Shown here: positions 1 through 64,000 of the stretch, piece after piece | Layout: every line of letters begins with the position of its first letter | Position numbering within the stretch: position 1 is the first letter of the stretch | Origin: a bacterium | GTDB lineage: Bacteria; Patescibacteriota; Patescibacteriia; Patescibacteriales; UBA12465 | Direction of reading: 5' to 3' | DNA length: 64,000 bases | Assembly: GCA_030696105.1 (NCBI GenBank) | Contig: JAUYNJ010000004.1 | Span: forward strand, 77,872-141,871 | The notes under the pieces: generated by a model | Told to the model about the DNA's origin: nothing | Database searches by the model: none | What the model saw: only the letters and a program-made list of their open reading frames with translations | Position numbers and translations under genes: made by a program

Positions 1-56
1 CATAAGTTATATCTTAATATATATACCCTTATTTTATCGTGTTTTCAGTTTCTTGG

Positions 57-91
57 CAAAACAAAAACACCCCGCCGAAATGGCGGAGTGT
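57..91 (-). terminator. Rho-independent terminator after the SIMPL-domain gene
   Basis: On the minus strand, a 10-bp stem ACACTCCGCC/GGCGGGGTGT is followed by TTTTGTTTT. Confidence 0.7.
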
Positions 92-107
92 TGTACACTG
101 AAATATA

Positions 108-845
108 TTATTTAACTTCGTAAACTAGTGTCACCTCAACCCTAATTTCGTTCTGTCCGGTTTGAATGCTTGGGGCTTCGAGTTTCATAGCTTGATCAGC
201 TGCCATCTCCAAACGGGCATTTGCATACATTGGTTGCGGCATGGGTGCGTCATAACTTTCGTAAACGCTTTTTACCTTGCCCAACTCGAGTCCCGCCTGT
301 GCAGCGATGAGCTCTGCTTTTTCTTTAGCTTTTTCAATAGCTAATTCTCTAGCCTGATTCTTTAATGCAAATTCATCATCGATAGTGAAATTTACGTTAT
401 CGATTTGATTCGCGCCCTGTTCAGTGGTTTTCGCAATTACATCGCCAATTTTGGCTAAATCACGTACCTTAATACTAACGTTCTGGGAAATTTCATAACC
501 CATCAAGACTTGTCCGCGACCTTCGAACCAGTTATACACTGGGCGCAAGGAATAGTCGGCGGTTTTGATGTCTTTTTCCTCAATACCGAGATCAGTCAGA
601 CTCTTAATGATGTTATTCATCTTAGTCGTGCTGTCAGCGGTCGCCTCCGCGGCGGTCTTTTTAGCTTCAGTCTTTAAGCCAACGGTGATGTTAGCAATGT
701 CAGCCTTAGCATAAACAACACCACTACCGCTCACTGAGAAACGGTCTTCATTATTACTTTTCTTTTCTAAGGCCATTGAAACAATGGCGACGCCAGCCAC
801 GGCGAGAATGCCGAGAGCTGCTAAGAAGATTTGTCCTTTTTTCAT
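108..845 (-). CDS. SIMPL/DUF541-family secreted protein (26-kDa periplasmic immunogenic protein-like)
   Basis: 245-aa ORF with an N-terminal signal/anchor. The sequence pattern SGVVYAKADIANITVGL...YEISQNVSIKVRDL...ANQIDNVNF is typical of SIMPL domains. Confidence 0.75.
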   Translation of the reverse strand: MKKGQIFLAALGILAVAGVAIVSMALEKKSNNEDRFSVSGSGVVYAKADIANITVGLKTEAKKTAAEATADSTTKMNNIIKSLTDLGIEEKDIKTADYSLRPVYNWFEGRGQVLMGYEISQNVSIKVRDLAKIGDVIAKTTEQGANQIDNVNFTIDDEFALKNQARELAIEKAKEKAELIAAQAGLELGKVKSVYESYDAPMPQPMYANARLEMAADQAMKLEAPSIQTGQNEIRVEVTLVYEVK

Positions 846-912
846 ATAGTTATATTAAAATTATTTGTTTCACCTACTATAATAACGGCTTAAATACGAT
901 AAAGTAACAAGC

Positions 913-2301
913 CTAGAAGAGCTGTGCCTTAACCACAATCGCACTAAAGACCGCAAAGAAAGCAATAATGACGTAAATGATAGCGCTACGCCAGGCTTTT
1001 GGTTGAAACTCCTTGGCTAAAGCCTTCCGGTTGAGGATGTTTACAAGGATAATGTGAATTAACATCGCGAAGGCATTAATGACCGCGCCTAAAACAATTA
1101 AAGTCTTTGGTTCATAGAAATTGAATAAGAACAGGGTAATACCAAAGGCGATTTGTGACCAGATAAAGATGTAGTAAAGACGCGAGAGTTTAATGCGATT
1201 ATTCTTTGTCTTACGCATTTTGATAATCGCGGCGTTCTCCGACATAATGCGGCTGGTTGAGTCCATAATTCCGAGCTGAGTCTGAAATAGCATAATGCCA
1301 ACAACGAAGAGGAAGAGGGAGCCGACAAAGGGAGTAATTAACTTAGAAATCTGTAAGCCTTCACTGATAACAAAATTAATTCCCTGCGCGTTCCCCGCTA
1401 AACCATAGACAGTATTATAGGCGAGGAACATAAGCATTATCATCGAAATGCTCCCAATCAACCAAAACACAAGCAGATGCTCCCAGTTAATGAGACGCCA
1501 CCACTTTTTAAAGGTATTAATATTCTCGGCTGTCACCGCAAAATTCTCACCCTCCAACTTAATTGCCGGCACCTCGCCCTTATGAGCGAAGAGTCCAGTA
1601 ATTTTTTGTGAATAAAAACCCATGCCGTAGCCTTTTTCTTTGATGTAAATTGACTGCGTTAAATTTAAATTGCCACCCGCCCCGGAATAGGCAAAGGCGC
1701 CAAGGAAAGTCGCAATCGCAATGCCAGGGGCAAGAAACCAAAAGCCCTCACCGCGGCCAATTAAACCTGAGGCGAGCACCGGCCAACTTTCAGGAGTACT
1801 AAGATACACAGCGAGAATAAATATAAAGGGTACACCAATAAATATAACAATCTTAGTAATTTTCTCCATCAACTTGTAAATGACTCGTCCAAAGGTAAGA
1901 ATAAAACCGATAAGCAGTAATAAACCAATCGCCAGCCACTTAAAGCTCGCTAGCCCAAAGACGTGGGCGAATACTTGAGCTGAAGCCGCAACAATGCCTG
2001 GCAATCCGAAGCCGATAAAAGTAGAAAGGATAAACCAATAAGCAGCAGAGGGCAAAAAGCGAGCAATGCCGACAAATACGCTTTCCCCCTTAACTAAAGC
2101 GTAGCGCTCGATTTCCATATTAATAAAAAACTGGAAAGTAATGCCAAGCAAAGCTCCCCAGGCGACACCGAGACCGTAGTTTGAAACGAGGTAAGGCCAA
2201 AGAATAATTTCACCAGACCCGAGACCAAGTGCAAGAATAACGAAACTGGGTCCCAACATTTGTCTTAAGCGAAGGGGTAAGGGAAATTTTTTCAAAGCCA
2301 T
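913..2301 (-). CDS. Nramp-like (LeuT-fold) polytopic membrane transporter
   Basis: Start moved to the internal Met (MALKKFPLPL). There are about 11 hydrophobic segments. The N-terminal LGLGSGEIILWPY resembles Nramp-related transporters, but the canonical DPGN motif is absent. Confidence 0.55.
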   Translation of the reverse strand: MALKKFPLPLRLRQMLGPSFVILALGLGSGEIILWPYLVSNYGLGVAWGALLGITFQFFINMEIERYALVKGESVFVGIARFLPSAAYWFILSTFIGFGLPGIVAASAQVFAHVFGLASFKWLAIGLLLLIGFILTFGRVIYKLMEKITKIVIFIGVPFIFILAVYLSTPESWPVLASGLIGRGEGFWFLAPGIAIATFLGAFAYSGAGGNLNLTQSIYIKEKGYGMGFYSQKITGLFAHKGEVPAIKLEGENFAVTAENINTFKKWWRLINWEHLLVFWLIGSISMIMLMFLAYNTVYGLAGNAQGINFVISEGLQISKLITPFVGSLFLFVVGIMLFQTQLGIMDSTSRIMSENAAIIKMRKTKNNRIKLSRLYYIFIWSQIAFGITLFLFNFYEPKTLIVLGAVINAFAMLIHIILVNILNRKALAKEFQPKAWRSAIIYVIIAFFAVFSAIVVKAQLF

Positions 2302-2398
2302 AAGTTTTAGTTTATAAATTATAAGGTAATTATACCAAGACTGAACAGAAATACAAAATAAAAAAGCCGTTTCGATAATCGAAACGGCCATAAGTGTC

Positions 2399-2980
2399 TC
2401 ACAATAAGAACGCGTGCATCGGACTTAATTCCGGCGAATATTTTGTGTGCCGCTTGATGGCGGCCAGCACCGCTTTGTTTGCGTAATTGCGGAAATGCGC
2501 AATCAGAGCGTTATTACTCGCAATTGAGGGAAAAACAGTAATCACACCAAGAGCCGGTGGAGACTCTTTGGGCATATTACTTTTATCCTCAAGCAGAAGG
2601 CGGACTAATTCAGTTCCGGCGCTCGATAACACCGTGCTCTTGAACAAAATGGGAACTGAAAAATTCTGTTTCATGAGCAGCCCTGTCTTCAGTAAGAATT
2701 TTTTAAATCCAAAATCATCAATGGCATCATAAAGCAGTTCTTTGTCCTCGCTTTTTAAAGCCTCGAGTACAACTCGCTCGTAAGGGCGAAGATCGTTATC
2801 GTCTACGTCCGCAAGTTTGACTGCAAAGGAGTTCGAGTTCGCGCCGGTGAGAACAATTAAGTTCCGTTCGTACAATTCAATCAACACGGCGGTAATGGCG
2901 TTGGCTGTATTCCATTTCTCATGTTTGGCAAAACAGAGCAAGAAGTACAGTTCGACCGGGCGGAGCGTCATTTTTTTCAT
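2399..2980 (-). CDS. hypothetical protein (weak GPP34/GOLPH3-like look)
   Basis: ORF with its start at MKKMTLRP, downstream of a TTGACA-17-TATTTT promoter. No confident family assignment. Confidence 0.5.
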   Translation of the reverse strand: MKKMTLRPVELYFLLCFAKHEKWNTANAITAVLIELYERNLIVLTGANSNSFAVKLADVDDNDLRPYERVVLEALKSEDKELLYDAIDDFGFKKFLLKTGLLMKQNFSVPILFKSTVLSSAGTELVRLLLEDKSNMPKESPPALGVITVFPSIASNNALIAHFRNYANKAVLAAIKRHTKYSPELSPMHAFLL

Positions 2981-3132
2981 CGTGCAGGATTTAGGATGTG
3001 AAACAATATTTTTAAAGGGCAACAGATAAAAATAACAAAATATGTAAATCTTGTCAAGTCTTTATTAACACACGATTCTCTTCTCTAAATACTATTATTA
3101 TGTTACCTTAAAGATAAATAGATATCTACAAT

Positions 3133-3570
3133 ATGAAATTACTTAAAGAATTTAAAGAGTTTGCCGTTAAGGGCAATGTCGTTGATTTAGCCACTGCCGT
3201 CATTATTGGTGGTGCTTTTGGTAAAATTGTCTCCTCGCTCGTGGCTGATATTATTATGCCACTTGTCGGCATTTTCACGGGTGGAAACAACTTTAGTGGC
3301 TGGAAGATTGTCTTGCGCCCGGAAGATACCAACGCAGCCGGCGAAATAACAAAAGCCGCTCTTAGTCTTAACGCTGGCACCTTCGTCCAAAACATCGTCG
3401 ACTTCCTCATTATTGCTGCGTCCGTGTTTTTGATGGTCAAAGTTCTTCTGAAGGTTAAGAGTCGCTTCCAGCGTGAAGAAGAAAAGAAGGAGGAAGTGAA
3501 AGCCGTAGAACCAAGCGCCGAAGAAAAGCTACTTACAGAGATTAGAGATATACTTAAAGAAGGACTCTAG
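3133..3570 (+). CDS. mscL: large-conductance mechanosensitive channel MscL
   Basis: EFKEFAVKGNVVDLATAVIIGGAFGKIVSSLVADIIMP is the canonical MscL N-terminus/TM1. The 145-aa length also fits. Confidence 0.95.
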   Translation: MKLLKEFKEFAVKGNVVDLATAVIIGGAFGKIVSSLVADIIMPLVGIFTGGNNFSGWKIVLRPEDTNAAGEITKAALSLNAGTFVQNIVDFLIIAASVFLMVKVLLKVKSRFQREEEKKEEVKAVEPSAEEKLLTEIRDILKEGL

Positions 3571-3589
3571 TTAAAACATTATAGAATAA

Positions 3590-3625
3590 TAAAAGAGACT
3601 CTCAAGTGAGAGCCTCTTTTTGTTT
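3590..3625. terminator. bidirectional terminator between convergent mscL and the 1277-aa gene
   Basis: Imperfect palindrome AGAGACTCTCAAGTGAGAGCCTCT flanked by an A-run and a T-run. Confidence 0.65.
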
Positions 3626-3653
3626 ATTCACTACTTAGCCTCCCAAATATAAT

Positions 3654-6600
3654 TCAGATTATTCTGATACGCATAAGCGTTACTAAGCACATGATTATTA
3701 ACAAATTTACTTTTCTCTCCTGTCCGGATCTATCCTTCAAGCAAGACTGCTCAAGACTTTGCTGAAATAAGCCTGCTCTATTGGTAGAGTGTCCGTGCCT
3801 TTTATCAACTAACACCGCCTTAAAGCCATTTTCTTCCGCAAAATGTGATATTCGCGCAGTTATTGCTTGATATATTTTTTTGGCTGAAACCTCAGAAACA
3901 AGACTCACGGCTGGATTAGGACAATATAAAAGATATTTACCATCTGGCTCATCCATCTGTAAGAGCATGGTTGTGCCCACATTTTTCTTTTTCTCCTGAT
4001 CAAAGAGCACAAATTCAAAATAATTTGTATTCTCAAGCATTTTAGGATCCTTCCCAATACAAATATCTCCCACCATGCGAGCGTGAGCATTTTCTTTATT
4101 TTTGGAAAAGAATCCTGTGATAACTCGATTTTTCTTTAACTTAGTTTCGTTTTTAGTCGAGTCAACTTCTTTTATATCCTCATATTTACCTACTTCCTCT
4201 TGCAAACGATTATAGATTGTCGCCTGCATCGCTTGGACTTTTTGAGTATCAATACAATTCTCCTTATCAATTGCAAAAAGCTCATCAATTTGTTGCTTCC
4301 AAACGTCACTGAAGTCAACCCAATCATTACCTTCAAATAGTGAGGCAAAGTCTTGCGCTCTTTTAATAATACTTTCGTGACCCTGAAAAATATTCTTAAT
4401 TGTTTTTTCAACTTTTTTTCTAATTAGCGCCGTATCAATCTTATCTTTCGGTACCTTATTTAAGTCCTCAATAATTACACTCAAAGCTGCTTCGTATTTT
4501 TTTTCATATTTATCAATAAATGAAGTGGAAAACAATTCCCTATCCTCGCTATTTGCAACTTTACCTTGAATACTGCGAATCGTTTCTTTCATGTTATCTC
4601 CATACTGATTCGCGAGCTCATCTAACATAATATAGTTTTTCGAGACCTGATCCTCCTCACTCGAAACCCGGTCCGCTGAAGCATTATAAAAGTCATCGAA
4701 CGACCCTAGCAGTTGATAGGCTAATAATACATTCATTGTATCAACTGAATATCCATTCGTCTTAAAGTAGTCGAGAATTTTACCCTCCAAAGTCCTCGCT
4801 TTTGAGTTATTAATATTGGCGTCAAGAAAACCGTGAAGCTTCCCCGCTTCAGCTAAATCTTTAACTTCTTCAATTCGTTTCGAAAATTCTGCCAGCAGGG
4901 CTTCGTTGGCCTGAGTTCCTGTTTTTAACTTATAACCCAAGACTCCAGATAAACGAATTTCATAACCTTTTTTTTCAAAAGTATACCTATCTAAATCCGT
5001 ACTGCGGTCAATATATTTGTCTAAACTCTCATATGAATTATGGTTACGTGATGGATAAACCTGTTCTAATATATAGCGATAATATTCTTGTCTGTCGTTA
5101 AAATTAGCCGGTATATTTTGCGCTACTGTTGTAATATCTTGCTTTATTACCTCAATAAACTCCTCCTTTTCTTCGCTTGTGCCACCATTAAGAAACTTAT
5201 CAGTATAGGCTAAAACAATATTTTTATCCAAGGCTATGTCTGTACGTTTTATGGCTTCGTTTGAGACTGAAACCAATCGTTCTAATAACTCCGCCGCATT
5301 TTCTGATTTAGCAACCTTAACTACGAACTCCTTACGTAGATTAATCGTTTCTGTCGGTAATGCTGCCGCTTTTTCAACTGCCGTTCTATCCAACAAATAT
5401 GCTGGCACTTCAATACGTTGAGCAATTTTATTTATTCTGTCATAAACTTGCATGAGTGCTATATAATAATCATCATTATGTGCAGCCGAATTGAGTTCTG
5501 CTTTACTTATTTTGATAATTGCGTCTTTGACTTCCTTTGTGTTCAGAAAACTATCGCTCAAAGGAAATGCTTCAATAATGTCTGCAATAACAAATAAATA
5601 ATCTCCTTGAACTGCTTTTAAGAAACCCTCCCTGGCTGTCTCAAGGTGCTTTTCCGCTAGCTGTTGCTTTAAGTGTGGAAAAGTCATCAGAAAATTACAA
5701 GCCCAATCAAGGCGATCGTGATCGAACATCTTTTTAGTAACCGCATCCATTAAAATATTATCAATGACTGCCGGCGCAATCGGTATCGTTTTTAAAATAG
5801 ATGCCGCATACTTTCCATCCTGGTAACCAGTAATTCCGTCTTTTATTTCCTCAATAGCTGCTGCCTGTACCTCTGGCTTGCGAACAAACTCTGCCGATAA
5901 ACTAAACTGCTTTGCGTTTTTAAAAATGAATGAATAATCCCCTCTATTAATTAGATTTGCAGCGATATCATCGTCCAAACCCGAAAAAGCTTCGACTTTT
6001 TTCTCAAGATAAGGCAAGTTATCTCTGTTTAAAATATTTTTAAACTCAGGGGCCTTAAGAGAATTTGAGGGGAATTTATCTAAATAAGCTGAGACCAAGT
6101 AGCCGTCTCCCTTAGCAATTAATTTTTGGGCATATTCCCGCGCATCTGGTTCTTTCATTAAGTCAATAATCAGATGTTCCTGGCTATTGTTTTTTGCTTG
6201 CGTAATAAAGAAATCATAATCCTCTGCGGCAATCTTAGCCAGCTCTTCTCGTGCGCCGTATATACCAAGAACTAAGGCTGTTCGTCCCGAAGAATAGAGC
6301 TCTCTAACATAATTACTGTATTCGTCCTGCTTGTAGGTCAGTTCTACGAGTTTGTGTATAGCTGCCTCATCTTCCGGGTAGGATACTACGTTTTGTTTAT
6401 CATCATAAAATTTTGCCAAACCCTCTGCGAAGCCGTACGTTTTGTGACTATTCTTCCGGATGACGTCAATATATATATCCTTAACTCCTTGGCTGAGGTC
6501 ACTATTAATAACAAGCCTAAGCGCAGCAAGGGCATCACAGCGTCCTGATTTCAAAATAAGTTCCAATCCGCCGTCAAATTTGTCATAGTGTTTTAGGCAG

Positions 6601-7487
6601 AGATCTGAGCGATCACAGGCTATTAGATGTTTCAAAGTCTCAACACTATACTTGCCGGCTGGTCCTTTCTCTAGGGCGTCAGCGATGGCATAATAATCTC
6701 CTTTGCCAGTTAAGGCGATTAATAAGGAGTCAGGCACGCCTTCAATTGATTGCTTTGAGATACGTAATCGACCAAAATCATCGTTTAAAAATTGTGACCG
6801 CAGATTAGTACTTAAAATAACATCAATCTCTTCTTCTGAGAATCCCTCGCCATTCCGGAAAAGATAGCGATGTAAATCACCGAAATTAAGACTACCAATA
6901 TTACTTGAGGACCACTTTTTAAAGTCAAAATCATCCCCAGCATGAAGCAAGGCAATCTGGGCTCTTCTCACCTGCTCTCGGTCTATGTTCTTAGGCGCTT
7001 TGTCCATTCTCGCCTCTGTCGTTAACTGATATAAACGTGAGAATAGAACTTTTTTCATCTCTTCAAGGACCTCAAGGGGCTCTTTTATCTTTGGCGCTTC
7101 TTGCGCGTGCGCGCTTCTCACCGCTTCATATAATTCGGTAAACGCTTCAACCTGATCACCTGTATCCCCTAAATTTATAATTTCCAGCATCTCGACTATT
7201 AAGGCTTCAGTTTTATTAAGCTTCTCTTCCGCGCCTACAAATAGCTCAGCGGCCTCTTCATTCACGTTTTCTAGCTCATTTTCAAAATCAATATCATCCT
7301 TTATCTCTGCAATTTCTTCCTGACTAAGGTGAGTTGCTTGTTTCTCAATAACTTCTGCTTCCTTGTCGAGACTATGAAAAAAAGAAAATAACTGATTAAT
7401 TTTATCTTTGAATTTAGTCGTTTCATTTTTAACAGCGCTATCTTCTTTAACGCCTTCCTGAACAAGGCTTTTTTCAAATTTGTTCAT
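3654..7487 (-). CDS. 1277-aa acidic alpha-helical repeat protein, function unknown
   Basis: Longest ORF in the window. It has no signal peptide or TM segment. It carries a recurring degenerate motif, basic-G-D-Y-aromatic...A..L (KGDYYAIADAL, KGDGYLVSAYL, RGDYSFIFKNA, QGDYLFVIADI). The C-terminal ~200 aa form a distinct domain (GDICIG...YFEFVLFD...HGHSTNRAG). Confidence 0.8.
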   Translation of the reverse strand: MNKFEKSLVQEGVKEDSAVKNETTKFKDKINQLFSFFHSLDKEAEVIEKQATHLSQEEIAEIKDDIDFENELENVNEEAAELFVGAEEKLNKTEALIVEMLEIINLGDTGDQVEAFTELYEAVRSAHAQEAPKIKEPLEVLEEMKKVLFSRLYQLTTEARMDKAPKNIDREQVRRAQIALLHAGDDFDFKKWSSSNIGSLNFGDLHRYLFRNGEGFSEEEIDVILSTNLRSQFLNDDFGRLRISKQSIEGVPDSLLIALTGKGDYYAIADALEKGPAGKYSVETLKHLIACDRSDLCLKHYDKFDGGLELILKSGRCDALAALRLVINSDLSQGVKDIYIDVIRKNSHKTYGFAEGLAKFYDDKQNVVSYPEDEAAIHKLVELTYKQDEYSNYVRELYSSGRTALVLGIYGAREELAKIAAEDYDFFITQAKNNSQEHLIIDLMKEPDAREYAQKLIAKGDGYLVSAYLDKFPSNSLKAPEFKNILNRDNLPYLEKKVEAFSGLDDDIAANLINRGDYSFIFKNAKQFSLSAEFVRKPEVQAAAIEEIKDGITGYQDGKYAASILKTIPIAPAVIDNILMDAVTKKMFDHDRLDWACNFLMTFPHLKQQLAEKHLETAREGFLKAVQGDYLFVIADIIEAFPLSDSFLNTKEVKDAIIKISKAELNSAAHNDDYYIALMQVYDRINKIAQRIEVPAYLLDRTAVEKAAALPTETINLRKEFVVKVAKSENAAELLERLVSVSNEAIKRTDIALDKNIVLAYTDKFLNGGTSEEKEEFIEVIKQDITTVAQNIPANFNDRQEYYRYILEQVYPSRNHNSYESLDKYIDRSTDLDRYTFEKKGYEIRLSGVLGYKLKTGTQANEALLAEFSKRIEEVKDLAEAGKLHGFLDANINNSKARTLEGKILDYFKTNGYSVDTMNVLLAYQLLGSFDDFYNASADRVSSEEDQVSKNYIMLDELANQYGDNMKETIRSIQGKVANSEDRELFSTSFIDKYEKKYEAALSVIIEDLNKVPKDKIDTALIRKKVEKTIKNIFQGHESIIKRAQDFASLFEGNDWVDFSDVWKQQIDELFAIDKENCIDTQKVQAMQATIYNRLQEEVGKYEDIKEVDSTKNETKLKKNRVITGFFSKNKENAHARMVGDICIGKDPKMLENTNYFEFVLFDQEKKKNVGTTMLLQMDEPDGKYLLYCPNPAVSLVSEVSAKKIYQAITARISHFAEENGFKAVLVDKRHGHSTNRAGLFQQSLEQSCLKDRSGQERKVNLLIIMCLVTLMRIRII

Positions 7488-7639
7488 AAAAAAAATAAAT
7501 ATTCTTTGTCTGTTAAAATATCGCTGTGTACTTTCTTTATTTCCGCCTCCACGACTCTACGTCTGAATAATGCAAATAAACTAATCTTGCGACGAGTTAA
7601 GTATTCTAGCTGCTTAATTACAAAAAATAATGACTTCAT
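7484..7639 (-). CDS. 51-codon upstream ORF overlapping the start of the 1277-aa gene by ATGA
   Basis: Found by manual translation: MKSLFFVIKQLEYLTRRKISLFALFRRRVVEAEIKKVHSDILTDKEYLFFL. Its TGA stop overlaps the ATG of the large gene. It is preceded by an extended -10 element TGATATAAT. No SD sequence is present. Confidence 0.3.
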   Translation of the reverse strand: MKSLFFVIKQLEYLTRRKISLFALFRRRVVEAEIKKVHSDILTDKEYLFFL

Positions 7640-7731
7640 GTTAATAATATGCTATACGGTGATTATATCATAACAATACATAAAAGGCGCTATAAAAGCG
7701 CCTCCTGAGGTATAATTGACTTGAAATCTTC

Positions 7732-8076
7732 TTACTTAGACCCATCAGCGACTCTATCGAAAACGAAATTAATCAGAGCGAGCAGAAGACTGAACAGGAA
7801 AGCATTTAAAAAGCCCCCAACCTGAAAACCCGGGGTAATGCCTGAGGCGAGCATGATGATTAAGGCGTTAATAACGAGCGTAAACAGGCCGAGGGTAAGG
7901 ATGTTAATCGGTAGAGTTAAAAGAATTAACAGGGGCTTGATGAGTAAATTAAGCACACCGAGAACAACAGCCAGAACTAAGGCCGCCCAAAATCCAGACA
8001 GACCAACACCAGGCAAAATATAGGCAGCAATGAGAATTGCGACCGCCGAAACGAGCCACTGAATAAATAAATTCAT
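7732..8076 (-). CDS. DUF360 / phage-holin-4-like small membrane protein (YvlD-like)
   Basis: 114 aa with 4 hydrophobic helices. The sequence pattern AAYILPG...LNLLIKPLL..LTLPI..LTLGLF..VINA is typical of this family. Confidence 0.75.
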   Translation of the reverse strand: MNLFIQWLVSAVAILIAAYILPGVGLSGFWAALVLAVVLGVLNLLIKPLLILLTLPINILTLGLFTLVINALIIMLASGITPGFQVGGFLNAFLFSLLLALINFVFDRVADGSK

Positions 8077-8147
8077 ATGATTAGTAATTATAAAATTATA
8101 CTATATTGTAGCGTAAATTTAAGGAAAATGATGTAATTGTCAACTTT

Positions 8148-8594
8148 TTATGCCTTCCTTTTCATTGCCGTTTTTTTCTTTGCAACCACTGACTTCTTCT
8201 TTGCTGTTACCGGCTTCTTAGTAACTGCTGGCTTCTTAGCCGCGGTCTCCTTGATAGAGTTAGTACTTGAAGCGCGGAAAGTCTCCCAGTGACTTTTCAG
8301 CTCCTTTGCCAGACTCTTAATCTCAGCTGGACTAGACTTCATCTGTCGCGCATACTTTGCGGCAACCATATCAATAAGCGCATCATAGGCTGGCTGAGAA
8401 ACAATGCGGGCTTTCTCTAAGCCCTCAATCACGTCCGCTTTCATCTTAATCGCCCACGACTTTGTCTGCTGACGATTTTGCTTGCCACGAGGACCTAATA
8501 AGAAATAGGCCGCCGCCGCCAAACCGACGAGGCTTGTTCCAATCAAACCGTACTGCATCGCCTTGTTATTGTCTGCTACTTTTTTGACCGCCAT
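8148..8594 (-). CDS. YtxH-like membrane-anchored protein with a Lys-rich tail
   Basis: N-terminal TM segment followed by LLGPRGKQNR (YtxH-like). C-terminal AAKKPAVTKKPVTAKKK low-complexity tail. Confidence 0.5.
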   Translation of the reverse strand: MAVKKVADNNKAMQYGLIGTSLVGLAAAAYFLLGPRGKQNRQQTKSWAIKMKADVIEGLEKARIVSQPAYDALIDMVAAKYARQMKSSPAEIKSLAKELKSHWETFRASSTNSIKETAAKKPAVTKKPVTAKKKSVVAKKKTAMKRKA

Positions 8595-8689
8595 ACATTT
8601 ATTTAAAATTAATTTCGAAATGATTTAATCGCAAATAAGATTATAGCATTTTTTTGCGCAAACTGCAACGGTTTTTTCCTCTAATTTAA

Positions 8690-9901
8690 TTATTTATCAA
8701 GCTCTTCTCGCCAAGTTTGGGTCTCTGTTAAAAATTTTTCTTTCATCTCTGCACTGAGTGCCTTGCCTGGTGGCATTACCTCAGCGAGCGAATTTACTTT
8801 CACGCCATTTTTCACCATTTCATAATGAAGATGCGGGCCGGTAGAAAATCCGGTAGAACCAACGTAGCCAATAATATCACCCTGCTTCACTTTATTCCCC
8901 TTCTTCACAGCCATCCGCGACATGTGCGCGTAATTGGTTGTATAGGTGCCGTTATGACGCACACTCACCATATACCCATATGAACCGTTCCAACCAGCAG
9001 ACAAAATTGTACCGTCACCAACAGAGCGTATTGGCGTTCCCGCGGAAGCCGCGTAATCAATCGCGCGATGCCCTGTCGAAACGTTGAAGGCCTCGACGTA
9101 ACGCATGCCAGTGGTGAAGCCGGAAGAAATATATTTAAAGGCAATTGGCGCTTTTAAAAACATCTTCTGCGCCGAGTTGCCGTCTTCATCAAAGTATTCC
9201 GTATTATCATCATCGCCGTCGAAATAATATGAAGTATAGCGCTTCCCTTCATTTACATACTTGCCAGCCAGTACCCGACCAGGGCGAACATATTCGCCAT
9301 CGAGATATCTTTCTTCGTAAATAAAGCGAAAAGTATCACCAACCCGAGGGTCCATCGCGAAATCAATTGTCCACTGAAAAATATCAGCTAAGCCAATAAT
9401 CGCCCGCTCATCGATATTTTGTCGCATCGCATCCTCATATAGTGAAGATGTAATTTCCCCTTCCTTAGTGACAATTTTTACCTCATACGGAATCGGGCGT
9501 AGCTCGGCTTGAAAAGTATCGTTGGTGCGTACAACCGATAGCTCCTCTTCGGTGTCTATTTTGTATACTAATTCACGAAACTCGCCATCGCTATATCCGT
9601 ATATTAATTCGAGCTCATATCCAGCCCGTATCTGAGCCAGGTCATAATGCTTTTTAGCGGCCTCATATATCTTAGTACTGTGCTGACTGATGTTCGTTCG
9701 CGCCATCACGACGCCATAGGTATCACCTGCTTCAATGGCAACCACCTCTTTCTTTATTTCCGGAATCACCGGTGAGGCAGAAGCTTCTAAGGTAAGCTCT
9801 TCAGAACCACCGCGAGAGTCATGGTTAAAAAGTACAAAAATACCGGCAAGCAATAATAAGCCGCCGATAATTATATAAATTATAGGTTTTTTTATAGTCA
9901 T
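8690..9901 (-). CDS. M23 family metallopeptidase (peptidoglycan endopeptidase)
   Basis: HRAIDYA (HxxxD) and GPHLHYE (HxH) motifs, plus an N-terminal membrane anchor. Confidence 0.9.
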   Translation of the reverse strand: MTIKKPIIYIIIGGLLLLAGIFVLFNHDSRGGSEELTLEASASPVIPEIKKEVVAIEAGDTYGVVMARTNISQHSTKIYEAAKKHYDLAQIRAGYELELIYGYSDGEFRELVYKIDTEEELSVVRTNDTFQAELRPIPYEVKIVTKEGEITSSLYEDAMRQNIDERAIIGLADIFQWTIDFAMDPRVGDTFRFIYEERYLDGEYVRPGRVLAGKYVNEGKRYTSYYFDGDDDNTEYFDEDGNSAQKMFLKAPIAFKYISSGFTTGMRYVEAFNVSTGHRAIDYAASAGTPIRSVGDGTILSAGWNGSYGYMVSVRHNGTYTTNYAHMSRMAVKKGNKVKQGDIIGYVGSTGFSTGPHLHYEMVKNGVKVNSLAEVMPPGKALSAEMKEKFLTETQTWREELDK

Positions 9902-9909
9902 GGGGTTGA

Positions 9910-10383
9910 TTATTCAACAATCATTATTTCTGCTGAGGCATCACCATCAGTGACGACTTGAGTCTGCATATCACCTGCCTCATCTGAGACCTGATCGACT
10001 GGAATTATATTGAAATAATCAACTTGCACAATATCATTGTCCGCACCGCCCATTGAAAAGCCGACACGAGCATTTAAAGCAATATGACCGTCTTCATAAC
10101 CGACATAAGCTTCACGATCGGTCTCCCAGTCAAGAGCTGTTAGGTAAAAAGTTCCGCCTAACACTTCTTTTTCTGGAGAGAGCTCGCTTAAGTTTTCGCG
10201 TAAGTAGGCCTCAAAGGCTACTCGATCAGCGGAAGAATATACATCAGCGAGATCATTGCCCTGGGCGGGTAAATCGGCGTCACCACTGTTTCTTGTGGGC
10301 GATTGCGTCACATAAAGAGCCACAGCGGCCACAACGATTAAAGTGATGATGACGATTAATAATGTTTTGTTTTGGTTTTCCAT
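9910..10383 (-). CDS. hypothetical membrane-anchored protein
   Basis: 157-aa ORF with a single N-terminal TM segment, packed tightly against its neighbours. Confidence 0.6.
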   Translation of the reverse strand: MENQNKTLLIVIITLIVVAAVALYVTQSPTRNSGDADLPAQGNDLADVYSSADRVAFEAYLRENLSELSPEKEVLGGTFYLTALDWETDREAYVGYEDGHIALNARVGFSMGGADNDIVQVDYFNIIPVDQVSDEAGDMQTQVVTDGDASAEIMIVE

Positions 10384-10392
10384 ATTGATAGA

Positions 10393-11025
10393 TTAATTAT
10401 TTTTTATGAATGCAACCTTGAATCGTGAGTTGAAAATATTCCACATACCAAACAAGAAGAAACTGGCTCCAATTTTTTCCATCGCCTCCTCAAGCACAAT
10501 TGTAGCCTGATAAACATCATGGTGCGAACGAATAATCATTCCACCAATATATTCAAACGCAATAACTAAAGCAAAACAAATAATACCGACTAAAATATAT
10601 GGAAACGACTTCGTCTTACGTTGTGAATAAAGGAGATATATTAGCAACACCAATACTCCGATAATAATTGGACTTAAATAAACAACCCACATGAAACTTG
10701 CTTGTTCAAAAAAGTTATAGTTATCGAATAAACCTAAGAAATAAATACCGAGGTTCTCGTGTAGCTCAGAAATCTCATCAAAAGCCAAAATTACAAAAAA
10801 CATACTAACGAGCAACCAGAGCCACTTTTCTTTTGCTTTTGAAAGCAGCGCAAAAATTGTAAATGACAAGCCGGCAATAAAGACGAGCTTTAAGCCGCTA
10901 TAATAAGCTGGGATAGTCCGCTCATTATCGAGATTTAAGATGTAGTATTGATCGCCCCACAGTAGATGCGCCCCGACTAGAATCAAATCCAAAATGAGCA
11001 AGCGATATAACCATTTCCTATTCAT
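10393..11025 (-). CDS. hypothetical polytopic membrane protein
   Basis: 210-aa ORF with about 6 hydrophobic helices. Confidence 0.6.
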   Translation of the reverse strand: MNRKWLYRLLILDLILVGAHLLWGDQYYILNLDNERTIPAYYSGLKLVFIAGLSFTIFALLSKAKEKWLWLLVSMFFVILAFDEISELHENLGIYFLGLFDNYNFFEQASFMWVVYLSPIIIGVLVLLIYLLYSQRKTKSFPYILVGIICFALVIAFEYIGGMIIRSHHDVYQATIVLEEAMEKIGASFFLFGMWNIFNSRFKVAFIKNN

Positions 11026-11030
11026 AATAT

Positions 11031-11501
11031 CTAGTTAATACCATTAAAATAATCCATGCTTGTCACGGCCTGTGCGCTGATATCTGGCACGCATCCGCCA
11101 AAGACGCTCTCATATGCGCAAGTGTTGCTTGTGATGCGACCATAAACAAATACTTCCTTGCCCATTTCTTCGACATACAAACCATCAGCGCTAACATAGA
11201 AAAGCTCTCCTGTTTCTTGTGATCTAATGCCAATATCTTCACCGCCCGCGAAGGAAGCGATAACTTCGCCGCGGACTGATGTTGGAATAGGTACCGGTAA
11301 TTCCCTTTCACGCTCGTCATTGAGCATCAACTCTTGATAGGTGCTCGATACTACGGTCGCCTGAGCGCCTTCAATCACAATGAGGTCATAGCTAATTCTA
11401 ATTAAGAAAAAGGCGGACAATACTAGAGCAGATAGAGAGAGGTAAAAATACATCGGTGAAACCTTCTTCCTAAACAAAGGCTTTGCTTTATATTTTTTCA
11501 T
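11031..11501 (-). CDS. hypothetical membrane-anchored protein
   Basis: 156-aa ORF with an N-terminal TM segment. Confidence 0.6.
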   Translation of the reverse strand: MKKYKAKPLFRKKVSPMYFYLSLSALVLSAFFLIRISYDLIVIEGAQATVVSSTYQELMLNDERERELPVPIPTSVRGEVIASFAGGEDIGIRSQETGELFYVSADGLYVEEMGKEVFVYGRITSNTCAYESVFGGCVPDISAQAVTSMDYFNGIN

Positions 11502-11623
11502 ATTGAGTATAAATTTTTATTACTCTAGTATAGCATTTTTATCGTCAAATATTAATATTAAGTAATTATGAGCTAATAATTAATTAATTTTTGTATGTTG
11601 CTATGCTAAATCGGCTCTACAAA

Positions 11624-11908
11624 TAAAAAAGCCATTGAGACTTTAGTAAAATGTTTGGCGCTAAGCTGCTTCCAAGCCTGCTCATTTTACGGTCTCAATG
11701 GCTATAACTGATTCTTTAGTTGAACCGATCAAGCTTGTCTAAAGAATCAGCTTCTATAAAGCACACAGCAATATCTAGAGTTATCTTTACATGGACCTTT
11801 CGTCCACCCTAAATTTTGTCTCCTCGTTCGTCACTACTAAGACTACTGTATTCTTTATAGGGCCACCTCCTTTTTGCGATGGGTTCGGCCAACTAACCAC
11901 CACGGATA
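11624..11908 (-). ncRNA. candidate structured non-coding RNA of about 285 nt, class unknown
   Basis: Lies in a 470-bp ORF-free gap. A perfect TTGACT-17-TAATAT promoter sits upstream. It contains a perfect 12-bp hairpin (11708-11719/11739-11750). It ends in a nested 11+8-bp hairpin (11631-11703) followed by TTTTTTATTT. Confidence 0.4.
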
Positions 11909-11913
11909 CTTTT

Positions 11914-11942
11914 ATATTAGTTAATGTGATGTAAAAAGTCAA
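11914..11942 (-). promoter_or_regulatory. sigma70-type promoter of the candidate ncRNA
   Basis: TTGACT (11937-11942), 17-nt spacer, TAATAT (11914-11919), read on the minus strand. Confidence 0.55.
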
Positions 11943-11972
11943 TAAATATTAGTTTTTAGACTTCTCACTCCT

Positions 11973-13163
11973 CTAGATATTCCTCCCTAAAATGACATAT
12001 TTCTCCCCTGCCCACTCAGTAAAAATCAGAGTGTGCTGCCCGCCCTCCTTGAGTTTTAGGGTTTTCCGCAAATCTTCAGGATTTATGCCGAAATGACGGG
12101 CGACAATGTGAGCTCTATCGAGCGCCTTCCTTTTTATCAGCTCCTTCGTTTTACTCATTGAAAAAGCGCTATACTCAAGAACCTCAAAGGTACGAAATAC
12201 TTTCGGCGGATAATTAATCAACTCATGGGCAGTCATCAGCTCATTTTGATGCGATATCCGATGAAGTTTAAAACGTGACGCCACCTCATCGCTAAGTTCA
12301 GCCTTGATAATTGCTTTATTGGGGATATAGATATACTTATTTAGGGCCGCTGCTGTTTCCGCTCTATTCTTTCCTCTGTCTCCCGTATAAGTTACCTCGG
12401 TATCACCATCAATTATGGTAGCGCGACGAGCCACGCCCCTAAACTGTCCAAACCATAAGAAAGCGCCCTTATTAACATTATCTTCTGAAATTATTTCTAT
12501 TTCCGGATTGCCTGGCAATTTGAGAATCTCCTCGTAATCAAAAGCTGGTGATATTTTGAGACAGATATTTTCAGTAACTTTTAACATCTGCGGCAGCAGC
12601 TCAACAATGTTTGGCTGGCTATTATAAATTGATCGGGTTTTTGTCTGCCCATCCCGAATTCGTTGCGGGTCGATGATAAAGGCTTCAGTGTTATTCAAAT
12701 TATCTTCCGCAAGTCCGTGAATAAATTCAATGCTTGCCGAAACACCGTAGCGTTCGGCGTTATGTCGCGCACAGCTTAAATGAACTTCGTCTATATCAAC
12801 TGCTCGCACTTTTAAATACTTCGCGAGAAAAATTGCACTCCCTCCCACGCCACAGGTCAAATCAGTTACGGTTCCATCTTTAATTAGCTCTTTAATGCGA
12901 CGGGCAACATAGCTTGAAATACGCTCGCCGCTTGCCTGCTCTAAGCCATCATCGGTAAAAAACATTTCCTGACTTTTCACAAACTTCCCTTGCGCCTGAC
13001 TTCTTAATTTAAGCAGAGTAACAATTTCCGAAAAAAACGGCACTTTCTTTTTAGATAACTTAAAAGCCAGGGAGGGCAAGTCCTTGATACCAACATTCTT
13101 ATATTCTTCGAGTATCTTTCTTCCCTCCTCAGAGGTCAGAAATTCTAGTGCTTTTATTGTCAT
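11973..13163 (-). CDS. class I SAM-dependent methyltransferase (THUMP-like / cap-MTase-like family)
   Basis: Start set at MTIKALEFL. Motif I is VTDLTCGVGGSAIFLA. A VDID acidic loop is present. Confidence 0.7.
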   Translation of the reverse strand: MTIKALEFLTSEEGRKILEEYKNVGIKDLPSLAFKLSKKKVPFFSEIVTLLKLRSQAQGKFVKSQEMFFTDDGLEQASGERISSYVARRIKELIKDGTVTDLTCGVGGSAIFLAKYLKVRAVDIDEVHLSCARHNAERYGVSASIEFIHGLAEDNLNNTEAFIIDPQRIRDGQTKTRSIYNSQPNIVELLPQMLKVTENICLKISPAFDYEEILKLPGNPEIEIISEDNVNKGAFLWFGQFRGVARRATIIDGDTEVTYTGDRGKNRAETAAALNKYIYIPNKAIIKAELSDEVASRFKLHRISHQNELMTAHELINYPPKVFRTFEVLEYSAFSMSKTKELIKRKALDRAHIVARHFGINPEDLRKTLKLKEGGQHTLIFTEWAGEKYVILGRNI

Positions 13164-13171
13164 ACCGCACT

Positions 13172-13555
13172 TTAACCCGCAAAATATGCATAAACTGCAT
13201 AAATGATAGCGAGGAAGGAAAAGAAGAAAATGGCAATATAATTCCACTTTGCTAAACTCGTCGTCAGGCTTTTGAGGATGTATATTAAGGCCTCACGCTC
13301 CTCGGAGTTAAGTGGCTGTTGATTAGCAATTTTGTTGGTTAAGTTTAAATCTTCAATTAATTTGTCACGGCGACGCTCAACTTGCCAGCGATGAGCAAAG
13401 TACCAAATAAAGCCGAGTGTACCGATGTACCACAAAACCTCAACCCAGAAGGCGCTGTAATGATTTACGACGATCACCAGGCGATAGGAGATGGTGGCAA
13501 TAACCCCGACTGAGAAAATAAGGATGCGATACCAATGTTTACTTAAATGAGTCAT
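13172..13555 (-). CDS. hypothetical membrane protein
   Basis: 127 aa with 3 TM segments. Its stop lies 8 nt before the start of the methyltransferase gene. Confidence 0.6.
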   Translation of the reverse strand: MTHLSKHWYRILIFSVGVIATISYRLVIVVNHYSAFWVEVLWYIGTLGFIWYFAHRWQVERRRDKLIEDLNLTNKIANQQPLNSEEREALIYILKSLTTSLAKWNYIAIFFFSFLAIIYAVYAYFAG

Positions 13556-13722
13556 AGAAATTATTAATATAAAAAGCTTGCTACCATATGTATATACTAA
13601 TTATAGCTTAAATTAAACAATACATGAATATGAGGCTCACTATATTAAAAGTTCAGAATTTGCTTAAGCCCAAAATAACGTCTCTTATGCTATTTGGAGT
13701 TCTGTGACTGTTTAGAGAAAAG

Positions 13723-14694
13723 CTACAAATCCCACTTAAACCCGTTACCAAAACTTCCCCAGGCTGCAACTTGCTCGTATTGCGGTTTTTTGAGATCAAG
13801 GAAACGGGCAATGCCTGTCGGTGTTAAATCATAACCGACAACATCTAGCTCTTCTTTGGAGCCATTGATATGTGTTATTTCAGCGGTCACCATCAGGGGC
13901 TCGGAAATACCAATTGCATAAGCCAGCTTAACTATAACTTCCTTTGCTTGATATTTTTTCAACAAATCAACAGCAATTTTTCTTGCCATATAAGCACCAG
14001 AGCGATCAACCTTACTTGCGTCCTTGCCGGAAAAGGCTCCGCCCCCAATAGGAATTTGAGGGCCATAGTTATCACAAGCTAGTTTGCGCCCGGTAAGGCC
14101 CGTATCGGCCGCGAATCCACCCTGGTTCCAGTCTCCAGCTGGATTTGCATAAATTTTCATGTCGTCACTTATTTTCATTTGATCCCGCCAGTCGCTTATC
14201 AGTCCAAGCAACTTGTCACGCGATAATCCACAAAAACTGGCGACCAAGGCCGTGACCTGTTCTCCTTTAGTCGTTATTTGAACTTTACCATCGCTTGCAT
14301 GCGCAGCGTAGATAAAACGACACAAACTACGCGCCAAGTATAATTCTCTTGGTATTAAATCTATATTTTCATTACAAGCATAGCCCACCATAATACCTTG
14401 ATCGCCAGCGCCACCGCCGTCCACGCCCCGCGCTATTTCTGTGCTCTGTCTGCTTATATTTGCTTGAACACCATAACTATCACCAATTACGGCTCTCACG
14501 ATGCTTTGAATATCAATTTCAGCATTACTGCTAAGTTCGCCTGTAACTGTGATGAGATTATGACCGCCCATGGTTTCCATGGCCACGCGACTGTTTTCAT
14601 CTTGTTTTAAGCAAGCATCTAAAATAGCATCGCTAATGCGGTCACAAATTTTATCCGGATGCATAGGTGTAATCGATTCGGCTGTTTTGTACAT
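13723..14694 (-). CDS. metK: S-adenosylmethionine synthetase, compact 323-aa form
   Basis: HPDKICDRISDAILD, GAGDQGIMVGYA, DTGLTGRK and GGGAFSGKDASKVDRSGAY motifs. Confidence 0.95.
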   Translation of the reverse strand: MYKTAESITPMHPDKICDRISDAILDACLKQDENSRVAMETMGGHNLITVTGELSSNAEIDIQSIVRAVIGDSYGVQANISRQSTEIARGVDGGGAGDQGIMVGYACNENIDLIPRELYLARSLCRFIYAAHASDGKVQITTKGEQVTALVASFCGLSRDKLLGLISDWRDQMKISDDMKIYANPAGDWNQGGFAADTGLTGRKLACDNYGPQIPIGGGAFSGKDASKVDRSGAYMARKIAVDLLKKYQAKEVIVKLAYAIGISEPLMVTAEITHINGSKEELDVVGYDLTPTGIARFLDLKKPQYEQVAAWGSFGNGFKWDL

Positions 14695-14710
14695 ATAATT
14701 ATAATTATTA

Positions 14711-14745
14711 ATAAAAAAGCTCTTCCCCGAGAAAGGAAAGAGTTT
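14711..14745 (-). terminator. riboswitch expression-platform terminator
   Basis: On the minus strand, CTCTTTCC...GGAAGAG hairpin followed by CTTTTTTATT, between the aptamer and the metK start. Confidence 0.75.
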
Positions 14746-14767
14746 TTATTATGGAAAATAAAAAATC

Positions 14768-14882
14768 GACCTTCATCTTTCCCTTAATCGGGCTAGACTT
14801 AGCACCTTCCGGATGGATTATTCCGGGGTTGCTGGCAGGTCACAGGGCTAGTTCCCTCGCTGCGCTCTTTATAAAATGATTC
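14768..14882 (-). promoter_or_regulatory. SAM-I (S-box) riboswitch aptamer
   Basis: The minus strand reads AAGAGCGCAGCGAGGGAACTAGCCCTGTGACCTGCCAGCAACC...GGAAGGTGCTAAGTCTAGC...AAAGATGA. This matches the S-box core (GAGGGA, GCCC, GCAACC, GGTGCTAA) upstream of metK. Confidence 0.85.
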
Positions 14883-15002
14883 TTTAATTGTGAACTTATT
14901 ATAGCATGAATTAAAAATAATAAAAGTTATGCAATCACTACATTTGGTAAATAAAAAACCCTACACCTCTTGGTAATAGGGCTTACATATCTTTTTCTTG
15001 AG

Positions 15003-15302
15003 CTACTTTTCAAGAAATAGATATATGGACTTTTCTTCCTGTGGGAGCTTCCCTGGCTCAATTTCCCCAACAGGGAAAAACTGATGATCTAGAATGGGGG
15101 CTCTTTCATAAGAAAGAGTGAGCCTCTTCGTGCAAATCGGAGACCCAACGAGGGCTGGCCCAATGATGAAGCGCCACTCCCCGTTCCGCTCAAATTCATG
15201 TTTTGGAACAAAGGCTTGAGTGCTTTGTTCACAAGAAACAGTGACCGTACAAGGTATTGTTGCCGGCCGTTGCACCTCCTTTACTTTCCACTTGCCTGAC
15301 AT
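15003..15302 (-). CDS. hypothetical protein (island orphan)
   Basis: 99-aa ORF with a strong GGAGGAAAC SD sequence and its own promoter and terminator. Confidence 0.6.
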   Translation of the reverse strand: MSGKWKVKEVQRPATIPCTVTVSCEQSTQAFVPKHEFERNGEWRFIIGPALVGSPICTKRLTLSYERAPILDHQFFPVGEIEPGKLPQEEKSIYLFLEK

Positions 15303-15447
15303 GTTTCCTCCTTTTTTTGTGTTAATGTGTATTTAGATAATAATCTAAAATACCATATTTTCGACAATTAATCAATGTTTAGGGGAGCGGATATATAAAA
15401 CCCTTGAATTTATTGATTCAAGGGTTGTGGGTCTTTCAGGGAGCTTT

Positions 15448-15828
15448 TTAATTTAAAGCTTTTTGCGTGATATCCTTCAAGTATTTATCTGGATGAAGGA
15501 AAAAATCAATTAGCGCATTCTTTATCGGCTTCATCCCGCAATCAGTGCGATTTAGGGGAGCCAGCACTCCATAGTGAGTGGTGGCGAATTTCAGCTTACC
15601 GTTAACCTCAGCAATCTCTAGAGTTGGGTTAACGTCGCCCCCGCACCATCTTTGTAAATTAAACATTTTGATGCCACCGTCGTAGTCATTAGCCTGACAA
15701 TTTTTGAAATGACCTAGGATGGCTTGTTTAATTTCAGGCCTGGAATCGAGGAATTGGCTTAAAAAATCATTTAGCCAGGTGACCTGTTGGTCCAGGTTTT
15801 TTTCTTCAAACTTTTCCTTTGTTTTCAT
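15448..15828 (-). CDS. hypothetical protein (island orphan)
   Basis: Start at MKTKEKFE, preceded by a TGGAGG SD sequence. It has a TTGACA-17-TATATT promoter and a terminator at 15390-15427. Confidence 0.6.
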   Translation of the reverse strand: MKTKEKFEEKNLDQQVTWLNDFLSQFLDSRPEIKQAILGHFKNCQANDYDGGIKMFNLQRWCGGDVNPTLEIAEVNGKLKFATTHYGVLAPLNRTDCGMKPIKNALIDFFLHPDKYLKDITQKALN

Positions 15829-15995
15829 TGTTAAGCCTCCATTTTTGTTGTTGTTTAAGATAATGAAAAAATATAACACTGGGGATTGTTTTTGTCAATT
15901 GTGGACACCTAATGTTCAGTTAGTAAGCGCAACATGCACAATTTTCTCAATATAAAAAGGCCCGAAATAGGCCTTAATGCTTATCCTATTTAACC

Positions 15996-17105
15996 CTATT
16001 CCCTATTTTCAAACAGTAAAATAGTTTCTTTGAGCTTTGCTTCAGTCGCACATTTGCTCGCTAATACATTATTAAGGGCCACTTCGGGAATATGCATTAA
16101 AGATTTGCCGAGAGCATTTTCTGTAAAGTACATTTTTATGAAATTGCTTTCTTCAAGTAACATCGACTGGCTTTGAACCGTTTTCACCTCGGCGCAATTC
16201 TTCCCCGCTTCGATAGATAAATTATTATAGAAATCAAAATAGTAGCTCTGGGTAAGATTTTGTTTATAATAAAATTTATTCTTTAACAAGATTTTCGATA
16301 CGAGTCCAAATTGATTGTATCTATCGTTATGAACATTAGCTAAAGCTTCTTTAGTGACAAGATATTCAGTTATATAGGGGGCTGAATTCCCTGTTGCTTG
16401 TAGGCTCTCCAATTTTAATTTATACTCTGCCAAAAGCCTTGAGTCAGATGGAATTTTCGAAATGACTTTTTGTAATACATCTAGGCCGGTATTCTTTATC
16501 GCGATGCCGACTAAGTGCGTAATTACTAAGCCTTGTGAATTTTCAATCGCATTACCAACAATAATTGATTTAAAAGCCTCATCTAGCGCTTCTTCGCTTC
16601 TACCACTACTTGCGAGCCAGATTGCCTTAACACCGCTAAGGCGACTTGTTTCCCGCCAACTATTGAGAGGAGTGACCGGCATGTCTAAAGATATCTTCGA
16701 TTGATCATCCGCATCAGGCAACTGAAAAAGACCCTTAGCGGCAGCGTCGGTAAAATGTTGCAGGGCGACTTCATTATCAGCCAATAGTTGCTCTACAGCC
16801 TCTTCGTCCCACTCAGCGCTTGTTAAGTAATCAGATACGAGTTGCTTGCCCTTCGGTACACTATTTGTATTAATTATGTCACGTGTTTTCTCTAAATCAT
16901 AAAACGAGTTATCTTCTACCGGAATGTTAATTGTTTGCAGTTGGAGCTTAGAATCGTCGACTGGAGCAATGTCCCTCCCTTTAATAATGCTTAAAGTGAA
17001 AGGGATGACGAGAACAACAATTACTAACAATACGAAAGCCAAGCCCAAAAACTTAAACGCGCCGCTAGTTATTTGAGCGGCGACTGTCTTATTAATTTTT
17101 TTCAT
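15996..17105 (-). CDS. hypothetical membrane-anchored protein (island orphan)
   Basis: Start at MKKINKTV. One TM segment followed by a soluble domain of about 320 aa. Confidence 0.6.
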   Translation of the reverse strand: MKKINKTVAAQITSGAFKFLGLAFVLLVIVVLVIPFTLSIIKGRDIAPVDDSKLQLQTINIPVEDNSFYDLEKTRDIINTNSVPKGKQLVSDYLTSAEWDEEAVEQLLADNEVALQHFTDAAAKGLFQLPDADDQSKISLDMPVTPLNSWRETSRLSGVKAIWLASSGRSEEALDEAFKSIIVGNAIENSQGLVITHLVGIAIKNTGLDVLQKVISKIPSDSRLLAEYKLKLESLQATGNSAPYITEYLVTKEALANVHNDRYNQFGLVSKILLKNKFYYKQNLTQSYYFDFYNNLSIEAGKNCAEVKTVQSQSMLLEESNFIKMYFTENALGKSLMHIPEVALNNVLASKCATEAKLKETILLFENRE

Positions 17106-17251
17106 AATATTAATATTTGATAATATATTAAATATTATATCAAACATTTTGTAGGCTTAATAGAAATGACGCCATAAGCGAAAAACAAAAGCGACTATTA
17201 TTCATAGCCGGCTTTATCAAATATTCAAATTAAAAACTATATATAATGCGA

Positions 17252-17617
17252 TTAATTGCTGTTAAAAAATTTCTGCAATCTTTGTTTCAGGCTTGAGGAC
17301 TTCGTTTCTTGGCGAGGTTTACTTACTTTGCCAAGGGATGCAAAGATATCCTCAGCGGACCCATTGCTCTTCTCATAATCCGCCTTAATACTAGCAAGAA
17401 TTGCATCGCTTTCTTCCTTTGATTTTTTCTTATCGGCTGCGATGCTTGCAAGAACATTGTCGCTCTCTATTTTTGACTGCCGTTGCGCTGCCTCAACATC
17501 TGATGAAATACTTTCAAAAACTCCGGCGCTGTCATTATTTGATTCTATCTGATCAGCTTTAATGTCTGCAAATAATTCCTTGCTATCATTATTAATTGAA
17601 GGATTCTCCTTGTTCAT
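17252..17617 (-). CDS. hypothetical protein with internal (L/F)ASI(K/A)AD..KS repeats
   Basis: Start at MNKENPS. It carries a repeated motif about 25 aa long. Confidence 0.5.
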   Translation of the reverse strand: MNKENPSINNDSKELFADIKADQIESNNDSAGVFESISSDVEAAQRQSKIESDNVLASIAADKKKSKEESDAILASIKADYEKSNGSAEDIFASLGKVSKPRQETKSSSLKQRLQKFFNSN

Positions 17618-17710
17618 AAAAGTATTAAACTTATTTATTAAACCAACAAGATTATTATAACACAAAATTGGATATTTAGCAAGTAGAGCTAACGTTGATT
17701 AATGTTTTGA

Positions 17711-18262
17711 CTAACCATGACAGCCTAGTATTAAAGCAAAGCTGTTGGTAGAATATTGTTTAAGCATTTCTTTAAAATCTTTTGTCCACTTAATATAGTC
17801 TTTATAATTGGGACTGGACACATCTACATGCATGAAGCCTGTTGGCGGCTGAATTAATTTTAACTCAGGCGTCACAATAGCGTGCGGAAATCTATCATAT
17901 CCGTCAACAGCATTTACTAAATCATCGGTCAGCATTAAATCAAAGATATCATAATCATCGAAGAAATTAAGTTGCTTTAAGGGTTTATCAATTTTTCTCT
18001 GGCATTGCTCCACTAAAGCTTCTTTATAAACGTATGAAAGTTGATAAATTCCCTTCTCATCAACCCCGGTCTCAGTTTGATTTATTTCGGCAAGTTTTTC
18101 GGCAAGCGCTTTATCATCGTGCGGGTCCATATCAAACAATAAAGAAAAATTATTCTTCATTTCGGCTGATAAATATTCCTTTCCTTTGTCATTGATTTTC
18201 TTTCTGATATTATCAAGCACTGCTGTATCTGATTTCATAATGACAATAGCGGTAAATTTCAT
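17711..18262 (-). CDS. hypothetical protein (island orphan)
   Basis: 183-aa ORF with a TTGACA-17-ATAATT promoter preceded by the conserved box. Confidence 0.6.
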   Translation of the reverse strand: MKFTAIVIMKSDTAVLDNIRKKINDKGKEYLSAEMKNNFSLLFDMDPHDDKALAEKLAEINQTETGVDEKGIYQLSYVYKEALVEQCQRKIDKPLKQLNFFDDYDIFDLMLTDDLVNAVDGYDRFPHAIVTPELKLIQPPTGFMHVDVSSPNYKDYIKWTKDFKEMLKQYSTNSFALILGCHG

Positions 18263-18323
18263 ATAGGTATTATATACAACAAAATTATCACTTATGGAGG
18301 TTTTGTGTCAAATGTTATATAGG

Positions 18324-18347
18324 TACATTCAAAACTCGAAGTGCTAC
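18324..18347 (-). promoter_or_regulatory. conserved upstream box, copy 1
   Basis: The minus strand reads GTAGCACTTCGAGTTTTGAATGTA. The GAATG element ends exactly 14 nt before TTGACA. Confidence 0.5.
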
Positions 18348-18734
18348 AAATAAAAAAATGACGCAACTGCAAGGCTGCGCCATTATTCTTGTCTTATACT
18401 CCTCAGTTTTGACGTTCAACCCTTAAACTATAAAGCGGAATTGAACCACGCCTTCAAAACCCTCAGGCATAAACAAGCGAGCATTTTTTTGTGAATTACT
18501 CACAAGGAAATTGCTGGTCCTGGGTCTTGTTGACCCAACTATCGCCTGAAGACCGACGATAAGAGCCCTACTTTGAGTTTGCCCATACCTCATTTCGCTG
18601 ATTGTCTAGTGTTATTATTTTATTTATTCAGGGCAAAGATACCGCTGTATCCTTTTTTGTCTTACCTTTCTTAGGCAAGTGAGGGTAATAACACTCCGTT
18701 GGTTTTGTTTCAATCTTAAAACCAAATAAACAGA

Positions 18735-19076
18735 TTAGTTTGACTCAAAATTGGAAAAATACGCCTTTCCACAAAAAAACCTTTCAAATATACCATATTC
18801 GTAGGATTTTTTGCAGTTTGTAATGAGCCACCAGTAGCAGCTCGCTATTTTTCCGCAACAGAGCAGCTCGCCAATACTATTGGTTCTAGACCAATGTTTC
18901 GAGCACCTGATAACATACTTGCCGTTTTTATCCTCTCCATACCAGTATTCGGAGCTGATCTCTTGGTCTCGATTATAACTAGTATAATCGGCCTTTCTTT
19001 TGGGCTTTTTGCAGCCCTTAAAGCGGCATTTTGTTCCAAGATAGAAATTATCCTGGTTAATTTCTATCCATTTCAT
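18735..19076 (-). CDS. hypothetical Cys/Trp-rich protein (island orphan)
   Basis: 113-aa ORF with a TTGACA-17-TATATT promoter. Confidence 0.5.
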   Translation of the reverse strand: MKWIEINQDNFYLGTKCRFKGCKKPKRKADYTSYNRDQEISSEYWYGEDKNGKYVIRCSKHWSRTNSIGELLCCGKIASCYWWLITNCKKSYEYGIFERFFCGKAYFSNFESN

Positions 19077-19336
19077 TGTTAGTTTTTTAGGGTGAACACA
19101 AAAGACTTATATACAATCTTCTCTGCTCACCCGATAAAACCAGATATCAAAGAACTAAACATTCCTTATAATATAACATATATATACTTCTTTGTCAATG
19201 CTTTATCGTTGTCCTCAAGCGCAAAGTGTGCCGGATAATATATTAATATTATTTTATCAACTAGTTCACAAACCCGACAAATTCATCATATTTAATCGGT
19301 CCTTTTACTGCTATTTTCCATGCTATAATATAAGCT

Positions 19337-19687
19337 ATGTTTCTGCATATTATTACTCAATCTGATTGGTGGATTCATCTCCTAGCAAGTCTATTACTCT
19401 GGGGGGTTTTGTATATTGTTGAAGGAAAAATTTTAGGACGGTCTTTTGGGACTTGGGCGGTTTTAGGGCAATTGCTCGCTGCTAACTTAATTGATCTTGA
19501 TCATTTATTTTCCTGGCCGATTTATCAAGCTGGGCGCTGTAGTCTGAATAATCACTTTCTTCACTCTACTTATTTATTACCAGTTTATGCCATGGGTCTA
19601 CTGACTCGTTTTCGTTATTTTTTCTTGGGAATTATAGTTCACTTTTTAATTGATTATTTGGGTTGTCTTAATTTTTGGTGGTTATAA
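19337..19687 (+). CDS. small membrane protein, possibly YdjM/DUF457-like metal-dependent hydrolase
   Basis: 116 aa with 3-4 TM segments. His/Asp motifs LIDLDHLF and HFLIDYL. Confidence 0.45.
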   Translation: MFLHIITQSDWWIHLLASLLLWGVLYIVEGKILGRSFGTWAVLGQLLAANLIDLDHLFSWPIYQAGRCSLNNHFLHSTYLLPVYAMGLLTRFRYFFLGIIVHFLIDYLGCLNFWWL

Positions 19688-19763
19688 TTATTTTCCTCCG
19701 AAGTATTCTTGTATATTTGTATTTTATTATTTGCTCGTGGCCACGGACGATGTTAGAACTAAT

Positions 19764-20105
19764 TTACAAAAATTTAGCCCATTGATTTAAAACTTGATAA
19801 ATTTCATAAAAGTGTTCTTCTACTCTGAAAGTATGAGGAGCATTTTTAATAACATGCATTTCCTTTTTACCTGGCAACAGATCGAATAATATTTGTTGAT
19901 GTTTAGGAGGCGTTGACGTATCTAATTCTCCAACAATTAAGATTGTGGGCATTATTAATTTATCAACCTTTTTTAACAAATCATATTTTAACCTATCTTC
20001 CATTTCTTGCCATTTGATAGTTTTTTTAATACCACTACTATAACCCATAGTAGTTCGCCAACCAGTTTTTTTCCAGTCTTCTAGCTCTTCTTTAGTATAT
20101 GTAGT
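19764..20105 (-). pseudogene. C-terminal remnant of an alpha/beta-hydrolase
   Basis: PTILIVGELDTSTPP...NAPHTF looks like the Asp/His end of the fold. The frame stays open upstream only to a TGA at 20106-20108, so the nucleophile-containing N-terminal half is absent. Confidence 0.45.
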
Positions 20106-20166
20106 TCACCGAAATACCAATTAAAAAGCCCTTACAATGGCAAGGGCTAGAGAGAGGCTTACGATT

Positions 20167-20895
20167 CTATATTTGCGCAAGGTTTTCTGAAAGTTGTTTA
20201 ATCTTGAGATTGTCTGCAATCTCTTCATTTAACTTCTTTCTTTTGTACTTAACATACTCTTGCACATATTTCTCGCTCCAGGTCTCTTTGTCTACTGAAA
20301 TTGGGGCATAGAAATTTAGCTTAATATAAGTATGTTCTTCATTCTTACCTTCAGGATACACCTCCGGGAATACAATGGTAGCGTCGATGGTCTTTGTAAC
20401 CAAAGAATAAGCTCCTGTAGTCGAAGTGAGTATTTCTAGCACAATGTGAAGTAACGACCAGAAAATCGTTATCAGCACTAAAGTGTGGTTGAAGAGAACC
20501 CCGGAGAATGTTTCCCACATTCCTAGTATCCAAACCAGGCAGATAACAAGACCTCTAAATAGTGATAAATCTGTGCCATTATCTTCTTTTTCGGTCTCAG
20601 GATCTGCGGACTCAATGTCCATGTTGATATCTGCCCCGTACTTGGTCGGGTAGTAAACGGCACCAAAATAGAAATGAGCCGCGTAAACACAGGCGGTCAT
20701 TAGGAACGCGAAGCCTGGTGAGGGCCACAACTCCCTATTAATTAATGCCACCAGAGATCGGCCATTGCTGGCATACTCATTTGGATGAAGCAGCCAGAAG
20801 TAAACCCAGACGAAAATGAATGCTAAGGATATAACCAGGTATATCACTGAATAATTTTGCCTGCGATTAAGCTTGGCTGAATGTTCTTTGTCCAT
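20167..20895 (-). CDS. hypothetical polytopic membrane protein (island orphan)
   Basis: Start set at MDKEHSAK. About 5 TM segments. Module copy A lies upstream. Confidence 0.6.
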   Translation of the reverse strand: MDKEHSAKLNRRQNYSVIYLVISLAFIFVWVYFWLLHPNEYASNGRSLVALINRELWPSPGFAFLMTACVYAAHFYFGAVYYPTKYGADINMDIESADPETEKEDNGTDLSLFRGLVICLVWILGMWETFSGVLFNHTLVLITIFWSLLHIVLEILTSTTGAYSLVTKTIDATIVFPEVYPEGKNEEHTYIKLNFYAPISVDKETWSEKYVQEYVKYKRKKLNEEIADNLKIKQLSENLAQI

Positions 20896-21016
20896 CTTTG
20901 TTTTTTTTGTTTGCTGTTTTTTTGAAAAATTGGATTGATTGCTAAACCTACCTATTAGTAGACTTGGCAATCAATCCAAGAAACAGTACTTGTAAATGAA
21001 CAACAACCATCATTTG

Positions 21017-21150
21017 TATCATAGTATAAGCATTTTGTCAAGCTATTTGAGGGTCCATTCAAACTCGAAGTGCAACGCCCGGTGAAGGATCTAAACCTTA
21101 ACGACGGTATACAAAAAGACCCAATATATATGGGCCTTTTATCTTGGCTC
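21017..21150 (-). repeat. terminator-hairpin-box-promoter module, copy A
   Basis: About 75% identical by eye to 22506-22639 over about 135 bp. It contains a terminator (21118-21136), a hairpin (21084-21100), the box (21055-21076) and a TTGACA element. Confidence 0.7.
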
Positions 21151-21246
21151 TGCGGATTATGTTTACCGAACATTATAATATACCCCATTATTAGAATTAG
21201 CTTAATTAAATCAAAAGGATTGCTGCTTTGAGCAATCCGGTCTTTT

Positions 21247-21435
21247 TTACTTCTTAAGGAGTTGATTTTTTTGTTTAAGCACCCCAGCTATTACACCATC
21301 CGGATCGTCTCCTTTAAGGCCAGCTAACCTTCTTCTGTATCTTAATGCTCTAACGATGGCAACGTGGTTTTGGGGAATATTAGAGTTATTATGCGCTAAA
21401 TTTATTACTTCAGAATAGTTTATCACCAATCTCAT
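21247..21435 (-). CDS. small hypothetical protein, truncated paralog of the 21494-21760 product
   Basis: Shares IPQNHVAIVRALRYRRRLAGL with IPKNHDAIIRAINKKRKELGL in the neighbouring gene. Confidence 0.4.
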   Translation of the reverse strand: MRLVINYSEVINLAHNNSNIPQNHVAIVRALRYRRRLAGLKGDDPDGVIAGVLKQKNQLLKK

Positions 21436-21493
21436 TCGCTATTGTTTTTGAAAAAAGGGAAATCTTTGTGACTTCCCTATAATATTGTCATTT

Positions 21494-21760
21494 CTAAATT
21501 TCATCTTTGCAAGGATTCTCGTATTTTTCCTTTGCCATTTCTTTCTGTGTACGCAAGTGATTGATAACACTAACAGCCCGGGACAGTCCCAGCTCTTTTC
21601 TTTTTTTGTTAATTGCTCTAATAATAGCATCGTGATTTTTTGGTATTATCGTAATCCCAACTAAGGCAAACAATGTCGGGAAATCACACTCAGATGAACC
21701 GTTAATTGCCTCCACTATTGTTTCGTGAAATGGCCGAATTTCTGTTACATTTTTTTTCAT
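21494..21760 (-). CDS. small hypothetical protein
   Basis: 88-aa ORF. Its promoter and 5' UTR are nearly identical to those of the 22042-22455 gene. Confidence 0.55.
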   Translation of the reverse strand: MKKNVTEIRPFHETIVEAINGSSECDFPTLFALVGITIIPKNHDAIIRAINKKRKELGLSRAVSVINHLRTQKEMAKEKYENPCKDEI

Positions 21761-22041
21761 CTCTATTTAATTTTAAAAGTTCAACAATACAATTTTAACT
21801 ATCAAAAAAGCATACCATACAGCATACTTTTTGTCAAGCTCCCCGAACTGAAGCTTATTAGAACCTGTTTGGTGAATAATTAATATATCTAACCTACCAA
21901 CCAACTCGCTATTTATTTAATAATAAAAAGCCCCAACAATAACATTTAAAGTTACCGCTGGGGTTAAAACAAATTTTATTACAACTTCTGAATAAAAAAA
22001 CACCAATGAAATTTGGTGCTGACTGGCATTAAAGCCTCTTT

Positions 22042-22455
22042 CTATTCAAAAAGTTCTTTTAAATCATCCGGATAGAAGGAAACGGAAAGTTTTCTCTGAA
22101 CACCTACAAGCTTCCATAGACAATATATTTTTGTAATATCATCCATTGTTTGATTGTGAATCCTCTTTCTCTCCTTAACAAAGAAATCAGCAATACCTCT
22201 ACCACCCTCTCCGAATGTTTTTACTTCAATTTCCGGATCTATAATTTTCTGTTCAAATATTTCTTCGAAATATTTTTTAAAAATTACCTCACCTGCATTT
22301 AAATATATGCTATAGGCAAGACAAATTTCGTTATAGATTTGGAAAAAGTCTTTTTCGGATGCTTTATTTAGAATTTGCTCGATACTCCCCTCCCATCTCC
22401 AGGGATTATTCACAGTTAAATAACCCAATTTCCTTATGTCTTCTAATTTTTCCAT
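22042..22455 (-). CDS. hypothetical protein (island orphan)
   Basis: 137-aa ORF with a TTGACA-17-TATATT promoter inside module copy B and a strong terminator at 21992-22019. Confidence 0.6.
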   Translation of the reverse strand: MEKLEDIRKLGYLTVNNPWRWEGSIEQILNKASEKDFFQIYNEICLAYSIYLNAGEVIFKKYFEEIFEQKIIDPEIEVKTFGEGGRGIADFFVKERKRIHNQTMDDITKIYCLWKLVGVQRKLSVSFYPDDLKELFE

Positions 22456-22505
22456 TGTTTTCTTTTTTCAATGTTCAACAATAATTTAACTAATCAAAAA
22501 AATAT

Positions 22506-22639
22506 ATCATAAGATATACTTTTTGTCAATCTCCACGAGGGCACATTCAACCTAGAAGTGCAACACCATCATGAGGCTCTAACCCTCATCGAGGGTATAC
22601 AAAAAGACCCAATAAATGGGCCTTATGTCTTGGCTCCCA
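22506..22639 (-). repeat. terminator-hairpin-box-promoter module, copy B (abuts the tRNA-Asn 3' end)
   Basis: Aligns with 21017-21150. It contains a terminator (22606-22622), a hairpin (22571-22589), the box (22542-22564) and a -35 element (22524-22529). Confidence 0.7.
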
Positions 22640-22705
22640 GGGTGGGATTCGAACCCACGACCAATTGGTTAACAGCCAACTGCGCTACCGCTGCGCTACC
22701 TGGGA
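22631..22705 (-). tRNA. tRNA-Asn (GUU), CCA encoded
   Basis: Manual cloverleaf: acceptor stem TCCCAGG/CCTGGGA, D arm GCGC-AGCGGTA-GCGC, anticodon arm GTTGG-CTGTTAA-CCAAT, T arm GTGGG-TTCGAAT-CCCAC, then G-CCA. Confidence 0.93.
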
Positions 22706-22718
22706 ATATTAAATTTTA

Positions 22719-22737
22719 CTAACTGCGCTACCTCCCC
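22719..22737 (-). other. tRNA 5'-fragment-like remnant upstream of tRNA-Asn
   Basis: The minus strand reads GGGGAGGTAGCGCAGTTAG, which looks like an acceptor strand, TA, and a D stem/loop. The 12 nt AACTGCGCTACC (plus strand) also occur inside tRNA-Asn at 22678-22689. Confidence 0.35.
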
Positions 22738-22945
22738 TCCGCCTACTGGCGGACGGCGGAGAATATTCAATTGTAATTTTGAAAAGGCGTGTCCTTTCCA
22801 AAAAAATAAAATATTTCATTGAAATATTTACTAATATCATATCAGATTAGTGCGTTATGTCAACCCTGAGAAAAAGTGGTCAAAACAGGAAAAAAGAGCC
22901 TATTACAGCTCTTTTTTTGCTAATAGATAATAAAGTAATTGTACC

Positions 22946-23314
22946 CTATACGCCATTCCTCCGAGCATTCTTTCGAGCAGACAGACTTAGATATAGGCCA
23001 GGAATTTGCTGTGGAGCCAGGAATTCAGTATAGCCGACATTACCTAGAGCCATCAACTCAGTAAACTCCGGAATAGCCCATAGGACCTCTTCCGGCTCTG
23101 CGACCAAGAGAACAATGACTTTTCTTGGATCCTCCGCGAAATCACGGGCAATTTTTAAGCCAATTCTGTCGGTAAATAGTTGTCCATCGTTTTCAATGGT
23201 ATTTACATCAACAATGACTAGGTTTTCATAATTCAATGACGCGGACCCCACACGGTTTTCAAGAAACATCGAAATGTTTTTGCCGTATTTACCACCGATA
23301 ATTTTTGCTTTCAT
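22946..23314 (-). CDS. hypothetical protein
   Basis: 122-aa ORF with a TTGACC-17-TATAAT promoter and a terminator at 22889-22919. Confidence 0.55.
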   Translation of the reverse strand: MKAKIIGGKYGKNISMFLENRVGSASLNYENLVIVDVNTIENDGQLFTDRIGLKIARDFAEDPRKVIVLLVAEPEEVLWAIPEFTELMALGNVGYTEFLAPQQIPGLYLSLSARKNARRNGV

Positions 23315-23425
23315 ATTTTTTCCCCTTTTTTAAAATGAACGGATGAGAAATTATAGCATTTTTTTTGCCGCGGGTCAATGCTGAATATAAAAAAACGGAG
23401 CCATTTGGCCCCGTTTTCGCTTATT

Positions 23426-24751
<1,326 letters not shown>

Positions 24752-24759
24752 AGTTATAT

Positions 24760-26562
24760 TTAAAGACTCTGCAGCGCATTGAGCTGCTCGGTCAAGTTTT
24801 TCATTTCTGTCATCAGGATATCCATCCCCTCGTCGCCACTCGCCTCTGAAGATGCAATCTTATCCTGTAAAAGTTTAATACGCCGCTTCAGAGAGAATTT
24901 TTTCATTTCAACGAGAATTTTAGTAACTTCGGACTTTATCTGATTATCATCGTAATTATAGTAGTCTTTCTCTCCCAATAAGGCTAGCCTGTCAATCATT
25001 GAGACGGTCCCATCGGCCTGTTCTTGCAAATATAAACGAAAAGCATCATAGTCAAGATGGGCAAACTTATTATAATAGATAATCAGGTTTCTGTAAAACT
25101 TCTGCCTGCTCTCTTCTTCAAGGTCTTCGGGCTCTAGATGCGAGGATGCGTAGTGAATAAAGTCAGGAGACTTGAGTAAAAGGGCGAGTAAAATCTCAAC
25201 CAATCTATCCTCACGACTCAAACTTTCAACCGGCAACTCCTTTGGCTCGGCTTTCACTGCCTGTCTGATGGGCGCCTTATCCGTCTTCGTCGGGATGACA
25301 CTCTCACGCAAAGCCTGCTCATTTATACCGACACTTTCCGCTAAACGCTGAAACCAATAGTCCTGATCAATTTTATTTGCGAGCTTGGAAATCATGGCAA
25401 GCATTAACTTTGACACTTCTTTCTTGTCACTTAACTTGCGCAAATCTTTATCCGCCTTTACTTTGGCAAAATAATACTCCATCATCGGCTGCGAATTCAT
25501 TAAGGCTTGTTTGAAATCCTCCGGGTTCGCACGCAAGCAATCATCGGGGTCCTTATACTGTTTTGGTAAGACGATTATTTTAATATTTATATCTAACGCC
25601 ATCGCTTCGTGTATACCTCTGTCCGCGGCTAGTTGTCCAGCCTGATCCATATCAAACGAAAGAGCAATATTATTACTAAAGCGCTTAATTAGTCGCAACT
25701 GTTCGGCGGTGAGAGCGGTTCCTGATGAAGCAACGGTATTAGTGAAGCCGTGTTGATGGCAAGCAATAGCGTCCATTTGTCCTTCAACGACAATAGCGAA
25801 GTCTCTTTCCTTAATTGCCTTCTTCGAGCGATCAAGAGCAAACAAAACCCGACTTTTGTCATAGGCTTCGGTTTGTGGACTGTTAATGTATTTTCCGCCC
25901 GGCGTGGTCTCGGCCTTATCAGGATTAATACGGGCAGTGAAAGCAATTACAGCACCGTTTGCATCGCGAATAGGAAAGACGATGCGATCACGAAAACGAT
26001 CATAGACGCTTCCCCTCTCTCCGCGACCAGCGAGGCCAGCGGCAAATATTTCATCTTCTTTAAAACCCTTGGCTTTCAAGGCGGTGGTTAAGGCGCCCCA
26101 ACTTTCGGGGCCATAGCCAACCTGCCAGTCTTTAATTGTCTTTTCACTTAAGCCGCGCTTAAGCAAATACGCCTTCATTTTCTTGCCGTTTTCTTCGCTC
26201 TCTAACCAAGACTGATATTGTTCACTCGCCGCTTGCAGGCAATCAAGTATACGCGCGCGACGGGAATACTCTTCCTTATTTTCTTGTTTTAAAACCACAC
26301 CCGCTTTCGGGGCGAGCAGGCGCAAGGTGTCTGGAAAACTAAGGCCTTCCATCTCTTGCACAAAAGAAAGCACGTCGCCCCCTTTGCCACAACCAAAACA
26401 GTGCCAAATCTGCTTATCCGGAGATATCACAAAAGACGGGGACTTTTCCCGATGAAAAGGACAGAGTGCTTGAAAATTAGCACCAGCGGCCTTGACCTGA
26501 ATATATTCGCGGAGCACTTCCACGATATCCAGTTTTGATTTTATCTCTTCGGCAGAAGACAT
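24760..26562 (-). CDS. dnaG: DNA primase
   Basis: Zinc finger [11 protein letters not shown]...CFGCGKGGD, plus a TOPRIM region (VVEGQMD). Confidence 0.95.
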
Positions 26563-26565
26563 AAT

Positions 26566-27036
26566 TTATGAAAATAATTTTTGCCACCAAGATTTTTCCT
26601 GATGTGGCGCTCGCTCCCCTAACTTGTGTGGTTGCAAAGTATGCAGTACATCTTGCTCGGTGTTCACGCTCGCTGGTGCAGGCGCGGATGTGCGCCCTGT
26701 TGACGCCCCAGTGCTCACTGTTGATGCTGGCTGTAAATATGATTGCAGGCGTGCCACTTCGCCTTCAACCAGCTCGCCTTCATACTCACCACTGTGACGA
26801 GATTGTCCTTCGTAGCTCGCTTTTTTTTGATCAAGGTGAAGATTGAAAAATAATTCATCAGTTCCCGATATTTCCTGCACGTAGAGATGAAAGCGCGGAT
26901 AAAAATCACCACCGAGGCGACGAACAAAACTATCCTGTCCACTACTGCGGTCGGTGATAAAAGTATAGCCGACCCGTCGCAGCCATTGCGCTGCCGGTGC
27001 TCCTCCCATTTGATTTTTGTGCAATTTAAGTTTCAT
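26566..27036 (-). CDS. hypothetical protein
   Basis: 156-aa ORF between dnaG and the GtrA-like gene. No motif recognised. Confidence 0.55.
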   Translation of the reverse strand: MKLKLHKNQMGGAPAAQWLRRVGYTFITDRSSGQDSFVRRLGGDFYPRFHLYVQEISGTDELFFNLHLDQKKASYEGQSRHSGEYEGELVEGEVARLQSYLQPASTVSTGASTGRTSAPAPASVNTEQDVLHTLQPHKLGERAPHQEKSWWQKLFS

Positions 27037-27499
27037 TTGCAGTTTTACGAAATATAATAAAGCGATAGTTGAAATAATTAACGAACCCTAGGAACAAGTT
27101 AACAATTATTTGCGAGAGTAGATACCAGATGCCTAAATTATTGACGAGCATGTGCATGGCCCAACCGTTAACATACATCGCAATAAAAGCGGAACCAAAA
27201 TACATAAATAATTGTCGAGGCAAACGAGCCTGGGAATAGTTACGGAAAGTCCAGAGCTTTTGTAGGCCGAAGCTAACGGCAAAGCAACAAAGGAAAGCGG
27301 CAGAAGTCGCGACAACGATGTCCCATTTAAAAATACCGTGAAAGATATAAAGGGCAAACAAATCAACTGCCCCCGCCAAGCCACCAGAAAGGAAAAACTT
27401 AATAACTGATTTTCTGGCCTCGCAAAAATTAAACAAGCCCGGATGACACGTTAACAAAAAACGGCGAAAACGAATATATAATCTGTTTATAACTGGCAT
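27026..27499 (-). CDS. GtrA-family membrane protein
   Basis: 4 TM segments. The pattern FLLSGGLAGAVDL...FGLQKLWTFRN is typical of GtrA-like proteins. Confidence 0.7.
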   Translation of the reverse strand: MPVINRLYIRFRRFLLTCHPGLFNFCEARKSVIKFFLSGGLAGAVDLFALYIFHGIFKWDIVVATSAAFLCCFAVSFGLQKLWTFRNYSQARLPRQLFMYFGSAFIAMYVNGWAMHMLVNNLGIWYLLSQIIVNLFLGFVNYFNYRFIIFRKTANET

Positions 27500-27502
27500 A
27501 GG

Positions 27503-28411
27503 TTACCACTGACAATAATTAAAGGCCCAAGAGGCAAGGGTTCGAGCTTGCTGGAAGCGTTCATTCTTCCCGCCGCTATCAAGCACGACCACGATGACGC
27601 TGCGTCCACTAACATCACGGAAGCGACCGACAAAGCAATAGCCGGCGCTTTCAGTATAACCGGTCTTGCCGCCCACCGCCTGCATACCACTCACAGCATC
27701 AGTTTCAAGCAACCAATCGGTTGACTCGAGTTTCTTCGCCCTGCCCTCTTGCGTCACAAATTCATATGAGGGTTTGCCAACGGCAGCTGCGATATCAGGA
27801 GTATCAAGCGCCGCCTTGGCGAGACGAGCAACGTCTTTTGCGTTCGATAGATTATCGTTATTTAAACCGACCGGATCAGAGAAAGAGCTGTGCATTAAAC
27901 CGAGAGCTTTCGCTTTAATATTCATCGCAACGACGAACTCGGCATCACTTAAACCAGTAGAACGAGCGAGCGCAAGCGTAGCACCGTTATCGGAAGCAAC
28001 CAAACTAGAGTTAAATAAATCTTTAATGGTAACGGTATCGCCCGTAAAAAGATTTACCTTCCCGCCCTCAACTAAATCGTCGCGACTGATGGTATAGGTT
28101 TTCTCCCAACCAGGGTTCTTATCTAAAAATACTAAAGCGGTCATTAATTTTGTGATACTGGCGATTGGTTGTTGCCGGTCAGCGGACTTTTCCTCTAGCC
28201 AAACGTGCCCATCATCGGTTAACACGGCCACGCTTTTCGCATTAACGGTCGGCGCATCTTCAACTTGCAACTTATCCCCATTTTCAGGCAGACGTTCCGT
28301 CACACAAGCTTCAGTGCCGCGCCAAGGACCACTGGCATAGAATACCGCACTTTCAGCGGGCGTCCATATAGAAAGCAGAACGGCGATGATGTTAGCTAAC
28401 ACACTTAACAT
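27503..28411 (-). CDS. D-alanyl-D-alanine carboxypeptidase (S11 penicillin-binding protein)
   Basis: SITK (SxxK), SDN (SxN) and KTGYT (KTG) motifs in the correct order. Confidence 0.85.
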   Translation of the reverse strand: MLSVLANIIAVLLSIWTPAESAVFYASGPWRGTEACVTERLPENGDKLQVEDAPTVNAKSVAVLTDDGHVWLEEKSADRQQPIASITKLMTALVFLDKNPGWEKTYTISRDDLVEGGKVNLFTGDTVTIKDLFNSSLVASDNGATLALARSTGLSDAEFVVAMNIKAKALGLMHSSFSDPVGLNNDNLSNAKDVARLAKAALDTPDIAAAVGKPSYEFVTQEGRAKKLESTDWLLETDAVSGMQAVGGKTGYTESAGYCFVGRFRDVSGRSVIVVVLDSGGKNERFQQARTLASWAFNYCQW

Positions 28412-28956
28412 GATTTTTCCTCCTCCGCCAGCAGGACATCCAAAGTTTCCGGCTGATGCAGGCGCTCGTAATCTGGCAATTCATTGACGCTGCCAAGCCC
28501 TAAGAAACGAACAAAATCTAAAGTCACTTGATAATAGTTTTCATTCTTTTGCTTATCAAAAATTTCTTCAATTAAACCACGCAAAAGTAGATTGCGAATA
28601 ATGAGGCTGCAGTTAACACCGCGAATACGTTCAAGCTCAACTTTTGCAACTGGGCCGCGATAGGCAATGATGGTGAGAGCCTCAAGACTTGGCTGTGATA
28701 GTTCCCCGCTCGCCTCACTCTTTAAAAAATCTTTCACGAGACCGGAATGTTCACCAGCACTAACTAGCTGATAGTTATTTGCAGCAGCAACCAAACGGAA
28801 ACCGCGCTCAGAACTTTCGTAATCAGCAGCCAGCTCCTTTAAAGCCGACTCGGCCTCGGCCGTTTTTACGCCAGCAGCTACACTCAACTCTTTCAAACTC
28901 ACCGGCTTATTGGCGACGAGCAAGAGGGCTTCAAGTTGGGATGTTAATTGGGACAT
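28405..28956 (-). CDS. scpB: segregation and condensation protein B
   Basis: LEALLLVANKPVSLKEL and LSQPSLEALTIIAYRGPV..ELERIRGV motifs. Adjacent to scpA. Confidence 0.9.
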   Translation of the reverse strand: MSQLTSQLEALLLVANKPVSLKELSVAAGVKTAEAESALKELAADYESSERGFRLVAAANNYQLVSAGEHSGLVKDFLKSEASGELSQPSLEALTIIAYRGPVAKVELERIRGVNCSLIIRNLLLRGLIEEIFDKQKNENYYQVTLDFVRFLGLGSVNELPDYERLHQPETLDVLLAEEEKSC

Positions 28957-28966
28957 AGGTATGTAA

Positions 28967-29683
28967 CTAAATTTTCAACACTTTTATTTCACTGAATAAT
29001 TCTTCTTGTTCAAAAACGAGCTCACGCTGCTTCGCCAACTCGAGTACAGCCAGGATATTTACAATCACTTCAACCTTGCTTTGTGCCTTTTCGAGGAAGC
29101 GCTGGAAGCTTAACGACAGCTGCTCGGCAAGCAGTGAACGAATGTGAATAATACGCTCGTCAATACTCACTTTAGCCTCTAAAACGACCTCAGGGAGCTT
29201 TTTCTCGCGTTTGGTCACTCGTAGCAGGATTTGGCGCCAAAGTGCCTCCATATCCCCTTTTTTGAGCTTAGCGGGAGGATTAAAGACCGGTTCAGACGAT
29301 ACACCCCGTCGTCCACCTTTGACGAAGGCCGGAGCAAACATCATCTTGTCTCGGGCGATTAAAGCTGAGACTTTAAGGCTCGCTTCAATAAACTGCTTAT
29401 ACATTCTCAGCTGCTTTTCTAGGTCACCTAAATCCTCTTCTTCAGCCTCAATACTTAAATATGGTAACAGGGCTTTTGATTTGATGTAGAGCAAACGAGC
29501 AGCGATAACGAGAAAATCAGCAATCTCTTCCGGATCGATATTATCGGCACTTTCGACATAAGCCACGTATTGATCTGCGATCGTGGCTAAGGCAATTTCA
29601 GTTATATCCATTTCTTCGCTCTCGATAAGCTGTAATAATAAGCCGAGCGGTCCTTGGAATTTGTCGGTGCTAAAATCTATCAT
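28967..29683 (-). CDS. scpA: segregation and condensation protein A
   Basis: FQGPLGLLLQLIESEEMDITEIALATIADQY N-terminal signature. Confidence 0.9.
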   Translation of the reverse strand: MIDFSTDKFQGPLGLLLQLIESEEMDITEIALATIADQYVAYVESADNIDPEEIADFLVIAARLLYIKSKALLPYLSIEAEEEDLGDLEKQLRMYKQFIEASLKVSALIARDKMMFAPAFVKGGRRGVSSEPVFNPPAKLKKGDMEALWRQILLRVTKREKKLPEVVLEAKVSIDERIIHIRSLLAEQLSLSFQRFLEKAQSKVEVIVNILAVLELAKQRELVFEQEELFSEIKVLKI

Positions 29684-29686
29684 AAT

Positions 29687-30733
29687 TTATTCAACAGTTT
29701 CGATGGTGGCAGTAGGCATCGCTTTCGTAGCGGCGCCGCCTTTGATATCGTCACGACCCCAGAAAGCACCCTGCACACAATCATAGCCAGCATCGTGATC
29801 CTTGTTGTCACCATAAGGGCGTCTCTCCATCCCCTGACTCGTACTAGAAGCGCGGAAAGTTGCACAGAAAGAAAAGCGGTCTTCCCCATCAAGGCGATAG
29901 ACAATTCTCTCCCCAGTTTCTGGATCAGTTTCGACGCGGGAATCATAATAAACATCACTGCTATTTTTAATTTCATCGAGTGACACTGGCAAACGACCGT
30001 ATTGTGAGTAATAGGTGTTAACGGAATTCTCAAGTTGATAAATATTATTCATGAGAATTGAATCAAGCCGTTTCGCCCGGGCGGTCGCTGGTGATTCCAC
30101 AAAGAACCAAGCAGACACAAAGACAGCGAGAACTAGTGCTGCTGAAATCCAGCCAAACAAAGTAATCACCTTATCTTTATTATCAACTGTCTTGCGCTTC
30201 ATGTCATAGAAGTAATATGAGAAGACGGCTGCGGCCATCACCAGCATGCTCGTGGCCTTCAGAATGAAGCGTGAAGTCATTTCACCAGACAGGAAATTAT
30301 TAATCACACTCACGAATACTCCAAGGATTATAACAGCCGCTACTAAAATAATAAGATAAGTGAGCCAACGGCGCAGCGGTGATTCCATCTCCAACTCTTT
30401 CTTACGTAAGCCCTTGATAATTAAGCGTGAGAGGAAGTAGTAAATCGGAGCAGCGATAAATAATGCAGAAATTGCAAAGCGCAGCTGACTGTCAACGCTA
30501 TCATAGGAATTAAAAGCAATCGCATCAGTCACGGTGCGGTCGATAATACCAAAGACTATCATCTGCACGGAGACGGCCGTGAAAATTAAAGCGGCTAAGG
30601 ACAGCAAGTAGTAAAAAGCGTACTTAGCGTTAATATTGTTTTGCATATTATTTTTTTCCTCTCGTATTGAAATAATCAAGGCAGCGGCGAGCAATACGAG
30701 AAAAGGAATTATTAAAAATCCGATGAAAGTCAT
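29687..30733 (-). CDS. polytopic membrane protein with an extracytoplasmic C-terminal domain (DUF5671-like N-terminus?)
   Basis: 348 aa with about 7 TM segments. The C-terminal ~120 aa contain YYSQYGRLPVSLDEI, which is reminiscent of pilin or pseudopilin globular domains. Confidence 0.55.
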   Translation of the reverse strand: MTFIGFLIIPFLVLLAAALIISIREEKNNMQNNINAKYAFYYLLSLAALIFTAVSVQMIVFGIIDRTVTDAIAFNSYDSVDSQLRFAISALFIAAPIYYFLSRLIIKGLRKKELEMESPLRRWLTYLIILVAAVIILGVFVSVINNFLSGEMTSRFILKATSMLVMAAAVFSYYFYDMKRKTVDNKDKVITLFGWISAALVLAVFVSAWFFVESPATARAKRLDSILMNNIYQLENSVNTYYSQYGRLPVSLDEIKNSSDVYYDSRVETDPETGERIVYRLDGEDRFSFCATFRASSTSQGMERRPYGDNKDHDAGYDCVQGAFWGRDDIKGGAATKAMPTATIETVE

Positions 30734-30748
30734 GATAAATATTATTGA

Positions 30749-32137
30749 TTAGAATTTTGCATTCTTAGGAGTACGCGGAAACGGAATGACGTCGCGGATG
30801 TTAGCCATGCCGCTTAAATACATAATCGCCCGTTCAAAACCGAGCCCGAAACCAGCATGTGGAATTGAACCATACTGACGCAGATCGAGATACCAGCGAT
30901 AATCCTCAGGATTCATGCCCATCTCACCAATGCGATTTTCAAGACGTTCATAACGCTCTTCGCGCTGTGAGCCTCCGATAATTTCACCAATTCCGGGAAC
31001 AAGCAAATCCATCGCTGCCACAGTTTTGCCGTCATCATTCTGACGCATATAGAAAGCCTTAATTTCTTTTGGATAATCAGTGAGGAACATCGGCTTGTTG
31101 AATATTTTTTCAGCTAAATAACGTTCGTGTTCAGTCTGTAAATCAATTCCCCAGCTAACCGGCACAGCAAACTTCTCGCCGCTCTTTTGTAGCAGTTCAA
31201 TCGCTTCCGTGTAAGTAATACGTCCGAAGTCAGCCGATACAATTGTCTTTAACCTTTCGATCAAACCGGTATCAATAAACTGGTTGAAAAATTCCATCTC
31301 TTCCGGTAGCTCGGTTAAAACATAATTAATTAAATATTTTAACATCCGCTCCGCTAAATCCATGTTATCTTTTAATTCAGCGAAAGCAACTTCCGGTTCA
31401 ATCATCCAGAACTCAGAGGCGTGACGGGTCGTATTCGAATTTTCGGCCCGGAAAGTTGGCCCGAAAGTATAGACCTTATTAAGACCCATAATTAAAGCCT
31501 CAGCATTTAGCTGTCCACTAACCGTAAGACCAGCTTTCTGCCCAAAGAAATCTTTAGCAAAATCAACTTCACCTTCTTTATTCTGAGGCACTTTTTTTAA
31601 ATTGAGGGTCGTGACGTGAAACATTTCACCGGCGCCTTCAGCATCGCTCGTCGAAATTACCGGTGTATGAACATAAGCAAAACCTTCTTCTTGGAAGAAT
31701 TTATGAATGGCGAAACTTAGAGCGGAGCGTAAACGGAAGACAGCTGTAAAAGTATTGCTGCGTGGGCGTAAATGTGCAATCTCGCGTAAGAATTCAAAGC
31801 TGTGTCTTTTTTTCTGTAAAGGATAATCTTCATTTGCTTCATTAATAATTACAACCGCCGAAGCCTTCATTTCAAAAGGCTGACCAGCAGCTGGTGAAGC
31901 AATGAGCTTGCCTTTTACTTCTAAGGATGAACCAATATTTACCTTCTCTAGAATTCCAAAATTCTCTAGGCTCTTATCAACTACCACCTGCAAGCCTTTA
32001 AAAAAGCTGCCGTCATTTAGTTCAATGAAAGCGACGTCGCCCGAAGAGCGAACCGTGCGCACCCAGCCAGCGACCACCAGCTCCTTATCAAGAAACTCGG
32101 CCGTTTCGCGATGAAATTGTTTTATCAATGTGTACAT
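30749..32137 (-). CDS. asnS: asparaginyl-tRNA synthetase
   Basis: Class IIb motifs [27 protein letters not shown] and [12 protein letters not shown]. Confidence 0.95.
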
Positions 32138-32148
32138 ATTTAGAATAA

Positions 32149-33453
32149 TTATGGTCTTAGGCGCTTAACATCACGGGGCAAGAAACAAACTTCCTTGACG
32201 TTATCGGCATTCACAATTTTCATCACTAAACGAGCTGGGCCGATGCCGACGCCGCCATGAGGCGGACAACCGAAGCGGAAAAAATTAAAGTAGTCTTCGA
32301 GCTCTTCCAATTTCATCTCCTTCTCCACGGCCTGCGCCTTCAAGATATCAAGGCGATGTTCACGCTGTGCCCCAGTTGTTACTTCCACGCCGCGATAGAG
32401 TAAGTCGAAGCTTTTTGTTAAGCCTGGATTATTTTCGTGGCGCATGTGATAAAAAGGACGAGCAGCAATTGGATAATCAGTGATAAAGACAAAGTCGTGA
32501 TTCTGCTCTTCTTTTACCAGGCGGCAAATTTCTCTTTCTTCTTCAGGCGATAAATCGTGATCTTTTTCACTTTTAATACCAGCACCTTTCAATTTCTCCT
32601 TCGCTTCCGCTAAGGTCATTTTAGGGAAAGGCAAGATTGGAGTTTCAACATCAAGTCCCATGCCCTCTAACTTCGCAAATCCGGATGCTAAGGCGCGTTC
32701 TTCTTGCGCCATAATATCGTGGTGCGAGTCGATGTAGGCAAATTCAAAATCCCAGCCGGTAAATTCAGTTACGTGACGACTAGTGTAGGAGGCTTCCGCA
32801 CGGAAGACAGGACCGCTGATAAATACTTTTTCAAAACCCGCCGCTATTGCCATCTGCTTGAAGAATTGTGGTGATTGTGAGAGATAGGCTTTGCGATTAA
32901 AATATTTTACCTCAAAAACTTCCGATCCAGTTTCACTAGCGGTATTCATTAAAGACGGTGTATATATCTGTGTAAATTCTTCTTTGAGTAATTGTTCTCT
33001 AAAACCTTCCTCTAACTTTGTCCAAACCTGGAAGATGACGCGATGTTCCGGACGACGTAAGTCGAGCCAACGCCAATCAAGGCGATTTTCTAAATTCGCC
33101 TCATTATCAATTTTATTCATGACCGGTATCGGCAGCGCCGCATCGGCTAAACTAAGTATTTCAAGTGATGATAATAGTAACTCGTAATCAGCAACCGGAT
33201 TGGGATCGTTTTTCTTGGCTGGCTTTTCTTTAAGTTCGCCGGTAACGCGAATGACGCTTTCAAGGGTCAAAGTTTCAGCGGCCTTAAAAGAGTCGCCAAT
33301 TTTCTCTTCGACCACTAGCTGCATATTGCCTGAAATATCTCTTAAATCAATAAAAGCTAATCCCTTCATCAAACGCAGATTCTGAACAAATCCGGCAACG
33401 ACAACGGAACCGCTTTTTTGGGCTTTGGCGGCGGCAATGCTAACTCTTGACAT
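32149..33453 (-). CDS. aspS: aspartyl-tRNA synthetase, short archaeal/eukaryal-type
   Basis: [22 protein letters not shown] and [15 protein letters not shown] motifs. At 434 aa it lacks the bacterial insertion domain. Confidence 0.9.
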
Positions 33454-33589
33454 ATTTTAAAAAATTAATTACAAAACCTCGCTTACTTAAGCTATTTTAC
33501 CTCTAAATCTTATCGCAATTCCCTGTTTTTAGCAAGTTGAAAAGCTGGGCGAGAGATGTAATTATTTCTAGAAAATATGATGAAAATGA

Positions 33590-34324
33590 CTAAGATTCGT
33601 TCCAGTTGAGCAGGCGCAAATTGAGGTTTTCCCACTCTTTCAATAATCGTGGCGAAAACTTCATATTTTTCACCCCATTACCGTCAACTAAGCGCAGTAA
33701 TTTAATCATGTTATCTGATACGGGAATTAATGATCCATTTACCACCTCTTGTCTCGGCTTGTCAGCACAGGCATCACAAATTAGTCCACCAAGAGAAACA
33801 TCGAAACGGTTCCGCCCGGCACTGAGTATGCCCTCACAAGACACGCATTTATCCAAACGTGGCCCAAAACCAAGCAGTGCCAGTAAGCGCCAACTAAAAA
33901 GCGCTAAGCGAAAGCGTCCGTCCTGCTTATCGAGCTTTTCGCCTGCTGCATCAAGATTACTCAGCCACTTCTCTAGCCAGGCAAATAATTCCGGATCAGG
34001 CTGAGCCTCTCTTACCAAACGATTAAAAAGCATGAAGGCTTGCCCGGCAAAATATAATTTATTTAAATCCTGCTTAATGCCAAGATATGGTTCTTCAATG
34101 ACGGCGGCGCCTACATAATCGTAGCCCTTCCCTTTCACCACTAAAAAGTTACTCAAGGTAATGGGCTCGAGGTGGGCTGCTAGCTTAGAGCCCATTTTAC
34201 GAGCCCCTCTTGCTAACAAGTTCAAACGACCGTGATCGGGTGTATAAACAGAAACGAGGCGGTCAGCCTCGCGCCAGTCACGTCTATTTAGAATTATTCC
34301 CCGCGTTGGGAAAGTTGACTCCAT
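33590..34324 (-). CDS. recO: DNA repair protein RecO
   Basis: N-terminal OB region GIILNRRDWREADRLVSVYT, plus the Cys4 zinc motif CVSC...CDAC. Confidence 0.85.
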   Translation of the reverse strand: MESTFPTRGIILNRRDWREADRLVSVYTPDHGRLNLLARGARKMGSKLAAHLEPITLSNFLVVKGKGYDYVGAAVIEEPYLGIKQDLNKLYFAGQAFMLFNRLVREAQPDPELFAWLEKWLSNLDAAGEKLDKQDGRFRLALFSWRLLALLGFGPRLDKCVSCEGILSAGRNRFDVSLGGLICDACADKPRQEVVNGSLIPVSDNMIKLLRLVDGNGVKNMKFSPRLLKEWENLNLRLLNWNES

Positions 34325-34333
34325 ATAAATAAA

Positions 34334-34726
34334 TTAATCAACCAAATCAAGATAATCTTGTAAAAATAAGGCTGCAGCCACCTCATCACGTCCGGCCTTG
34401 TCTCGTTTTTCGCCCGACAAAGCATCAACCGCCTTACTCGACAATCTTTCATCAACCTCTATTACCGGCACCGCTGACTTTGCTTTTAATTCTTTTAAAA
34501 AGTTTAAATACAAAGGATTGGACGCGACCGCGCCGCCCATCTTCCGCGGTGAACCGATAATAACTAAACCAATATCCTCAGAAATAATAATACTTAGCAG
34601 TGATTTCAAATCAGGGACCGTTTTAAAGGGCAAAGCCATACGCGTTTCCGCGTCCGCCAAAGCCAGTCCAATGCGTTTTTCGCCCCAGTCCACACCAAGA
34701 TATTGTTGTCCTTCTTCGATTTCCAT
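34334..34726 (-). CDS. ruvX: Holliday junction resolvase-like / pre-16S rRNA nuclease YqgF
   Basis: YLGVDWGEKRIGLALAD signature. 130 aa long. Confidence 0.9.
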   Translation of the reverse strand: MEIEEGQQYLGVDWGEKRIGLALADAETRMALPFKTVPDLKSLLSIIISEDIGLVIIGSPRKMGGAVASNPLYLNFLKELKAKSAVPVIEVDERLSSKAVDALSGEKRDKAGRDEVAAALFLQDYLDLVD

Positions 34727-35560
34727 TTATTCAAGCGTTAAAATGCTATAACCATCTTCAGTAACAGCAATAGTATGTTCATAATGAGCGCTTAGTGATT
34801 TATCAGCACTGAGAATTGTAAAACCGTTGTCTGCGACTGTAATCTCATGAGTGCCAATATTAATCATCGGTTCAATACAAATAACCATACCCGCCTTTAA
34901 CTCTAAATTCGCGCGCGAGCGGGGATTAATGCGGTAGTGATAAACATCGGGTAACTCGTGGGCGAAGTAACCGACACCGTGACCGACAAGGTCACGCACG
35001 ACCCCATAGCCGGCGTTTTCAGCTATTGTGTGCACTGTATCACCAATATCATTTAAAGTTGCGCCTGGGCGAACTTTCTTAATTGCGGCTTCAAGACATT
35101 CTTTCGTTACTTTCATTAACCGCTTCGCCTCTTTACTAATTTCACCAACCGCCACTGTTGTACAGGTGTCAGTGTAATAGCCGCCGCCTAGAGAATGAGG
35201 ATTAGTCGGCAGTCCATGCTGCTCACGCAGCTCGGGCTTTACCGGCCACTCCATGCCGATATCAAGATCAATAATATCACCTTCCTTCAAAATGCGGCCA
35301 GGAATAGCCGCGCCGTGAACAACCTCATCGTTAATTGAGGCACAAATAGCCGATGGAAAATATATTTCACCGCCCATCGGGTAATCTTTAAAAGCCGGAC
35401 GACCGCCTGCATCTTTTATCATTTTTAAGAGACTAGCTTCAAGTTCAGCCGTATCTACGCCAGGCTTCACCGCCTCCTTGAGGCGTCTTAAAAAGCCAGC
35501 CAAAAGACGTCCGCCTAAACGGATGGCTTCAATCTCTTCTTTTGTCTTTATATAAATCAT
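34727..35560 (-). CDS. map: methionine aminopeptidase type I
   Basis: VVHG, DIIDLDIG, GHGVG and ICIEP metal-ligand motifs. Confidence 0.95.
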   Translation of the reverse strand: MIYIKTKEEIEAIRLGGRLLAGFLRRLKEAVKPGVDTAELEASLLKMIKDAGGRPAFKDYPMGGEIYFPSAICASINDEVVHGAAIPGRILKEGDIIDLDIGMEWPVKPELREQHGLPTNPHSLGGGYYTDTCTTVAVGEISKEAKRLMKVTKECLEAAIKKVRPGATLNDIGDTVHTIAENAGYGVVRDLVGHGVGYFAHELPDVYHYRINPRSRANLELKAGMVICIEPMINIGTHEITVADNGFTILSADKSLSAHYEHTIAVTEDGYSILTLE

Positions 35561-35562
35561 AA

Positions 35563-35859
35563 TTAACCCTTAAAACCGTCAGTGAACTTTTTAATGGCCT
35601 TCAAATCTAGTAACGTTAAGTCTAGTTTCAACCGGTCACGATGAAGTCTGTACAAATCCTGCCTAATACTATAATCGGAAATGCCAATACCCTTTCGAAT
35701 CTTCTCTTTATATTCTAAAACTAGGTCGAGTACAACCTTCTTATTCTTTTCGCTCAGATTTCGATACTGATAATTTTTACGAACTAAGTCATTCAAACGT
35801 CTTTCAATTACGTAATGAGGTTGGCCCTGAATGTCCTTAAAAAAGTCTTTTAAATCCAT
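35563..35859 (-). CDS. hypothetical basic helical protein in the position usually held by adk
   Basis: 98-aa ORF between secY and map. A terminator and an extended -10 element (35900-35928) lie upstream. Confidence 0.5.
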   Translation of the reverse strand: MDLKDFFKDIQGQPHYVIERRLNDLVRKNYQYRNLSEKNKKVVLDLVLEYKEKIRKGIGISDYSIRQDLYRLHRDRLKLDLTLLDLKAIKKFTDGFKG

Positions 35860-35955
35860 AATATTTGCTTTATATCACAATTATTACTTGATTATAGCAC
35901 AAAAATGTAGCGTTCGCTACATTTTTGTAAAGTATAATCGAATTGATTTTAAAGT

Positions 35956-37227
35956 TTAGAGGCCATCGTATTCACGCATAGTGAGCTGTGACTCAATTTG
36001 TTTAACCGTTTCAATAACAACAGAAACCACGATGAGTAAACTGGTGCCGCCAATAGCGAGTGACTGCAAGCCGGTGAAATATTGCATTATCAGTGGCAAG
36101 ACCGCAATGAGCGCTAAGAATAATGCGCCAACGAAGATAATGCGGTGAGCAGTGAAAGACAGATAATCAGCTGTCGGCTTACCCGGGCGAATGCCAGGAA
36201 TGAAGCCGCCTTGCTTCTGTAAGTTCTCAGAAATACGATCTGGGTGGAAGACAACTTCGGTATAGAAGAAAGTGAAAGCAAATACTAGTAAGAAATAGAT
36301 GATGCCGTAAAATAGCTGATTATTGAAGAGCGTGATTACCTGTGTCGCCAAGTTTGCAATCCAAGCCGAGCGAGCCTGCACAAAGAACTGTGCAATCATC
36401 GGTGGGAATAAGACAACGGAGATGGCAAAGATAATTGGGATAACCCCGGCCATATTCACGCGCAAAGGCAAGTGCGTACTAGAGCCACCAAAAGTGCGGT
36501 TACCGCGGATTTGACGAGCATACTGAACCGGAATATTACGCTGACCTTCATTGATGATAACAACACCAACAACGGTTAAGATAGCAATAACGATGAAACC
36601 GATGAAAGTAAAGAGTTGAGTCTGATCGTAACTGACAATTGCCTGTTGAATTTGCTGCGGGAAAGCGGCAACGATGCCGGCGAAGATAAGTAAGGAGATA
36701 CCGTTACCAACTTTCTTTTCAGAAATAAGTTCACCAATCCACATCAAGAAGATAGTACCGGCTGATATGGTGATGATAATGGAAATAAAATTAAAAGGGC
36801 TAATAGCTCCTAAGATGCCCTGACTTGAGCCCTGTAGCAGGGTGATCATGCCGTAAGCCTGCATCGCAGCGAGTGGTACAGTGGCCCAGCGAGTCCACAT
36901 ATTAATCTTCTGTCTACCACTTTCTTCCTTCTGCATCTCTTCAATCTTGGGAGAAATCATGCCGAGTAGCTGGAAGATAATGGAGGCGGTGATGTAGGGA
37001 CCAATACCCATCAAGACGATGGAAAAGTTTTCCATGCCACCACCAGAGAAGATATTCATTAAACCTAACACCTGATTGGAAGCAAATAAGTTCTTTAAAG
37101 CGACTGCATCGACTCCTGGAACCGGGATGTGAGCGGCCAAACGGAAGATGACAAGCATGGCAAGCACAAAGAGTACGCTGTTGCGTAAATCTTTCACCTT
37201 CCAAATTTGTTGCAATTTATGAAACAT
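35956..37227 (-). CDS. secY: preprotein translocase subunit SecY
   Basis: 10 TM segments. Sequence patterns GIGPYITASIIFQLL and GGFIPGIRPG. Conserved position after rplO. Confidence 0.95.
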   Translation of the reverse strand: MFHKLQQIWKVKDLRNSVLFVLAMLVIFRLAAHIPVPGVDAVALKNLFASNQVLGLMNIFSGGGMENFSIVLMGIGPYITASIIFQLLGMISPKIEEMQKEESGRQKINMWTRWATVPLAAMQAYGMITLLQGSSQGILGAISPFNFISIIITISAGTIFLMWIGELISEKKVGNGISLLIFAGIVAAFPQQIQQAIVSYDQTQLFTFIGFIVIAILTVVGVVIINEGQRNIPVQYARQIRGNRTFGGSSTHLPLRVNMAGVIPIIFAISVVLFPPMIAQFFVQARSAWIANLATQVITLFNNQLFYGIIYFLLVFAFTFFYTEVVFHPDRISENLQKQGGFIPGIRPGKPTADYLSFTAHRIIFVGALFLALIAVLPLIMQYFTGLQSLAIGGTSLLIVVSVVIETVKQIESQLTMREYDGL

Positions 37228-37269
37228 AAATCTAAATTATTATGTTAATCTGGCAAAAAGCCAAATATC

Positions 37270-37686
37270 TTAAGCAGATATCTGGCCCTTGACTGTCTCG
37301 CTCATAGCTACGCCTTCAAACTTAGCCTTGACTGTCAATTTCTGTTTACCAAGAATTTTTACTGGCTTACTTGCGCTTTTAATCAAATCTTTTTGATATA
37401 AAGCCTCAGGATTTACTGTTTCGCCGTCTTTGAAATTGGAGTTTACAGCACTGATAGAAACAACTTGATTTTTAGGCTGTAGTGAACGGAAACCACGGGA
37501 CTTTGGAGTCTGTAAAAGCTGCTGGCGCATACCGAGGCGTTTTAAGCCGCTGACGCCGGAGCGAGATTTCTGTCCTTTCAACCCGCGGGTACTGTAAGTA
37601 CCATGGCCGGAGGAATTACCGCGACCAACGCGCTTTCTCTTTGTAGTAGCGCCGACAGAGCGCTTAATATTATTCAGTGACAGCAT
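37270..37686 (-). CDS. rplO: 50S ribosomal protein L15
   Basis: RVGRGNSSGHGTYSTRGLKGQKSRSG motif and operon position. Confidence 0.95.
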   Translation of the reverse strand: MLSLNNIKRSVGATTKRKRVGRGNSSGHGTYSTRGLKGQKSRSGVSGLKRLGMRQQLLQTPKSRGFRSLQPKNQVVSISAVNSNFKDGETVNPEALYQKDLIKSASKPVKILGKQKLTVKAKFEGVAMSETVKGQISA

Positions 37687-37712
37687 ATAATTTATAATTA
37701 TCTTAAATTCGC

Positions 37713-38393
37713 TTATTTTTTGGCAGCAACTTTTTTATCTGCAGCCTTAGGCTTGTCGCTTTCGGCAGTAGGGGCATCCTTAACAGCTTCGACTTCCTTC
37801 ACTTTCGCTTTCTTGTCGCTAACACGGAGACTGGATAAAGCGGCAATAGTACAACGAGCGTTATTAATTTTATTGTTAGTGCCTAATACTTTACTGGTAA
37901 CATTCTTAATGCCAGCGAGTTCTAAGATCACGCGAGCCACGCCACCGGCGATAACACCACGACCCTGCTTAGCTGGTTTAAATACAATGGAAGCGGCACC
38001 GAGTTTCTGGCGAACAACATGAGGAATAGTTTCGTTTACAACTGGAACTTTAATCATCACTTTTTTCGCGCGGTTAACAGCTTTGTTTACAGCCATAGTA
38101 ACATCGGCGCCTTTGCCGAGACCAATCCCGACACTGCCCTTCTTGTCACCAATAGCAACACAAGCGCGGAAACTCATACGCTTACCGCCACCCATGACAC
38201 GAGTCACACGAGCGATTTCCAAAATGCGCTGCTCAAATTCATCGCGCTGGTCATCACGACCGCGACGATTATCACGACGAGGAGCTCGGCCACCGCGCTG
38301 CTGGCGCTTGTCACCGTAAATGTCCTTCGCGACGACTGCAGCTACTTCAGTGCTGGTGTCTTCAGTTTTTGTTGTTTTGTTATCATCTGCCAT
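37713..38393 (-). CDS. rpsE: 30S ribosomal protein S5 with N- and C-terminal extensions
   Basis: VTRVMGGGKRMSFRACVAIGD and GVIAGGVARVILELAGI motifs. A K/A-rich tail is present. Confidence 0.95.
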   Translation of the reverse strand: MADDNKTTKTEDTSTEVAAVVAKDIYGDKRQQRGGRAPRRDNRRGRDDQRDEFEQRILEIARVTRVMGGGKRMSFRACVAIGDKKGSVGIGLGKGADVTMAVNKAVNRAKKVMIKVPVVNETIPHVVRQKLGAASIVFKPAKQGRGVIAGGVARVILELAGIKNVTSKVLGTNNKINNARCTIAALSSLRVSDKKAKVKEVEAVKDAPTAESDKPKAADKKVAAKK

Positions 38394-38418
38394 ATATAGA
38401 ATCTTATTGCTAATTAGT

Positions 38419-38778
38419 TTAGAAAACTAAGCCCTGTTCACGAGCGCCGTCAGCGACTGCTTTCACGCGACCATGGTAACGATAGGCGCCGCGATCAAAC
38501 ACAATGGCAGTTACACCCGCTTTCATCGCCTTCTCCGCAATTAACTTACCTAAGGAATTTGCAGTTTCAGTCTTGCTCAAGCCTTTGCCTTTAAGTTCAC
38601 GTGCGTGGGCACTAACTAAAGTGCGACCAGCGACGTCATCTACGAGCTGTAAGTACATGCCACGATTCGAGCGAAACACGTTCAAACGCGGTCTCTCTGC
38701 GGAACCGTTGATTTTGGCACGGACGCGTCCAGCGCGGCGGGCGACACGAGCTTTTTTCTTTTTGATAACATTCATCAT
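38419..38778 (-). CDS. rplR: 50S ribosomal protein L18
   Basis: [20 protein letters not shown] and [14 protein letters not shown] motifs. Confidence 0.95.
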
Positions 38779-38798
38779 ATAGTTAAATCACAATTGCC

Positions 38799-39338
38799 TT
38801 ATTTTTTAGCGGCAGTCTTACCGGCCTTGCGGCGCAAGGTCTCATCAGAGTATTTCACACCCTTACCCTTATAAGGTTCTGGAGCACGAAGTTTTCTGAT
38901 TTTATATGCGGTATTGCCTAAAAGTTCATTATCGATACAAGTAAGGGTGATTGAATTACCTTCAACGACTGCGCTAACGCCAGTTGGCAGTGGGAAAATA
39001 ATCGGGTGAGAATAGCCGAGATTCAGATTTAAATTTGTGCCGCTTAAAGCCGCACGATAACCAACACCGTTAATTTCTAATTTTTTTGTAAAGCCGGTTT
39101 TAACACCAGTCACCATGTTACTCGCAAGAGTACGGAACAAGCCCCAGTAAGCGCTAGCATCCTTTGCTTCGCGATCAACAGTTACAGTCAAAACGCCGTC
39201 AGCAATAGTCACTGAAGCAGGAGCTTTGATTTCCCTTTTGAGCTCACCTTTTGGACCTTTAACAGTCAGAAGGGTGCCTTCAAAAGTGGCGGTTACGCCT
39301 TCAGGCAAGTTAATTGGCATTTTTCCTAATCGAGACAT
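38799..39338 (-). CDS. rplF: 50S ribosomal protein L6
   Basis: MSRLGKMPI...GVGYRA...LGYSHP motifs. Confidence 0.95.
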   Translation of the reverse strand: MSRLGKMPINLPEGVTATFEGTLLTVKGPKGELKREIKAPASVTIADGVLTVTVDREAKDASAYWGLFRTLASNMVTGVKTGFTKKLEINGVGYRAALSGTNLNLNLGYSHPIIFPLPTGVSAVVEGNSITLTCIDNELLGNTAYKIRKLRAPEPYKGKGVKYSDETLRRKAGKTAAKK

Positions 39339-39395
39339 ATGTTCTTAGCGCGGCGCCGGATATAAACTGTTTACATGGGCTACCTGCTGCATTAG

Positions 39396-39806
39396 TTAGT
39401 ACACTTCACCGACAAGCTCTCCGCCAACCTTCTGCCGACGAGCTTCTCTATTAGTCATCATACCGGAGGAGGTTGATAAGATAGCAATACCGAAATTATT
39501 TAAAATTGTTGGAATTTCATCCTTGCCAACGTAAACCCTAGCGCCTGACTTACTGATGCGTTTAATACCATTGATATGTGATTTGCCATTCTTCTGGTAT
39601 TTCAAAACAAGCTTCAGTTGGTCAAACTGGGTGCGACGGCCACTGAGACCGCCGGCAACGATTTCGGCACGGCTAATCCAGCCTTCCTTTTCCAAAATCT
39701 TGGCGATTTCATATTTCATTTTACTCATCGGCATCGACACCTCGCCCTTGCGGACCGCGGCGGCGTTGCGGATTCTTGTAAACATGTCTGCGATGGGATC
39801 TGTCAT
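39396..39806 (-). CDS. rpsH: 30S ribosomal protein S8
   Basis: TDPIADMFTRIRNA N-terminus. Confidence 0.95.
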   Translation of the reverse strand: MTDPIADMFTRIRNAAAVRKGEVSMPMSKMKYEIAKILEKEGWISRAEIVAGGLSGRRTQFDQLKLVLKYQKNGKSHINGIKRISKSGARVYVGKDEIPTILNNFGIAILSTSSGMMTNREARRQKVGGELVGEVY

Positions 39807-39843
39807 ATTTTTATTCTATGTTTAGATAATATTGGCGGCCGAA

Positions 39844-40029
39844 TTACCAGCTGGATTTCTTGATGCCCGGCAAGTCGCCGTTATCGGCTAATTCGCGGAA
39901 GCAGATACGACATAAACCAAAATCACGCATAAAGCCGTGGATGCGGCCGCAGCGCCAGCAACGGTTAATCTTGCGGGTGGAAAATTTTGGTTTGCGCTTC
40001 GCTTTAACGATGAGAGCTGTTCTTGCCAT
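39844..40029 (-). CDS. rpsN: 30S ribosomal protein S14, zinc-binding type Z
   Basis: 61 aa. CWRCGR...CRIC zinc motif. Confidence 0.95.
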
Positions 40030-40042
40030 ATATATATTTAAA

Positions 40043-40588
40043 TTATTTTTCGTCCTTTTTGAAAGGGAAACCGAAGGCGGTAAATAAGGCTAAGCCCTCT
40101 GCCCTGGTCTTGGCACTAGTATTGATACTAATCTCTAAACCATAGACCTGATCGATATCTTCAGCACGTAATTCTGGGAAAGCGGAGTAATCTTTGAAGC
40201 CAACAGTCATATTACCAGTGCGGTCGATGCCTTTATCGCTAATACCGCGGAAATCGCGTACGCGCGGGAAAGTCACCTGCACCAATTTTTCAACGAAGTC
40301 ATACATGCGATCACCTCTTAAGGTAGCGACAGCACCGATAACCTGTCCTTGGCGTAATTTGAAAGCGGAAATTGATTTCTTCGCCTTGGTCATGATTGGC
40401 TTTTGTCCACTAATTTTAGTGAGGCTCTTTTCAATTGTTGCAATCGCTTCCTTTTCCTTAGCATGCTTGCCGAAACCAATGTTGATTACGACTTTTTGCA
40501 AACGAGGAACTAAGAGGCTGTTCTTATAAGAGAACTGCTCCTTAAGTTGTGGTACGATTTCTTTTTGGTATTTTGCTTTTAAGCTCAT
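40043..40588 (-). CDS. rplE: 50S ribosomal protein L5
   Basis: [12 protein letters not shown]...FPRVRDFRG motifs. Confidence 0.95.
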
Positions 40589-40598
40589 AGAATTGAGG

Positions 40599-40919
40599 TT
40601 ACTCGATTACGGTCTGACATTTCTTACAGACACGATATTTTTTTGTGCCCTTCTCTCCTTCGACAACCTTGGCGCCGACACGTGTCTGACGACCACAGGA
40701 AGGACAGATTAATGCAACGTTCGAGGCATTAATGAAAGCCGGAAATTCAATGCGCTGACCCTTTTCGCCTTCGCGATTAGGACGCATGTGTTTGACGAGG
40801 AGGTTAAGGCCTTCGATGCTGACCTTCCCTTCCTTCGGTAAAACCTGCAAAACCTTACCGGTCTTGCCGCTATCTTTACCGGCCAATATTTTTACATTGT
40901 CATTTTTCTTGATATGCAT
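40599..40919 (-). CDS. rplX: 50S ribosomal protein L24 with a CxxC...CxxC C-terminal segment
   Basis: KOW region IKKNDNVKILAGKDSGKTGKV, then CPSCGRQTRV...RVCKKC. Confidence 0.93.
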   Translation of the reverse strand: MHIKKNDNVKILAGKDSGKTGKVLQVLPKEGKVSIEGLNLLVKHMRPNREGEKGQRIEFPAFINASNVALICPSCGRQTRVGAKVVEGEKGTKKYRVCKKCQTVIE

Positions 40920-40943
40920 ATGTTCGATTCGTTAGGCTCTAAA

Positions 40944-41318
40944 TTATAAGACTTCGGGAGCCAAAGAAGCGATCTTCACGAAACCGGCCTGGCGCACTTC
41001 TCTTGCCACCGGTCCGAAGATTCTCGTACCTTTCGGATCTTTTTTTTCTTTATCGACGAGGACGACGCAAGCATTGTCATCGAAGCGCACATAGGTGCCG
41101 TCAGCGCGACGAATCTCTTTGCTAGTGCGAACGATAACCGCCTTGATTACATCGCTCTTTTTCACAGCGGCATGAGGTGAGGCGCTTTTAACAGTGGCGA
41201 CGATGATATCGCCGACATGTCCATAGCGTTTGCGATATCCACCTAAAACGCGGATACACATCACTTCCTTGGCGCCGGAATTATCGGCTACTTTTAATCT
41301 TGTCTGTACTTGGATCAT
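40944..41318 (-). CDS. rplN: 50S ribosomal protein L14
   Basis: Start at [18 protein letters not shown]. The longer ORF is an upstream extension. Confidence 0.95.
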
Positions 41319-41328
41319 ACAATAATGT

Positions 41329-41604
41329 TTAGTTCTCAATTAAACGCCAGCGCTTGTTCTTGCTGAGTGGGCGGCACTCGATGAAAGTGACTTTATCGCC
41401 TTCCTTACTGATATTCTTTTCATCGTGAACGTGATATTTCTGACTAACGGTATAGCGCTTTTTATATTTCTGATTGACTTTAGTGGAATCAATTCTAACC
41501 ACGGCGGTTTTGTCGCCTTTAGCACTAACAACGACTCCGTTGAAGCGCTTGATGGTTTTTGTTACCGCTGGTGTGGCGGCCGCTGTTGTTTTAGTTGCGG
41601 GCAT
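41329..41604 (-). CDS. rpsQ: 30S ribosomal protein S17
   Basis: [14 protein letters not shown]...KYHVHDE...CRPLSK motifs. Confidence 0.95.
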
Positions 41605-41615
41605 AATAGTATAGA

Positions 41616-41801
41616 TTAAGCTTTCGCGTTAAGGACCGTCATGATCCGGGCGATGGTTTCTCTTGTCTCCCTAATCTCACGGATATTTTTCAACTGACGG
41701 TTGGAATCTTTGAAGCGCAATTCGCGCAACTTTTCCCGGTATTCTGCTAATAGCTTCTGGAGATCAGCCGGACTTTTAGTTGTAAGCTCTTTCATTTCCA
41801 T
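41616..41801 (-). CDS. rpmC: 50S ribosomal protein L29
   Basis: 61-aa helical hairpin in the position between rplP and rpsQ. Confidence 0.9.
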   Translation of the reverse strand: MEMKELTTKSPADLQKLLAEYREKLRELRFKDSNRQLKNIREIRETRETIARIMTVLNAKA

Positions 41802-41835
41802 ATTGTTTTATAAAATATTTTTTGTGGTAACCGGC

Positions 41836-42240
41836 TTATTTACTGATAACTCTGCACTTTACCGGTAACTTGTGGCCGGCGAGTGTCATCGCTTGACGAG
41901 CAGTGGCCTCATCGACACCTTCCATTTCAAACATAACTGTTCCGGGTTTGACGATGGCGACGTAGTAGTCGACAGCACCTTTACCCTTACCCATGGGGAT
42001 TTCGCCACCATGAGCTGTAATAGGTTTGTCTGGGAAGATTCTAATCCAGAGCTTACCGGTCTTCTTGATATAACGAGTCATGACACGGCGGGCAGATTCA
42101 ATCTGACGTGAATTGACCCAGTGCTCTGTGGTCGCCTTCAAGCCATAGCTGCCGAAGCTGACCTCCACCATACGGGTGGCCACGCCACCGCGGCGGCGCT
42201 TATGGTCTTTCCGGTATTTTGTTTTCTTTGGCATTAACAT
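41836..42240 (-). CDS. rplP: 50S ribosomal protein L16
   Basis: MLMPKKTKYRK N-terminus and MGKGKG loop. Confidence 0.95.
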   Translation of the reverse strand: MLMPKKTKYRKDHKRRRGGVATRMVEVSFGSYGLKATTEHWVNSRQIESARRVMTRYIKKTGKLWIRIFPDKPITAHGGEIPMGKGKGAVDYYVAIVKPGTVMFEMEGVDEATARQAMTLAGHKLPVKCRVISK

Positions 42241-42269
42241 ATCGGTATTGAAAATCGTTAAATATTATC

Positions 42270-42950
42270 TTAGGCAGCGATGAGTTCGCCTTTGCCATCC
42301 TTCTCTTTCTCGAAGACTTCACCTTTATAGATCCAGACCTTGATGCCGATGGCGCCATAAGCAGTGTTAGCAACACCACGAGCATAGTCGATATCAGCAC
42401 GGAGAGTCTGTAATGGCACTTTGCCCCAGACGAGTTTTTCGGTACGAGCGATCTCAGCTCCATTTAAACGACCAGCGATAACGACTTTGACGCCGAGGGC
42501 GCCACCACGTTCGACGCGGCCGAGAAGCTGCTTCATCACCTTACGGAAAGGCATGCGTTTCTCAATTTCTAAAATTGTAGTCTGAACAGCGATTTGGGCG
42601 CTGGTTTGAGGGCGAGCGACTTCCTTGATATTCAAAGTGATTTCACCCATGCGGAAATTGCGCAGGAATTGATCGTGGATTTTCTTTTTAAGATCTTCCA
42701 CGCCATTACCGCCGCGACCGATGAGAAGACCCGGCTTAGCTGTCCAAAGATCGATCATGATCTTATTCAAACTGCGGGTGATTTCCACCTTATCAACGCC
42801 AGCTTCACGCAAAGTTTTGATGAGGTGCTTTCTAATCGCAATATCCTGTTGAATATTTTTGATATAGGTTGCGCCACTCTCAAACCAGATGGAAGGCCAG
42901 GTCTTGGTGATGCCTAAACGCATCACTTTTGGATTTACTTTTTTGCCCAT
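42270..42950 (-). CDS. rpsC: 30S ribosomal protein S3
   Basis: MGKKVNP...KH domain...GRLNGAEIAR motifs. Confidence 0.95.
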   Translation of the reverse strand: MGKKVNPKVMRLGITKTWPSIWFESGATYIKNIQQDIAIRKHLIKTLREAGVDKVEITRSLNKIMIDLWTAKPGLLIGRGGNGVEDLKKKIHDQFLRNFRMGEITLNIKEVARPQTSAQIAVQTTILEIEKRMPFRKVMKQLLGRVERGGALGVKVVIAGRLNGAEIARTEKLVWGKVPLQTLRADIDYARGVANTAYGAIGIKVWIYKGEVFEKEKDGKGELIAA

Positions 42951-42990
42951 ACTATTTATGTTGCGAATTAATTGCTAGAGAGAAATATTC

Positions 42991-43524
42991 TTAACTGCCA
43001 ACCTTACGATTGAAAACTTTACTTGTGAAGCCCTTGCCGGATTTAACATCGGCATTAACTTTGCCTCCGTCCTTTGATGTCTTATCATCCTTCTTTGCGC
43101 CCTTAGAGCGCTTCTCCGCTTCAGCGACAACGGTTTCGAGTTTGACTGGCGCTTCAACCTTATCTTTACGAGCTTCTTTTTTGCCGCCTTCAACGATTTC
43201 GGCCAGGGTAACGTGTACGTGTGAACCGCGTTTGCGGATAACAGTAGCGCGACCGTGAGCCTTAGGCATCCAGCGCTTTAAGGTAACGCCCCCATCAACT
43301 TTGATTTCTTTGATGAAGAGGTTATCCTTAGCCAAGCTGAAATTATGCTCGGCATTAGCAACAGCCGAAAGGATAAGTTTTTTAACGGGGTCAGATGCAA
43401 GTTTATTTAAAAACTGCAATTGATCTAATGCTTTATCGATGGTCATGCCACGTACAACATCAACAACCAAGCGCACCTTGCGTGGTCCCATTCTTAAATG
43501 ATTTAAACTAGCTTTAATTTCCAT
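42991..43524 (-). CDS. rplV: 50S ribosomal protein L22 with a basic C-terminal extension of about 60 aa
   Basis: LRMGPRKVRLVVDVVRG and PKAHGRATVIRKRGSHV motifs. Confidence 0.95.
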   Translation of the reverse strand: MEIKASLNHLRMGPRKVRLVVDVVRGMTIDKALDQLQFLNKLASDPVKKLILSAVANAEHNFSLAKDNLFIKEIKVDGGVTLKRWMPKAHGRATVIRKRGSHVHVTLAEIVEGGKKEARKDKVEAPVKLETVVAEAEKRSKGAKKDDKTSKDGGKVNADVKSGKGFTSKVFNRKVGS

Positions 43525-43541
43525 AGGATTCGCTGTTATTT

Positions 43542-43829
43542 TTATTTCTTGGCCGCACCCTGGGCTTTCGCCATCTTGCCACCATGGGCAACGAACTTGC
43601 GGGTTGGTGAAAATTCGCCTAAGCGATGACCGACCATGTTTTCAACCACATATACCGGAGTGTGAACTCTGCCGTTATGGACGCCAAAGGTATGGCCAAC
43701 CATTTCCGGAACGATCACGCAGGCACGATCCCACACCTTGAGGACAGTTTTGTCGCCAGGTTTAAGATCGAGCACCCTCTTTACGAGGCGCTGATTGATA
43801 TAGGGTCCTTTTTTCAAACTTCTTGACAT
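43542..43829 (-). CDS. rpsS: 30S ribosomal protein S19
   Basis: SRSLKKGPY...[10 protein letters not shown]...GHRLGEF motifs. Confidence 0.95.
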
Positions 43830-43862
43830 ATGCTTTTTATGATTTGTGGATAAAGCTTAAGG

Positions 43863-44699
43863 TTATTTTCTCTTCGCGCGGCGCTTGATAATTAACTTAG
43901 AGGAAGAGCGCTTGCGGCGAGTTTTGACACCAAGAGCCGGTTTGCCCCAAGGAGTCTTCGGATGGCGGAGACCAATGGACTGGTTGCCTTCACCACCACC
44001 ATGGGGGTGATCAACCGGGTTCATTGCGCTACCACGGACGGTTGGACGGATGCCCAAGTGACGGCTGCGGCCAGCCTTGCCTAAGGTGATGTGACGTTTA
44101 TCAGCATTACTTGCCTGGCCAACGGTGCACATGCACTCTTTTTTTACTAAACGGATTTCTCCGCTCGGCATTTTGACCTGAGCATACTTCCCTTCAACAC
44201 CCATGACGAATACAGCGTTACCGGCTCCACGGGCGACCTTCGCACCACGGCCTGGTTCTAATTCGAGACTATTAATCGCAACACCGGCTGGAATGAATTG
44301 TACTTGCATGGCGTTACCGATTTTGATCTCAATCAGATTCTTTGAGCTCATGATTTTCTCACCGACTGGCAAGTTTGCAGGAGCAGTGATATATCTTTTT
44401 TCGCCATCAGCATAATTTAACAAAGCGATGCGAGTTCCGCGATTCGGATCATATTCGATAGCGGCAACTGTTGCTGGAATTTCAAACTTATCACGCTTGA
44501 AATCAACGATGCGGATAAATCTCTTTTCGCCGCCACCGCGATGACGCACAGTAATTTTACCCTGACTATTGCGTCCGCTGGTTTTTTTCTTAATGACAAT
44601 CAAGCTCTTTTCCGGAGTGTGCTTGGTGATATCAGCAAAATCATCAAAAGTTGCATGACGGCGACCGGGAGTATTTGCTTGTACTTTTTTGATACCCAT
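43863..44699 (-). CDS. rplB: 50S ribosomal protein L2
   Basis: GRNSQGKITVRHRGGG and NPVDHPHGGGEG motifs. Confidence 0.95.
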   Translation of the reverse strand: MGIKKVQANTPGRRHATFDDFADITKHTPEKSLIVIKKKTSGRNSQGKITVRHRGGGEKRFIRIVDFKRDKFEIPATVAAIEYDPNRGTRIALLNYADGEKRYITAPANLPVGEKIMSSKNLIEIKIGNAMQVQFIPAGVAINSLELEPGRGAKVARGAGNAVFVMGVEGKYAQVKMPSGEIRLVKKECMCTVGQASNADKRHITLGKAGRSRHLGIRPTVRGSAMNPVDHPHGGGEGNQSIGLRHPKTPWGKPALGVKTRRKRSSSKLIIKRRAKRK

Positions 44700-44726
44700 A
44701 TGTGTCTGTACTTGATTAGATAAAAA

Positions 44727-45206
44727 TTATACGCCTTCGTAAATCTTGATGGTCTCGCCCTTTTTCAAGGTGACGATAACCTTCTTCCAGTCTTTTCTCT
44801 GACCGCGGATACGGCCACGAGTAACGACTTTGCCCTTCATGGCGATAATGTTGACTCTCACCGGAGTAACACCGTAGATAGCTTGAACCGCTTTCGCGAC
44901 CTCAATCTTATTGGCATTAGGCGTAATGACAAAAGCATACTTATTTAACGCCCCGAGCTCAGTCGCTTTTTCAGTGATGAGTGGTTTTGCTAATACGCGA
45001 TATGCTCCTTCATAACGGGTTGTAGGTGCGGATTTCTTCTTGCTCGAAGTTTTCTTAACTGAGTCAGAAGCATACAATTCCTGCATGCTCTGTTCGCCCG
45101 CTACTTCCGGGGCCTTCTTCACTTCTTTGGTTTCCGCGACCTTACCCTCAGCCTTCTTGGCTGCTGGTTTTTTCGCGCTAGGTTGTTTTGCTCCAAATAA
45201 AGCCAT
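44727..45206 (-). CDS. rplW: 50S ribosomal protein L23 with a K/A-rich N-terminal extension of about 65 aa
   Basis: PLITEKATEL...KIEVAKAVQAIYGV core sequence. Confidence 0.93.
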   Translation of the reverse strand: MALFGAKQPSAKKPAAKKAEGKVAETKEVKKAPEVAGEQSMQELYASDSVKKTSSKKKSAPTTRYEGAYRVLAKPLITEKATELGALNKYAFVITPNANKIEVAKAVQAIYGVTPVRVNIIAMKGKVVTRGRIRGQRKDWKKVIVTLKKGETIKIYEGV

Positions 45207-45248
45207 ATATTTATTTCAAGATTCAAGATTCAAAATTTAGATGATTGA

Positions 45249-45902
45249 TTATTTCTTACTGTATTGCTTTTCGAGTGAAGTGATTCCCTCTTCAGTCATC
45301 AGAACTTGGCGGGAGGTAATTAAGTCAACGATGTTGATATTTTCAGGGTTAATGATTGTAACACCCTTCAAGTTACGACCGGAATATCTTGCCTTCTCAT
45401 CTTTTTCGCCATTGATGACGAGCAGTGAGCGACGATCGGCTGGTAACACATCTTTTTCAAAGGCTGCTAACATCGCATTAAACTGTTTTGTTTTAAATTC
45501 TTCCATCTTCAGAGTATCGATGATGACGAGGCTTGACTGTGCGATCTTATCAGATAAACACATCATAATTGCCTTCTGGCGCATCTTCTTATTCATCTTC
45601 ATGCTGAAGTTGCGATCCTTTGTAGGACCGAAGGTGACACCACCGCCAACCCATAAAGGTGAACGGCTTGAGCCCACACGAGCACGACCAGTTCCCTTTT
45701 GTTTCCAAGGCTTCTTGCCGCCGCCACGAACTTCGCTACGATCCTTAGTGTGAGCTAAGACCTGGCGTTCATTGGCCTGCTGAGTGATAACTGCCTGATG
45801 CAAAAGATCAGCATTAGCTTTCATGCCAAAAATTTTAGCGGATAGCTCAAGATCCTTGATAGGAGCAGCGCTCTGATTATAAACTTTTACTTTGATAGAC
45901 AT
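45249..45902 (-). CDS. rplD: 50S ribosomal protein L4
   Basis: RGGGKKPWKQKGTGRARVGS motif. Confidence 0.95.
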   Translation of the reverse strand: MSIKVKVYNQSAAPIKDLELSAKIFGMKANADLLHQAVITQQANERQVLAHTKDRSEVRGGGKKPWKQKGTGRARVGSSRSPLWVGGGVTFGPTKDRNFSMKMNKKMRQKAIMMCLSDKIAQSSLVIIDTLKMEEFKTKQFNAMLAAFEKDVLPADRRSLLVINGEKDEKARYSGRNLKGVTIINPENINIVDLITSRQVLMTEEGITSLEKQYSKK

Positions 45903-45930
45903 ATGATTAAACCGGACTTATCTTAATTGA

Positions 45931-46734
45931 TTAAGCGGCCTGAGCCTCTTCTTTTTTTTCTTCAACAACAACTTCTTCTTTAACCTCAACAACTTCTTCT
46001 TTAACTTCAGGGGTTTCTTCCTTAACTTCTTCCGTGGCAACAGCATCTTCCTTAACTTCTTCTACTACAACTTCTTCGGCTACAACTTCCTCTACTACTG
46101 GAGCGACGTTAAACGCTAATTCGCCCTGTCCTTTGATAAGAAGTAGACCTTCAGCAGCTCCCGGAAGAGCGCCCTTAATATATATAATGTTCTTTTCTAA
46201 ATCGACAGAAGCAATTTCGAGATTAGTAACGGTCACGCGTTCATTACCCATGCGTCCACCCATGCGCATACCCTTGAAGATATGAGCTGGACCTTTAGCA
46301 CCAACGGAACCAGGCATACGAAGCTGATCCTTATTACCGTGACTCTTACGTCCACCGGCGAAGTGATAGCGCTTAACGACACCCTGGAAACCGCGACCCT
46401 TGGAAGTGCCAGTCACAGCGACAATGTCGCCAGCGGCAAAAGTACCAGCAGTGATTTTGTCACCAACCTTGGCAGCAACATCACCTTCAGTGCGGAACTC
46501 ACGAACGTGCATCGGAGCAACACCAGCCTTTTTAAAGTGGCCGAGTTGTGGTTTTTTGATATTTTTTTCTTTGCGGATACCGTATGCAAGCTGCAGAGCG
46601 GAATATTTATCAGTAGCAGCCGTCTTAACCTGAGTAACAACACAAGGACCAGCCGCCACCGGAGTAACAGCCCAAACCTTGTCATTTGCCCAAACCTGGG
46701 TCATCGGCATTTTTTTTCCTAAAATGAATTTCAT
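45931..46734 (-). CDS. rplC: 50S ribosomal protein L3 with a Glu/Val-rich C-terminal repeat tail of about 60 aa
   Basis: GTSKGRGFQGVVKRYHFAGG motif. The tail reads VVEEVVAEEVVVEEVKE... Confidence 0.95.
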   Translation of the reverse strand: MKFILGKKMPMTQVWANDKVWAVTPVAAGPCVVTQVKTAATDKYSALQLAYGIRKEKNIKKPQLGHFKKAGVAPMHVREFRTEGDVAAKVGDKITAGTFAAGDIVAVTGTSKGRGFQGVVKRYHFAGGRKSHGNKDQLRMPGSVGAKGPAHIFKGMRMGGRMGNERVTVTNLEIASVDLEKNIIYIKGALPGAAEGLLLIKGQGELAFNVAPVVEEVVAEEVVVEEVKEDAVATEEVKEETPEVKEEVVEVKEEVVVEEKKEEAQAA

Positions 46735-46945
46735 ATGTGTTTAAAACAAAAAACTGGTAAATATACCAGCTTAAAAACAAAATCTAAAAATTGCGCAATC
46801 CTCCTGCCTTCAATTTTTTTGCTTGTTTTCTTGCTGTATTTCTCCTTGTAGCTACTTATTCATCGTCTAGCACTTTCTACGGTAACATTACCGCAGAGTT
46901 ACTAGCCAACTCTTAAGTCGCCCTTAATCAATATTTGATTGTATC
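46735..46945 (-). promoter_or_regulatory. structured rpsJ-rplC intercistronic spacer with a terminator-like hairpin just before rplC
   Basis: 211-nt gap. On the minus strand, CTGGTATATTTACCAG followed by TTTTTTGTTTT (46743-46769) ends 8 nt before the rplC ATG. Further hairpins lie upstream: AGAGTT/AACTCT and CGGTA/TACCG. Confidence 0.45.
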
Positions 46946-47284
46946 TTACTGCATTTTAATCTCTACGTCAACCCCTGCTGGAAGATTCAAATTTGTTAAA
47001 TCTTCAATGGTTTTGCCGCTTGGATCAATGATGTCAATAATACGCTTATGTATGCGCATTTCGTACTGGTCACGAGCATCTTTGTGGACGAAAGTCGACC
47101 GGTTAACGGTATACTTGCGCTTCTCAGTCGGTAATGGAATCGGACCGAAAAAACTAGCATCACTGCGCTCAATCGTATCAACGATAGTCTTAGTGGACTG
47201 ATCAATAATCTTGTGATCAAAAGCTTTGATCTTAATACGGATTCTCTGCTTGTAATCCTTTTCCTCTTTCTTGGGTTCTGACAT
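46946..47284 (-). CDS. rpsJ: 30S ribosomal protein S10
   Basis: [18 protein letters not shown] signature. Confidence 0.95.
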
Positions 47285-47374
47285 AGAAGAATGTACGTTT
47301 ATTTTCTTAAATAAATTGATAAATTAACACTATCAGTCTACCCTGAAAACAGAGCAGACCTAAGTATCGACTTA

Positions 47375-48562
47375 TTATTTCGTAATCTTAACAACTGCAC
47401 CAGCACCAACGGTGCGGCCACCTTCGCGGATAGCGAAGCGTTGTTTTTCTTCCAAAGCAACTGGAGCGATTAACTTAACAGTGATAGTAACGGTATCACC
47501 AGGCATAACCATTTCGGTGCCTGCTGGTAATTCGACTTCACCGGTAACGTCAGTAGTTCTGATATAGAACTGAGGCTTGTAACCCTTGAAGAAAGGTTTG
47601 TGGCGTCCGCCTTCTTCCTTCGATAAGACGTAAATCTGTGCTTCGAATTCAGTGTGAGGAGTAACGCTGCCTGGCTTACATAAAACCTGTCCGCGTTCTA
47701 ACTCATTCTTCTTTGTACCGCGGAGTAATAAACCGGCATTGTCACCAGCTTCACCACGATCTAAAGACTTGTTAAACATTTCGACGCCAGTGATGGTAGT
47801 CTTCTTAGTGTCCATTAAACCAACGATTTCAACTTCTTCACCAACCTTGATGACACCGCGATCGATGCGGCCAGTGGCCACAGTACCGCGACCTTCGATG
47901 GAGAAAATATCTTCAATCGGCATCAAGAAAGGTAAATCGATGTTGCGTTCTGGCTGCGGGATGTATTCATCGAGCTGTTTCATGAGTTCCATGATTGGCT
48001 CAGCATCAGGTCCACTTGGATTTTCCAAAGCCTTCAGAGCGCTACCGCGAATAATTGGAGTTGTGTCACCCGGGAATTCATACTTCTTGAGTAAGTCGCG
48101 GATTTCCTCTTCAACGAGGTCGATTAACTCCTTATCCTCAACCATATCGCACTTGTTTAAGAAAACAACGATATAAGGCACACCCACCTGTCTTGCTAAC
48201 ACGATGTGTTCGCGAGTCTGGGGCATAGGGCCGTCAGTTGCGGAAACTACTAACACTGCACCGTCCATTTGAGCGGCACCGGTGATCATGTTCTTCACAT
48301 AATCAGCGTGGCCAGGACAATCGACGTGAGCGTAGTGACGTTTATCAGATTCATACTCAACGTGAGCAGTAGCGATAGTAATACCGCGTTCGCGTTCCTC
48401 AGGAGCAGCGTCAATTTCATTAACACCCTTCTTAGAAGCGCTCATACCGCGCGCGCCAAACACAGCCAACATCGCAGCTGTTAAAGTGGTCTTCCCGTGA
48501 TCAACGTGTCCGATGGTACCAACGTTGACATGGGGCTTTGTTCTTTCAAATTTTTCAGCCAT
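47375..48562 (-). CDS. tuf: elongation factor Tu
   Basis: [14 protein letters not shown] and NKCD GTPase motifs. 395 aa long. Confidence 0.97.
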
Positions 48563-48640
48563 GGTTTTATACTTACGGCCCCCAAAGGGGTTTCTTTCCT
48601 ATAGAGGAAACCAGCCGTGAAAATTAGTTAATATTTTAAA
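48563..48640 (-). promoter_or_regulatory. structured 5' leader of tuf
   Basis: The minus strand reads ACGGC-[GGTTTCC..GGAAAGAAACC]-[CCCCTTTGGGG]-GCCGT. This gives two local hairpins enclosed by a 5-bp helix, 12 nt before the ATG. Confidence 0.35.
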
Positions 48641-48970
48641 TTAGTTACTGATATTTTGCGCCTTGCCCTTTACTTGCGGCGGGATGTTCCAATTCTTGCG
48701 AGAGGTGCTTTCTTCCGCTAAGAACTGAGAATTTTCATCGTTTTTCCAGTCTGAGATTTCGCGATTAATTTTATCACCTAAATCTCCATCTGTCAAACCG
48801 GGCTTATACACTGCCTCTTTTTTATCCAGCATTTCGGGAGAAATCATTTCTTCGTAGCGGTCCAGGTCAACGATGGCGAAGGAGTCCTCAGGTGTCTCGG
48901 CATCGAAAAAGATGATAGGATTCTTAGATTTTCTTGCTAATTTTAAAGCCTTTTTTAGTTGATCACGCAT
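48641..48970 (-). CDS. hypothetical protein; the N-terminus loosely resembles the Phd/YefM antitoxin fold
   Basis: 109-aa ORF. The pattern KNPIIFFDAETPEDSFAIVDLDRYEEM is the basis for the resemblance, which is weak and made by eye only. Confidence 0.5.
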   Translation of the reverse strand: MRDQLKKALKLARKSKNPIIFFDAETPEDSFAIVDLDRYEEMISPEMLDKKEAVYKPGLTDGDLGDKINREISDWKNDENSQFLAEESTSRKNWNIPPQVKGKAQNISN

Positions 48971-48997
48971 AGGATTAAGTGATAAACCTCCTTATTT

Positions 48998-49627
48998 CTA
49001 GTTTTTTGATTCAGTCGCAAGAATAGATAGTAAATCTCTATTAATCTCCTCTATTCCTGGTATCAACTTTTGTTTTTCTTTGTCACTCAAATTTGCATAT
49101 GACTGCAAATTATCAGGGATAACTTGATGTACTTTCTCACTTAGCGCACTTAACTTATCTAATGTTTCAGGAGTAAAATTGTGACTGTAATCAGGATCGT
49201 TTAAGATGTAGACAATATTAGAGGCTTGACTAAGGACATTTAATCCCAAGCGGTTACTCTCATAATACGCGGCCACATCCTCTTCCATTTCATACTTATT
49301 TGTTCTTTCCCACTCGCGTCTTAAGCCGTGGTTCTCATGGAATGTATCAGTGAAGGTCGGACTGCTCAAAAATTGATTGACCGCGACTAATGCATTTTGG
49401 ATTACTCCTTTAATTGCAAGGTCCGGCACGTCTTCAAATTCTGGTTTCAAACTCGTCACGACCATTTCTTTCCCTGACTCAACAATACTAATCGGATTGC
49501 CTCGCTCCGCACAAAAGGCTGTCATGACACTTTCCTTTTCTGCAATACTGCGCTCCTTCTGCTCAGCCTCCAGACTTTCTTCACTTGGTCGCACTCGATT
49601 AGCGAGAACGCTTGATTCACTTCTCAT
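48998..49627 (-). CDS. hypothetical protein
   Basis: 209-aa ORF located 6 nt downstream of the fusA stop. No recognisable motif. Confidence 0.55.
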   Translation of the reverse strand: MRSESSVLANRVRPSEESLEAEQKERSIAEKESVMTAFCAERGNPISIVESGKEMVVTSLKPEFEDVPDLAIKGVIQNALVAVNQFLSSPTFTDTFHENHGLRREWERTNKYEMEEDVAAYYESNRLGLNVLSQASNIVYILNDPDYSHNFTPETLDKLSALSEKVHQVIPDNLQSYANLSDKEKQKLIPGIEEINRDLLSILATESKN

Positions 49628-49633
49628 ATATTT

Positions 49634-51715
49634 TTACTTAGCAGTTTTTTCCTTGATGGTTTCTAACACATTTCTCGGCACTTCACTGTAATGTGAGAAT
49701 TCCATTGTGTAGTTTGCTCTACCCTGTGACATGGAGCGTAAAGAAGTCGCATAGCCAAACATTTCTGCTAACGGCACTTTCGCCTTAATCGCCTTAATCT
49801 TTAATGGGCGATCAATCATCTCTTCAATTTGTCCTCTCTTTGAGTTCAAATCACCGATGATGTTACCCATATAATCTTCAGGAGTAGTTACTTCAACTTT
49901 CATTATCGGCTCGAGTAGTATCGGCTTTGCTTTCTGACAGGCATCTTTGAAGGCGAAGATAGCAGCCATTTTAAAGGCGATTTCGGAAGAGTCGACTTCA
50001 TGATAACTACCGTAGTAAACGGCGACTTTGACATCAACCATTGGGAAGCCCGCAACAACACCAGAGAGTAAACCTTCTTTAACACCTTTTTCAATCGCCG
50101 GAATATATTCTTTCGGAATGACGCCACCTTTAACTTCATCGAGGAACTGATAACCCTGACCTTCACCGGCTGGTTCAACACGGAGCATACAATGTCCATA
50201 TTGTCCGCGTCCACCGGACTGCTTTGCATATTTATGTTCAGCTTCAGCGGTCTGAGTAATTGTTTCGCGATAAGAAACCTGAGGCTTACCAACGTTCGCT
50301 TCGACACCGAATTCACGGCGCATACGATCAACGATGATATCAAGGTGAAGTTCGCCCATACCGGAGATGAGAACTTGATTTGTTTCCTCATCAGTCTCAA
50401 CACGGAAGGTTGGATCTTCTTCGGCTAAGCGCGCTAAAGCGACGCCCATCTTTTCTTGATCAACCTTAGTCTTAGGTTCAACGGCAATTTTGATAACTGG
50501 CTCTGGGAAGATGATAGATTCGAGTAGCAGTGGGGAGTCTTCATCGCTGAGGGTATTTCCAGTTGTCGTATTCTTTAAACCAATAACAGCCGCAATATCA
50601 CCAGCGTAAATTTCTTTAATTTCTTCACGGTGATTCGCGTGCATACGCACAAGGCGTCCAACACGCTCCTTATTACCAGTAGAAGCATTAATAATGTATG
50701 AACCCGACTTCAACACACCCTGATAGACACGGACGAAGCAGAGCTTACCAACAAAGGGGTCGGTTGCAATTTTAAAGGCGAGCCCGACGAAAGGTGAATC
50801 ATCGTTAGCTCTAATCGGAGTCTTTTTTTCGGGGTCAGAGACATCAGTCGCATCAACCTGAGCGACGTCAAGTGGCGATGGTAAAAATTCATTAACGTAA
50901 TCGAGGGCAAACTGAACACCAATGTTTTGCAAAGCAGTACCGCATAAAACCGGATAAATCGCGTTTTCAATCACGCCCTTGCGAATCGCTTTCTTAAGTT
51001 CTTCAACGCTAATCTCTTCGCCACCGAGATATTTTTCCATTGTCGTTTCATCACACTCAACTGCTTTTTCAACTAACTCCGCACGGAATTTTTCAACCTT
51101 TTCAACCATGTCCTCTGGCATTGGTACTTCCGTAATGTTTTCACCAAAATTACCAACGAAGGTATAGGCCTTACGATCAAGTAAATCAATAACGCCAGTC
51201 AAATAATCTTCAGCGCCAATAGGCAATTGAATGGCGGTGGCCTTAGGATTTAAACGAGTTTGAATTGAATTAAGACTCATGTAGAAGTCAGCGCCCATCT
51301 TGTCCATCTTATTAACGAAACAAAGGCGAGGAACTTGATACTTGTCAGCCTGACGCCAAACGGTTTCAGATTGTGGCTCTACACCCGCCTGTCCATCAAA
51401 TACTGCGATAGCGCCATCTAATACGCGTAGTGAGCGTTCAACTTCAACCGTGAAGTCAACGTGTCCAGGAGTATCAATGACGTTAATTTTATTTCCCTTC
51501 CAGAAACAAGTGGTGGCGGCGGATGTAATCGTGATACCACGTTCTTTTTCCTGTTCCATCCAATCCATTTCGGCGGCACCTTCGTGCACTTCACCAATTT
51601 TGTGCTTCTTACCTGTATAAAACAAAACTCTTTCTGTAAAAGTAGTCTTGCCAGCATCAATGTGAGCCATGATGCCGATGTTTCTGATTTTATCAAGAGA
51701 ATAATCTCGGGGCAT
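49634..51715 (-). CDS. fusA: elongation factor G
   Basis: [17 protein letters not shown] and NKMD motifs. 693 aa long. Confidence 0.97.
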
Positions 51716-51900
51716 AAGTATTTGTTACTTTATTTGTGAAATATAAAAAATGTGATAAATGAGTCGAGCCTGCGTCCCAAAACTTGTGGTTTTGAGTGAA
51801 GACCGAGGAAGCAAGGCGAGACTAGCGAGCCGTATTGAACATACGGTGAGTGCAGTCGAGCCGCAGCTGACGAAGGTATTTGCCAAAACCGGAAGTTTTC
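51716..51900 (-). other. unusually long, relatively GC-rich rpsG-fusA spacer with three copies of a 9-11 nt motif
   Basis: AGTCGAGCC occurs at 51762-51770 and 51854-51862, and a variant ACTAGCGAGCC at 51821-51831 (plus strand). Local hairpins CCGTAT/ATACGG and CAAAAC/GTTTTG are present. Confidence 0.4.
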
Positions 51901-52368
51901 CTACCTAGAGAAATGGGCAAAAGCTTTGTTCGCCTCAGCCATCTTATGAACCGCTTCCCTCTTCTTAACCGCTGCGCCTTCACCATTAGAGGCGTCTAAA
52001 ATTTCGGCCGCTAATTTCTCGGCCATGGAGCGACCACGACGAGCATGAGCAGAATTGATCATCCAGTGGCAGCCCAAATAAAAACGGCGTTCGCCACGTA
52101 CCTGGAAAGGAACCTGATAGTTGGCGCCACCGACACGCTTACCACGAACTTCGACTAATGGAGAAACTTTTTTCATCGCCTTGTTAAATACATGGCGAGG
52201 ATCCTGCTTTGTTTTTTCTTTGATAATATTAAAAGAGCCGTAGACGATACGTTCAGAAACGCTCTTCTTGCCATCCTGCATCACATAGTTGATGAGTTTG
52301 GTGATGTTTTTATCGTTGTATTTACTGTCCCCAGCGATATCTCTCTTGGGGGCTTGTTTTCCTCTCAT
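51901..52368 (-). CDS. rpsG: 30S ribosomal protein S7
   Basis: Sequence pattern PDSKYND-like, then GKKS..ERIVY...VEVRGKRVGGANYQVP. Confidence 0.95.
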   Translation of the reverse strand: MRGKQAPKRDIAGDSKYNDKNITKLINYVMQDGKKSVSERIVYGSFNIIKEKTKQDPRHVFNKAMKKVSPLVEVRGKRVGGANYQVPFQVRGERRFYLGCHWMINSAHARRGRSMAEKLAAEILDASNGEGAAVKKREAVHKMAEANKAFAHFSR

Positions 52369-52458
52369 AGTTACTTGAAGGTCGCATCAACAGCTATTAC
52401 TAATGCGCGCCTTATTATATATATGGATCGGCTTAATGCTTCTCCGGTATAAACAAAT

Positions 52459-52884
52459 TTATTTGCCTGCCTTTGGTTTTTTAGCACCATAGCAGCTACG
52501 TCCTTGGCGGCGAGCTTCAACGCCAACGGCATCGTAAACGCCACGAACAACTTTGTAGCGAACACCAGGAAGATCTTTTGTTTTTCCACCCTTCACGAGT
52601 ACGATGGAGTGTTCCTGTAAATTATGTCCCATGCCAGGAATATAAGTTGTAACTTCCATGCCGTTAGACAAACGCACACGAGCGATTTTACGCAACGCGG
52701 AGTTTGGCTTTTTTGGAGTGGTTGTTGTTACCTTAACGCAGACACCCTGCTTAAAAGGCGCGCCTTTTTTATTGACGTTCTTTTTACGATGGAGTGAGTC
52801 CAAAGTTGTATGCAACGCTAAAGAAGTTTGGCGTCGTTTTTTTGGTGTTCTGCCCTTGCGGACCAGTTGGTTAATTGTCGGCAT
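52459..52884 (-). CDS. rpsL: 30S ribosomal protein S12
   Basis: [12 protein letters not shown]...[11 protein letters not shown]...[11 protein letters not shown] motifs. Confidence 0.95.
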
Positions 52885-53046
52885 AATACTTCAACGGTTA
52901 TTTATAACCTCAGGATAATTTATTAATAAATGCACAATAGAGTGCAAAGAAGGACGGCCTTATCCTGACCGCTTTCTTTTTCTTAAACATTAGTTATCGT
53001 GATAACAAAATATCCTGACCTATCAGGATAGAGTTAATACCCGAAT
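52885..53046 (-). promoter_or_regulatory. rpsL 5' leader carrying four copies of TATCCTGA/TCAGGATA as two inverted pairs
   Basis: Copies lie at 52910-52918, 52960-52968, 53011-53018 and 53023-53030. The last two form a perfect 8-bp hairpin with a 4-nt loop. Confidence 0.45.
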
Positions 53047-53075
53047 ACTTTATCAAAATCAAAAAAATAAGTCAA
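53047..53075 (-). promoter_or_regulatory. putative str-operon promoter
   Basis: TTGACT (53070-53075), 17 nt, TAAAGT (53047-53052), read on the minus strand. Confidence 0.45.
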
Positions 53076-53119
53076 GATAAGCTAATAATTACCGCTCTAA
53101 TCTAAGCAGTGACTTAAGA

Positions 53120-53749
53120 CTATAAGGCGACGGTGACCGCCCGATATAAGAAGTCAATGACCGGCAGCAGATATGGAAAGCCTATCCAGGCAAATATAAT
53201 CACCAGTATGAAGCCAAAACGCTCCAATCCGAGGTATTTAAGCTTCGCAGATTCTGGCAAAAAGGCGGCTAATATTTTAGAGCCGTCAAGGGGTGGCAGG
53301 GGCAAGAGATTGAAAACCATCAGGATTAAATTGATATAAATAATCAATGACAGCAGCCCGGAAAAAGTCAGACTGATAAAGGGTAAGACGGCCAGTAATA
53401 GACCAAATATCACAGCTATAGTGAAGTTAGCAAGCGGTCCAGCGAGCGCCACTTTTGCTTCCCCATAACGTCTATCCCTCAAATTATAGGGGTTATAGGG
53501 CACTGGCTTTGCCCAGCCGAAGGCAAAAGGCATGCCAGAAACCAGCATTAACCCTGGTAAAAGGAAGGACCCAAAGAATTCTAAGTGCTTTATTGGGTTT
53601 AAAGTCAGGCGACCGGCGTTCTTGGCAGTCGGATCGCCGAGACGGTCCGCCATCCAGCCATGCATATACTCATGAATGACAGCCGAAAAGATTAAGATTA
53701 TTATCTGATATAATGTGATCATAACAAAGATATTAGTGAAATTATACAT
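53120..53749 (-). CDS. site-2 protease family zinc metalloprotease (M50)
   Basis: HEYMHG (HExxH) and NLLPLPPLDG motifs within a polytopic protein. An alternative start is the Met at 53722. Confidence 0.85.
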   Translation of the reverse strand: MYNFTNIFVMITLYQIIILIFSAVIHEYMHGWMADRLGDPTAKNAGRLTLNPIKHLEFFGSFLLPGLMLVSGMPFAFGWAKPVPYNPYNLRDRRYGEAKVALAGPLANFTIAVIFGLLLAVLPFISLTFSGLLSLIIYINLILMVFNLLPLPPLDGSKILAAFLPESAKLKYLGLERFGFILVIIFAWIGFPYLLPVIDFLYRAVTVAL

Positions 53750-53889
53750 ATAACTATGTCACAATTTTAGCATATCTTGATTAATTTTAAAAATATGCTA
53801 ATATTTAGGCATCAAACTATTTAAACAGACGGCCGCCGATAAAAGCCCGTTTTTTGGTGCATTCCTCTCGGCTGTTTCAAAATACCAAT

Positions 53890-54144
53890 ATGTCGAAACA
53901 ATGTGATTTATGCAAACGCACCGCGACTAAGGGCGCTAGCCGTTCTCATTCTAAAATCCAAACGCTCAAACGTCAGAACATCAATCTTCAAGCCAAGACT
54001 ATCGATGGCTTAAAGTTGAAGGTTTGTACTAGTTGTATGCGTACTATGGCTAAGTATGAAAGAGAAGAAATTGAGGTTAAAGCAAAAGTGAAGGCCAAAG
54101 TTGCTGCCGATAAGGCGAAGGCAGCTGCTGCTAAAGCAAAATAA
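53890..54144 (+). CDS. rpmB: 50S ribosomal protein L28 (Cys-containing form) with a K/A-rich tail
   Basis: Start at MSKQCDLCKR. It has RSHS and a second CTSC pair. The tail reads KAKVAADKAKAAAAKAK. Confidence 0.8.
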   Translation: MSKQCDLCKRTATKGASRSHSKIQTLKRQNINLQAKTIDGLKLKVCTSCMRTMAKYEREEIEVKAKVKAKVAADKAKAAAAKAK

Positions 54145-54164
54145 AATTATTTTTAAAAAGTGCC

Positions 54165-55649
54165 CTAGCGATAGGGCGCTTTTTTTATTACTTGATTCTT
54201 CCCTGCTCTTATCAAAACAAATATGATTAAGGCACAATAATAAATGCCTGCATGCCAAGCCGTAAACCAAGGCACTTCAATATATCCTCCCGGGAAGTGA
54301 GCGCCAACAGTACCGACGTATAATAAATATTTTAACAACAAATATACCGGCGACCACACCAAGAGATTCACACCTAAGAATCCAGTTAGAGTGAGCGCGA
54401 TAAGCATGACAACAACAAGTGGGCCAAACACCCAAAAAGCGAGCACGTTAGTGAAAGGTGAAATCAATGACACCCCGCCGGAAGTTAAAGCCAGTAATGG
54501 CCAGACAGCAATCTGAGCCGAGAGTGAAAGTTTAAAGGCGGAAACGAGCGTCTGCCAAAAGCGTTTTAAACTCGATTCATAGGGATAAATACGCGTTGCC
54601 ATTATCGGATTAAAGGCAATCATACCAGCGACCGCTAAAAATGATAATTGAAAACCAAGATCGTAGCGCCAAAGCAGTGGATTTTGATAAAGCATATAAG
54701 CGCCAGCGAGCACGAGTGGCAGCCAGGCCGTTTGCAGGCGCCCGCGACGCCAAGCATACAACATAATACCGCCCATCAGTAGTGAGCGCCAAGCCGACGC
54801 TTGCACACCAGTAAGCAAAACATACATAGCAGCGAAGGCTAAAGCCGGCCAAATCGCTTTCCGCTTATTCACTCCTAAATATACGGCTAAGCCGATAATT
54901 ATTTCTAGAAACAAACTAATGTGCCCACCAGAAATTGCAACAATGTGACTTAGGCCTGCCTTTTTAAAATTGTCATCATCAGTCGGTACTAAGGTATATT
55001 TATAGCCAAGTAACAAGGCGGTGGCGAGTCCTGATTCCGGCTCAGGCAAAGCGCGATTAAACACTTTTAAGCCAGCGCGCTTGGCGGCATATAATTTCCG
55101 CATAACTGCCCCTCCTTCCACCCCCTCTTTAATACTAATCACACTCGGCCACGAACAAGTCGCACCAATACCGCGAGCAGATAAATAAGCAGCGTAATCA
55201 AAGTCCTCAAATATTGCCGGCTTTTCCAAACGACAACGCAGCTCCAAGTAATCACCATAATACACTGACGGATATAGCGGCAATTTTACGGCAAGCCTCT
55301 CCTCTAAGGCTTTTCCTTGAAATACCGGTGCCGCCGGACATAAAACGAGCGATTGTCCGTCCCAGCGCTGCTCCGGATCAGCGCAGACCCAAAAGCTCCA
55401 GACCTGTGTCTCTCCAAAATATGTAGCTAGCTGCTCCCCTGGAATTTCTCTTCCCTCTACGCGCCAAAGCCCAAGCGCAAAAAAGACTAGGACAATTGTC
55501 GCCCGACGCAAACGCGGTAAGCGGCGCAACAATATCGACAATATGATAAACAAAACCGTCCAGACATTACTGCAAATACCAGGTATAAAGCTGCCTATTA
55601 CTATTCCTGCAAAAAAAGCGCTAAGGCGCCAAAAAAGAGATGCGAGCAT
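54165..55649 (-). CDS. comEC: ComEC/Rec2 family DNA internalisation channel, lacking the C-terminal metallo-beta-lactamase domain
   Basis: N-terminal DUF4131-like region and a competence domain with GLSHIVAISGGHISL. It is only 494 aa long. Confidence 0.8.
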   Translation of the reverse strand: MLASLFWRLSAFFAGIVIGSFIPGICSNVWTVLFIILSILLRRLPRLRRATIVLVFFALGLWRVEGREIPGEQLATYFGETQVWSFWVCADPEQRWDGQSLVLCPAAPVFQGKALEERLAVKLPLYPSVYYGDYLELRCRLEKPAIFEDFDYAAYLSARGIGATCSWPSVISIKEGVEGGAVMRKLYAAKRAGLKVFNRALPEPESGLATALLLGYKYTLVPTDDDNFKKAGLSHIVAISGGHISLFLEIIIGLAVYLGVNKRKAIWPALAFAAMYVLLTGVQASAWRSLLMGGIMLYAWRRGRLQTAWLPLVLAGAYMLYQNPLLWRYDLGFQLSFLAVAGMIAFNPIMATRIYPYESSLKRFWQTLVSAFKLSLSAQIAVWPLLALTSGGVSLISPFTNVLAFWVFGPLVVVMLIALTLTGFLGVNLLVWSPVYLLLKYLLYVGTVGAHFPGGYIEVPWFTAWHAGIYYCALIIFVLIRAGKNQVIKKAPYR

Positions 55650-55703
55650 CTCTTTATTATAATCAGGCTTGCTAAAATCGAAATAACAACTCTGAATTAA
55701 GAA

Positions 55704-56819
55704 TTAACCTTCGGCGCGCTGCCACTTTAAGTAAGCCGCGATGAAGTCATCAATCTCGCCGTCCATCACGGCGTCAACGTTCGTATCCTCCTGATTACTA
55801 CGGTGATCTTTCACTAAACGATTACCGTAAAACCAGTATGAGCGAATTTGTTGTCCCCATTCCGCCTTCACTACCCCGCCCTTCAAACGTTTTTCTTCTT
55901 CCTCTTTTTTCTGTAATTCGAGTTGCGCTAATTTTGAGCGTAATATGGAATAGGCATTTTCTTTGTTCTGATGCTGTGAGCGCTCAGACTGCGCGCTGAC
56001 GGTAATACCAGTCGGCAGGTGGACGAGACGAACCGCCGAGTCGGTGGTGTTAACACTCTGCCCTCCTGGGCCACTCGAACGAAATACATCAATTCGCACC
56101 TCTTCATCTTTAATCACAATATCATTCGCTGGAATTTCTGGAATAACTTCTACTGACGCAAATGATGTTTGACGCAAACCATCAGCATTAAAAGGCGAAT
56201 TTCTTAATAGGCGATGCGTGCCGTTTTCACTCTTTAAATTGCCATAAGCCCGGTAGCCACTGATTTTAAGCAGTGTACTCTTAATGCCAGCCTCCGTTCC
56301 GAGTAAACGGTCAACAATCTCAGCTTTCCAGCCTTGGCGTTCGGCAAAGCGTAAATACATACGCTCAAGCATTTGCGCCCAATCTTGCGCATCAACCCCG
56401 CCCGTGCCGGCGTTAATGCCAATAAGGGCGTCACGTTCGTCATACTTCCCAGTGAACAGTGAGGCTGCTTCCAGACGGTCAAGCTCTTTATTAAAATGAG
56501 CCGCCTTATCAGCTAAGTCCTTCAAGATAGCAGTATCATTTTCTGCTGTTGCCATCTTCGCTAAATCAAGACTATCAGCTAAGGCAGTTTTTAAATCAAG
56601 CCACTTTTGTTTATCCTTTTGCATGCCTTCAAGACGACGACTAACACTAATTGCCCTTTCTTGATCAGACCAAAAATCAGAGGCCTCCATTGCCTTTTGT
56701 AATTTCTTTATCTCTTGTTCATTATCATCAACGCCTAAATCAAACGCTAAAGCCTCCCGGCGCGTAACGAGTTCTAACAGCGTATTTTCAATATTGTCGA
56801 GATTGTGCTGATCTTCCAT
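55704..56819 (-). CDS. prfB: peptide chain release factor 2, uninterrupted ORF
   Basis: SPF tripeptide (RNSPFNA) and GGQ (SGPGGQSVN). No in-frame TGA or +1 frameshift site is present. Confidence 0.93.
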   Translation of the reverse strand: MEDQHNLDNIENTLLELVTRREALAFDLGVDDNEQEIKKLQKAMEASDFWSDQERAISVSRRLEGMQKDKQKWLDLKTALADSLDLAKMATAENDTAILKDLADKAAHFNKELDRLEAASLFTGKYDERDALIGINAGTGGVDAQDWAQMLERMYLRFAERQGWKAEIVDRLLGTEAGIKSTLLKISGYRAYGNLKSENGTHRLLRNSPFNADGLRQTSFASVEVIPEIPANDIVIKDEEVRIDVFRSSGPGGQSVNTTDSAVRLVHLPTGITVSAQSERSQHQNKENAYSILRSKLAQLELQKKEEEEKRLKGGVVKAEWGQQIRSYWFYGNRLVKDHRSNQEDTNVDAVMDGEIDDFIAAYLKWQRAEG

Positions 56820-56834
56820 ATATTAATTTTGAAA

Positions 56835-57977
56835 TTACTTTTTAAATAGATTTAAGTAATCTCTTAAAACATACAATCTATTACGCGAATGACCGGTAAG
56901 CTCCTCTAGTATTTGCAGATCGATAAGCGATTTTAGAAGCCGATTTGACGTATTAAGACCGATATTGAGATTTTCTTGTACCGATTTTGAGTTAAGAATA
57001 GGGCGCGAATACATGAAGTTAATTAATTTTTGTGCGTTTTTAGCCCTTATGCCAAGACTTAATATCTTCTGTTCATAATCTAAGCGCAGTTCAATAATAC
57101 TTTTAAAGGTATGTATACTATCATTTGCAGTATCAATAACACCACTTAAGAAAAACTTAATCCATTGCTCTAGATCGCCATTTTTCCTCACCATACTTAG
57201 TGAGTCATAATATGAACTTCTGTTCTTTTCAAAAAAAGCAGAAAGATACAGCGTTGGGGTCGTAAGTATTTTTGACTCAACTAATTGCAAGGCAATCAAT
57301 AATCTACCTATTCTCCCGTTCCCATCAAGAAATGGATGAATAGTCTCAAACTGGTAGTGGATAATTCCCATCTTAATCACTACCGGTAAATTCAAACTAC
57401 CGTTATGCCAAAATTTTTCAAGGTCGGTTAAGAGCTCGGGAAGCTCATCATGAGATGGAGGAATAAAAGAAGCATCTACAAGCGATGAGCCGCCAATCCA
57501 ATTTTGACTCCGTCTAATTTCTCCCGGGTTCTTATACTCGCCCCTTACACCCGATAATAATTTGTCATGGGTCTCACGAATCAACCTGGTACTGAGGGGC
57601 AAGGTTTTAAGTTTAAAAATTGCAAAATTTAGTGCACTAATATAATTTTGCACCTCTTCCCAATCGTCTCTTTTTTCCGGGTCAATTTCTTCTCTTGGTA
57701 ATACCGCCTCATCGATGCCCGTTTTTGTACCCTCAATCATGCTAGACTTAGTCGCTTCTCTGACAACATTCATTTGAATGAAAAAATCAACATCGGGCAC
57801 TAAATATGAGTAAGCGTTAAGCTCACCCAGGAGTCTTGTCGCCTTTTCAAGCAAAACATCAATAACTTTATCGTGCCAATCAAAATCACGATTAATAAAA
57901 GACGGCGAAAAACTTTTATATTCACCTTCTTTATTATGCAGTTGTTTTTTGTAGCTTCCAGCTGCAAATTTCTTCAT
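56835..57977 (-). CDS. fic: Fic family protein (AMPylase-type fido domain with a C-terminal wHTH-like region)
   Basis: HPFLDGNGRIGR matches HxFx(D/E)GNGRxxR. Confidence 0.9.
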   Translation of the reverse strand: MKKFAAGSYKKQLHNKEGEYKSFSPSFINRDFDWHDKVIDVLLEKATRLLGELNAYSYLVPDVDFFIQMNVVREATKSSMIEGTKTGIDEAVLPREEIDPEKRDDWEEVQNYISALNFAIFKLKTLPLSTRLIRETHDKLLSGVRGEYKNPGEIRRSQNWIGGSSLVDASFIPPSHDELPELLTDLEKFWHNGSLNLPVVIKMGIIHYQFETIHPFLDGNGRIGRLLIALQLVESKILTTPTLYLSAFFEKNRSSYYDSLSMVRKNGDLEQWIKFFLSGVIDTANDSIHTFKSIIELRLDYEQKILSLGIRAKNAQKLINFMYSRPILNSKSVQENLNIGLNTSNRLLKSLIDLQILEELTGHSRNRLYVLRDYLNLFKK

Positions 57978-58049
57978 ATTTTGGAGTTAATCAAATCCAT
58001 AGCTCCATTTTAGATGATTTTTGGAGTTAAGTCAAATTTTAGCTTCCAT
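57978..58049 (-). repeat. two direct repeats of about 31 nt in the fic promoter/leader
   Basis: The repeats are 57978-58008 and 58017-58049 (plus strand ATTTTGGAGTTAA(T/G)..CAAAT..AGCT(T)CCAT). The distal copy carries TTGACT-17-TAAAAT and the proximal copy abuts the ATG. Confidence 0.6.
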
Positions 58050-58065
58050 TTCTAATTTGTTTAAA

Positions 58066-58098
58066 TTACAAAAAACGCCGCAGTAAACAGGGCGTTTT
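58066..58098. terminator. terminator after rpsI
   Basis: AACGCC...GGCGTT stem flanked by A6 and T6 runs. Confidence 0.7.
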
Positions 58099-58127
58099 TT
58101 GATATTGAAATTGGGATAATGATGATA

Positions 58128-58622
58128 TTAGCGCTTGCTCCACTGTGGGCGCTTTCTCGCTCCTTTGAAACCAGGTTTCTTTCTTTCCTTCTTTCTGGGG
58201 TCGCGAGTCAGAAAACAGTTAAGCTTCAAAGCTTCCTTCATTAAAGGATCAAGAGTTAAGAGAGCGCGAGCAATACCGTGACGGCAAGCTTCCATTTGTC
58301 CAGTGCTACCACCACCTTTAACGATGATGGAAAAGTTAAAGTCACGAACGTGTCCAGTCACTTTCAGCGGCTGGCTGACGATACTTAAACCTTCGTTAGG
58401 AAAATATACTGAACCTTTTTTGCCGTTAATCATGATAACACCCTTGCCGTCCTTGTACATACGTACCTGAGCAACAGAAGTTTTACGGCGACCAACGGTC
58501 TTAATATAAGAACCAGTAAACTCAGCGGTATCAGGCACTGGAGCTTCTTTAACCTCTTCAGTTTCTTCAACTGCTTCAAGCACCGGCTTTTTTTCTTTAA
58601 CTGTTTTTGTTTTCGTTTCCAT
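58128..58622 (-). CDS. rpsI: 30S ribosomal protein S9 with an acidic N-terminal extension of about 35 aa
   Basis: GRRKTSVAQV...GGGSTGQ...RKKPGFKGARKRPQWSKR motifs. Confidence 0.95.
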   Translation of the reverse strand: METKTKTVKEKKPVLEAVEETEEVKEAPVPDTAEFTGSYIKTVGRRKTSVAQVRMYKDGKGVIMINGKKGSVYFPNEGLSIVSQPLKVTGHVRDFNFSIIVKGGGSTGQMEACRHGIARALLTLDPLMKEALKLNCFLTRDPRKKERKKPGFKGARKRPQWSKR

Positions 58623-58626
58623 AGGA

Positions 58627-58983
58627 TTATCTAATAATTAAGCGCTTCATCTGCGCATCGCGCAGCTTGGTCGGAGGAAGCATCTGCTTCACCGCTCGGC
58701 GCAAAACTTCGCCCGGATCTTTCGCGAAGACCTCAGACATTCTTCTGGTCTTCAAACCACCGACAAAACCAGTAAAGCTGAAATATTTCTTTTGCAGTAA
58801 TTTCTTGCCACTAAAAGACATCTTAGTGATATTTACCACTTCGACGATATCACCTTCATCAAGATGAGGTTGATATTCTGGCTTATTCTTACCGCGCAAA
58901 ATAATCGCGATCTGACTGGCTAAACGGCCGTAGGCCTGATTCGTTGCGTCAAGTTTATGGATTTTTCTTTCGAATGTGTTCAT
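58627..58983 (-). CDS. rplM: 50S ribosomal protein L13 (short, 118 aa)
   Basis: LDATNQAYGRLASQIAIILRGK motif. Upstream of rpsI. Confidence 0.9.
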   Translation of the reverse strand: MNTFERKIHKLDATNQAYGRLASQIAIILRGKNKPEYQPHLDEGDIVEVVNITKMSFSGKKLLQKKYFSFTGFVGGLKTRRMSEVFAKDPGEVLRRAVKQMLPPTKLRDAQMKRLIIR

Positions 58984-59006
58984 ATATGGTTATGATTGCG
59001 CGTAAA

Positions 59007-59357
59007 TTATACTAACTCGATCTGAACCATCTCGGCGCCATCTCCCTGACGCGGTCCGAGCTTGGTTGTGCGGGTGTAACCGCCGTTGCGAGTAGCGTAG
59101 CGAGTCCCTAAAACTTCCATTGCTTTTTTAACTGCATTCTTCTGAAGCAAAACTTTAATTAAGCCGCGACGAGCAGTCAAATCACCAACTTTAGCTGAAG
59201 TAATCATCCTTTCAACTAAAGGACGGACTGCTTGAGCCTTAGCCTTAGTTGTTTTTACTTTTTCATAAATCAGGATGCTTGAAGCCAAGTTACGAAGCAT
59301 GAGTTCGCGTGGTCCTTTTTCCCGGTCTAAGATTTTATTCTTGTTTCTGTGGCGCAT
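59007..59357 (-). CDS. rplQ: 50S ribosomal protein L17
   Basis: MRHRNK...LASSILIYEKVKTT...GGYTR motifs. Confidence 0.95.
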   Translation of the reverse strand: MRHRNKNKILDREKGPRELMLRNLASSILIYEKVKTTKAKAQAVRPLVERMITSAKVGDLTARRGLIKVLLQKNAVKKAMEVLGTRYATRNGGYTRTTKLGPRQGDGAEMVQIELV

Positions 59358-59384
59358 ATTATAAGTATTATGTGGGAAGCGTAA

Positions 59385-60200
59385 TTATTTTTTACTCTTC
59401 TTCTTTGCCGGTTTCTCCGTCTCTTCGACAGGAGCGGCCTCTTCTTCAATTTCTTCAGTATTTAAATCGGCAGCAACTACCTCTTCTTCTTCAATCACCG
59501 GGGCAGGCTCTTTGGAACGAGGTAAAAGTGCGTTGAACTGATCAACTAAGATCTGAGTCGCCTGATTAAAGGCTTCCATCGGACTCAAGGTGCCATCGGT
59601 TCTCATGTTAATTAGGAGCTTGTCCCAATTCGTCATTTTACCGACACGGGTATTTTCAACGTCGAGGCTAACTGACAAGACGGGAGAAAAGATGGAATCG
59701 ATTTCGATATATCCTAATTCGTTATTTTCGCGCTTTGCACCTTCACTGAGGCGATAGCCTCTGCCTGGGCGGGCGAAAATTTCGACTTCAAGACTAGCTT
59801 TATCATCGGTCAGAGTAGCAAGCACTAATTCTGGATTCTTAATTTCAACTGCCGTATTCTTCGTGATCATTTCAGCGGTAACAGATTGCTTCCCTTTAAC
59901 TTTCAGTTCGAGGCGGACTTCTTCATCGCCGTGAATTTTCAAACGTAACTGCTTGATATTGAGCATGATTTCCAAAATATCTTCCTGAATACCAGACATG
60001 GTTGTAAACTCATGACTTGCGCCCTTGATTTTAACACCAACGACGGCTGCTCCTGGTAAAGAGGATAACAAAACGCGGCGCAAGGAATTGCCAAGGGTCA
60101 TGCCATAGCCGGGATATAAAGGTTCCACGACGATAACACCTTCATTAGCATTTTTTCCTTCAAGGAAATCTACTTTTTTTGGTAAAGCGATGTTTTCCAT
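59385..60200 (-). CDS. rpoA: RNA polymerase alpha subunit, N-terminal domain only, with an acidic tail in place of the alpha-CTD
   Basis: NTD motifs (GNSLRRVLLSSLPGAAV, GYIEIDSIFSPV). After residue ~225 there is only PVIEEEEVVAADLNTEEIEEEAAPVEETEKPAKKKSKK. Confidence 0.9.
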   Translation of the reverse strand: MENIALPKKVDFLEGKNANEGVIVVEPLYPGYGMTLGNSLRRVLLSSLPGAAVVGVKIKGASHEFTTMSGIQEDILEIMLNIKQLRLKIHGDEEVRLELKVKGKQSVTAEMITKNTAVEIKNPELVLATLTDDKASLEVEIFARPGRGYRLSEGAKRENNELGYIEIDSIFSPVLSVSLDVENTRVGKMTNWDKLLINMRTDGTLSPMEAFNQATQILVDQFNALLPRSKEPAPVIEEEEVVAADLNTEEIEEEAAPVEETEKPAKKKSKK

Positions 60201-60282
60201 AAAACATGAAAGCCATCAACGCGCAGTCTTACGCCTCCCGGGAATCCCGAGACTGACGCCTCCTCAGCGCGCTAAACGACGA

Positions 60283-60933
60283 TTATTTTGAATAATACTC
60301 AATGATCATCTGGACATTGAAGTTTACTGGTAAATCAGAGTCAACTGGCTCATGCAGTACTTTTCCTTTGAGTTCCGCTCCATTTAAATTAAGCCAACCA
60401 GGAAGTTCAGTCTTCTTCTTTAAAGACTCAGTAATCTGCTTGAAATATGGGCTCTTAACACTTCCAGGGCGAACTGCGATTTCTTGTCCTTCCTTAACAA
60501 TAAATGACGGGATATCGGTCTTTACGCCGTTAACCTGGAAATGACCGTGGTTAATAAGTTGTCTCGCTTGAGCGCGTGAAGTTGCGAAGCCAAGACGATA
60601 TACAGTGCTATCAAGACGCATTTCAAGTAAACGTAAGAAATTCTTACCGGCATCACCTGACTTACCAGCAGCCTTTTTGAAGGTTAAGTGGAATTGCTTT
60701 TCCATTAACTGGTAATATTTCTTCAACTTCTGCTTTTCAGTAAGCTGAGTACCGAAATCACTGGATTTACGACGACCGCGAGTCGGTCCGTGAAAACCCG
60801 GAGGAAAATTGCGCTTAACGATACCGCATTTCGGGGTATTACAACGCTCACCCTTCAAGAATAACTTCTCTCCGGCGCGGCGACATTGTGTACATTTGCT
60901 GTCTAAATTTCTTCCCATATTGATTGATGACAA
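60283..60933 (-). CDS. rpsD: 30S ribosomal protein S4
   Basis: KCTQCRRAGEKLFLKGERC and an S4 RNA-binding domain. The likely true start is MGRNL at 60918. Confidence 0.93.
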   Translation of the reverse strand: MSSINMGRNLDSKCTQCRRAGEKLFLKGERCNTPKCGIVKRNFPPGFHGPTRGRRKSSDFGTQLTEKQKLKKYYQLMEKQFHLTFKKAAGKSGDAGKNFLRLLEMRLDSTVYRLGFATSRAQARQLINHGHFQVNGVKTDIPSFIVKEGQEIAVRPGSVKSPYFKQITESLKKKTELPGWLNLNGAELKGKVLHEPVDSDLPVNFNVQMIIEYYSK

Positions 60934-60940
60934 TTAATAA

Positions 60941-61534
60941 TTACACTCTTCTCGGTTTCTTCGGGCGGCAACCATTGTGCGGCACTGAAGTTGTGTCCTT
61001 AATCGCAGCGACTTCAAGGCCGTTAGCATTCAAAGCGCGAATAGCGGCTTCTCTGCCTGTACCTACACCAGAGACGAAGACGCTTACTTCTTGCAAGCCG
61101 TATTCTTCCTTAGCTTTTTGAACTGCAATTTTACAAATAATTTGAGCGGCGTAAGGAGTCGCCTTCTTGGCGCCCTTGAAACCAGCCATGCCGGCGCTTG
61201 CCCAGGAGATGACGTCGCCATGATCATCAGTTAAGGAAATCATGGTGTTGTTATAAGTAGCGTTGATATAAGCGCGACCGACCTTAACGGTGCGAGCGGC
61301 GCGTTTCTTGCGCTTCTTAACTAACTTCTTCTTGGCACGAGCCTGTTTATTCTTTTCCAATTTCTGCTTGATTTCTTCAGGCAATTCCTCATCAGCACCG
61401 GAATCAAGAGAAAAAGGGACGGCTTCGTTTTCGTCCTCATCAGCTGCAACAGCCTGTACTGCCTCAGCCGGAGCTGCGACAACAGGAGTTTCAACCTTTT
61501 CTTCTTCAGTATTTATTTTCTTTTCGTCGGACAT
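60941..61534 (-). CDS. rpsK: 30S ribosomal protein S11 with a low-complexity N-terminal extension of about 75 aa
   Basis: Core sequence [26 protein letters not shown]. Confidence 0.95.
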
Positions 61535-61569
61535 AAATAATTGATAAATTAATCTAGAGAGAAGAACGC

Positions 61570-61962
61570 TTAGGTCTTCAAGCCTGCCTTAGAGCGTCCA
61601 CTGACTGCAGTCATACGCTTGTTACCGCGAACGGTGCGACTGTTAGTCTTGGTGCGTTGGCCACGAACCGGTAAGTTGCGCATATGGCGCAGGCCGCGGT
61701 AGCAACCAATTTCTTTCAAGCGCTTGATATTGCTCGCGACTTCACGGCGCAGATCACCTTCAACTGTATGCTTTTTTTCAATTTGCTCGCGAAGACGATT
61801 TGCATCTTCCTCTTTCAAATCTTTTACTTTAGTTTCGGGTGCGATATTAAGCTCAGATAAAATCTTCTTCGCCCGGCTGTTGCCGATACCGAAGATATAG
61901 GTGATAGAGATATCTACTCTTTTATCGTTGGGAATACTTACACCCGCAATTCTTATAGCCAT
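61570..61962 (-). CDS. rpsM: 30S ribosomal protein S13
   Basis: [17 protein letters not shown]-terminus. Confidence 0.95.
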
Positions 61963-62005
61963 AATAATAATTAGGCGGCCGTCTCGGCCGAGCCTATACT
62001 TAAAT

Positions 62006-62119
62006 TTATCCTTGTCTTTGCTTATGCTTAGGATTTTTACAGATTACATACACGCGGCCTTTGCGGCGGACAGTCTTGCAATCCTTACAGATTTTTTTGG
62101 CACTCGCTCGTACTTTCAT
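62006..62119 (-). CDS. rpmJ: 50S ribosomal protein L36
   Basis: Not in the ORF track. Manual translation gives [37 protein letters not shown]. Confidence 0.93.
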
Positions 62120-62180
62120 AATGTGGTGAAAAATTTATAAAGGGTTGGGTTAAATCCAAATTTAGTGGGGGCGACGGTGA

Positions 62181-62444
62181 TTAGAGGCGGAAGACGATCC
62201 GACCTTTAGTCAGATCATAGGGGCTCATCTGCATGCGCACGCGGTCGCCAGGAAGTAAGCGGATGCGATTCATTCTCATCTTACCTGAAAGGTGAGCTAA
62301 GATTTCGTGACCGCTATCCAAACGGACGCGGAAAGTCGCTGCCGGCATCAACTCTAAGACCTCGCCTTGCATCTCCAAAAAATCCTTGGCGTTCAAAGTC
62401 TCGGCTGTTTCCTGATTGTTTTTTTTACCTTTTGACATTAACAC
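62181..62444 (-). CDS. infA: translation initiation factor IF-1
   Basis: S1-like core [33 protein letters not shown]...[10 protein letters not shown]. The N-terminus is extended by about 20 aa. Confidence 0.93.
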
Positions 62445-62451
62445 AAAAAAA

Positions 62452-62482
62452 TTTGATAAAGACTTAATTGAGCCTTATCAAA
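62452..62482 (-). terminator. terminator-like hairpin in the infA leader
   Basis: On the minus strand, a 9-bp stem TTGATAAGG/CTTTATCAA followed by ATTTTTTTG, ending 7 nt before the infA ORF. Confidence 0.45.
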
Positions 62483-62530
62483 ATTTTTAGAGATATTACA
62501 CACTTAATCTTTTTTACTCTCAATGGCAAT

Positions 62531-62559
62531 AGTATATAGATAGGGGCATAAATTGTCAA
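62531..62559 (-). promoter_or_regulatory. putative infA-rpmJ-rpsM operon promoter
   Basis: TTGACA (62554-62559), 17 nt, TATACT (62531-62536), read on the minus strand. Confidence 0.5.
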
Positions 62560-62604
62560 GGGCGATATATTCGACCAAGATCAGGGATTGTGCCCTCGCT
62601 GATA

Positions 62605-64000
62605 TTACTCTAAAACGGCCTTAATTCGACGAACACCAGAAGAAGAAGCCTCTTCTTTCTGTATTCTAAATTTACCTAACTTTCCTATATTTTCCACATG
62701 AGGGCCACCACAAATTTCTCGTGAAAAAATCTCATCCCATTCAGACTGTTTTTTCTTGTTATCAACACCGATTGTATAGACACGTACCGACTCGCCGTAC
62801 TTGGAATCAAAGACGCCGTGCGCATTTGTCGCTTTCGCCTCATCAAGAGGAATTTCTTCATAGGCTACATCGAGACATTTCTCAATGGCTTCATTTATCA
62901 TCTTTTCAACCTGCGCGATCTCTTCTGGTGTGACTTTAGCAGAGTGAGTAAAATCGAAACGTAAACGCTCGGCCGTAATATTGCTGCCCTTTTGGGTAAT
63001 ATGGTCGCCCAAGACTTTGCGTAAAGCAGCGAGCAACATATGTGCGGCTGTGTGTAAGCGAGTTGTTTCTACGCTACTGTCGGCAAGGCCGCCCTTGAAT
63101 TTACCAGCGGAAGCCGTGCGAGATAAGTCCTGGTGTTTTTTTAGCTCCTCTGTAAAGCCAGCACGATCAATTTCTAAACCTCGCTCCTCGGCGATTTCAG
63201 CACTCAACTCCAGCGGGAAACCATAGCTTTGATAGAGGTTGAAGGCCTCAACCCCACCAATTCTTCCCTGCTCAACTTTCAGTTTATCAAATTCTTTCAA
63301 ACCATTTTCTAAAGTATTCTGAAATTTCATCGTTTCTTTTTCGATCTCTATGGTAATTAAATTCTGATTTTCTTCTAGTTCAGGATAGATATCAATATAT
63401 GTTTGGATGACGTTAGAAATCAATTTACTCATCCAAGTATGATTAAATTTAACATCAATGCCAATTTTTCCGGCCTGAACAATCGCACGACGTAACAAGC
63501 GTCGAACGACATACCCTTGCCCGACGTTTGAGGGGGTAACGCCACGCTGATCACCAATAATAAATATCCCCGCTTTGACGTGGTCAGCGATAATACGTAG
63601 GGATTGCGTGGTCTGGACATCACTCCCATATGTCTTGCCTGACAGTATTTCTAATTCTTTGATTAATGGACTGAACAGTTCCGTTTGATAATTATCGCAT
63701 TTACTTAATATGGCCAGCACCCGCTCTAAGCCTAAACCAGTGTCAACATTTTTCTGTTCTAACAAACTAAAGGAACCGTCAGCATTTTTAAAGTATTGCA
63801 TGAAAACATTATTCCAGATTTCAACCCAGAGTTCATTATCATCGTTAAAGCCAGCTGGAACAGTTTCCGGAGTGCCAGACCAATAAAAAATTTCTGTATC
63901 TGGCCCACAAGGTCCCGTCTGACCAGCCGGTCCCCACCAATTATTTTTCTTTGGCAATTTCGCAATCCTTTCGGCCGGCACGCCCATCGCTAACCAAAGG
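62605..64000 (-). CDS. alaS: alanyl-tRNA synthetase, partial (N-terminus beyond the window); ends after the editing domain
   Basis: NNWWGPAGQTGPCGPDTEIFY, tRNA-recognition and editing-domain motifs (HTAAHML, GGPHV). The frame stays open to the window edge. Confidence 0.9.
   Translation of the reverse strand, partial: LWLAMGVPAERIAKLPKKNNWWGPAGQTGPCGPDTEIFYWSGTPETVPAGFNDDNELWVEIWNNVFMQYFKNADGSFSLLEQKNVDTGLGLERVLAILSKCDNYQTELFSPLIKELEILSGKTYGSDVQTTQSLRIIADHVKAGIFIIGDQRGVTPSNVGQGYVVRRLLRRAIVQAGKIGIDVKFNHTWMSKLISNVIQTYIDIYPELEENQNLITIEIEKETMKFQNTLENGLKEFDKLKVEQGRIGGVEAFNLYQSYGFPLELSAEIAEERGLEIDRAGFTEELKKHQDLSRTASAGKFKGGLADSSVETTRLHTAAHMLLAALRKVLGDHITQKGSNITAERLRFDFTHSAKVTPEEIAQVEKMINEAIEKCLDVAYEEIPLDEAKATNAHGVFDSKYGESVRVYTIGVDNKKKQSEWDEIFSREICGGPHVENIGKLGKFRIQKEEASSSGVRRIKAVLE

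Follow-up and report, generated by a model that had tools for sequence, protein, structure and literature searches.

The window, that is, the whole analyzed stretch of 64,000 nucleotides from a patescibacterial contig, contains a tRNA-Asn gene on its minus strand that is followed by a run of small genes, and a segment of about 135 bp occurs twice in this region. The two copies of this module, copies A and B, form a direct repeat with a spacing of 1488 (repeat search of the window). The features of the locus are listed in the order in which they are read on the minus strand.

22631 to 22705, minus: tRNA-Asn(GTT), CCA encoded (ARAGORN; Rfam RF00005, 73.4 bits)
22505 to 22636, minus: module copy B, filling the gap from tRNA-Asn to the transcription start of the gene for a 137-aa protein (local alignment with copy A)
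22598 to 22624, minus: intrinsic terminator of tRNA-Asn, AAGGCCCA-TTTAT-TGGGTCTT plus T run (terminator scan, fold), then GTATACC at 22600 to 22594
22571 to 22589, minus: hairpin B, ATGAGG / GTTAGAG / CCTCAT, within the 29-nt segment 22565 to 22593 (fold)
22540 to 22564, minus: box of copy B, GTTGCACTTCTAGGTTGAATG plus TGCC, a solo right terminal inverted repeat (IRR); at least 119 IS30-family loci terminate in the same sequence
22501 to 22529, minus: promoter of the 137-aa gene, TTGACA, 17 nt, TG-n-TATATT; the −35 motif starts 14 nt past the box
21247 to 22455, minus: segment between the copies, 1.49 kb, with open reading frames for proteins of 137 aa (22042 to 22455), 88 aa (21494 to 21760), and 62 aa (21247 to 21435)
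21752 to 21846, minus: upstream region of the 88-aa gene with promoter and 5' UTR; its paralogous counterpart, the promoter and 5' UTR of copy B, is at 22447 to 22538 (score 78)
21017 to 21150, minus: module copy A, upstream of the gene for a 242-aa membrane protein at 20167 to 20895 (MAFFT, local alignment)
21113 to 21138, minus: terminator of copy A, AAGGCCCA-TATATAT-TGGGTCTT plus T run (fold, terminator scan), then GTATACC at 21112 to 21106
21083 to 21101, minus: hairpin A, TTAAGG / TTTAGAT / CCTTCA with one mismatch, within the 29-nt segment 21077 to 21105 (fold)
21052 to 21076, minus: box of copy A, GTTGCACTTCGAGTTTGAATG plus GACC, a solo IRR (box search, comparison with IS copies)
21013 to 21041, minus: promoter of the 242-aa gene, TTGACA, 17 nt, TG-A-TACAAA; the −35 motif starts 14 nt past the box

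The local alignment of copy A (21150 to 21017) with copy B (22636 to 22505) on the minus strand reached a score of 118, compared with 21.2 ± 2.4 and a maximum of 34 for shuffled sequences, and 102 of 137 columns were identical in a MAFFT alignment. The identity of about 75%, estimated by eye for the 135-bp segments in the initial annotation, was borne out with a value of 77%, which is far above chance. With no more than 77% identity between the copies, and with the same gene neighbors around the 137-aa and 242-aa proteins on two contigs, an assembly artifact is unlikely. Both copies contain a terminator, GTATACC, a hairpin, the box, 14 nt, and TTGACAAAA in the order that had been described, and the 137-aa and 242-aa proteins encoded downstream are indeed without relation to each other (protein comparison). 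Identity between the copies was 93% for the tRNA end plus terminator, 59% for the hairpin segment, 19 of 21 positions for the box, 50% for the 10-nt spacer, and 79% for the promoter. The 43 nt left of the linker, composed of GAGCCAAGA, the terminator, and GTATACC, were also 93% identical, and the distance from GTATACC to the IRR was exactly 29 nt in A and in B. With 56% identity for the combined linkers, the higher conservation of the box (Fisher P = 0.008) and of the terminator (P = 0.0002) was significant. Such an uneven divergence is not predicted by an inert scar in a neutral duplicate.

Copy B starts within tRNA-Asn, as had been stated before. The tRNA-Asn(GTT) gene at 22631 to 22705 encodes its CCA, so that the GAGCCA at 22636 to 22631, its last 6 nt, represents the last acceptor-stem bases, the discriminator, and the CCA end. 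The terminator half of the module is host sequence, namely the native terminator of tRNA-Asn, and when this upstream half was compared by BLAST with 240 fetched loci, its sole match outside of the window was the orthologous 3' flank of tRNA-Asn in one relative (L123). The terminator of copy A is redundant because the 62-aa gene possesses its own terminator at 21217 to 21238 (terminator scan). Local and anchored alignments did not reveal a significant decayed tRNA upstream of copy A or C (P = 0.37, 0.89, and 0.11), and an Rfam search at E values of up to 10 found the real tRNA alone and no remnant upstream of copy A. Just upstream of tRNA-Asn, 12 nt of its D-arm occur a second time.

The initial annotation had made its finding dependent on conservation of the module at equivalent junctions of related genomes. 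None of the orthologous junctions of five relatives and none of three contexts of homologues of the 137-aa gene carried the unit; it was absent from the tRNA-Asn junction in all five relatives, and the closest homologue of the 137-aa gene had a promoter without it. By the standard of the initial annotation itself, this speaks against a conserved module. A metagenome scan for the whole unit with the pattern GTATACCN{25,35}GTTGCACTTC yielded at least 120 matches, essentially all of them chance matches to a pattern that is too unspecific, with one unrelated IS30-like site among the matches listed.

The conserved box GTTGCACTTCnAGnTTGAATG is the IRR of an IS30-family insertion sequence (IS) of about 1.05 kb. 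It is not a regulatory box specific for the module; a scan with one genome per species found the exact box as an IS end at at least 119 loci of many phyla, mostly 30 to 140 nt from contig ends. Within the window, the box had exactly two matches at up to three mismatches, with 0 expected. In the loci from other genomes, the C-terminal coding region of a transposase (...NxRPRKxLGxKTPxE...) is located 5' of the box and reads into the repeat, with the TGA stop codon inside. Full IS copies measured 1039 to 1045 bp between the TTCAAC and GAATG cores, or about 1.05 kb overall, and the left end TTCAACAAGTAAGTGCAAC mirrors the right end GTTGCACTTCnAGnTTGAA, in agreement with the inverted repeats (about 20 to 30 bp) and the length (about 1.0 to 1.2 kb) of IS30-family elements. 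The 331-aa product of an open reading frame at one of the loci (L011) matched NCBIfam NF033563 (transpos_IS30) with 256 bits at a cut-off of 80 and, as N-terminal helix-turn-helix (HTH) domain, Pfam HTH_38 with 1.4e-14. The elements in other genomes possess what characterizes an IS30 transposase, a single DDE transposase of about 300 to 380 aa with an N-terminal HTH. All four full-length copies of the patescibacterial type were flanked by TA on both sides, a number that is small (n = 4) and refers to approximate tips without empty sites for comparison.

A transposase gene is absent from the window, where the best tblastn match had an E value of 3.6, and the boxes in the window are solo IRRs for this reason. 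Solo IRRs are common in this IS group, with about 10 among the fetched loci. Instead of a transposase plus both ends, the window contains right-end boxes and one left-end-like box at 15933; it harbors IS remnants and no element. The proposed signature of mobile DNA with a recombinase outside of the window was supported, and since the box is an IS30 IRR, the recombinase in question is a DDE transposase of the IS30 family. Viral contigs were scanned for the left IS end and for the right end plus TACC, with no match. A cryptic left IS end at GAGCCAAGA was considered and found unconvincing, with 9 to 10 of 19 positions identical by eye. Similarity to the IS copies began just 3 to 8 nt ahead of the box (BLAST), and the interpretation of the 29-nt segment as a decayed 3' end of the transposase gene was rejected after an IRR-anchored alignment with 43 IS 3' ends (P = 0.11 for copy A and 0.31 for copy B).

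Two additional and more degenerate junctions of an inverted repeat (IR) and a promoter, at 18347 to 18306 and 15933 to 15893, had been missed in the initial annotation.

18306 to 18347, minus: copy E, solo IRR GTAGCACTTCGAGTTTTGAATG plus TACC, 10 nt, TTGACA, upstream of the gene for a 183-aa protein (P < 0.002)
15893 to 15975, minus: copy C, terminator at 15957 to 15975, degenerate IR, 14 nt, TTGACA (15898), upstream of the gene for a 126-aa protein

The IR of copy C, GTTGCGCTTACTAACTGAACA at 15933 to 15913, is nearer to the left IS end, and the terminator of this copy is related to those of A and B; copy E directly follows an unrelated terminator (18357 to 18384). Four solo IRs are thus present within 7 kb, and every one has kept its IR, which may partly reflect a detection bias because an IR was needed for detection. 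All four copies reside within an AT-rich variable island with a GC content of 32 to 40%, compared to 43 to 49% for the core, and the genes of this island have few or no detectable homologues. Five relatives contain wholly different genes after rpoD and tRNA-Asn. No Pfam family was assigned to the 137-, 88-, and 62-aa open reading frames, and matches of the cargo genes to phage or defense functions in PHROGs and PADLOC were weak or uninformative. The 62-aa protein is a paralogue of the 88-aa protein; all other island proteins are unrelated to each other, and a tandem duplication of the module together with genes was rejected. The paralogy of promoter and 5' UTR between the 88-aa gene and copy B shows that the intergenic regions of the island are mosaics. 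A junction element attached to different cargo had been proposed, with cassette-like behavior. A junction element with unrelated cargo was supported, but nothing resembles an integron-type cassette system. Integron cassettes are promoterless and separated by attC sites, next to an intI integrase and an attI site; here, every gene is equipped with a TTGACA-N17-TGnTAnnnT promoter and a terminator of its own, and the neighboring open reading frames lack an integrase domain (Pfam).

The sequence TTGACAAAA had been listed as an element of the module, but it is part of a generic strong promoter with six copies in the window versus 0.07 expected. Transcription is predicted to start about 7 nt past the −10 motifs of the promoters at 21013 and 22501. 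At patescibacterial "TACC"-type sites, 26 of 30 distinct insertions possessed a TTGACA motif (at most one mismatch) exactly 14 nt after the box, whereas none of the 56 sites from other phyla did (0 of 32 TGGG-type and 0 of 24 TGGC-type sites). The flank consensus of 38 sites was TACC-N10-TTGACA-N14-TGnTAtaaT, and the spacing of 14 nt was kept by all four copies in the window, A, B, C, and E. A relative (L246) carries the same promoter, 5' UTR, and 137-aa gene with no IRR and represents an empty site. This IS lineage lands at a fixed spot immediately 5' of promoters in Patescibacteria. A literature search retrieved no paper on IS30 in Patescibacteria and none on promoter-directed IS30 insertion.

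Hairpins were predicted for both copies, and two of the six stem pairs had changed on both sides, which agrees with the covarying hairpin of the initial annotation. This covariation is without statistical weight: it was reached by 120 of 500 shuffles, and two sequences provide no power. Hairpin B had a folding energy of −11.9 kcal/mol (z = −2.07 versus shuffles), and hairpin A, with −6.7 kcal/mol (z = −0.29), was no better than the shuffles. Selection on an RNA or DNA structure, which had been suggested on the basis of the hairpins, is not in agreement with the hairpin segment being the least conserved one (59%) and missing from copies C and E. An Rfam search of the module gave no family at or near the threshold, and neither a known family nor significant covariation over homologues, as expected for a structured RNA, was found.

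Taken together, the module is probably composite intergenic DNA, assembled from the tRNA-Asn terminator, a linker, an IS30 IRR scar, a spacer, and a promoter, and not one functional unit. Each copy starts with a host part, made up of the terminal 6 nt of tRNA-Asn and the intrinsic terminator of this gene. This is followed by a linker of 29 nt with a weak hairpin that may have arisen by happenstance, by a solo IRR of about 25 bp that would have been left behind by an IS30-family IS, by a spacer of 10 nt, and by a strong sigma-70 promoter of the ordinary kind, the −10 motif of which is extended and which should drive the next gene. The position of the IRR would result from a one-way insertion of the patescibacterial IS lineage at a fixed promoter distance (IS end, TA, CC, N10, TTGACA). 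A full IS would formerly have been present at these sites, with a loss of the transposase gene and the left end afterwards, so that the IRR stayed as a scar. The scarred tRNA-Asn region may then have been duplicated again inside the AT-rich island downstream of tRNA-Asn, leading to copy A; we infer this order and mechanism of duplication from the comparison of the copies. Copy C may be a third, older relative, and copy E an independent solo IRR at a fourth promoter. At present, the terminator would stop transcription of tRNA-Asn and the promoter would drive the downstream gene. As long as no intact IS30 copy elsewhere supplies the transposase, the IRR probably has no activity; otherwise, it could be a target for IR-adjacent insertion. 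The lack of a left IS end, of an integrase, and of a tRNA remnant upstream of copy A, the left edge within the 3' end of the tRNA, and the right edge at the −10 motif count against the composite as described, and the uneven divergence, the 29-nt distance that was kept plus the two compensatory stem changes, and the retention of the IR at all four sites count against an inert scar.

Alternatively, a unit of about 100 nt from GAGCCAAGA to the tip of the IRR may be a MITE-like, non-autonomous derivative that was moved in trans by IS30 transposase and landed 12 to 14 nt upstream of promoters, which is unlikely. Like a MITE, the module is short, non-coding, repeated near genes, and provided with an IS-derived end; its IRR is better conserved than the linkers. 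The similarity specific to A and B may effectively stop at the IRR tip, with 50% identity in the 10-nt spacer beyond it, the promoter of B is closer to that of the 88-aa gene than to its counterpart in A, and a related terminator and IR are combined with three different promoters in copies A, B, and C. IS30 transposase is able to mobilize any segment between its ends (PMC9333248). The two terminal repeats, the target duplication, and the many dispersed copies of MITEs are not present, however: there is no second, left inverted repeat at up to five mismatches, no site in the module resembles the left end more closely than the IRR does, the left edge agrees with the left IS end at 9 to 10 of 19 positions by eye, no target duplication is clear, and two to three copies exist in 64 kb, with an upstream half matching only the orthologous tRNA flank (BLAST, fetched loci). 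Moreover, the left 6 nt of copy B are functional tRNA bases, so that B is not an insertion with that boundary. Two independent IS insertions at two similar promoters, without duplication of a unit, would agree with the two variable box positions, which fit IS sub-lineages (GAGT in Komeilibacteria, TAGG in Saccharibacteria), with the many promoters demonstrably targeted by this IS, and with the clearly independent copy E. This possibility is extremely improbable because separate insertion and truncation would not lead to a 93% identical block of 43 nt left of the linker and to the same 29-nt distance between GTATACC and the IRR.

Copies A and B may also be the attL and attR sites of a small element that carried the 137-, 88-, and 62-aa genes and used the 3' end of tRNA-Asn as its point of entry, either by a lost integrase or by homologous or homology-facilitated illegitimate recombination with the tRNA-Asn flank of a related strain. 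The repeat begins inside the 3' end of the tRNA, CCA included, and the direct repeats surround a 1.49-kb AT-rich segment, the open reading frames of which have few known relatives. As in tRNA islands and integron arrays, the tRNA gene is adjoined by a variable, AT-rich series of small genes without relation to each other, some of which are separated by a repeated junction. An identity of 77% would suit versions from two diverged strains and not divergence in place, the locus is hypervariable in relatives, and the D-arm copy upstream of tRNA-Asn suggests past rearrangement. On the other hand, the window has no integrase (Pfam, neighboring open reading frames) and no attC-type site, and what is repeated at the junctions is a promoter preceded by an IS end. 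The core att sites in tRNA genes normally cover the T-arm or anticodon arm, and just 6 nt of the tRNA are shared here. Instead of repeats over the 3' part of the tRNA, together with a tyrosine or serine integrase next to one end, the repeat runs 129 nt past the tRNA, which site-specific recombination does not produce, the similarity to a tRNA remnant upstream of A had P values of 0.11 to 0.37, and an IRR-bearing tRNA-Asn flank as donor or recipient version was present in none of five relatives. An origin as attL and attR is accordingly rather improbable. With a still lower probability, the module may be a selected cis-regulatory or RNA element, with hairpin and box kept for their structure or as the binding site of a regulator, or with a small RNA as the product. 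The linkers are less conserved than box, terminator, and promoter, the 6-bp stem contains two compensatory pairs, and its register is specific, as 92% of the cells were paired at slide 0, compared to 17 to 58% when the partner was slid. The center of the box would be near −60 from the start site, as is typical of activator sites, and a weak promoter-like site at 21187 to 21214 plus the orphan terminator of copy A could yield an RNA of about 70 nt. This argument is opposed by the two sequences only, the 120 of 500 shuffles reaching the covariation, the z value of −0.29 for hairpin A, the low conservation of the hairpin segment and its absence in C and E, the lack of an Rfam family, and the missing unit at the orthologous junctions of five relatives and at the L246 promoter. 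The region of hairpin and box is probably untranscribed, since it is located between the terminator and the −35 hexamer. Template switching in quasi-palindromes is an established mutational mechanism, and apparent compensatory changes may have originated in this way without selection.

The composite reading with an IRR scar can be compared with known systems. Like members of the IS30 family (IS30, IS1655, ISApl1, ISAba125, IST3091), the elements of about 1.05 kb that are bounded by the box and its mirror image have one DDE transposase, an N-terminal HTH, and an open reading frame entering the right end, although the nearest annotated plasmid transposases are only about 41% identical and the window harbors solo right ends alone. 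The family uses sequence-specific targets, hot spots or its own inverted repeats, with a 2-bp target duplication in IS30 (PMC9333248), and the TA at the patescibacterial copies may be a 2-bp target duplication of this kind. Unlike the palindromic hot spot or IR target of IS30, the patescibacterial target is asymmetric and at a fixed distance 5' of the −35 motif. In Tn6330, the composite transposon with mcr-1, loss of ISApl1 leaves solo-IR scars. Cargo is flanked by IS30-family end remnants after loss of the transposase in both cases, here in direct orientation on both sides; in contrast to Tn6330, no composite transposon could be reconstructed, and 45 nt of the repeat are host tRNA terminator, a sequence that should not be duplicated by transposition. 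Other elements home to defined sites, such as yeast Ty3 to Pol III start sites, group IIC introns to terminators, and IS1397 and ISPpu9 to REP sequences. These are alike in function only, by a fixed position at a generic transcription signal that spares genes; they belong to different element classes with different mechanisms.

To understand the meaning of these data, the ordinary and the less ordinary part should be separated. The module itself is ordinary, indicating that IS decay plus local duplication can yield look-alike intergenic regions that resemble regulatory modules. The promoter-homing pattern is the more interesting by-product and would be a clear case of a bacterial transposable element homing to a generic transcription signal. 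It could explain how an IS persists in tiny, gene-dense genomes without killing genes, suggests a testable contact of the transposase with the promoter or RNA polymerase, and allows promoters of an uncultivated phylum to be marked computationally at no cost. A more far-reaching interpretation, which is doubtful, would be that this patescibacterial IS30 branch recognizes the −35 motif or bound RNA polymerase and inserts in one orientation 12 to 14 bp upstream, that the solo IRRs, instead of being inert, are kept by selection or refreshed by conversion upon IR-adjacent insertion and act as reusable landing pads beside promoters, and that the region downstream of tRNA-Asn is an integron-like cassette array without an integrase. 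If true, this would mean a transposase-driven assembly and shuffling of unrelated promoter-gene-terminator cassettes over time. In this lineage, the region 3' of tRNA-Asn stands out as a hot spot for the turnover of genes.

A repeat search of the window returned, as its top direct repeat (spacing, 1488), two minus-strand segments named copies A and B. Each consists of a tRNA-Asn terminator, GTATACC, a 29-nt hairpin segment, a conserved box, a spacer and a promoter, which is the order of elements that the initial annotation had described. These copies, two more degenerate junctions (C and E) and the adjacent tRNA gene are located as follows.

22631-22705, minus strand, tRNA-Asn(GTT) with encoded CCA (ARAGORN and Rfam)
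22636-22505, minus strand, copy B, preceding a 137-aa gene
21150-21017, minus strand, copy A, preceding a 242-aa membrane-protein gene
18347-18306, minus strand, copy E: right terminal inverted repeat (one substitution, one inserted T), TACC, 10 nt, TTGACA; precedes a 183-aa gene
15975-15893, minus strand, copy C: terminator, degenerate inverted repeat (IR), 14 nt, TTGACA; precedes a 126-aa gene

Copies A and B aligned with a score of 118, compared with 21.2 ± 2.4 for shuffled sequences, and the 77% identity (102 of 137 identical columns with MAFFT) agrees with the earlier estimate of about 75%. Copy B opens with the last two acceptor-stem bases, the discriminator and the CCA because the tRNA-Asn gene, with its encoded CCA, ends there, as had been proposed, and the downstream 137-aa and 242-aa proteins are indeed unrelated. 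An assembly artefact, which would have invalidated the repeat, is not credible, since the copies are just 77% identical and two contigs on record carry the flanking proteins beside the same neighbours.

The box is identified as the right terminal inverted repeat (IRR) of an IS30-family insertion sequence because of an adjoining transposase reading frame, a mirror-image left end and a transpos_IS30 match. When GTTGCACTTCNAGNTTGAATG was scanned against one genome per species, at least 119 loci were recovered, spanning Nitrospinota, Nitrospirota, Thermodesulfovibrionales, Holosporales, Saccharibacteria, Komeilibacteria, Paceibacteria and others. Most of the matches listed were situated 30 to 140 nt from a contig end, as is characteristic of multi-copy elements at which assemblies break. 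On the left side of the box, these loci shared conserved DNA encoding ...NxRPRKxLGxKTPxE... in a frame that enters the box and ends at the TGA within GTTTGAATG; to the right, the sequences diverged after 4 nt. Full-length copies among the matches listed measured 1039 to 1045 bp from core to core (about 1.05 kb in total), with a left end, TTCAACAAGTAAGTGCAAC, that is the mirror image of the box. The 331-aa protein of the element matched NCBIfam transpos_IS30 with 256 bits (cut-off, 80), contains an HTH_38 domain and is about 41% identical to the closest annotated plasmid transposases, for instance, IST3091-like ones. Since no transposase gene was found in the window by tblastn (best E = 3.6), the boxes in it are solo IRRs; an integrase was likewise absent from the neighbouring ORFs searched with Pfam, which upholds the earlier statement that the window contains no recognisable recombinase.

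The distinct right flanks among the matches listed (loci L007-L119) were sorted by the 4 nt following the box. In the “TACC” type of the Patescibacteria, TTGACA with at most one mismatch was positioned exactly 14 nt past the box in 26 of 30 listed sites, 21 of them exact, compared with none of the 56 listed sites from the other phyla, which comprised 0/32 of the “TGGG” type (Nitrospirota and relatives) and 0/24 of the “TGGC” type (a Holosporales MAG). Taken together, 38 Patescibacterial-type flanks among the matches listed gave the consensus TACC-N10-TTGACA-N14-TGnTAtaaT, which is a complete extended −10 promoter in register. At the same spacing (TA-CC-N10, 14 nt) and in the same orientation, −35 hexamers occur in the window at 22529, 21041, 18311 and 15898. 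Because the 10 nt in between, the spacers and the downstream genes vary from site to site, even inside one genome, the position itself is fixed, with the Patescibacterial IS30 lineage sitting upstream of differing host promoters at a set distance and orientation.

Targeted insertion is the likely cause of this spacing, since selection against gene disruption cannot yield single-base precision. TA was present on both sides of four full-length copies, a small number; this may be a 2-bp target duplication, which would match that of IS30 (PMC9333248). IS30 is known to be selective, inserting either at certain hot spots or at the inverted repeats of the element itself (PMC9333248). The literature searched contained no description of IS30 in Patescibacteria or of insertion directed to promoters, and promoter-homing by this lineage would be, as far as could be found, an undescribed variant of IS30 target specificity. 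It is this behaviour that deserves follow-up.

The window contains six occurrences of TTGACAAAA-N11-TGnTAnnnT (0.07 expected), so the 3' third of the module is a strong promoter of generic type. For the 5' third (GAGCCAAGA plus terminator), a single match beyond the window was found among the loci compared, the tRNA-Asn 3' end and terminator of relative L123 (80% over 44 nt, E = 0.006), and this third is the native tRNA-Asn terminator. Copy E directly follows an unrelated terminator. When 44 terminator-like sites in the window are ranked by their match to the terminator of copy B, that of copy C comes third (score, 15.5; next best, 11), and the degenerate IR of copy C is closer to the left than to the right end of the insertion sequence. 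The promoter and 5' UTR of an 88-aa gene (21752-21846) are paralogous to those of copy B (22447-22538), both on the minus strand, with about 78% identity and a score of 78. Intergenic DNA in this island is a mosaic of paralogous pieces, and the module is a solo IS30 end within a host intergenic region that has been duplicated. Considered as an object, it is an IS scar, a new instance of something known. The initial interpretation stands for a mobile-DNA junction attached to unrelated cargo and falls for a purpose-built regulatory or cassette module whose hairpin is under selection.

The 29-nt stretch that separates GTATACC from the IRR showed no significant similarity to 43 IS 3' ends. In both copies, GTATACC (21106-21112 and 22594-22600) parses as G-TA-TA-CC, which, speculatively, is the residue expected when a TA-duplicating insertion sequence leaves a G-TA-CC target. 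A weak −35-like hexamer, TTTAGA or GTTAGA, follows after 10 nt and forms the hairpin loop. Between the terminator of a 62-aa gene and the orphan terminator of copy A lies a weak promoter-like sequence, TTGATT-16-AATAAT (21187-21214, minus strand), and the stretch from there to 21113 could specify a candidate RNA of about 70 nt without an ORF.

The predicted hairpins of A and B have similar stems and a 7-nt loop, with moderate stability in B (z = −2.07) but not in A (z = −0.29). Two of the six stem pairs changed on both sides, leaving 11 of 12 cells paired, and 120 of 500 shuffles equalled this value in a comparison of two sequences only. Within the module, conservation is lowest in this segment (59% between A and B), which is absent from copies C and E and is positioned between the terminator and the −35 hexamer, where transcription is not expected. 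Quasi-palindrome template switching is a known source of paired changes without selection and may have produced those seen here. Weak covariation, low conservation, the position and this alternative mean that structural selection is not accepted as shown.

Identity between A and B is uneven. The tRNA end and terminator reach 93%, the box 19/21 and the promoter 79%, the two linkers just 59% and 50% (Fisher P versus linkers, 0.008 for the box and 0.0002 for the terminator). An old duplication followed by selection on terminator, IRR and promoter would account for this pattern but would not account for GAGCCAAGA, which is identical at 9/9 positions though in copy A it serves no tRNA. Gene conversion between A and B is one alternative; another would be conversion of the IRR as IS30 inserts beside inverted repeats (PMC9333248). 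The unit extends from inside the tRNA 3' end to the −10 element, and alignments revealed no tRNA remnant upstream of A or C; neither an integrase nor a left IS end accompanies it. One attractive possibility is recombination with DNA of a related strain bearing its own version of the tRNA-Asn flank, for which the putative anchors would be homology at one edge and, at the opposite edge, microhomology at GAGCCA.

All four copies are located in an AT-rich island (15.5-22.5 kb; GC, 32-40% versus 43-49% in the core) with about 12 small ORFs without Pfam families (15500-22500), between tRNA-Asn and metK. A search of 5.8 billion clusters with the 242-aa protein yielded the protein itself and no other homologue. 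Upstream of rpoD, gene order is preserved in relatives whose RpoD is 87-96% identical, and after rpoD and tRNA-Asn every relative examined carries wholly different genes. Conservation of the module at equivalent junctions was not borne out: the tRNA-Asn flanks of relatives contain a terminator and a TTGACAAAA promoter without the IRR, and the locus of the closest 137-aa homologue (L246, 88% identity) has the same promoter and 5' UTR, again without the IRR. Its homology to copy B begins at the −35 hexamer, and the locus serves as an empty site.

Within the island, the 62-aa (21247-21435) and 88-aa (21494-21760) ORFs, both on the minus strand, are paralogues (blastp E = 6e-5) with the common motif IP(Q/K)NH.AI(V/I)RA...(R/K)R.L(A/E)GL and no Pfam, PHROGs or PADLOC family. 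A 94-aa ORF (19764-20048, minus strand) matches just the C-terminal ~80 residues of alpha/beta-hydrolase families (Hydrolase_4, Peptidase_S9) and is probably a gene fragment. At the far end, a SAM riboswitch (14770-14877, minus strand; RF00162, 63.6 bits) precedes the S-adenosylmethionine synthetase gene. About 16 nt upstream of the tRNA-Asn gene, a 12-nt copy of its D arm (GGTAGCGCAGTT, minus strand; 22721-22732) adjoins a perfect hairpin, TCCGCC-AGTA-GGCGGA (22738-22753), which may be a trace of an earlier rearrangement at tRNA-Asn. Among the relatives, the contigs of L122 and L251 break inside tRNA-Asn, and in L121 (11546-11792; RpoD 95% identical) ARAGORN missed this gene because a group I intron (RF00028, 85 bits) interrupts its anticodon loop.
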